A stretch of DNA of 33,345 bases from Lenisia limosa (Eukaryota; Protista; Breviatea): NCBI GenBank assembly GCA_001655205.1, contig LPNZ01002881.1, forward strand, positions 1-33,345, written 5' to 3'. Positions 1 to 33,345 of this stretch are shown here, piece after piece; the stretch's first letter is position 1; the number at the start of each line of letters is the position of its first letter. The notes under the pieces were generated by a model. It searched no databases, was not told the DNA's origin, and saw only the letters and a list, made by a program, of their open reading frames with translations. A program made the position numbers and the translations under genes.

Positions 1-53
1 CGCACATGCATACAGAGGAAGGAGGAGAAATAGATGGGCTAATTTTTTGGTAG

Positions 54-1100
54 TTTGTCGCAAGAGAGCTTGGTGGAGGAAAGCAGCAAGGCGCTTCGAG
101 GGTTTGCACTAGACGGGTCGCTCAGCATTCGAGGATTCCAAGGCTTCGTGGTCACCGTCATTGCAGCTGGAAAGGCCTCGGGTGTGACTATCAACGGGGA
201 AAATGGTGCGCGGGTGACAGTTCTTCGTCTTCTCATAACCTCTCCCCTCTTTGTTGATATACTTTCAGTATCCGCCCTCTCAGGAAGTGAACAGTCTGAA
301 GCTTTCCACACTCTTCTCAGTAACATGTCTTCTTCCAAACCAATCAGGCCCATATGTCCTCCTGGAGTACCGTTTGAGCAGGTTGGTTATCTTATGCATA
401 CTGTATCTTGATGTCTTGTTTTTAATTGTCTTTTGGAACTTTTTGTTGTTAGGCTTGAACGCTTCTTTTTACTCATAGCTCAATTGTCAAACGCTGTTTG
501 CCTCAGTTTTTATTTGTTAATCGAATTATCTATCATTCTGTTATCCATTCCCTTCACTTCACAGCTTCCTTCTGACGTTGTTGTTGCCATGATCTGTGAA
601 ATCGCTGCTTGGGGTAGGCAGGGTACAAACACGGGAAGAGAGAAGAGAGAAGGGTAAGCTAGATAGAAGCATTCGCCATTGTACAGAAGGGGCTACTATC
701 TTGTTTCAATTTATTTTGTTGGATAAGAAAGGTGTACGTCGCTTTCTTTTAATAATTAGCATTATATTAAATATTTCCTGAAATACGTTTACCCCCCCCC
801 CCCAGGCATGGAAGTAGTTGGGGCAGCACGGGAGGCCCAGGAGAAGGCCAACCAGCCGAAGGCCTCAGACAAAGCCAGAAGAGCCGGCTCCGGTGCCGCC
901 CATGGTGGTGTTGTACGGTGGGAGGGCGCGACTTTTTCTAGTGTATGTTTCTTCCTTTGTTTGTTTTCCTGATACCACCACTATTCTCACTTATTAGATC
1001 GGCCCTTGTTCAGGAGCTCGTTATCAAACGCTCAACCTGGGAGACTGACGGTTAGCGTGGGTCCTGACGCGAAGAATTCTGCAATGAGGGAGGGGGGGGG
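54..1100 (+). CDS. Upstream multi-exon coding region of unknown function, probably the N-terminal part of the fimbrin-type ABD gene; 5' end lies outside the window
   Basis: Acceptor ctaattttttggtag ends at 53. GT..AG introns (approx. 214-268, 382-452, and one ending cccag at 805) join into open frames: SQESLVEESSK...GENGAR|YPPSQEVN...YRLSR|LERFFLLIAQ...|LPSDVVVAMICEIAAW. Later exon reads MEVVGAAREAQEK... (ATG 808). Continuity through 610-810 and across the N gap is not fully resolved. Confidence 0.45.
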
Positions 1101-1212
1101 GGGTCTCGTTGGTAAATNNNNNNNNNNNNNNNNNNNNNNNNNNNNNNNNNNNNNNNNNNNNNNNNNNNNNNNNNNNNNNNNNNNNNNNNNNCCTTATTTC
1201 TGACTTGCCTTA

Positions 1213-2401
1213 TTGCTGACACCATCAGCTCTTCGATTTGATGCTGAGGCTGCACGTGCACGTGAAGAAAAGGCCTATACCGTGTTCCTCAACGGTCTTG
1301 GCTGCACCCCTCCCATTCGCAACATTTGGAGTGATCTGGCATCGGGTGTATCTTTGCTTCAAGCCGTTGATGCCAGTTGGCGGGCTCTTTGTTCTGTTGA
1401 CTCGTTACCATTTTTCGAAAGAGAAATGATGAGTTTGACCACCTTCAGTTTGGCCCTCAAGCGTGAACTGGTCCAAAGTGGCCAAAGGCAAAAAGATCTC
1501 TCGTTTCCAGTCCGTGGATAACTGCAACCTTGGTGGGGGGGGGGGCACTTTCATTTACATTTCCCTAAGAAGCCTTATGAGCGAAGGGTTATCATTTCAC
1601 AGAAGTACACTCCTCATATTTGCAGTGGTTTCGTTGATGCAGTCGAAAGGACAGAAGCTCATCGGTATTTCTGGAGCAGATCTCTTCGAAGGCCATCAAA
1701 CCTACCTTCCTGCTGTCCTCGCAACTCTTCTGAGGTAAAAGGATACAATTCTATTTTGAACTTATGCCTTTGCCTTCTTACTTTTTCAGGGTACAAGGCT
1801 TGGAGTCTTTGAAGAACATCACCTTGGATGGCAAGAAAGTCAAGGACGAGGTGTGTAACAAACCATTCTTTCCAGCCTTGGTTCCTTGATTGATTTCCCA
1901 GAAATCTCTCGTGCAATGGTCAAACAAAATGGTTGAAAGAACAAGAAAATGTGGAGCAATCAAGAATTTGGAGGACAAGGTGGGCATTATCAGGTTGAAA
2001 ATATTTCGCTCATTATCTCAGTCCCTATCAAGTGGTGTGTATCTGGCGGCTCTGGTTTACTCAGTTGCACCAGAGGCTGTAGACTTCAGCCACATCATGC
2101 TTGGTGGGGGGGGGNNNNNNNNNNNNNNNNNNNNNNNNNNNNNNNNNNNNNNNNNNNNNNNNNNNNNNNNNNNNNNNNNNTCGCTCACCTTTTTTAGACG
2201 GTGATGAGGCGGCATCAGAGAATAACTCCAAATATGTTTTGAGTCTCTCATGGCAGCTTGGACTCAAGGTTTGTTTCCAGGCATTCCATTTTGACTGATC
2301 TAATATCGTAGGTCTACTGCTCATGGGAAGACATAGCGAAGGTGAAGCCGAAGATGATCCTGCCCTTGGTCTGTGAAATTGCGAAGTGGAGCCAAATGTA
2401 A
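1213..2401 (+). CDS. Fimbrin/plastin-type actin-binding domain 2 (CH3-CH4 pair), C-terminal exons
   Basis: Spliced translation FDAEAARAREEKAYTVFLNGLGCTPPIRNIWSDLASGVSLLQAVD...VNWSKVAKGKKISRFQSVDNCN...KLIGISGADLFEGHQTYLPAVLATLLR...LVQWSNKMV...SLSSGVYLAALVYSVAPEAVDF...NNSKYVLSLSWQLGLK|VYCSWEDIAKVKPKMILPLVCEIAKWSQM*. This matches fimbrin ABD2 hallmarks (FDAEGEREARVFTLWLNSL; GIxGxDIxxG; NAKYAISxARKxG; EDIxxVxPKM). Stop TAA 2399-2401. Confidence 0.85.
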
Positions 2402-2644
2402 TAAGTTTTCTGTTGTGTGTTGCTTTTAGTTTAGTTATTTATTGCTTTCTTTTGTGTATCAACTGTGGTAATTATTACATTACAACAGGCAAAGCTTCTG
2501 GCTCCGTCATATGAAAAGAAAACAGTCAAAAATACATCATAGATACACTCTATCTGATATATTACAACATAGGGTACGGGTTAGTAAGTACCAAGCAGCA
2601 TAAGCTGCGTCCTGACATAAACAGAAGTTGTCTTTCACTTGTTA

Positions 2645-5600
2645 CTAGTTAAGAAATGTCCACAGTCCGCTTCTAAACTGTAAGTCCAAGCAGGAGAGTG
2701 TTGTAATTTTTTATTTAACCAACCCTCAGGACCCGCGGCTGGTGCCGTGCTGCTCGTCGTTCCGCATCGGACATTTTGAAAAGTTGCGTTCGGATGAGTT
2801 CACTCACCAGCCGACTAAAGGTTCAGAAACGAGACAGGCAGGCCGAATCCACCCACATACTGAGTTACTGGTAATCACTAAATATTTGCCATACATTCAT
2901 TTATGGATTCCTTCTTCCCTCCTTTCCCTTGGAAAAATAATGCAAACTCAAGCACAATATATCCTTACCCTCTCTTTGACAGAGAACTCATCACGCTTGG
3001 CTCTCGCTGGGACAATGACTTTTCATCAAAGTCCACAATGATTCGACTGTCTTTCGGGGTGGTTGGAGAAGGCGGGATCGGGACACTGGGGCTTGATGCC
3101 TCGAGTGGGTCTGTATAGTTAACGACAGTGTGATACCTATTGTCCCCCAGATACAGGAAATACCATAGTACCGTTATTTGGAGACCTTCGTTTAAGGGAC
3201 GCGGCTTTGGTTTGACGCCTTGCGGGGACCCGTTCTGGTGCTAAATGGCTAAGGTGAGGACACTGCCAACAGAGAGAACAAGCAACACGAAGGGCATACC
3301 AGGTGGCGTGTTGGCCCGAAGAGATGATACTTGAGGCAATGGAATGCTTTGGAGGACTACTTGGGATCGTGTAGTTGCCTGTGTGTCTTTCATGTCATTT
3401 TTAACTTCACGTTTCATCCTTAGCTTCTCCTCTCTTCTAAGCTGCTTCTTCTTCTCCAACTTTTTCGCTTTAAGCAGCTTTTTCTCACTTTCCAAAAGTC
3501 CATCTTCTTTCTCATCCTTCTCTTTCTTCTTCTTAACTTTCTTTTTCTTCTTTTTCTCAACACTTTCCAAACTTTTCCTTTCTTCTTTTTCAGTAGTCCC
3601 TGCGTTCTTAATCTTCTTCTCAACATTCTTCTTACTTTTTCGCTTTTTACCCAACGACTTCTCCTTCTTTATTCTTTTCTTCTTAACTCTTTCAAAGACA
3701 ACACCTTCGTCAACATCCAGAACATCACCTTTTTCGTCATTTCCATATCCTTCATCACGGACTCGGTGGTGATTCTCTGATTTTTTGCTTGATTCGTATA
3801 TTTTCTGATGGATAGTCGCGAACTTGTCCCTTCTCAACTCGCGTTCACTTTTTCCTAAACGTTGATACTGCTTTGGTACCAAGATATCAGACTGTTCTTC
3901 ATCTGAGTCAACTGTCGCCTTATTAACTACTGATTTTCGAGCTGTCTCTTTCTTTTTGGCACGGACTGAATAATCAACCATTTGAGTGAAAGTTACAGTT
4001 GTGTTATTACCAATATCAACACATATCATATGATATTCATGAGCCAAACCCACAAACCTTCACACGCAACGTTGACTGAAGATTTGTCTTTAAGTGAAAC
4101 CCTGAATAGTCAAAGAGGGAATTCTCCTAAATTAAAAATTTATACTGGGAATAAAAAGATAAAATGGTACATGGCAGAGTTTATCTTCCAAATTTTACAT
4201 TGGATCAATACTCTCGCCGATATCGATATACCAACCTGTTTTCAGGGATCAACGGTATAGGTTGAGACACCCACGATGACGTCATCGGGAAAGAACCTTC
4301 AGATTCGTTAGAGTCCGAAAACTGCAGCGGAATAATGGTGACGTTGGGAGCAAGGGTACCGGGGGCTGATGTGGGGGACAGAGTTTTGGACTTAAATTTC
4401 CTGGCAGGAACATGTGTATACTTCAATGTTCTTGTGAAATTTGGTGGGAGGGGGGAAGTGAGAGAGGGAACAGGAGCAAAGATTGAAGCGGATAACGCTC
4501 TAGGTTTCGGATCTTCGGGTTGAACCACATTGACGATTACTTTCTTAATGATTGAACTGTCCTCAATGTGCAAAGGAGCGGAAGGAAGACCATCAGGCTG
4601 GTTGAGCGAAAGGGCTGGGAACATGCCCGGGCTGCTGGAAACTGGTGGACTAAATTCTTTCAAATCATGGTCCTCCTTGCTATCCGAGAGACTCCCATCC
4701 GATGCATCGCTTCCGTGGTCAACCTGCTCTTCAGTGGGTTCAACATCTTCCTCGTTGGTCGAAGGCACAATGGTACTTGCTTGACTGGCAGAAACCTGCA
4801 GTTCTTGAGAGTTGTCATTGGCTTCTGCACTCCCCTCGTTTTCCTCAGGGACAACTGTTTCTTCCTTCTCTGTTTCTTCCTGGTTTTTCAATTCTTCTAT
4901 CATCTTCATCTCCATTATCTTGTCTTCCTTCCTTCTTTCTTCACCTTCTTTGGTATCATCTTCCTCGTTGGTCGAAGGCACAATGGTACTTGCAGAAACC
5001 TGCAGTTCTTGAGAGCCAATTTGGTCTGCATTGTTATTGGTTTCTGCACTCTCCTCATTTTCCTCAGGGACAACTGTTTCTTCCTTCTCTGTTTCTTCCC
5101 TGTTTTCCAATACTTCTATCTTCTTCATCTCCATTATATTGTCGTCCTTCCTTCTTTCTCCGGTATCATCTTCCTCCCTTTCTTCTTGATTCTTATCATA
5201 AGTTTCCTCCCTTTCTTCCTCTTTCTTTTCTTCTGGTATCTTAATTTCAACTTTCTTATCAACTTCACTTAATTCATCTACTGTAATCCTGTCGCTGCCC
5301 ATCTCTTCTTCGATCTGCATTTCTTCCATTTCTTCTTCCCTTGCTTTCTCACCAAGCAGCCTGTCTCTTTCATTATCTTCATCCAACATCCTCGTCATTG
5401 CATCCAACCTCTTCAACAGTTCTTGACCCTTCTCATCAATTTTCCCAGGACGTTCTTCTCTTTGCTGTTTTTTTTCTTCCTTCCCTTCCCCAGCAACACC
5501 TTTTTCTTCGTCCGGGACAATATCCTCTTCCATCAGCTCTGATTTAAAGGAGTCATCATCGTAAAGCTCAGCGTTAAACGTGAAATCTTCTGATAACAGT

Positions 5601-8600
5601 TTGTCGATCTGTAACTCCGCAAAATCTTTCAATTTCTGAAGCTCTTCAATTGATGGGACCGCTGCTGGGATATTAGGAATACCATCGAGAACAATTTCAC
5701 GATAAGTCCTTGGCTTGGGATATTCTTGAGGAGCAAGGGATCCTTAAGGTATTAGAAAAGAACCGAGTTAGGGAATTAAAGGAAAGCAAAACCACAAACC
5801 GGCTTTTGGAATCTCTTCCAGATCTGGAATAATAGACATCAATCCAACAGCATCATCGTCAAAGTATGCAGACGGCTTGTTTTGGAAGCTGAATCCAATA
5901 AGCAAATCAGTTACTTGAGTGGAGAACGAAAAATCAATAAAAAGTACCAAGAAAACAGACAGTATAATGCTAATACAAATTACAATAGAGATACTAGTCC
6001 AATCCTAATTTCTTGTTGAGTGTAACATGAACCAGCTTAGGGTATAAAACCCCATAATTATCCCTTCTCGCTCACTGCGCTTCGGAGTTGGCAAAGGATA
6101 AGGCAGATTCAGTGAGGAATAGCTTCTCATTGTCCGTATCCTCATCATGGCCTAAATCGTACTCAAGGTCGTCGTCACCGGGCTCTTCAGACTCGATCTC
6201 TTTGTTGATTTCTGCTAGGCGGTCGGAAACTTCATGCTCGTAGCTCTCCAGGTCGGCATCATTCAGGACGAGGGGGCCCAGTCTGCAATGTTAGATGATG
6301 GGGGTAAAAAGGAAATTAACGAAAAGACAACCCACGGTGCAAATGGGAGGCAGATTGAGAAATCTGCTCCATAAGAGTCCAACAAGTAGTTCGCTGACCT
6401 CATTCCAGTGTAAATAGGTTTTTCCAGATCCTGAATAAATGAGCACCAGAATTAACGAATGATAAATGTTAGTCACTCTGACTCAAATCGTCCAAGTTAA
6501 GAATTTTCAACCATTTTACAACTCATGTATTATGAATCCGCGAAGAAAAGAAGAAACAGTTCACTTTTTCATTTTAGAACATATTGAGAGTTATTGTTAG
6601 CAAACCTCTTCAGAACTTACTTCATGCTCCTCCTCCAAAGGCAGGTTTCGCATTCGTTCAACACGGGTGCTGCGAAGACGAGCCAGTGCTTCCCTTTCTG
6701 CATGATGCAAGCCATCCGGCTCATCTTCTGTAGATGACTCGGATGATGACAATCCAATTACGAAATGAGGGGGGGATAGTGGTGCTTTCATTCCAGGTTC
6801 CGTTTTAGGTTCAACTGAGTGTTCCATCCCAGGCACAACCTTTCGTATCTCCATATTTTCCTCTTCCCTTCTTCGTTCTTCCCTTCTTTGTTTTCCCCTT
6901 ATTTGCTCTTCTCTACTTTCCTCTTCCCTTCTTTCCTCTCCCTTTCTTTGTTCTTCCCTTCTTTGTTCATCCTTTCTTTGTTCCCTTCTTTCATCTATCT
7001 TTCTCTGCTTCTCCCTTCTTTCATCTATCTTTCTCTGCTTCTCTCTTCTTAGCTCTATCTTCTTGATATTTTGCTCTTCCTTTTTTATTTTCGTTGTTGA
7101 ATCTTCCTTTCTTTGTACTGGTTTAATTTTGTCCTCCTGAATTGACTGCGAATTCATGTGCTCCGTAACAAGAGATTCCTTGGTAATTGGCTCTGAAGGT
7201 TTCCTGTGGAGTTAGAACCCATTGGGAAAGGCAAACATTAATGAAGGAATGCTATTAACATGCAGTAAATATAATGAAAATGTACAAATGATATGATAAA
7301 CAAGATTTCACCCAATCATTTGCATTCTCTCCAACTGTTATACCCCCCCCCCCTTAGCGAACGACGTATCACATAATCCCACTCACGGAACAATCCAAGT
7401 GTTCAACACTGCTGGAGGCAACCGCTCTCTCTGGGGATACAATTGCAAAGGGGCTGGAATAGATTGTGGAGAACTCCTCTTGATGGTTCCTGGTTTTGCG
7501 GGAATGCTCAACGGAGTACGGCTTATTGTGGACTGCGGCGCACTAGGAAGAGCTGGACTGAGGGGGATATAATTTGGATGAAATGCAGATAACGGGATTT
7601 TGGGTGAAGCCGTCTTCTTGGTCTGATCCTCGTCTCCGAGATACTCATAAAGGGAGGGTCCTTTGTACGACCCCGGGATGTGGTCGTCGTCGTCAGAGGA
7701 TTGACTGGGGCTCGACGACCGGTCCTGGTTTGAAGGAGTCTTTTTGGGGGTTCTGGGCGGAGATGGCACGGCAGGAATGGAGGGAGCAGGGACTGGAAGG
7801 GCCTCCATTGGGCCAATTGTTGGAACTGAAGCTATCAACGTCATAAAATAAGTTACTCAACCGAGGTCAAGAAGTCACGTCATCCTACCAGGAGCAACAA
7901 AGAGGACAGGGGGATCTTTCGTTTGTAAAATTAAATCGTCAACGCTATAGTGTAAGTGTCAACCAAATACACAAAAACCTCAAAGAAGTAAGAAACCAGT
8001 GTAGCCAACAGACCTACAAACAGCATCACATAACGGACAAGTCCATCGGTCCTTGACGGTCATTGGTGACCCATCGTCTCTGCAGACTTGGTGCCTGGAA
8101 GATTAAGTCTAGGATACAAGCTGGTGCACTGCAAGTATTGGTACTCACGTTTTCAAAATGCAGTTAGACTTGACAAAAGTCTCCAGAGAAAAGAACTAAG
8201 AAGTCAAAAAGGTACGTGGTAAATAAACCTATTTGTCACCCCTCCCCCCAACTTCAATGTGGTCGCATTTTGTAGTTTTAAACTTATCTAAACGATTTCA
8301 GTTTCAAGAAAATAAACAGCTTCACAAAACTCGACGTACCTCCAATAAGTCCTGTTTTCTTTTCGATGGACTCAACTATTTCAGCAGTGCTGGGGATAGT
8401 CACTACCAATCCGACGCAGTAGATTGGTTGGGGATATTCCTCTTCAGACTACTGCATTAGAGAACAGAAAATGCTAAATCAGAAGCATGACACAACTGAC
8501 CAAAATCTTCCCAAGGAACAGATTTGTGTTTCCAAGATCCCCCCCCCCTCTAACAATTTTGGCAACCATTTTAACAGGTCCACGGAGGCCAGTTTCGTAT

Positions 8601-9400
8601 AGGTTGTTTCCAAGATTTTTCACTTTAAAAGTGGAACAAAAGTTCATTTGTTCGGATGAAGGGCACTATTGGTCATCAGAAATGAATAAAAAACGAGTAT
8701 GAACTGTTAATGGTGACCCACCCTGTGAAGTTCCGTGTCACCTTCATTCTCGGGGGCTTTTTCAAGCAAGAATAAAACAAGACTTGAATAGGCTTCCCTC
8801 TGAGGACAATTATTAAAAGAGAAGAAAATCAAATTGAGTAAGACAGACATCAAAAAAGAAACCACCCAAAGTAGGACAAGCCCAATCTACTTACTTCTGA
8901 ATTTATGTAAAGGTATTGAGCCTTCTGTTCATCTTTTTCGACTAAAGGCTTGTAAGAAAGGTTACATGTAACAACTTTCAGCTGAATGGACATTATGAAT
9001 TTTTTTGTGAACTGTTATTAATCACATACCTTTAAACATAAACGCAGTCTTTTTGAAGTCAATAAAGTACTCGTTCTCCATCACAAAGTAACGGATGTAC
9101 TCAGAACATCTATTAAATCAGAGTTAAAATGGTACTAACAATCGTCATTAATTTTGAATACCTTGTATTGATATTATCCAATAAGATATCCCAAATCCAC
9201 TAACAGGTTTTCTTCGTATTCTTCTAATTTTGGACAGAGGCAACCAGCATTGTTGTCGGGTAAATATGCTGAAGGGGGTTTTTCAATTAGAGCGCTACTT
9301 GCACTTGAGAGGCTCCTCGGCACTTGGCCAGCTGGAAATCTTCTCATCCTTGAAAATGAGACTGCTTTCTTTATCAAAAAAGAAAGTGAGAAAGGCGGAT
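2645..9400 (-). CDS. Very large multi-exon protein: N-terminal folded region with SP-RING-like motif, then long Pro/Ser-, Glu/Lys/Arg-rich low-complexity region; start codon unresolved (may lie up to ~9870)
   Basis: Long minus-strand exons coincide with ORFs 7383-7844, 6597-7157, 4205-5632 and 3241-4053. In-phase GT-AG junctions can be traced (e.g. LIPENR|RIPSLTIQ|VRAKKK; PLPTPKR|ITDLLIG; KRG|RLVSELIR...VLR|FRSGLWTFLN*, stop at 2645-2647). Upstream exons give WIWDILLDNINTRCSEYIRYFVMENEYFIDFKKTAFMFK. Confidence 0.75.
4745..5176. repeat. In-frame tandem duplication, period 213 nt (~71 aa), within the large exon
   Basis: atcttcctcgttggtcgaaggcacaatggtacttgc occurs at 4745 and 4958. Protein repeats MEMKxIExLxNxEETEKEETVVPEENExSAExNxN...SQELQVSAS...STIVPSTNEED twice. 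Confidence 0.95.
6860..7050. repeat. Coding minisatellite (E/R/K-rich), including a near-perfect 30-nt tandem pair
   Basis: cccttctttcatctatctttctctgcttct at 6983-7012 is repeated at 7013-7042 (REKQRKIDER x2). Flanking degenerate 15-nt units encode REEQR-type repeats. Confidence 0.85.
7886..8448 (-). other. Degenerate SP-RING / zf-MIZ-like motif within the large minus-strand gene
   Basis: Five in-phase exons (8448-8340, 8287-8253, 8195-8149, 8094-8014, 7944-~7886) give IYCVGLVVTIPSTAEIVESIEKKTGLIGDKFKTTKCDHIEFFSLETFVKSNCILKTHQVCRDDGSPMTVKDRWTCPLCDAVCSVDDLIL. Compare the PIAS/Siz pattern CxHxQCFD...WxCPxC...DLI. Confidence 0.5.
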
Positions 9401-10190
9401 ACAGATATAAAACAATCCAAACAATGCAAAACGAGGAAAGTTAAAAATAGCAACTAAAGGCACTTCTCATTGACTTCACCAGCCCCTTACATGTGATTAA
9501 GGCAGAGGTAGAGGATTAAATGCCAAATTTCATTGCATAAAAAAAATTGTTTGGTCACTGCATAGCAATATGTTTTTTGTTTGAAGCAACACCCAGCTCA
9601 AAAAGACATGGGAATAATACAATACTACACAACTCTGACCAGTGCCAGTTCTACAACACCACTATAGGCGGCTCTGTGAATAATAATAGTGAATGGATGT
9701 AGATAGGGTCGGGCATCTGAACCCGCCTGCGTCTTCGGCCCGAGGAGCCTCTGGGGGATCAGATGGGGTCGGGAGAGTGGGAGAGTGGAGGCACAACAAC
9801 TGCAAACAACGCAGGCATTTGCTTCAATCCGGTTGCCGATGCTTTTACCCCTTTCTTTTTTTCTCCCATGCCCCCTCCTTTTCTTCCTTTCCTTCCTTTA
9901 AACTGCTGAATAACTAAGCGTTCACTTTGACCACTATCAGAGGAAAAAGATTGATTGTGGTAAAAAATGTCTGGTGGTATTTGGTAACAGGCTTGTCTGT
10001 TCGCTTCGCTCTTCTTATCAGAGGTTGGAAAGTCTTCCTTCTTGGGTGTTGTTATTTTTTGTATTCAAAATATTTGTTTTTGCCATTTTCAGTCATCTGG
10101 AAAATTGTTTTGTTTGTTCTTAGATTGATTATACCTTTAAAGGTGCTTTCTTTTTGCATTTACATCCATTCTTTTACGTTATCAGTCGAA

Positions 10191-10697
10191 ATGGCTTCCG
10201 AATCAGAGGAGTATGGTTTGTCTGAAAAAGAGGTCGAGTCAGAAGCCTTCATTTCGGACAAGGAGGAGGATGACGGTCATGAACCAGAAGAAAAGGTCGA
10301 AAAAAGACCAAGAAAGGTCTGTTTAGTTTGAGCTTTAAAAATTATTTTTAAAGAGAGTAAATGGGAGTAATGCACGGGATTGTAATTTTGATGGGAGCTT
10401 TCCGGATTCTCCATATGACCCTGTATCACTTGTTTATTGTAAGAGAACCTTGCATGTTGAAAATTGGAGATCGATAATAATTTCTTACACGTTCAGGTCA
10501 AAGTTGATGACGAAGGTTCTGAGTACATCAAAAGACTCAACAGTCTAAAGGCAAATGTCAGCTATCATGAGTCTTGGCGAATATCCCAAGAATCGCTCTT
10601 GGAGGAAGCAGACTTCACTGAACGAATAAACACCGCCAGTAGGGCCCTGATTGCTGACCTGGCAACCGAAGAGGAAGATATTCCGAAAGAACTGTGA
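10191..10697 (+). CDS. Small acidic hypothetical protein (3 exons)
   Basis: ATG 10191 MASESEEYGLSEKEVESE...KRPRK|RVNGSNARDCNFDGSFPDSPYDP|IDNNFLHVQVKVDDEGSEYIKRLNSLKAN...EEEDIPKEL*. Phase-0 GT-AG junctions. No family recognised. Confidence 0.55.
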
Positions 10698-11399
10698 GGT
10701 GGATTTGAAAATGCAAAGTACAAATAAATTTAACTGGAAAATAAAAATGGTTGATGTGCAGTAGTTTAATAGGGGGAATCAGGTTCGTCCATAGGGACGA
10801 CATATTGAGCCACAATTTTTTTTTTTTTTTTTTGTTTGNNNNNNNNNNNNNNNNNNNNNNNNNNNNNNNNNNNNNNNNNNNNNNNNNNNNNNNNAGTTTT
10901 GATTTTATATTTGGACTCATAATTACTTTATTTCTCACACTTTAGAAAACAACTCATCAAAAGGGATTACAATGGAATCAAGTTTGCAAATGATGTGACT
11001 CGATGGCCAACTTATGCTGATTCATGATTCTTCAATTCTCTACTATATTTTTTCTGTAACTGGGTTTCTAATTTGTAACATTTTGCTATGCTCTACATCA
11101 TATCCTGTACACGAGTTTCTTTGAAATGATGAAATACCTGCCTTGCGATCATTATATTAAGACTGATAGTTACAGGTTCGATTTTATGAAGATTGTCTCT
11201 TTTTTTTTGCCTCAGTGTACCCCCCCTCCCCCAGTATTTATTGCCTCTCCAGTTATTGAATGATTATTATTTTACGATTCAGACATGGGAGTAATAAATC
11301 CCGGAAAGCCCGCAAAGCTAAAATTTTCTATTTCATAAATGAAGTTGATTTATGACCAATGAGAAGTTCTACAATCCACAATGCATTATCTCAACAAAG

Positions 11400-12900
11400 A
11401 AGGCTCCGGGGGATTGACCCACTTCGTGTCACAAATAAAACGCAAAGAGGACTGTTATTGAATGGTCCACTTCCCCTAGAAAGTGGTAACTAACGTCATC
11501 CTCCTCCACGCTTTGGGCCAGCTCTTTTTGAGGGTCTAAGGATTAAGACCTTTGTGAAAAGAGATAAAGAAAAATGCCAAACACGCAGACACAATTAAGC
11601 AGCAGGATATATGTACTTTGTTGAGGCTGCCTCAATCACTAGCATGCACTGAACAAAGCCAAGCAAAAACAATGCGCCATTTAAAATGCAAAAAGAAACG
11701 TGTGAACAACGGGTGAAGCAAGCTAACAAGTAAAAGTTACACATGAAACTAATAAATATTTTGAATAATAACAATGTCTTAGTATCTTGAAAAGACTAAT
11801 CTGAAGACAAAAGGTCCTTATTATGATGTCTAACCTGTACGAGGCTGCCCCGCTTGACTGAAGAGGATTGTAGCTTGCTAAGGGGATAAATTATCTGAAG
11901 CACGATGTCACATAAAAAGGACCCTGATCTTTGAAATTAAAAAAACTCATCAGAAACTTTTCCCCTGCTTACATTTGGAGGTTGACACCTTTGCAGCTCC
12001 CTAGTTGGTAAAATTTTTAAAAGATTAAAAAATAGCGGCGGGGGGAGCGGGTAACAGAAAAATACCAAAAAAAAAAGACTTTCCTTTTTGCTATCATATC
12101 ACTTTTTGGGTCATTTTCACACCTGCGAAATATCATATTCCACGTAGTGATTTTATAACCATATCCCCGCGTGTATGACAATTGACCGTCAAGTCTCAAT
12201 GAACTCTCGTGCTATCTTCTTTCATAATTCCGACTCGAAGTCGGCCATATGATCATATCCCTTGTATATATGGGTCAACACTCTTTACAGAGTGGGGGGG
12301 GGGGGGCTGAAAACAATTGAANNNNNNNNNNNNNNNNNNNNNNNNNNNNNNNNNNNNNNNNNNNNNNNNNNNTTGTCTTTTCATGATGGGGCTTAGTTGG
12401 CCTGATGGGAGGTTAGCAAGCGAAGCTGATGAATCCATTCAAAATACTCCATTACTTTGATACCCATCACACTCTTCCTTAGCCTTTTTTCTTGTCTCAT
12501 TGATATCATTTTGCATCTTTTCAAGCCAACTTGCTCTAGCTTCCAAACGATCCTCTTCAGACACTAAAAATGGTGTTGAGAAGAATACCACGATAGGTCA
12601 ACCAACCTTTAACTCCAGAAGTTTGAATAACATGTGCTGATGAGTACCACAACGATGTGAGTTGAGGGAGGAACACGTACACAGTGAAGATTGCACCAAG
12701 AATAATGACCCAATGATCGACGAACGACGTCCAGCCCAGCTACAGAAATTAATGATCGATTAATGTTAATAATACTCTTAAAATAACTATAAACTACATA
12801 GAAGAGACTGGTGGGTGCATTCCCTTATTTAGAGAAATTGAAACCGACTTCAAGGGCAGCGAAGATGTCCATTTTGAGATCAGAGGGTTGTACTCCTAAC
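11400..12900 (-). CDS. Multi-exon hypothetical protein, interrupted by an N gap; weak PH-domain-like segments
   Basis: Minus-strand donor/acceptor pattern with coherent exons EYNPLISKW..., VSEEDRLEARASWLEKMQNDINETRKRLRKSVM, ASLANLPSGQLSPIMKRQ, DGQLSYTRGYGYKITTWNMIFR and IIYPLSKLQSSSVKRGSLVQ. Start, end and several junctions are unresolved. Confidence 0.45.
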
Positions 12901-13106
12901 TGCAGTTACACTCAGCGCTTCTGCTGTTTTTTTGTTTTCTTTATTCCGTTTTTCACAAAAAACTACCAACAACGCGCATGGCGATGGCGTATATACCTTG
13001 GCGATCTTGTCTTGCCACGCATTTCTTTTGCTCTTGGCCCCTTTTTCGACCCCTGGTGCCCGTTGATACCGTTGATGTAATTTGATTGCACTTTGAGGAC
13101 TTTAAT

Positions 13107-16100
13107 ATGTGTGGTGCAGCAACCCAGTTTACAAAGTATTTGTCACTTCCCTTTCTATATCTATTTGTCTTCCTTGCAGCCTCAGTCGTGAGATCTTCTT
13201 CTTACTCCTCAGCTCCTCCCGAGTTCCAAGGTTAGTCCAAAACAGTATTATTCTCCGTGTATAATCGGCAATCTTGTCCTATCCGTAACCACGTCACAGG
13301 ACTTCTGTCCAAATACTCTGCTCTTCTCCCAACAGTACCTTCCACGTTAAATGAAAACCTCATCCCAACCCCCGTTCCTCTCAGGTTCTTGGATTTGGTA
13401 AGCTGGGGGTCAAATTGGTTTCTAAAAGAACCAAAATCCTCACATCTTTTCTCATCATTTTAAAGAAATATCATAATATTCTGGAAATCCGTCCTTAACC
13501 CTTATTATTGTCTGACATTGATACATTAAATATATTCTGACTTTTGACGGTTACAGATTTCAGCCTTGAATTCCACCAGCAAAAGTGATGATGATTCATG
13601 TGACATTTCTAACATTTGGTCGAACAGAGTTGCTGTTGGGCCTTTAGTGCCAAAGGTTTGATTCGGGATTTTCTTGAAGTATCACCTGTAATTAGCCTGA
13701 CCCTGCGGAGTCCTACTGCAGAGTCCAGGCCAGTTCTGGAACACTAAATTTCAAAGTAGGTACCTGGACCATCAGTAAGATAGAAGTTTATGCATCAATA
13801 AATTTATACCTTGCTGCAAAAGGTTTAAACTTGTTACAGGTAAAAGACCTCCCGACCTCCATCCATTCTAAGCCTTCTGCTTACCCATCATGGGCTGTTT
13901 TCAACCATCAGGTTACTGGGGTATTGAACTGGGTTACTGAAACGAAGTACCGTAATGTCATAGTAGGACTTCCCATGTTATTGAGAAGACTGTAAAATAG
14001 CTGTTCATCGGAAATTTGCACCTACACCTTTTCCAGAAAGCCGTTTCACTAATTCAGATTCCTTCCTCTCATGTTGGAGATAAACTATTACTTAAGTTAC
14101 AATGGACCCGCGTTTTTGGAGGGACTGCCTCTGAATGCAATGATGAAGAAAAGGTTTGCACTTATAGTTTGCTCAGTTTCTACTAAACCGGTATAACATG
14201 TCTAGGTTGACGGAGTATGTACTGTTCCCTATATCGGAGATTGGGACCTTGCAACTCCCGCTGGCATTTTACTTTTTTGGGTAGGTTGTTTTTGTTTATT
14301 CATATTGGTTAGAAAGAGCCCCTTTAGTATATGACATGTACATGTGTCTCAAAAAGAAGTTTCAACATGCTGTTTTTTTTTTGTTCAATTTTTAGGGACG
14401 AACAGGAGGATCTAAGTTTGAGCAGATTACTGGACCTCATTCACCCAATCCAGCGCCTTTAACATACAGGTAGTGTCACTAAAATGTTACGTAAGCCAAT
14501 GTTTATCACCTCTATTTCATCTTCTGAATTTAGCTTGTCTTACTATTTAGTGCAATTGCGGAAATTGCCTACCCCATTCCAGAGAGTTTACAACATGTTT
14601 CTAAACTGTCTGTTGCCATTGTTGTCATAAACCAGGTAATATCTGTTAAAACTTGCGTATGCATACAGTACATATGATATATATATATATCTGTAATACA
14701 AACTCTGTCCTCTACCCTTTTTAGTGTCAGTGCTTTTTTTCTCCGTTATTATTCTATTACAGTCACCTGGGGGCTGTGTTGATGGCGCATGTAGCTCAGT
14801 ATCAGGCACAGGGTATTCCTTTAAATTGTTAACCTCAACGTTGATGTCAAGACGGCAGTTCCAACCACCGTATGATGGGTACTATTCTAGATCAGCTTTG
14901 ATCTACGATTTAATTTGTGGATGTGGTGCTGATCATTTAGGATTGAACCAGTTGAAGGGGTTCCGACTCTATTTGGAGGAATTCAAGAAATGGTCAATAA
15001 ACGGTACGCTATATTGTCCTCGACTGATTTTCCAGAGTAGCCTTTGCCAGCCTAAAGTGTCAAACATCACCAGCTACACAAGATTGGGGACACGCATTCA
15101 ATTGGAGGTGAGAGGTCTTCTCACTCTGACTTTACATTTTAGATTGACATTTGACCAGAAGATATACGGCGGGTATAATTGTCCTGCAGCAGCGGACCTC
15201 AATAAAGAAATACCCTCTAACATCCAAGTTAGTGAAATAGGAATACTTTGTTTTTGCTTTTGACATTTCTTTTTGCGAAAGTTTGAACGCGTTCTTTTAT
15301 TCTCGTTACCATTTTGGTAACACCACAGGATCACCCATTATTTTCTCCATACTTTGAGGCAAGCGCTTCGGAATCTTCAACAAAGTAGGATTGCTAATTT
15401 ATTGCCATTATTAACTTCTTTAAAGTAATGCAAATAAAGCATTTTATTAAATCCACGATTCAAGTTCCTTTCAAATTTCACATATTTCAGTACACTAATT
15501 GACCGTTACCTAGATTCGATTCAGCCACTTCAGCACTTTACGTCCTAGCCTTTGAACGAGCCTGTCATGGTGAGCATCTTTTCACAATACACTACATTGG
15601 TTGTTCATTTTCACCAACATACTGTTTAGCGCAAACGTACAATCGTTTTTGGGGCCCCCATTCCAACCTTTTCTAGGCCACTATGGAGTTATAACGCAGA
15701 ATGTCGTAACTGAAAGTGGACTAAGATGTAGATTCACCAGCTCTCAGGTTGGTCATGGACGTTGATTTTTTTGAGACTATTTCGCATGAATAATCTTTTA
15801 GGTGAAGCAAGTTCTTGAGAAAGTGGCAGAAGTAGAGACTGCAAGATACTCGAAATGGACATGGACTCATGGTAGGTTACGGAATTTTCCGGTTTTGCTT
15901 TTTTTGATTGGTATTATGATATGATAGGTTTCTAAACACAAGTATAATTTGGATTTTGATTGTAATACGCGTAGTATGTCTTCACTACACGATCTTACAT
16001 TCAGGCTACTCGGAGTGGGATTTAGGTACTAACCCTCCTGTTCGCTTCTGGGCCCATATGGTGAGACAGGGGAGGGGTGGAGTTCTGGTGGTGCTGACGA

Positions 16101-19100
16101 TAATTTATTCAGCCGCATTCATTACTGATAGCGCAGATTGACGTTATGGGAGACTACATATCCTCAGACCTTTTGGAGACGATATTTGCCGAAATCGACA
16201 CCAGAGCTTTGGATTTCATAAATGCCGCAGATACTAGGTTGGTGTTGGTGGTGTCTCCTTGAGTGTAGTATGTATTTGTCTTTAATGTTTACATGATTTG
16301 TTTCACATTTCTTTTTAAGTAATTTAACATTTTATTTTATTGAAAAAACTATCTCCGCATAGTGATAATTGTCCCCCCTCACGCTTCCATTGATTGATAT
16401 AGATATTGGACGGTGGCCAATGGTAACAATTGGACTCCCATTTTGGTTTGTCAACCAGGAATCACTTGTTAGACTTAATTTTGTTCATATTGATTTAAGC
16501 TGATTAATTGGGTTCTCTTGAATACAAAGTTTTGTATAATAGTTATGCTCATTTTGGGTGAATATTGACATATTCCAGTCGGCGCCTGCCATTTATTGGG
16601 CCGCAGTTTCATGGAATCGCAACCGTGTGCTTGCAACCGAATTGGCCAAAACAGTTTATGAGGTTGGGTGACTATGTGTCCTCTTCAAGAGATGAGAAGG
16701 AACATCATTTTTTGCTGGGCTTGTTTCACCCCTTGTAGGTAGCGTACTGGCATAGGGAGTTTTATGGCCGTGATGGGTCGTATCAAGAAGGCTACAGTTA
16801 CTCCACACATAGTCTGAGAAACATTCTCCATATAAACTCAGTTGCTGGTATGTGCTTTTCTCCAAATTTTCATTTCTTTTTCAAAACACTTAATTCTTCT
16901 AAATTCCTCTCTATTTGATGTATTAGTTGGCAGCTTTGGCCTACCTCTTGATGGCAACGATTGGTCAAGATTCAAATCTTATTCAGACTGGGCTTTGCTT
17001 ATGATGGGGTAGGAATTCTCGTACTGCTTGCTACGTGCTCTTCGTAATAGGCTTTTCACAAACCAGAGCTGATGGGAGAGTGACCAACTTTGCAGATAGC
17101 CATGATAACAATGGTATTTCAGAAGGAGCACTGTTGTATTTGAGAGCACCTGGTATGTAGATACTGTGATGGAGCGGTGTTTTTATTGGCTTAACAGAAC
17201 AGATGTTTACATGTGTCAGCCCTGGATGTTCAAATCTATTGGTAAGCTTAAACTAGTTTAGAATTACTTCTCTTATCGTTTTTCTCTCTCAAACTGTTTA
17301 GACGCTCACCCATCCTCAACATGTCGAGATATTCTAAGAGACGCACCCCCTCTCTTTGAACCTTGTCACACCTCTCAATACTACAGATATAACTGGTCTG
17401 GGGCCAATCTTCGATTGAAAATAAGAAGTACAAAATAGGTAGAATCTACCCTATTAGAGATATTGGATTATTGTAATATACTACAATAATCACACGTATA
17501 TTATATCATATCCTTGTACCTATTTCTTTCATTATCTTTTGATATCATTGCTGACCCTTGGTAGGTTCTCTAAGCCAATTGACTATGTTTGGGCTTTTCC
17601 CACTCTGATGGCAGGTATCAATGAAAACGCTCATCAAGAATGCCAGCAAAGTCTCAATGTTTGTTTATTTTGTTTCCAGGGTACTTTTCTTGATCATTAG
17701 GTTGCATATGATACGTAGATTGTACATCTTACGTTTTCAGGGAGACCCATCCAGCTCATTACATCGACTCAAAAGCATGTTCACCGAATACCTTACTGAT
17801 TCTGTTCTGGACACTACTATCATAAAAGAGATACAGGTTGGCACGAACAAATTTTAGACATATGATATACTATAGTTATGATAAATATACAGCATATTGT
17901 AATGTTTTCAACAAGAATATCCTGATACAGTAGGGTGCCTCGACTGCTGCCACCGCTTTTAAAGGTTTGAGCTTCTCGTCAGTTCTATCTTTCGAGGATT
18001 ATGAACAATATATGATATGTGATTTCAATTTAAAAGGATGATTCTGTTTAGACGGAGGCTATGGTCTCATTTGGATGACTCAAGATAATAGTGCACCTTT
18101 GGAGGTAAGAATATGCTTACACAGGGTATCTTCTGTTGACCCAAATAACCAACAGGGTGAAATAAGAGATCTCTATTCAACCTCCCTTCTTGGAATTAGT
18201 GCTGTTCAAAACAGTCATCCCCATACTGAACTGGACTTTGGAACAGTTTTATGGACTTCTGCAGGTACAAGGCTACTTGAAGAAGCTGGGTGAGTTCATT
18301 CTTTGCCTTCAACCTCTCACTGTCTCAGATATGCATCAATTGGCAAGGATTACTATAGTCAAGACGCTCCTGACCAAAACGCCCTTGGTCATAACACCCT
18401 TGTTGTCAGAAATGCACAATGGCCTTTAGGTGATAACACATCGGAAGCGTCTCAGATCAAGGATATGGTGGACGGGGATAGGAATTTCAATCCTCTTTCA
18501 TAACTTCTTGAGGCCATTTATCAATAGACACAACTTCTCACTTGACCAGGACGGAACTATTGAGGCGACAACGGTATCGGACTTCCCTGTTCTTCACCTG
18601 GATGGCTCTCGTGTCTATGGTAGAGATGTTGATCAGGTATTTTAGTGTAATAGTATGTGTCCATTATTACATTCCAGACGATAAGCCCTGGACTAGGTCA
18701 GCTCCAAAGCATGTTAAGGAGCGTTATGCCAATATCATCTGGCGTATTTGCCATTGTGGACTCATTTGCCTCACGGTAAGCAAAGAGTACGGCAACGAAT
18801 TCAAACATTTCTCTCACATACACCACAGATCTGACAGAGGGGCAGTATTCGTTGACAATTTTTTTCATGCTTTTGACACAACTCCAAAGGTACTGCACGT
18901 GTTGTGTTGAATTTTATATGTATTTCTGTTTGACTTTTGTAGACATCATGTACGTATTACATGAAGAACAACCTTCAAGCAGAAGTATCAGGAAGTATGG
19001 TTTTTTTTATGATGGAATATTGAACGTTGACTCTTCAAAGATTTATTCCACAGATCAAATTTTGATTTCTCCTATGTGTTCACGAATTGAGCGCGTTACT

Positions 19101-21038
19101 GATTCCCTTGTTGGTGCTTCTTCTATTACAGGTTCGGGTGATTTTAGGAGAAATGAAGTGAATGAACCCACTTTATCACTTTGAGCCAACTGTCTGTTTA
19201 GGAGCTTCTATTTCACCAGGTTCATGGAGAGATGATGGAGCGAAAGAGGTGGATACTAAAAATCACAAATTTCTCAAAAGGTTTGACTGGCTTGTTATTT
19301 TATCCTCCTCTGAACCGCCGGATTGATAGCTTCGTAATATACCTATAATATTTATACATGCTAAGCAGGAAATACACTTTTTTTTTTTCCTTTCTGGACT
19401 TGGACAGAGTCCCTCCCGCAGGGTTTCTTTCTAGGTTTGTAACCCCCCCCCCCATATTATTTTTGATCCTGGTCAATCCGTGGTTCTGGGGATAAAACTA
19501 TCTTAAGCCCTCTGCAGAGTAACCTGATACTTCATCGTTTCTTCATCTCCCTTTTTACTTTTTAGATTTGTGTACCAATCTACAACTTCTGAGGTGAGAA
19601 GAGCGTATGGTCCAAGTTAATGTGAAAAGCGTATTTTTAATTTAATGAGATCTCTCTACTCCGTATTTGTTCTCAATAGTTCAGGAAGTTGGTTCTCGCA
19701 TCTTCATCCTTGCTGCCAATAGGTAGGTTCCTACGTGTACATTGCTAATATTACTTACCTACCTTAGAACAGATGTGACTATATCCCGCGCAGACTCGTC
19801 AGGTCCTTTGACTAGAGGTGGACAGAATATCCTTGTTTGGAAGGTGGAGGTTAGCAAGGCCTGGAACTCTTCTTTGCATTTAGTGGTTTCTACTTTCTTT
19901 ATACATAGATAGGCTCTGATGCTTTTTGGCTTGAGGTGAGGCCGATAGGTGACTCCTGGCAAATATTTGCTCTTCATAAGTATGAGGGCTGATAGTATAT
20001 TATATCATATCATATAGTATCTAGAAGAGCCAGAAAAGTGGAATTTCAATATTTCTGTCACCATTGCAATCGGACTTAATTGATTGTCTTAAGGACAATG
20101 CCGGTCACCCCTTGCCATGAATCCTGCCAAACTTGCAGTGTGATAAGTGACTCATCAAAGTGCTTATCATGTCCTCTGAATTCTGCCCTTTCAAACGGCC
20201 ACTGCAATGGTTTGGTTTATCAAATTTAGAAAATCACATTGTAATATTGTGTATCAACCATGAGGGTGGGGTAGGAAATACTATATTGAATGATCACTCA
20301 TTGGGAAATGACTAATTCATTTGACCTGACATATAGCCGTAAAATGCCCCGAGAATTGCAAAGTCTGTTCCACTGCCGGGTGTAACCAATGCAATTACCC
20401 CTATTCATTGAAAGAAAACAGCTGCATATGTGAGGAGGTTTTTTTGTGAATACGAATACAATACCTTTTTGTTGGTTTACAACCTTAGTGAATTGTCATC
20501 CCGGCTGTGAGACATGCTCTGGCCAATGGAGAACGGAATGTCTCAGCTGCTCTGGGAATCTTTCCTTACAACCAGATCACTCTTGTCAGAGGATCGGTAT
20601 GCCCCCTCCCAAAATTGCTCTTATTTGCCCAGAACCCACAAATATTGCGTCGTCTTCTGAGACTCCACAGACATCCGATGAGATTTCTGAAGGCAGCTCC
20701 AGCGGTTCAACAATGCTTATCATCGCCGGAATAATGGGTTGGGTTTGGCTTGCGTTGAATATTTTGGTCATTTCACATTATTGACATTTAACGAATGATC
20801 TTTACGGTTTAGTAATCTCTGGAATTGGACTTTCTGCGGTGTTTGCTCTTCGACAGAAAGGGAAACGTAAGTCGGGATCGTCAAAATATTGAACAAAGTT
20901 GAAGATCTCTACCTTGTTTCAATTCTTTACAGTTCAGGAGGTGTTCAACTGCCAACCAATCGGGGTAGTAAGGACACTACTTTCTCAACAATAACAATGC
21001 CAAGTCCAGTGACTCAGCAGGAGCTCCACACAATATAG
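13107..21038 (+). CDS. Large type I membrane protein: signal peptide, unknown beta-rich region, heparinase II/III-like lyase module, three furin-like Cys-rich repeats, Ser/Thr stalk, TM helix, short tail
   Basis: ATG 13107 MCGAATQFTKYLSLPFLYLFVFLAASVVRS (signal-peptide-like). Many short GT-AG exons can be joined in phase. TM is MLIIAGIM|VISGIGLSAVFAL followed by RQKGK. Tail ends ...QQELHTI* (TAG 21036-21038). The intron 16238-16402 join (ADT R|YWTVANGNNW) is inferred. Confidence 0.8.
15480..18900 (+). other. Heparinase II/III / oligo-alginate-lyase-like domain (alpha/alpha toroid plus beta-sandwich)
   Basis: Ordered motifs: RFWAHMIDVMGDYISSDLLETIFAEIDTRAL (16040-16210); GNNW (16422-16433); DGSYQEGYSY (16772-16801); GADGRVTNFADS (to 17100); NSHPHTELDFGTVLWTSAGTRLLEEAG (from 18210); GHNTLVV (18387-18407). 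These correspond to the NNW, DGxxxEGxxY, NFxDS, HxHxDxG and HNT motifs of Hepar_II_III-containing lyases. Confidence 0.75.
20095..20590 (+). repeat. Three furin-like (CxxC) cysteine-rich repeats, one per exon
   Basis: PCHESCQTCSVISDSSKCLSCPLNSALSNGHCN; KCPENCKVCSTAGCNQCNYPYSLKENSCI; NCHPGCETCSGQWRTECLSCSGNLSLQPDHSCQ. Confidence 0.9.
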
Positions 21039-21672
21039 TGCTAACTTGGTTCTGGTTTAATATGTAGATGTTCATGATCAAATATTAAGTTGTGACTGGG
21101 CTGTGAAAGATATTGAGAGCTTAAAAGCTCAGTGTAAGCGTGTAGCCGATGGGTTCGTAAATCAGAAGGTTGCAAGCAAGTGATTTGATGAATTGATGAA
21201 TGAAATGATTATGAATTGTGAAATGGGGCAGGGGGGGGGGGNNNNNNNNNNNNNNNNNNNNNNNNNNNNNNNNNNNNNNNNNNNNNNNNNNNNNNNNNNN
21301 NNNNNNNNNNNNNNNNNNNNNNNNTTGACCCTTTTCCCTCTTCTTGTAGTTATGAGAAACATTGATGAAACAATTGAAACATTAGTCGAATAAAAATAAC
21401 AAAGTAGTCCAAAAAGAAGGTATCGCCAGGAGAATGCCAATCTGTCCACCATCCATAAGAGATAGTTAATTCATCAAGACGTATACGCTGATACAGAGTG
21501 GGTAGTGGTCATGGCGAGCTGATGGAAAGTGTGGATAATGATTTAAAAATTATTTATGAGCTTTCACATTTGATGTATCGTATCTCCTAACATATCATAT
21601 CTTATTCTATTATTTTTTTGAAAAATCATAATTCTGACCCATTAACTCCCTGCTCTCTCACACACTTAGAAC

Positions 21673-24587
21673 ATGGGGATTATAGGGAGCAAACAAGCAG
21701 GTCTTTCTGATCGATGGGATGCTGTTCTTCATAAATGGGACCAGGTGAGTGGAAACAACTTCACTTCCCTTGCTCCTCATCTTCTCACATCTCAAGCAAG
21801 ACTACCAGGACAAGAAATGGCTGGAAGTGCTGAGGCTGGTCCTTGAAGGACCCATCCCTGATGCCCAGCGGCCAAGCGCTTGGCTCGCATTCACTGGAGC
21901 TTGGGAAATGCTCAGGTCGCTGGGTGTTGCCATATGCTATTTCTTTTCTTTTTTTACTGGGAAACTCATTATTGCAAATACCTTTTCTAGCTGTTTCTGG
22001 TAGTACCCTGGTATATGAAGTATTTGAATCGTCATTAATATTTTTCCAATGTAAAAGTTTTTGTTGTAATTCAGAAAGGTGCCTCTTTGCTGACATTTTA
22101 GGAAAAACGTTGGGGTATATCGAAATGTCACTGCCTCAGGCAGAGCAGCTCGAGGAGACGGTCACACTCGGAGAGTTGGGGAGGGGGGTATCTATCAATA
22201 ATTTTATCTTCGCGCCCAACAATAAAAGACATTTCGGCCTCGATAAACCCTAGAAATATCCTTGATCGTATCAATTCTTTACACTATGGATTGAAGTCAT
22301 GGGAGATCTTGTTTTATTCTTCTTTATCCATATCTTTGCAACTGACCCTTAAGGTGGTCTGTGAACCTGATGCCAAGCCGCCAGAGGAATGTGCCTGGTT
22401 TCTATCTCTCCAGGGACTCTCACCCACCTTTCACAAAGAGCAATATGAGGTTTGTTGCTACCTTTTATTTCATCATTTTCTCCTTGGGCATTTATAAAAG
22501 GGTGTTTCACTCCGAAGCATTTGCCCTTATCTCAAAATTTTAATTGATTTGCACTCTTCACGTAATCATTGATGGCCTATTTGTATATTGACCCAAAAGG
22601 TTCATCAAGAACCGTTTGTAATGCACCCATCGCCTGTCCCCACCTACACTCCGTCCCTCCACCAGTTCGCTGTCATGCTGCCGTCTGACTCACCTCTTCA
22701 AGTGGGTCGAGAGTTAGTAATTCGAAAACAAAAGAAGAGTGAAATATGGCCAATTTCTCCCCTCTGCGAGGTCTATATTTCATAGAAACAATACTATGAC
22801 GTCTTGGAACATTTTGAAGTGTCTTATAATTTGAACATTAATGATTAATATNNNNNNNNNNNNNNNNNNNNNNNNNNNNNNNNNNNNNNNNNNNNNNNNN
22901 NNNNNNNNNNNNNNNNNNNNNNNNNNNNNNNNNNNNNNNNNNNNNNNNNNNNNNNNNNNNNNNNNNNNNNNNNNNNNNNNNNNNNNNNNNNNNNNNNNNN
23001 NNNNNNNNNNNNNNNNNNNNNNNNNNNNNNNCGAGTATGTTTTGTCTGGTTCACGTAGTATTGTTCCATTACGTTCCATTACATTCTAGGTACCCCACAA
23101 ACCCCACGCCTCCAGCGGATGTCAACTGTGAGTATCCCTGGTATCCCGCCTCCAAGCCCTGTTGCCACTGACGAAGTTGCGGAAGAAGTCCGGGTCACGT
23201 GTCGCAGAATATACCGTGATATTCATAGGACTTTCCCCACATCACCCCTGTTCTGTTCTGGCCCGGGTCAACATAAGCTTCTTCACCTACTCACCGCCTT
23301 TTCAATATTGAACCCAAAGTTGCGATACTGTCAAGGTAGGGTTGCGTTATGGTGGGAAGATGTTGGTTCCTAATTTGTCCTTTGCACCCTCTTCTTTCAT
23401 ACCGTCTTTCTGTTTTGCAAAATATGAAGAGATTTTCCTTATCTTCCTTTATTTGAAACGGTTGAAGATTAACATGCTTGCGACTGTTAAAAATGGCAAA
23501 TCGGGTGTACTAGTGTTTTTTTTAGCACAGCCTAATTTAACCCTAGGACTGAATTTTATCTGTGGGCATCTATTGGTGGCTTTTAATAGTGCCGAAGAGC
23601 CGGTGTTCTGGTTAACTGACGCCGTTGTCCGAAAATGCTGGGGTCTCTTTAGTAATGAGGTGGGGGGGGTGGCTTGTAATAATGTGGTTATGGCTCTTTA
23701 GATGAGATGGGGGTAAGAAGCAGTCTTTATTTCCTTAAGTCTCCTCTCTACGCGGAAATGCTAGAAGCGTTTGAGCAATGTCTCCATGAAGTTCTCCCAA
23801 AGCTTGCCTCGCATTTGGAAAACAATGGTGGGCTTCCTTCTTCCCATTGAGTTTTGTCTTGACATCTTACATCTTATTGTTGTCGAACTACTTGTAACGT
23901 CCTCATTTCTTATGCTATCTCGAGAACTAGGTTCAGTTTTCGTAGTATCATTATACATAATGTTATTAACATGCTCTTCTTGTCACAGTTTAGGGGTTAT
24001 CTCCTTGATGTATGCAGCAAACTATTTGTCTACCCTCTTCTGTCATCAAGTTTGTCCTGTTTTTGTTTTACTTGCCAGAAAGCCGCCCCCCAACACTACT
24101 TGCCCTATTTGTATGTTAACTGTTTAGTCAATAGCCCATGAAGCAACTTCCAGAGTTTGGGACCTTTTCCTCTTGGGAGGCCTTCCAGTATTGATCCGAT
24201 GCCTCCTTGCTTTCCTTGCCAAGTCGAAAGTATGCACTCCCCTTGAGGTGCTGGAAAAGGTCACCCAGTTCTTACAAAAACACTTTAATACACACTCCTT
24301 AGACCGACAACATTCAATTCACCCCTCAGGATACAGTCATGTCCCTATATGATGACAAGATTGTTCGATTCTTGACCACACCGCCACCTGAAGCGCTGCT
24401 TGACTCCTCCCTCATCCAGGTCGCAATGGACTTCAAATTTAGCCCCAAGGTGAACAGGTTTCTGAAACACTACTATTAATTATGCAATAGGTTGCAACGA
24501 TCATAGTTTTCCCCACTCACAATACAGGCTCAAGAAATGCTGCGAAATTTGAATTCGTTATCAAACTGGCCATTAGACCTTGTTTAA
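21673..24587 (+). CDS. TBC-domain Rab GTPase-activating protein
   Basis: MGIIGSKQAG...; LRLVLEGPIPDAQRPSAWLAFTGA (subdomain A); IYRDIHRTFP (Arg finger) and LNPKLRYCQG|LNFICGHLL (Gln finger); FWLTD; LPKLASHL; RVWDLFLLGGLPVLIRCLLA. Stop TAA 24585-24587. One internal N gap. Confidence 0.93.
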
Positions 24588-24724
24588 TTTATTTTGTATA
24601 GGGCACTATGTTTCTTCTAGTTTTTTCTGATATAGTATACTATATCAAATATATTTTCTTCATATTTATCCAGAACGGACTTGTTAAACCCAATAAATAC
24701 ATCATCAATAAATACCTCAATGAA

Positions 24725-26223
24725 TTAATCGCTCCATTCGTCATCATCAACTCCCTCAACCTGAGTGGGGTAAAATGGGATTGTTCACATAATAAAAAAA
24801 ACAACTTTTTTTAAAAAAATCAGCCATCAAAAAAGTCAACAATACGTAAGCATCTGTGGATGATCGCTGACAGAAAACGCAACCCATTGAAAAACAATTT
24901 TGAACACTCTTCCAACCAACCATATCCTGCTGGAGGGGAAGGTCCTCATCATCCCTCTTCTTGGCAGCCATTCCAGACATCTGATCTAAAACTGCTCCTC
25001 CACCTAGGCAGTAAACGTGGGTTGTTAACATTTGACTAAGTCTTAAATGGTGTCACAATTGAATATCTCGATAAGCCCTCCATAAATATCACTATTGACC
25101 TGCTATGTGCGAAACCTTAAAGTTGACCCCGCACCCCACCCCCTCCCACTGTAGTTCGAAAAAAGCTTGCCATCGTTTCGGGCAATGTTGAACATCAAAA
25201 GAGTATCCCCAAGGGTCCTGGAGTGTCATGTACCGCCAAGATTAGAAAAGGATGAAGCAACAAGACGAAAGTACCCTTTACCTGAATCTAACTTTGTCAT
25301 CGGGGTGAAGGTCTAGGTCTTTGCCTTGAGCCACTGTGCACCAAAACTGAGCCATCAATCAAACGGCATGGGAAAATACATACTTGTTTGTAACAAATCT
25401 CATTGTTATTAATCAAGGGAAGAAACAATAATCCCCAACCCCACCTCTAGAATTCCATCCTTGACGGAAACGGCCTTGTTACGCGCTGACATCACCTTGG
25501 AATGTCAACCACCATCAAATCGAGGAATTTTATAAAATCTGAAGAACAGAACCAAGTTACACCACTATTGCTGAAAACTCCAATAATAAGAACTAATGAA
25601 TGCTATGTGTCCAGCCAACCTTAGCCGGTATGACCTTCTTCAGGGCCTCTTCCACATCGGAAGGAAGACGGGCATTGGCATCTTCACCCTTGCTGCGGTC
25701 CACCGAGAGGTACCCCTGGTGGGTAAAAGGCCAAAAAGAACGGTGGAGGGGTAAAGAAACGATTAATGGTTGTTTACCTTGACTTGAGTGGCACCATAGT
25801 TGGCAGAAGCCTTAGGTTCAACCTCAACCCCACCTGACTCGTTAGAAGAAAATATAATTACTTTGGTACTCAGTAATAATGACGTAGCTTGGTGTGACTT
25901 CCACTCACGTCTGTCAACAACCCTCTTATGAATGGTGTCACAGTCAACAACAAGCGCAATGTAACGAAGAACATCAGTCTTAGTTGTCACCGAGTGGGGA
26001 CGGATTGACACTACTTTGCCGGCAATAACAAACCCCATTTCACCTTGCTTACCTGCAGTGTAACGAAAATAATTATAACGAGAATTGTTAAGTTGGGGAT
26101 ACACATTCAAAGGGGGAAAGAAGTTGATGAAACCCTACTCCATTCTTCAGCGTTGAAATCATTATGCCAATCAAGATGGCTGGCGGGGATTGATGTTTGG
26201 GCCTTGCTGGTATGGATGGACAT
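24725..26223 (-). CDS. ARPIN: Arpin (Arp2/3 complex inhibitor) orthologue
   Basis: Spliced MSIHTSK...GEMGFVIAGKVVSIRPHSVTTKTDVLRYIALVVDCDTIHKRVVDRRGVEVEPKASANYGATQVKGYL...FWCTVAQGKDLDLHPDDKVRFRTLGD...VEGVDDDEWSD*. This aligns, from memory, with human ARPIN (GVLLEGELIDVSRHSI; RYYVL...IHRRKFDAKGNEIEP; FWM...VRLKTRGD; GAEDEEWDD). Confidence 0.9.
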
Positions 26224-26562
26224 CGTTAAACAAAATTTAAGGAATACCGCAACTCTTCTCAGTTCTGCTCAAGTTTTGCTGAAGTTCACAAATAAAACTG
26301 GTCGGGAAAAAACAGGGAAAACCTGAAAAACGCGCTAAAATTGAAATCTCAACAGCCGCCGTACCGCACTGTTTCAACAAACTTTGCACCATCCATCAGC
26401 CAGCCACTTTTTATTTTTTCTCACCTTTTCACAGAACTATAAAAAAAAACTTGACTTTCAACAGTGTCTTTACATGGCTACATGGCTACGTATTATAGAG
26501 TATAGTAAAAAAAAATATCAAAACGACTCAATAATCAATACAGTGGGATTATTCTAAATCCA
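26224..26562. promoter_or_regulatory. Short head-to-head intergenic region, candidate bidirectional promoter
   Basis: Only 339 nt separate the divergent start codons of Arpin (26223) and the WD40 gene (26563). AT-rich. No specific element identified. Confidence 0.4.
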
Positions 26563-28546
26563 ATGAGTATAATACCGTCTCCATTCGCAATTCTAACGTG
26601 CTTCAATGCCGAGGTAGGTGGTGGCTTATTATTCAAAGAGACGAAATATATTAGTTAAATTTACACTCCTCCTAGATCGTGTCCCTCTTATGGCTCCCTC
26701 AAGGTACTCCCCATAATCCAGCAGAAGACAAAAGAAGCACAGGTTTGGTTAGTTACTGAAAAATACTATCTGTTGCAGACTGTTCAATTTCGCAACCATT
26801 TTTACTTTGTGTTTCGTTGGATTTTTATTTCTACCCAGTTCGAATACAACGAGTAGGTCGCTTTCAAACACATAGCAGTCAATGTGTCTACCTCATATTC
26901 TTATTTACTTCAGTTGCTGATGGTCAAATAGAAGAAGCCTTGAGCGTATCACAAGGCGCCATTAATGAAACATCCAACAACGATCTCGCCTTTCTCTCTT
27001 CATGTTTGTCTGACTCGAAAAACCCTCCCCATTTAGTAAGCTCAATTTTTTTTTTTTTTTCATGGGATTATATTTTTTCCAAACCTACCATAAACTTACC
27101 TATTTTTGGCGACTGGAGGATCAGATGGATCCATTTCCATTTGGAGTCTAATGCTGAGGCGTCCAATTGTGACCTGGAATGGCCACAAAGAAAGGTGAGT
27201 TCCCCCATGTAATCGTGTTATTTTTTTCACCACCTAGAACAATTGGTCTCTTTATTGACAAAAAAACAAAGCGCTTTTTTACGTAAGATTTAGACAAATT
27301 GCCTTAATTCAGATTCTGACCCCCTTTGAAGGTCAGATCGTACAGGGCATATTTGCGAATGGAAACTCCCACCGTTAGCGCTATCTTCACATTACCCACT
27401 TGATACACAACCAATACTTGTTAATGAAGTTCGAGCCCAAGTCACAACGTTCACGGCTCCCGCGTTCTACTCAACAAAGTTAGTGCTGAAGGGTATTTAT
27501 TTTTTACTGAGAGTGTCGTTCCTCGGGCCTATCAATGATACTGACCATATGTGACGTTTTAGAGACAGGTGTCCGACAATTTTGGCTGCTTTACCAGACC
27601 AAGAGGGGTCAAATGTAAAGAAGGTGGATTCAGTCCCTAATCTTTTTAGATTGTAGTATTTAATATGGACACTGGGCAGCCTGTTTCATGCCTTTATTCA
27701 CAATACAATGATTATGGTTGGTTTACTTTTTTCACTCAGTGTTTCAGGAATGGTCATGTCAATACAGTTCACCACTGTCGGCTCTAATGTTCGACTACTG
27801 GCAGTGTATGAGTCAGGGGCGGTGCGAATGTTTGACCTTGCATCTACTGCAGATATTCAAACCATCCAGGCTATGCCAGATCATGGTTGGTGTAAAACTA
27901 CTTGCGTATATTCCAATTTGCATGTTGTGAACTTGTTCATGTACCAGGACTGTGTTTGGCGTTGCAGGATTCAGTTCTTGCTGTTGGTGGTAATGACTCA
28001 ACAATTGCCTTTTTAAAGATTAACAAAGCAGGGGTATGGCGGTTTTGTCTCACAGTAGTCTTTGAAAGTTTGTAGTCGAACAGCAATCAGGCGAGATGGT
28101 TCATCACAGTTGGCACTCCGACCAGTTGATTGTAAATTTGTTGCTGTTGCAGCGTGGGATTCACGGTACGCCGGACTGAATTGTTCCTTATGTTGCTGAT
28201 ATCAAAATCTTTTTAGAGTATTTGAACTTGAGTTTTTCACTAGTCATATTACATACATGTACTATATTGCTGAACAAATTGTCACAATTATCTATTACTA
28301 GATTACGTATCATTGAAGTTCGGACCGGAAAGGAAGTTGCCACATTGGTCGGCCATAAGGACGCTGTTACTGCCTCCGCCTGGTCTTCTCAACCAGTACG
28401 CTTCCGGGCTTTTCTTTTAGCCAGGACACCGAGGCCTTCTAACCCTTAAGTATCACCTGTTGGCATCTGCCGGGAGGGACAATCGACTGCTTCTTTGGAA
28501 TATCTGCAATGAAGGAAGCTTTGCACCAAAGCCCAAATGTACTTAA
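26563..28546 (+). CDS. WD40-repeat protein, GNB1L/ASA1-like
   Basis: MSIIPSPFAILTCFNAEIVSLLWL; LATGGSDGSISIWSLMLRRPIVTWNGH; GMVMSIQF...LLAVYESGAVRMFDL; AVAAWDSR|LRIIEVRTGKEVATLVGHKDAV; LLASAGRDNRLLLWNI. This follows the GNB1L pattern (PxPxFVLR; IWSLxxRR; GMPM...AGYEDG; ATAGWDxRIR). Stop 28544-28546. Confidence 0.8.
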
Positions 28547-28683
28547 TGTGAATTTGAGTTAAACCCAGAGAAAATTAATCGAACATCAAGAAAAAGAACA
28601 TTTAACAAGAAACATAATACCAAAAGAAACAAAGAAAAATAAAAAAATAAAATAAAAAAAACAAAAGCAAAAACTAAACCCTA

Positions 28684-31600
28684 TCAAAACTCTTCATCAT
28701 CGCGGAATAGGTCTGCGATCCAGGAACCTGCTCTGTCAACTTCTTGCTTCGCCCTTGGCACCTGTGGGAATGAATAATATACAATTCGAAACAGACATTG
28801 GAAATAAATGAGGGGGAGCTACAATTATAACTTGGCCAACTGCAGCGAATATATTGAGGAAGCCGTGCGGGAGTTGGTCAGCCATGTGCACTCGGACTGT
28901 TCGCTGCTGCAAACGCTCCAAGCGCCTGAATTGTTAGCATGCGAAGGGTAAGTAGCAAATGATAAAGTCAGGAGTATTCCTGTACACTCACATGCGAATA
29001 TAAATCCCTCACTTTGCGAATCGAACACCATCGTCAACTAAGGGATCATACATGGCACACAGGACTCGGGTTTTGGGGAAATGTGACAGGACAGTGTCAC
29101 TACAGAAGAAAGGCGAGAGAAGAGGATCAGAGTAATCTTGGCCCTGCGGGGTGCGTAAAGGATTAAAAGCATTAACGTTGCTAAAAGAAGCATGGTATCC
29201 CTTACATCTTCCATGTACGCAGACATGCACAAGTTCAAGAAGGGGTAATTCACAATGATATCACGAGAATTAATGATTCGTCCTGCTGAAACGTGTTTTG
29301 AAAGGGCCAAGGCTGGGTACACTAGAAGTAAAGCATCAGGCTTTTGGACGTTGTTTTCAATACACTAAAAAGTCAAAAACAATTATAGTACTTAGCCACA
29401 CTGACCTGTAGGCATAATGAAGCCACTAAATTACCACCAGCAGAATCTCCAACAGCAACCACTTTATGAATCTTGACTGGGAAACTGGGTGAACTAAAAA
29501 GATGAAGGTAATATCATTGAACTCAAAAACTGTCAAGTATAATAAACGCAAAAAATAATTCAAAATACCGAAGTAGCTTGAAAACTCTGAAGATTTCGAG
29601 GGGCTGAGTGGGGAAGGTTTTTTCCGGGGCCATCTGAGTGAGTGTTAAAACCATCACCATCTGGCTATGATCTTTCAAAGTCTCACTATTATTATGAGTC
29701 TGAAAAAAAAGAAGATAAAATACTTATGTAACTACCTGTCCTCACCTGATACTCCACTGAAATGAGAATAGCGTTGCTGTTTTGTTTAGTCCATCTTCTC
29801 AGGTAGCACTGGCCAATTAATATTGGAAACAAAAAAACAAAACAAAATTACTAGTCAGTAAATGGAGAGGGTGTCTGATGGAAACTTTGGACAAGACAAG
29901 AGGGGATGAGAATAACCACTCCTCCACAGACCTGATGGGAGTCAACACTCATTGAAAGGAACCCTCCACCATGAACGTGGAAGATGATGTCCACTCCATC
30001 ATCATCATCATCATCGGCTAAAAGGTCACCTAAGAAGGAGGACGCACCTTTTGAAAGTGTTTCTTCGGAGGGGCTTATTGGGTCCACTAATGATAGCGAC
30101 CTGATGGGTAAGCTACATCAAGATGAAGCTGTTAATATAAGCAGAGTTGTACGTAACATAGAGAACATCTCGCAATCTGAGAGCAACTGGAAATCCCTTC
30201 AACCTTGCACTTTGAAGAGTTGAAGAGGTTGCTCGCCTTGCACATCCTAGTCAGTAAATACTCGTTCATAATAATAATATCATCCGAGTTAGTTAACATC
30301 ATTGTTAATGCCCATACTGTCAGTGAATGGAGGAGGCATTTCGAGCCCGTCGTGGCTTGTCAGTTTCTTGAAGAACTCATGCAACGCCTTGAGTCATGAA
30401 AGAAAAACGGGAGTGTACAACTACCTTTGGTATTTTGTGTCGAGACATAACTCGAATCTTGGTCTCGCAACCTTGGAGGGTAAGCACAGCAAAATTCTGT
30501 TTGAGTTTCCCTCAAAACAAACCAAAAAGGGGGTGATCTTGGGGAACATCAGCAGGTGGGAAGGAAAATTCAACATTGGATTCTGAAACAATTACAGCGG
30601 CTCAATTGCTGGGAAATTGGATTTCATATGGGGTAGAAGAACTCCAAAATTATTGGACCCTACCCAAAGAAGGCATGAAGAGAGGGTTCAAGGGAGAGAA
30701 TGTTTTGATCATTTTGTTGTCAGGAAGATTCCATAAGTACTGAGCGTAGCCCATTGGCATTTCACTGCTGATTTCCTCAAGCTAATTTTGTTATTTGGGG
30801 TTACCATAGCAGTCTCTTACTTTTTTCTTCGTTGCTTTTGGGCGCACAAAAGCTTTGACAGCGCCTGCCATACTCTGAAAAGTTCATATCAGAATGGCGT
30901 TATTTTTGCTTATCTTCGTTCACACAATCGTCCTCCATACCTTGATCAATTTAATTGGCCCGGGCTCCATGTCCCAAGTATCGTAAGTGGCTGCGGAGAC
31001 AACTTCAATTTGCCGGCGGAACATTCGCAGACCCAAGCCTGACTGTGCAATATGACATTAGACAGGTGGAATGGTTACAAATATATTTTTTCTGAACAAA
31101 GCTCTAAAGATGATATCAGAAGAAAGTCAAAGACTTATTCACCTAATTACAACTCACCTGCTTATACCAGTATGGCTGAAGGTTCATTGTTGCAATGAGA
31201 GACTCGGTCATTCCAGAGAGTTCTTCAGAGGGGATACAAGGGTCCCACGGGGGGCTGCAGATAGAGAGGAGGGCAATTTCATTGAACATTTCACAACGTT
31301 TCAAGTACGTCTACATAAGTAAGCTGAAAATGGCATCAATAGTGGTAAAATATGTATATTATTACTCAAAGACTATCGCATCATGCCCAAACTTTAAGCT
31401 TCGTGTTGACTCGGCGTGATGGAGTGTCATAATGTAGCCGATTGGTCTTTGTGGAGTATGAGAAGTTTCTCTTAATGTACTTCAGAATCTTGTTCATAAG
31501 CTTATCGACAAGGAAAATAATAGTGGCCCATCCGCCTTCTGCCGGTGGTGCTGCCATCATCACGTGGTCTGCTAGGTTTGGACACATCTAAAATTGTGAA

Positions 31601-33345
31601 GAAGGTACACTATTAACAGGTGTCCTGCAAACCTTTTCGATATTGAAGGTTGGTGGTATAATTTTGTAGTGCTCAAGTACTTTATTGACTGAAGCCATAC
31701 CACGTTCAGTAAAAGACACTTCAAACCTGAAGTGTAACTAATAATCTGGCTTCACTTCAAATACTGGATTATCCAGAGTATTTTGATCAAGGAAGTTATC
31801 ATTTGTCCCATTTTTAAAAGGTTCTCCACGACCTACTCTTCTTCAGATTCACTGTCGTCAGATTCCACAACGACTACATCAGGAATCTTGAAGGTTAGGG
31901 AGAAAAAATATATCATATACTATGCATGTAGTATAGTATATGATTGATATATAGTATAATATGTATGTAATATGTAGATGTATGTATATCTAGAAGAAAT
32001 ACTGTTCTGAGGCCTACATCTAGATTATCCATGTTCTTCAGTGTTTCTTCACAGGCTTTACGGAGATAAATGGGGGCATTTGTACCATCTTCTTTTTCCT
32101 CTTCCTCAACTGTTGAATCAGGACTTTGCTTTTGAGAGAAAAGCCCGTCATATTGGACTTGTACTATTTGGGCATTGTCTGATGATGGTGGTTTCTCTGT
32201 ACACTTCAAGGTATGGTTCTTGTCATCTGTATGGTTTTTGTTAAGCTGAATAGAAACAGTCCTGCAAAAATATACAACCTACCAGAAACAACACACGTTG
32301 TTGACTCCTGGTACTGGATCGGTTCAGAGTACTCCATTGCGGGAGTGGCTTCCTCATCCGAGTCACTGATGTCGGGAGTTCTACGATGGTAACATAAACC
32401 GAATCACCAAAACTGAATTTTTTTACTTACTTCAGCAAAATAGACTCCTGCCTGGACACTGCACTGGGAGCAATAATGGGATGGCCTTCAACTGAGTGGT
32501 CATATGAAAACTTACAAAGAAGGGACATACGGAGAAACGCGAAAAAAAAATAATAACTCTATTTATTTGAAGCCTATAGTGTAGTGTGACTGTTTCCCTT
32601 GCGTCCATCTCGAAAGATATTCACCTGAGTAGCCTACCCTTATAATACGACGGAAACGACAAAGAACAACCAGCTTTCCGAGCTTCATCGTCCTCTTCAA
32701 GATCCAACCACAACTGAAGAATGCGTGATAGCTGCTCAAGGTTCTGCTGAAGGTTGTGGCTGACACTGGCCGCCTGAACTGTGAAAAACGCTACATGTTT
32801 GTGCTACCAACTTGAGCCTTGATGTCCAGAGAAATTCTCGGCTTAAGCCTTGGTATCCAAGAGAGGGACGTGAGTCCGCCTGAAGCTGGCGATGCAGGCG
32901 GCAAAGATACCGACTAAATTATTGTTAGTCTTGTTTTGCTGACAACCAAAAGAGAAGAAGCAATGCGCGTCTTTTTTATCATATGTATTAAATAAAACCA
33001 GTGATGGCAATAAATTAAATATCAAAGAAAAAGATACAAGATTACTTAGAGATGTCGATGAAAAAACGGGAATACCCCCCCCCCCCCGCAATACCCTTGT
33101 GTGCTCAGTGGGAACCGATTTGGGGCGTGTGTCAGGTGATCTATAAAGGTCACCACAAATACTCAGGGGAATTGAATCAGTAATTTCAGTGATTCACTGA
33201 GTAAACCTTGAGAAGTTGTTGACTTGTGTGGGGAGGGGGGTGAGAAAGGAAGTTTGTTAAGAAATCAACACCAACCTGGGGCAATTCTCATCATCAGACT
33301 GGGAACCGCGGTCACTGTCTGTTTCGGATTCACTGCCGTCCGTGT
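28684..33345 (-). CDS. Hormone-sensitive lipase-like protein (HSL_N plus abhydrolase_3) with long N-terminal extension; 5' end beyond the window
   Basis: FHVHGGGF (approx. 29955-29980); VEYQ|MAPEKTFP; VGDSAGGNL (GDSAG 29436-29450); DPLLSP and YDPLVDD; LPHGF. Ends ...FRDDEEF* (TGA 28684-28686). HSL_N-like segments PAEGGWATII and YAQYLWNLPD. Exons upstream of ~32300 are assigned to this gene with less certainty. Confidence 0.85.

Follow-up and report, generated by a model that had tools for sequence, protein, structure and literature searches.

The window analysed, a 33,345-nucleotide stretch of the mixed assembly deposited for Lenisia limosa (contig LPNZ01002881.1), carries on its forward strand a GT–AG path of 45 exons that runs in frame and stop-free from an ATG at 13107 to a TAG at 21036–21038 and encodes 1,201 residues (Table 1). 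Rebuilding this path recovers both end points, 13107 and 21038, of the initial annotation. The locus is probably an expressed and very intron-rich eukaryotic gene, with ~45 exons, about 44 introns and a product of ~1,200 residues.

Gene structure and splicing

Contigs from a polyA RNA library confirm 13 introns, all with GT..AG joints and all in the 3′ half of the gene (18290–20937), and bear out the earlier splice model there. They include a 36-nt intron (20597–20632) in a region that would otherwise read through as stalk. A single 731-nt RNA contig joins exons 19768–19849 and 19909–19979 to the three six-cysteine repeats, the Ser/Thr linker, the transmembrane (TM) helix and the tail, and a short one connects 19680–19722 with 19768. 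Spliced joints across the 3′ half, and with them the layout of the anchor, are shown. In the polyA run, no RNA contig lies over 15100–18184, which includes the N-terminal toroid exons (15514–16060) and the linker region (17153–18051), and none bridges 19131 to 19680.

The 5′ end (13107–15513) is a predicted, ab initio model. Exon 1 has a signal-peptide-like start, consisting of a basic residue, an 18-residue hydrophobic run and then RSSS, and is tied to the remaining exons solely through the ab initio path. The twelve exons that follow would encode ~300 residues upstream of the alignable lyase core, in which a Pfam search finds no recognised domain. Their path scores 115.4 in the codon and splice-site dynamic programme, against 19.8 ± 10.5 (maximum 40.7) for block shuffles; the frame is also kept if the three exons at 14763–15227 are skipped. 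The polyA run contains 0.10 of the words sampled from 13050–15400. The in-phase path proposed earlier from signal peptide to tail therefore stands in RNA for the 3′ half, and its link between signal peptide and lyase is an ab initio prediction.

Between toroid and β-sandwich, 426 alternative in-frame GT–AG chains have profile scores of 58 to 70 bits only, a difference so small that the profile cannot choose among them; the linker of the working model is ~50 residues longer than in the bacterial family (hhalign). Two short introns farther on are placed by prediction: that of 51 nt (18105–18155), in frame and stop-free, from its splice sites only, and that of 41 nt (18637–18677) as a choice among several in-frame options.

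The longest intron (19132–19679) bears on a reading that we consider improbable, in which a secreted lyase ends near 19184 and a downstream gene encodes a small cysteine-rich membrane protein. This would agree with the lack of an RNA contig across the interval and with the stop met at 19182–84 on reading through the donor at 19132. In addition, exons 19680–19979 have no homology signal of their own in the C-domain hhalign and add nothing to the homology score, and, measured from the HNT motif, the sequence up to 19131 already comes close to the length of the bacterial domain. However, the junction has GT..AG ends and preserves the phase (G + TT = Val), and RNA contigs end close to both exon edges, a few bases away at most, and never enter the intron. 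Stops and the lack of an ATG in the frame upstream of 19680 prevent that exon from starting a protein, and the second gene would have no signal peptide. Moreover, dropping exons 19680–19979 leaves ~39 columns at the end of the 240-column bacterial C-domain template without a match, and these exons probably form the last strands of the β-sandwich. The intron length is explained by a multi-copy repeat, over which DNA depth climbs from 34 to 131 (19300–19499) and DNA contigs break. The transcripts do not show lyase and furin/TM exons as separate genes.

Table 1. Exons and other features of the gene, in window coordinates.
Feature	Position	Strand	Basis or detail
Exon 1	13107–13230	+	First ATG of its open frame; signal-peptide-like start; donor GT at 13231
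Twelve ab initio exons	13336–13397, 13557–13655, 13729–13755, 13840–13962, 14037–14153, 14206–14280, 14396–14469, 14551–14635, 14763–14812, 15036–15107, 15143–15227, 15329–15384	+	Codon and splice-site dynamic programme; boundaries provisional
Four N-terminal toroid exons	15514–15569, 15677–15747, 15802–15871, 16005–16060	+	Canonical GT–AG, in phase
Toroid exon	16113–16237	+	Inside 56.8-bit HMM domain, profile positions 170–334
N-G-N-N-W exon	16403–16445	+	Alignment to PL35/PL33
Toroid exon between NNW and DG motifs	16579–16662	+	
D-G-S-Y-Q-E-G-Y-S-Y exon	16739–16847	+	
Toroid exon	16927–17008	+	Inside 56.8-bit HMM domain
N-F-A-D-S exon	17067–17152	+	Aligned to family v-N-F-A-D-a-s
Toroid/β-domain linker region	17153–18051	+	Working-model exons 17203–17241, 17302–17395, 17701–17836, 17934–17964
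β-sandwich start, exon D-G-G-Y-G-L-I-W	18052–18104	+	GT–AG sites
S-H-P-H-T-E exon	18156–18289	+	RNA contig covers 18185–18289 and splice to 18329
G-H-N-T exon	18329–18467	+	RNA contig, both splice junctions
Six β-sandwich exons	Within 18550–19131; listed: 18550–18636, 18678–18775, 18829–18889, 18943–18994, 19054–19131	+	RNA joints 18468–18549, 18776–18828, 18890–18942, 18995–19053
Longest intron, 548 nt	19132–19679	.	GT..AG
Three exons	19680–19722, 19768–19849, 19909–19979	+	RNA joints 19723–19767, 19850–19908, 19980–20093
Cysteine-rich repeat 1, C-x3-C-x2-C-x8-C-x2-C-x10-C	20094–20209	+	RNA contig, translation
Cysteine-rich repeat 2, C-x3-C-x2-C-x4-C-x2-C-x11-C	20337–20429	+	Phase 1-1 exon; RNA
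Cysteine-rich repeat 3, C-x3-C-x2-C-x7-C-x2-C-x11-C	20489–20596	+	Phase 1-1 exon; RNA
Ser/Thr-rich linker and first half of TM helix	20633–20737	+	RNA joints 20597–20632, 20738–20812
Second half of TM helix, then R-Q-K-G-K-R	20813–20866	+	RNA
Cytoplasmic tail and stop TAG (21036–21038)	20938–21038	+	RNA contig up to 21029

Stalk and membrane anchor

The three tandem C-x3-C-x2-C-xn-C-x2-C-xn-C units resemble the furin-like repeats of growth-factor-receptor cysteine-rich regions and the CXXC repeats of protist surface proteins. As in furin-like repeats, they occur one unit per exon, two of them on phase 1-1 exons, and occupy a stalk position ahead of a TM helix. Unlike furin-like repeats, the repeat open frames give no Pfam match, the assignment being made from cysteine spacing only. 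The Ser/Thr linker spans ~26 residues, half of them Ser or Thr, and the TM helix is the sole peak of its kind in the protein (Kyte–Doolittle 19-residue mean of 2.4). The predicted cytoplasmic tail of 38 residues contains no recognisable signalling domain or sorting motif. The architecture described in the initial annotation is real: a lyase is followed by three furin-like repeats, a Ser/Thr linker, one TM helix and a short tail, and the C-terminal part lies on one spliced RNA.

Homology of the lyase module

Bacterial and archaeal genomes were scanned by motif, without use of NFADS, and gave a family of 120 loci with ORFs mostly of 550–680 residues. All eight ORFs tested carry PF07940, two of them DUF4962 as well, and the scan ORFs split into PL35-like (8KHV/8KHW) and PL33-like (8R6Z/8R70/8R73) groups. 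Against a profile built from 76 bacterial PL33/PL35 proteins, the spliced lyase model scores 57–70 bits (E values of 1e-20 to 1e-23), and a single continuous domain of 56.8 bits extends over six predicted exons. The lyase part reaches 64 bits, compared with −2.4 ± 4.6 (maximum 10.9) for 300 shuffles in which eight motif residues were held fixed, which places the match beyond chance. An hhalign comparison is end to end (98.2% probability, E value of 3.9e-14 over 502 columns), and the C-domain on its own scores 40.6 against 13.0 ± 1.9 for shuffles. PF07940 also appears in 88 of 100 hits (score 0.94) when Atlas language-model features of fragment P0001 are used. The Pfam PF07940 model itself gave no match on the protein fragments tested.

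These sequence comparisons establish true homology between the catalytic module and the Hepar_II_III_C superfamily, and predict the lyase fold for it. The superfamily takes in the PF07940 Hepar_II_III_C and PF16332 DUF4962 proteins in general (PL12, PL15, PL17, PL21 and PL39), and the bacterial relatives fall within it. The Hepar_II_III-type assignment is upheld by profile and hhalign alike; the closest families that could be detected are PL33 and PL35, rather than PL15, PL17 and PL21 as had been suggested. Both are lyases of NNW type, with gellan and glycosaminoglycans that contain GlcA as substrates. The module is by profile the same collinear toroid and β-sandwich as in PL35 (Spirosoma fluviale GAGase II, 8KHV; GAGase VII, 8KHW), but it scores 36 bits against the PL35-like cluster profile, whose members score >250 bits mutually. 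It matches PL33 (BtPL33HA/BT4410 and relatives; 8R6Z, 8R70-73, 8R75) at the same level, 36 bits, which is below family level. Membership of PL33 or PL35 proper was rejected, identity to any member being ≤21%, and no close relative was found in the public collections searched. Unlike these bacterial enzymes, the protein is membrane-anchored and eukaryotic; in comparison with PL35 it has an additional ~300 N-terminal residues, furin-like repeats, a TM helix and a tail, in a gene with about 44 introns.

Active site and proposed function

The motifs NNW, DGSYQEGYSY, NFADS, HPH and GHNT all lie on the forward strand where the initial annotation had placed them and in the same order. Columns N-N-W, D-G-x3-E-G-x2-Y and the first His of H-x-H, invariant in 76 of 76 family members, are all matched. 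The Asn pair aligns with Asn191/Asn192 of GAGase II and N238 of BtPL33HA, and the Trp with W239; N238 is the charge neutraliser and W239 a platform residue (PMC12088678, PMC11848413). With exon 16579–16662 included, the W-to-D gap is 43 residues (family mode 42–43). The last Tyr of DGSYQEGYSY aligns with the catalytic Tyr246 (PL35) and Y291 (PL33), 54 residues from the Asn exactly as in GAGase II (PMC12088678). The first His of S-H-P-H-T-E aligns with the catalytic His401 (PL35) and H444 (PL33), completing the N/Y/H triad of PL33 (PMC11848413). G-L-R-C-R-F and W-T-H, on exons 15514–16060, align in the low-confidence part of the hhalign with the substrate-binding residues of family G-N-R-x-R-Y and W-x-x-P-A-H, giving the G-x-R and His positions shared with PL33.

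As in PL35, the metal site reads His, acid, acid, His. In S-H-P-H-T-E the ligands His403 and Asp405 have their counterparts in the second His and the Glu; a Glu of the trailing L-L-E-E-A-G aligns with Asp421, and the GHNT His with His457. Both Asp ligands are thus Glu here, the Asp405 column being invariant in 76 of 76 family members. The site annotated as HPH..D.G is present, but its string is HPHTELDFG, H-x-H-x-E against the family H-x-H-x-D. From the second Glu to the HNT histidine there are 23 residues, compared with 36 in a PL35-like reference ORF, a metal loop ~13 residues shorter. In the alignment, Y470/F475, the clamp pair of PL33, have no clear counterparts (PMC11848413).

Taken together, we consider it likely that the gene encodes a type I membrane protein whose lyase module, nearest to PL33/PL35, cleaves uronate polysaccharide. 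From N to C terminus it would consist of a signal peptide, ~300 unrecognised residues, an (α/α) toroid, a β-sandwich with a metal site, three furin-like six-cysteine repeats, the short Ser/Thr linker, one TM helix and the 38-residue tail, with the lyase facing outward or into a phagosome or endosome. The substrate would be a β-linked uronate polysaccharide, most probably of glucuronate type, for which hyaluronan-, chondroitin-, heparosan-, gellan- or alginate-like bacterial capsules and slimes are candidates. The chain would be cut by β-elimination: the Asn pair would neutralise the carboxylate, and the first His of HPH would activate the Tyr, which would then take up the C5 proton and supply one to the leaving group, a mechanism shown for PL33 and PL35 (PMC12088678, PMC11848413). 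We count the homology and the collinear catalytic residues as shown; activity, substrate, topology and location we infer.

Asp405 and Asp421 are needed for GAGase II activity, and Ala mutants of these ligands are inactive (PMC12088678). Together with the shortened metal loop, the clamp residues and the receptor-like layout of stalk, TM helix and tail, the two replacements would suit a lyase fold kept as a non-cleaving receptor or lectin, which binds uronate-rich polymers on bacteria or matrix and serves signalling, adhesion or uptake through its tail. We regard this reading as unlikely: retention of the Asn pair, Tyr and His at exact family spacing would be unexpected once catalysis was lost, Asp to Glu retains the carboxylate, and the tail offers no recognisable signalling domain.

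The animal dermatan-sulfate epimerases DS-epi1 and DS-epi2 (DSE and DSEL) are eukaryotic proteins with the fold of the lyase module, a luminal domain and a C-terminal membrane anchor. A uronate C5-epimerase akin to them, modifying a polymer of the cell itself rather than degrading one, is very improbable here, although DS-epi1 has the fold, catalytic Tyr and structural metal in common with these lyases (PMC11848413). In lyases that act on L-iduronate an additional His serves as base, H311 in PL15 and H202 in PL21 (PMC11848413). The N-H base of PL15 and PL21 is absent from the present protein. The additional His corresponds to His205 of DS-epi1, adjoining the Asn; at this position the present protein has Trp, as in PL33/PL35. 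Furthermore, the epimerases lack furin-like repeats, and a PDB phmmer search with the fragments reached no solved chain at E ≤ 10.

Instead of acting at the surface, the protein could be a digestive lyase anchored in the phagosomal or lysosomal membrane of a cell that feeds on bacteria. We hold this location possible but tentative: topology is identical in either place, the mixed culture contains bacteria and a eukaryotic lyase acting on prey capsule would serve in a food vacuole, but the tail has no recognisable sorting motif.

The gene unites a bacterial-type polysaccharide-lyase domain with cysteine-rich repeats and a membrane anchor in one transcribed eukaryotic gene, an arrangement which, as the initial annotation had supposed, we found in no described protein.

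Gene model and transcript evidence

The DNA of the window is eukaryotic, with about 40% G+C, scaffold gaps and short exons. A GT-AG path rebuilt on the forward strand joins 45 exons, in frame and without stops, into a protein of 1,201 residues, which opens at the ATG and closes at the stop given in the initial annotation and carries all the motifs named there, in the order claimed and one to an exon. Intron density is very high (~44 introns per 3.6 kb of coding sequence); the introns are ordinary GT-AG introns, mostly of 36–165 nt within a whole range of 36–548 nt. The first chaining of exons by codons over-split the gene and was dropped. Between the NFADS and HPH exons 426 in-frame exon chains can be drawn, and the attempt to choose among them by profile failed, their scores spreading just from 58 to 70 bits. 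Another reading in the 5′ part, 'TLIDRYLDSIQPLQHF', was rejected because an in-frame splice path out of its region is absent. An Rfam search of the window returned no match.

Two runs of one 2016 study contain the gene stretch: a DNA reference run, in which 99% of sampled words are present, and a polyA 'metatranscriptomic' RNA run. Four RNA contigs placed on 15100–21099 yield 13 joints, all of them GT..AG and bounding introns of 36–127 nt. They fix the frame of translation between the HPH exon and 19131 and again between 19680 and the stop. The splice model is borne out by RNA at 13 joints 3′ of 18184, and among the contigs placed none covers 15100–18184. Because the transcripts are spliced and polyA-selected, bacterial contamination was rejected as the source of the gene. 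A single 731-nt RNA contig links two exons that follow 19680 with all downstream exons, its downstream part encoding three six-cysteine repeats, a Ser/Thr-rich linker, a transmembrane (TM) helix, the sequence RQKGKR and a 38-residue tail. A 36-nt intron that would read through as stalk in unspliced DNA is spliced out in the RNA.

The 548-nt intron lies between these two RNA-supported parts. Its junction is GT..AG and keeps phase; none of the four RNA contigs bridges it, and they stop a few bases from both exon edges without entering the intron. DNA depth climbs from 34 to ~131 inside the intron, where the DNA contigs are broken, the sign of a multi-copy repeat that contains a poly-C tract and accounts for the length of the intron; no second copy was found within the window. 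An extra exon pair within the same intron was rejected because its second exon holds an in-frame TGA. The frame 5′ of 19680 contains stops and no ATG, and the repeat and TM part therefore cannot start a protein there. The bacterial C-domain template still requires ~39 columns beyond 19131, and the last three lyase-side exons, which follow 19680, show no homology signal when taken by themselves.

The three tandem six-cysteine units have regular spacing, are read in the RNA-confirmed translation and occupy one exon each. Described in the initial annotation as furin-like, they retain that regularity and gain no profile match: Pfam models (Furin-like, GF_recep, VSP) gave nothing at E≤1 on the repeat-holding frames, a weak test on single units. 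The TM helix is clear, split over two exons, confirmed by RNA and followed by RQKGKR as a stop-transfer sequence; the putative signal peptide that had been proposed together with it is present, and is joined to the remaining exons ab initio only. With both, the product would be a type I single-pass membrane protein. Four exons are of phase 1-1: those for repeat 2 (93 nt) and repeat 3 (108 nt), the one that combines the linker with the N-terminal half of the TM helix (105 nt) and the one that completes the helix (54 nt). Phase 1-1 exons are the typical pattern of shuffled extracellular modules.

In the 5′ third, 13 ab initio exons connect the signal-peptide exon with the lyase exons in frame (chain score 115 versus 19.8 ± 10.5 for block shuffles), and ~10% of sampled words are present in the RNA run. 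The exon boundaries here are provisional, and the ~300 residues of this third hold no recognisable domain. The same part of the gene region contains a 188-codon stop-free frame, possibly the remnant of an intronic transposon. By its Atlas features it is similar to animal clusters without a name, of which some have GIY-YIG or HTH_animal (score 0.90, weak); a decayed GIY-YIG-like motif was seen in it by eye, and a Pfam search with the frame gave no match. Elsewhere the window holds WD40-like exons, alpha/beta hydrolase exons with an H-G-G-G motif (hormone-sensitive-lipase or arylacetamide-deacetylase type) and long low-complexity open frames, acidic and lysine-rich, with a tandem array and a duplication.

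Coordinates of the gene and of other features in the window
Feature	Position	Strand	Remark
Low-complexity open frames	3244-7856	-	
Duplication	4812-5159		129 nt
Tandem array	6839-7060		15-nt unit
Gene	13107-21038	+	TAG at 21036-38
Signal peptide	13107	+	start of gene
Stop-free frame	14697-15260	+	
'TLIDRYLDSIQPLQHF' reading	15491-15541		rejected
Continuous profile domain	16113-17152	+	six predicted exons
NNW exon	16403-16445	+	
DGSYQEGYSY exon	16739-16847	+	
NFADS exon	17067-17152	+	
Region of alternative chains	17153-18051	+	
P0001	18014-18505		public ORF call
HPH exon	18156-18289	+	
TGA read as Trp in P0001	18291-93		in RNA-proven intron
GHNT exon	18329-18467	+	
548-nt intron junction	19131|19680	+	
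Extra exon pair	19202-19281, 19566-19593		rejected
Region of raised DNA depth	19300-19520		multi-copy repeat
Exons linked by 731-nt contig	19768-19849, 19909-19979	+	
Phase 1-1 exons	20337-20866	+	
36-nt intron	20597-20632	+	
WD40-like exons	27650-28450	+	
Alpha/beta hydrolase exons	29000-30200	-	

Similarity of the lyase module to bacterial relatives

Relatives of the lyase module were sought by scanning bacterial and archaeal genomes for N-N-W followed, after a gap of 38–48 residues, by D-G-x3-E-G-x2-Y. At least 120 loci were recovered against ~35 expected by our own estimate, and among the matches listed nearly all lie in open reading frames of 550–680 residues with a sharp mode of the gap at 42–43 residues. 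PF07940 was found in 8 of 8 frames tested among the matches listed, two of which also contain DUF4962. Two groups can be told apart among these relatives, one PL35-like (8KHV, 8KHW) and one PL33-like (8R6Z, 8R70, 8R73). A custom family profile was made from 76 full-length PF07940 members among the matches listed.

Among the 1,989 open frames of the window, taken on either strand, five of the six that score best against this profile belong to the gene, in collinear order. The spliced model scores 57–70 bits (E values of 1e-20 to 1e-23) and includes one continuous domain of 56.8 bits over six predicted exons, whose splice sites gain independent support from a W-to-D gap of 43 residues, equal to the family mode. 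Since the family had been selected by the gene's own motifs, a control was run with shuffles in which the eight motif residues were held fixed; these scored −2.4 ± 4.6 bits and never exceeded 10.9, and the real sequence reaches 64.1. Alignment of the gene with the family by hhalign gave a probability of 98.2% over 502 columns, end to end, and the C-terminal beta-domain alone scored 40.6 versus 13.0 ± 1.9 for shuffles. Profile similarity across both domains thus upholds the Hepar_II_III resemblance first proposed from the sequence, and makes the module a predicted member of the Hepar_II_III_C superfamily. The lyases and epimerases of this superfamily combine an (alpha/alpha)n toroid with an antiparallel beta-sandwich behind it, a fold that the module would share. 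The match is to the profile of PF07940 proteins; PF07940 itself was unmatched even at E≤10 when the queries were single open frames and P0001, a public 163-residue ORF call overlapping the HPH and GHNT exons, all of which are fragments.

Within the superfamily the distance is considerable. The gene reaches 36.4 bits against the PL35-like cluster profile and 36.5 bits against the PL33-like one, whereas members of each score above 250 bits among themselves, and its identity to any PL33 or PL35 member is 21% at most. At family level the predicted product is a member of neither PL33 nor PL35.

Predicted active site and metal site

GAGase II, the PL35 reference, relies for catalysis on Asn192 (with Asn191), Tyr246 and His401, and its activity requires all of the Mn2+ ligands His403, Asp405, Asp421 and His457 (PMC12088678). 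In BtPL33HA, the PL33 reference, N238, Y291 and H444 are catalytic and W239 lies in the sugar platform, and lyases acting on L-iduronate use a His as base (H311 in PL15, H202 in PL21; PMC11848413). Both Asn residues of the gene align in register with PL33/PL35, as do its Trp, its Tyr and the two His. Columns that are invariant in all 76 family members take in N-N-W, the Tyr that ends DGSYQEGYSY and the His that opens HPH, and the Asn-to-Tyr distance is 54, as in GAGase II. In the hhalign alignment a G-x-R and one His also coincide with family substrate-binding positions.

The putative metal site departs from that of the relatives. At the positions of His403, Asp405, Asp421 and His457 (GAGase II numbering) the gene has His, Glu, Glu and His, the first Asp being invariant in 76 of 76 relatives. 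The motif that had been written HPH..D.G keeps its HPH and its D and G, and the true string is H-P-H-T-E-L-D-F-G, which gives H-x-H-x-E in place of the family H-x-H-x-D. The metal loop is ~13 residues shorter than the PL35 type, and the clamp pair of PL33, Y470/F475, has no clear counterpart.

The residue that follows the Asn is Trp, in place of the His that serves PL15 and PL21 as base on L-iduronate. This position would correspond to the second catalytic His of DS-epi1, the animal dermatan-sulfate epimerase. The Trp argues for a predicted PL33/PL35-style syn-elimination on glucuronate-type units and would disfavour an epimerase.

Public traces and possible deployment of the protein

The sole public protein record of the gene is P0001, from NODE_94 of the metagenome assembly ENA ERZ3820729. 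It is a prokaryote-style ORF call that reads through two introns and translates a TGA as Trp; an altered genetic code was rejected as the explanation because this TGA sits in an RNA-proven intron, and P0001 is a mis-call. Its language-model features retrieve PF07940 in 88 of 100 matches, and its Atlas model is poor (pLDDT 0.44). Searches with P0001 of protein homologues, plasmids (tblastn), genomes and metagenomes found no relative, and phmmer against the PDB with two exons and P0001 as queries gave no match. With a 78-residue two-exon stretch, phmmer against 1.84 billion representatives returned just P0001 and one repetitive false match, and the Atlas search was uninformative. An exact scan of JGI metagenomes for DGSYQEGYSY was also negative, and no close relative came to light in any of the collections searched. 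Prokaryote-style gene calls on such contigs conceal the protein entirely, leaving P0001 as its only public trace.

Taken together, the gene is real, expressed and eukaryotic. Its predicted product is a lyase-fold protein that is anchored in a membrane and whose triad, of the PL33/PL35 type, looks intact. To our knowledge, heparinase II/III-fold polysaccharide lyases have been described as bacterial tools, and animals degrade glycosaminoglycans by hydrolases, keeping the heparinase II/III fold only as epimerases. The study of PL33 tallied its sequences by bacterial phylum only (PMC11848413). A full-triad lyase on a cysteine-rich stalk and anchor, expressed in a eukaryote, would be a different deployment of such an enzyme, in which the lyase would face bacteria or matrix from the eukaryote's own membrane. 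A broader scenario, which we consider improbable, is that a bacterial-type uronan or glycosaminoglycan lyase was acquired by a eukaryote, filled with introns, and became a family of stalked, anchored ecto-enzymes or receptors with which the cell would recognise, hold or strip bacterial capsules, on partners and on prey. The gene opens to test capsule digestion or sensing by lyases in phagotrophic or epibiont-bearing protists, as well as an old bacterial transfer as its origin and the relation of the lyase fold to animal DS-epimerases. On the broader scenario, if the owner of the gene is an Obazoan protist, for example a breviate, the family could resemble the membrane-bound lyase-fold ancestor of the animal dermatan-sulfate epimerases.
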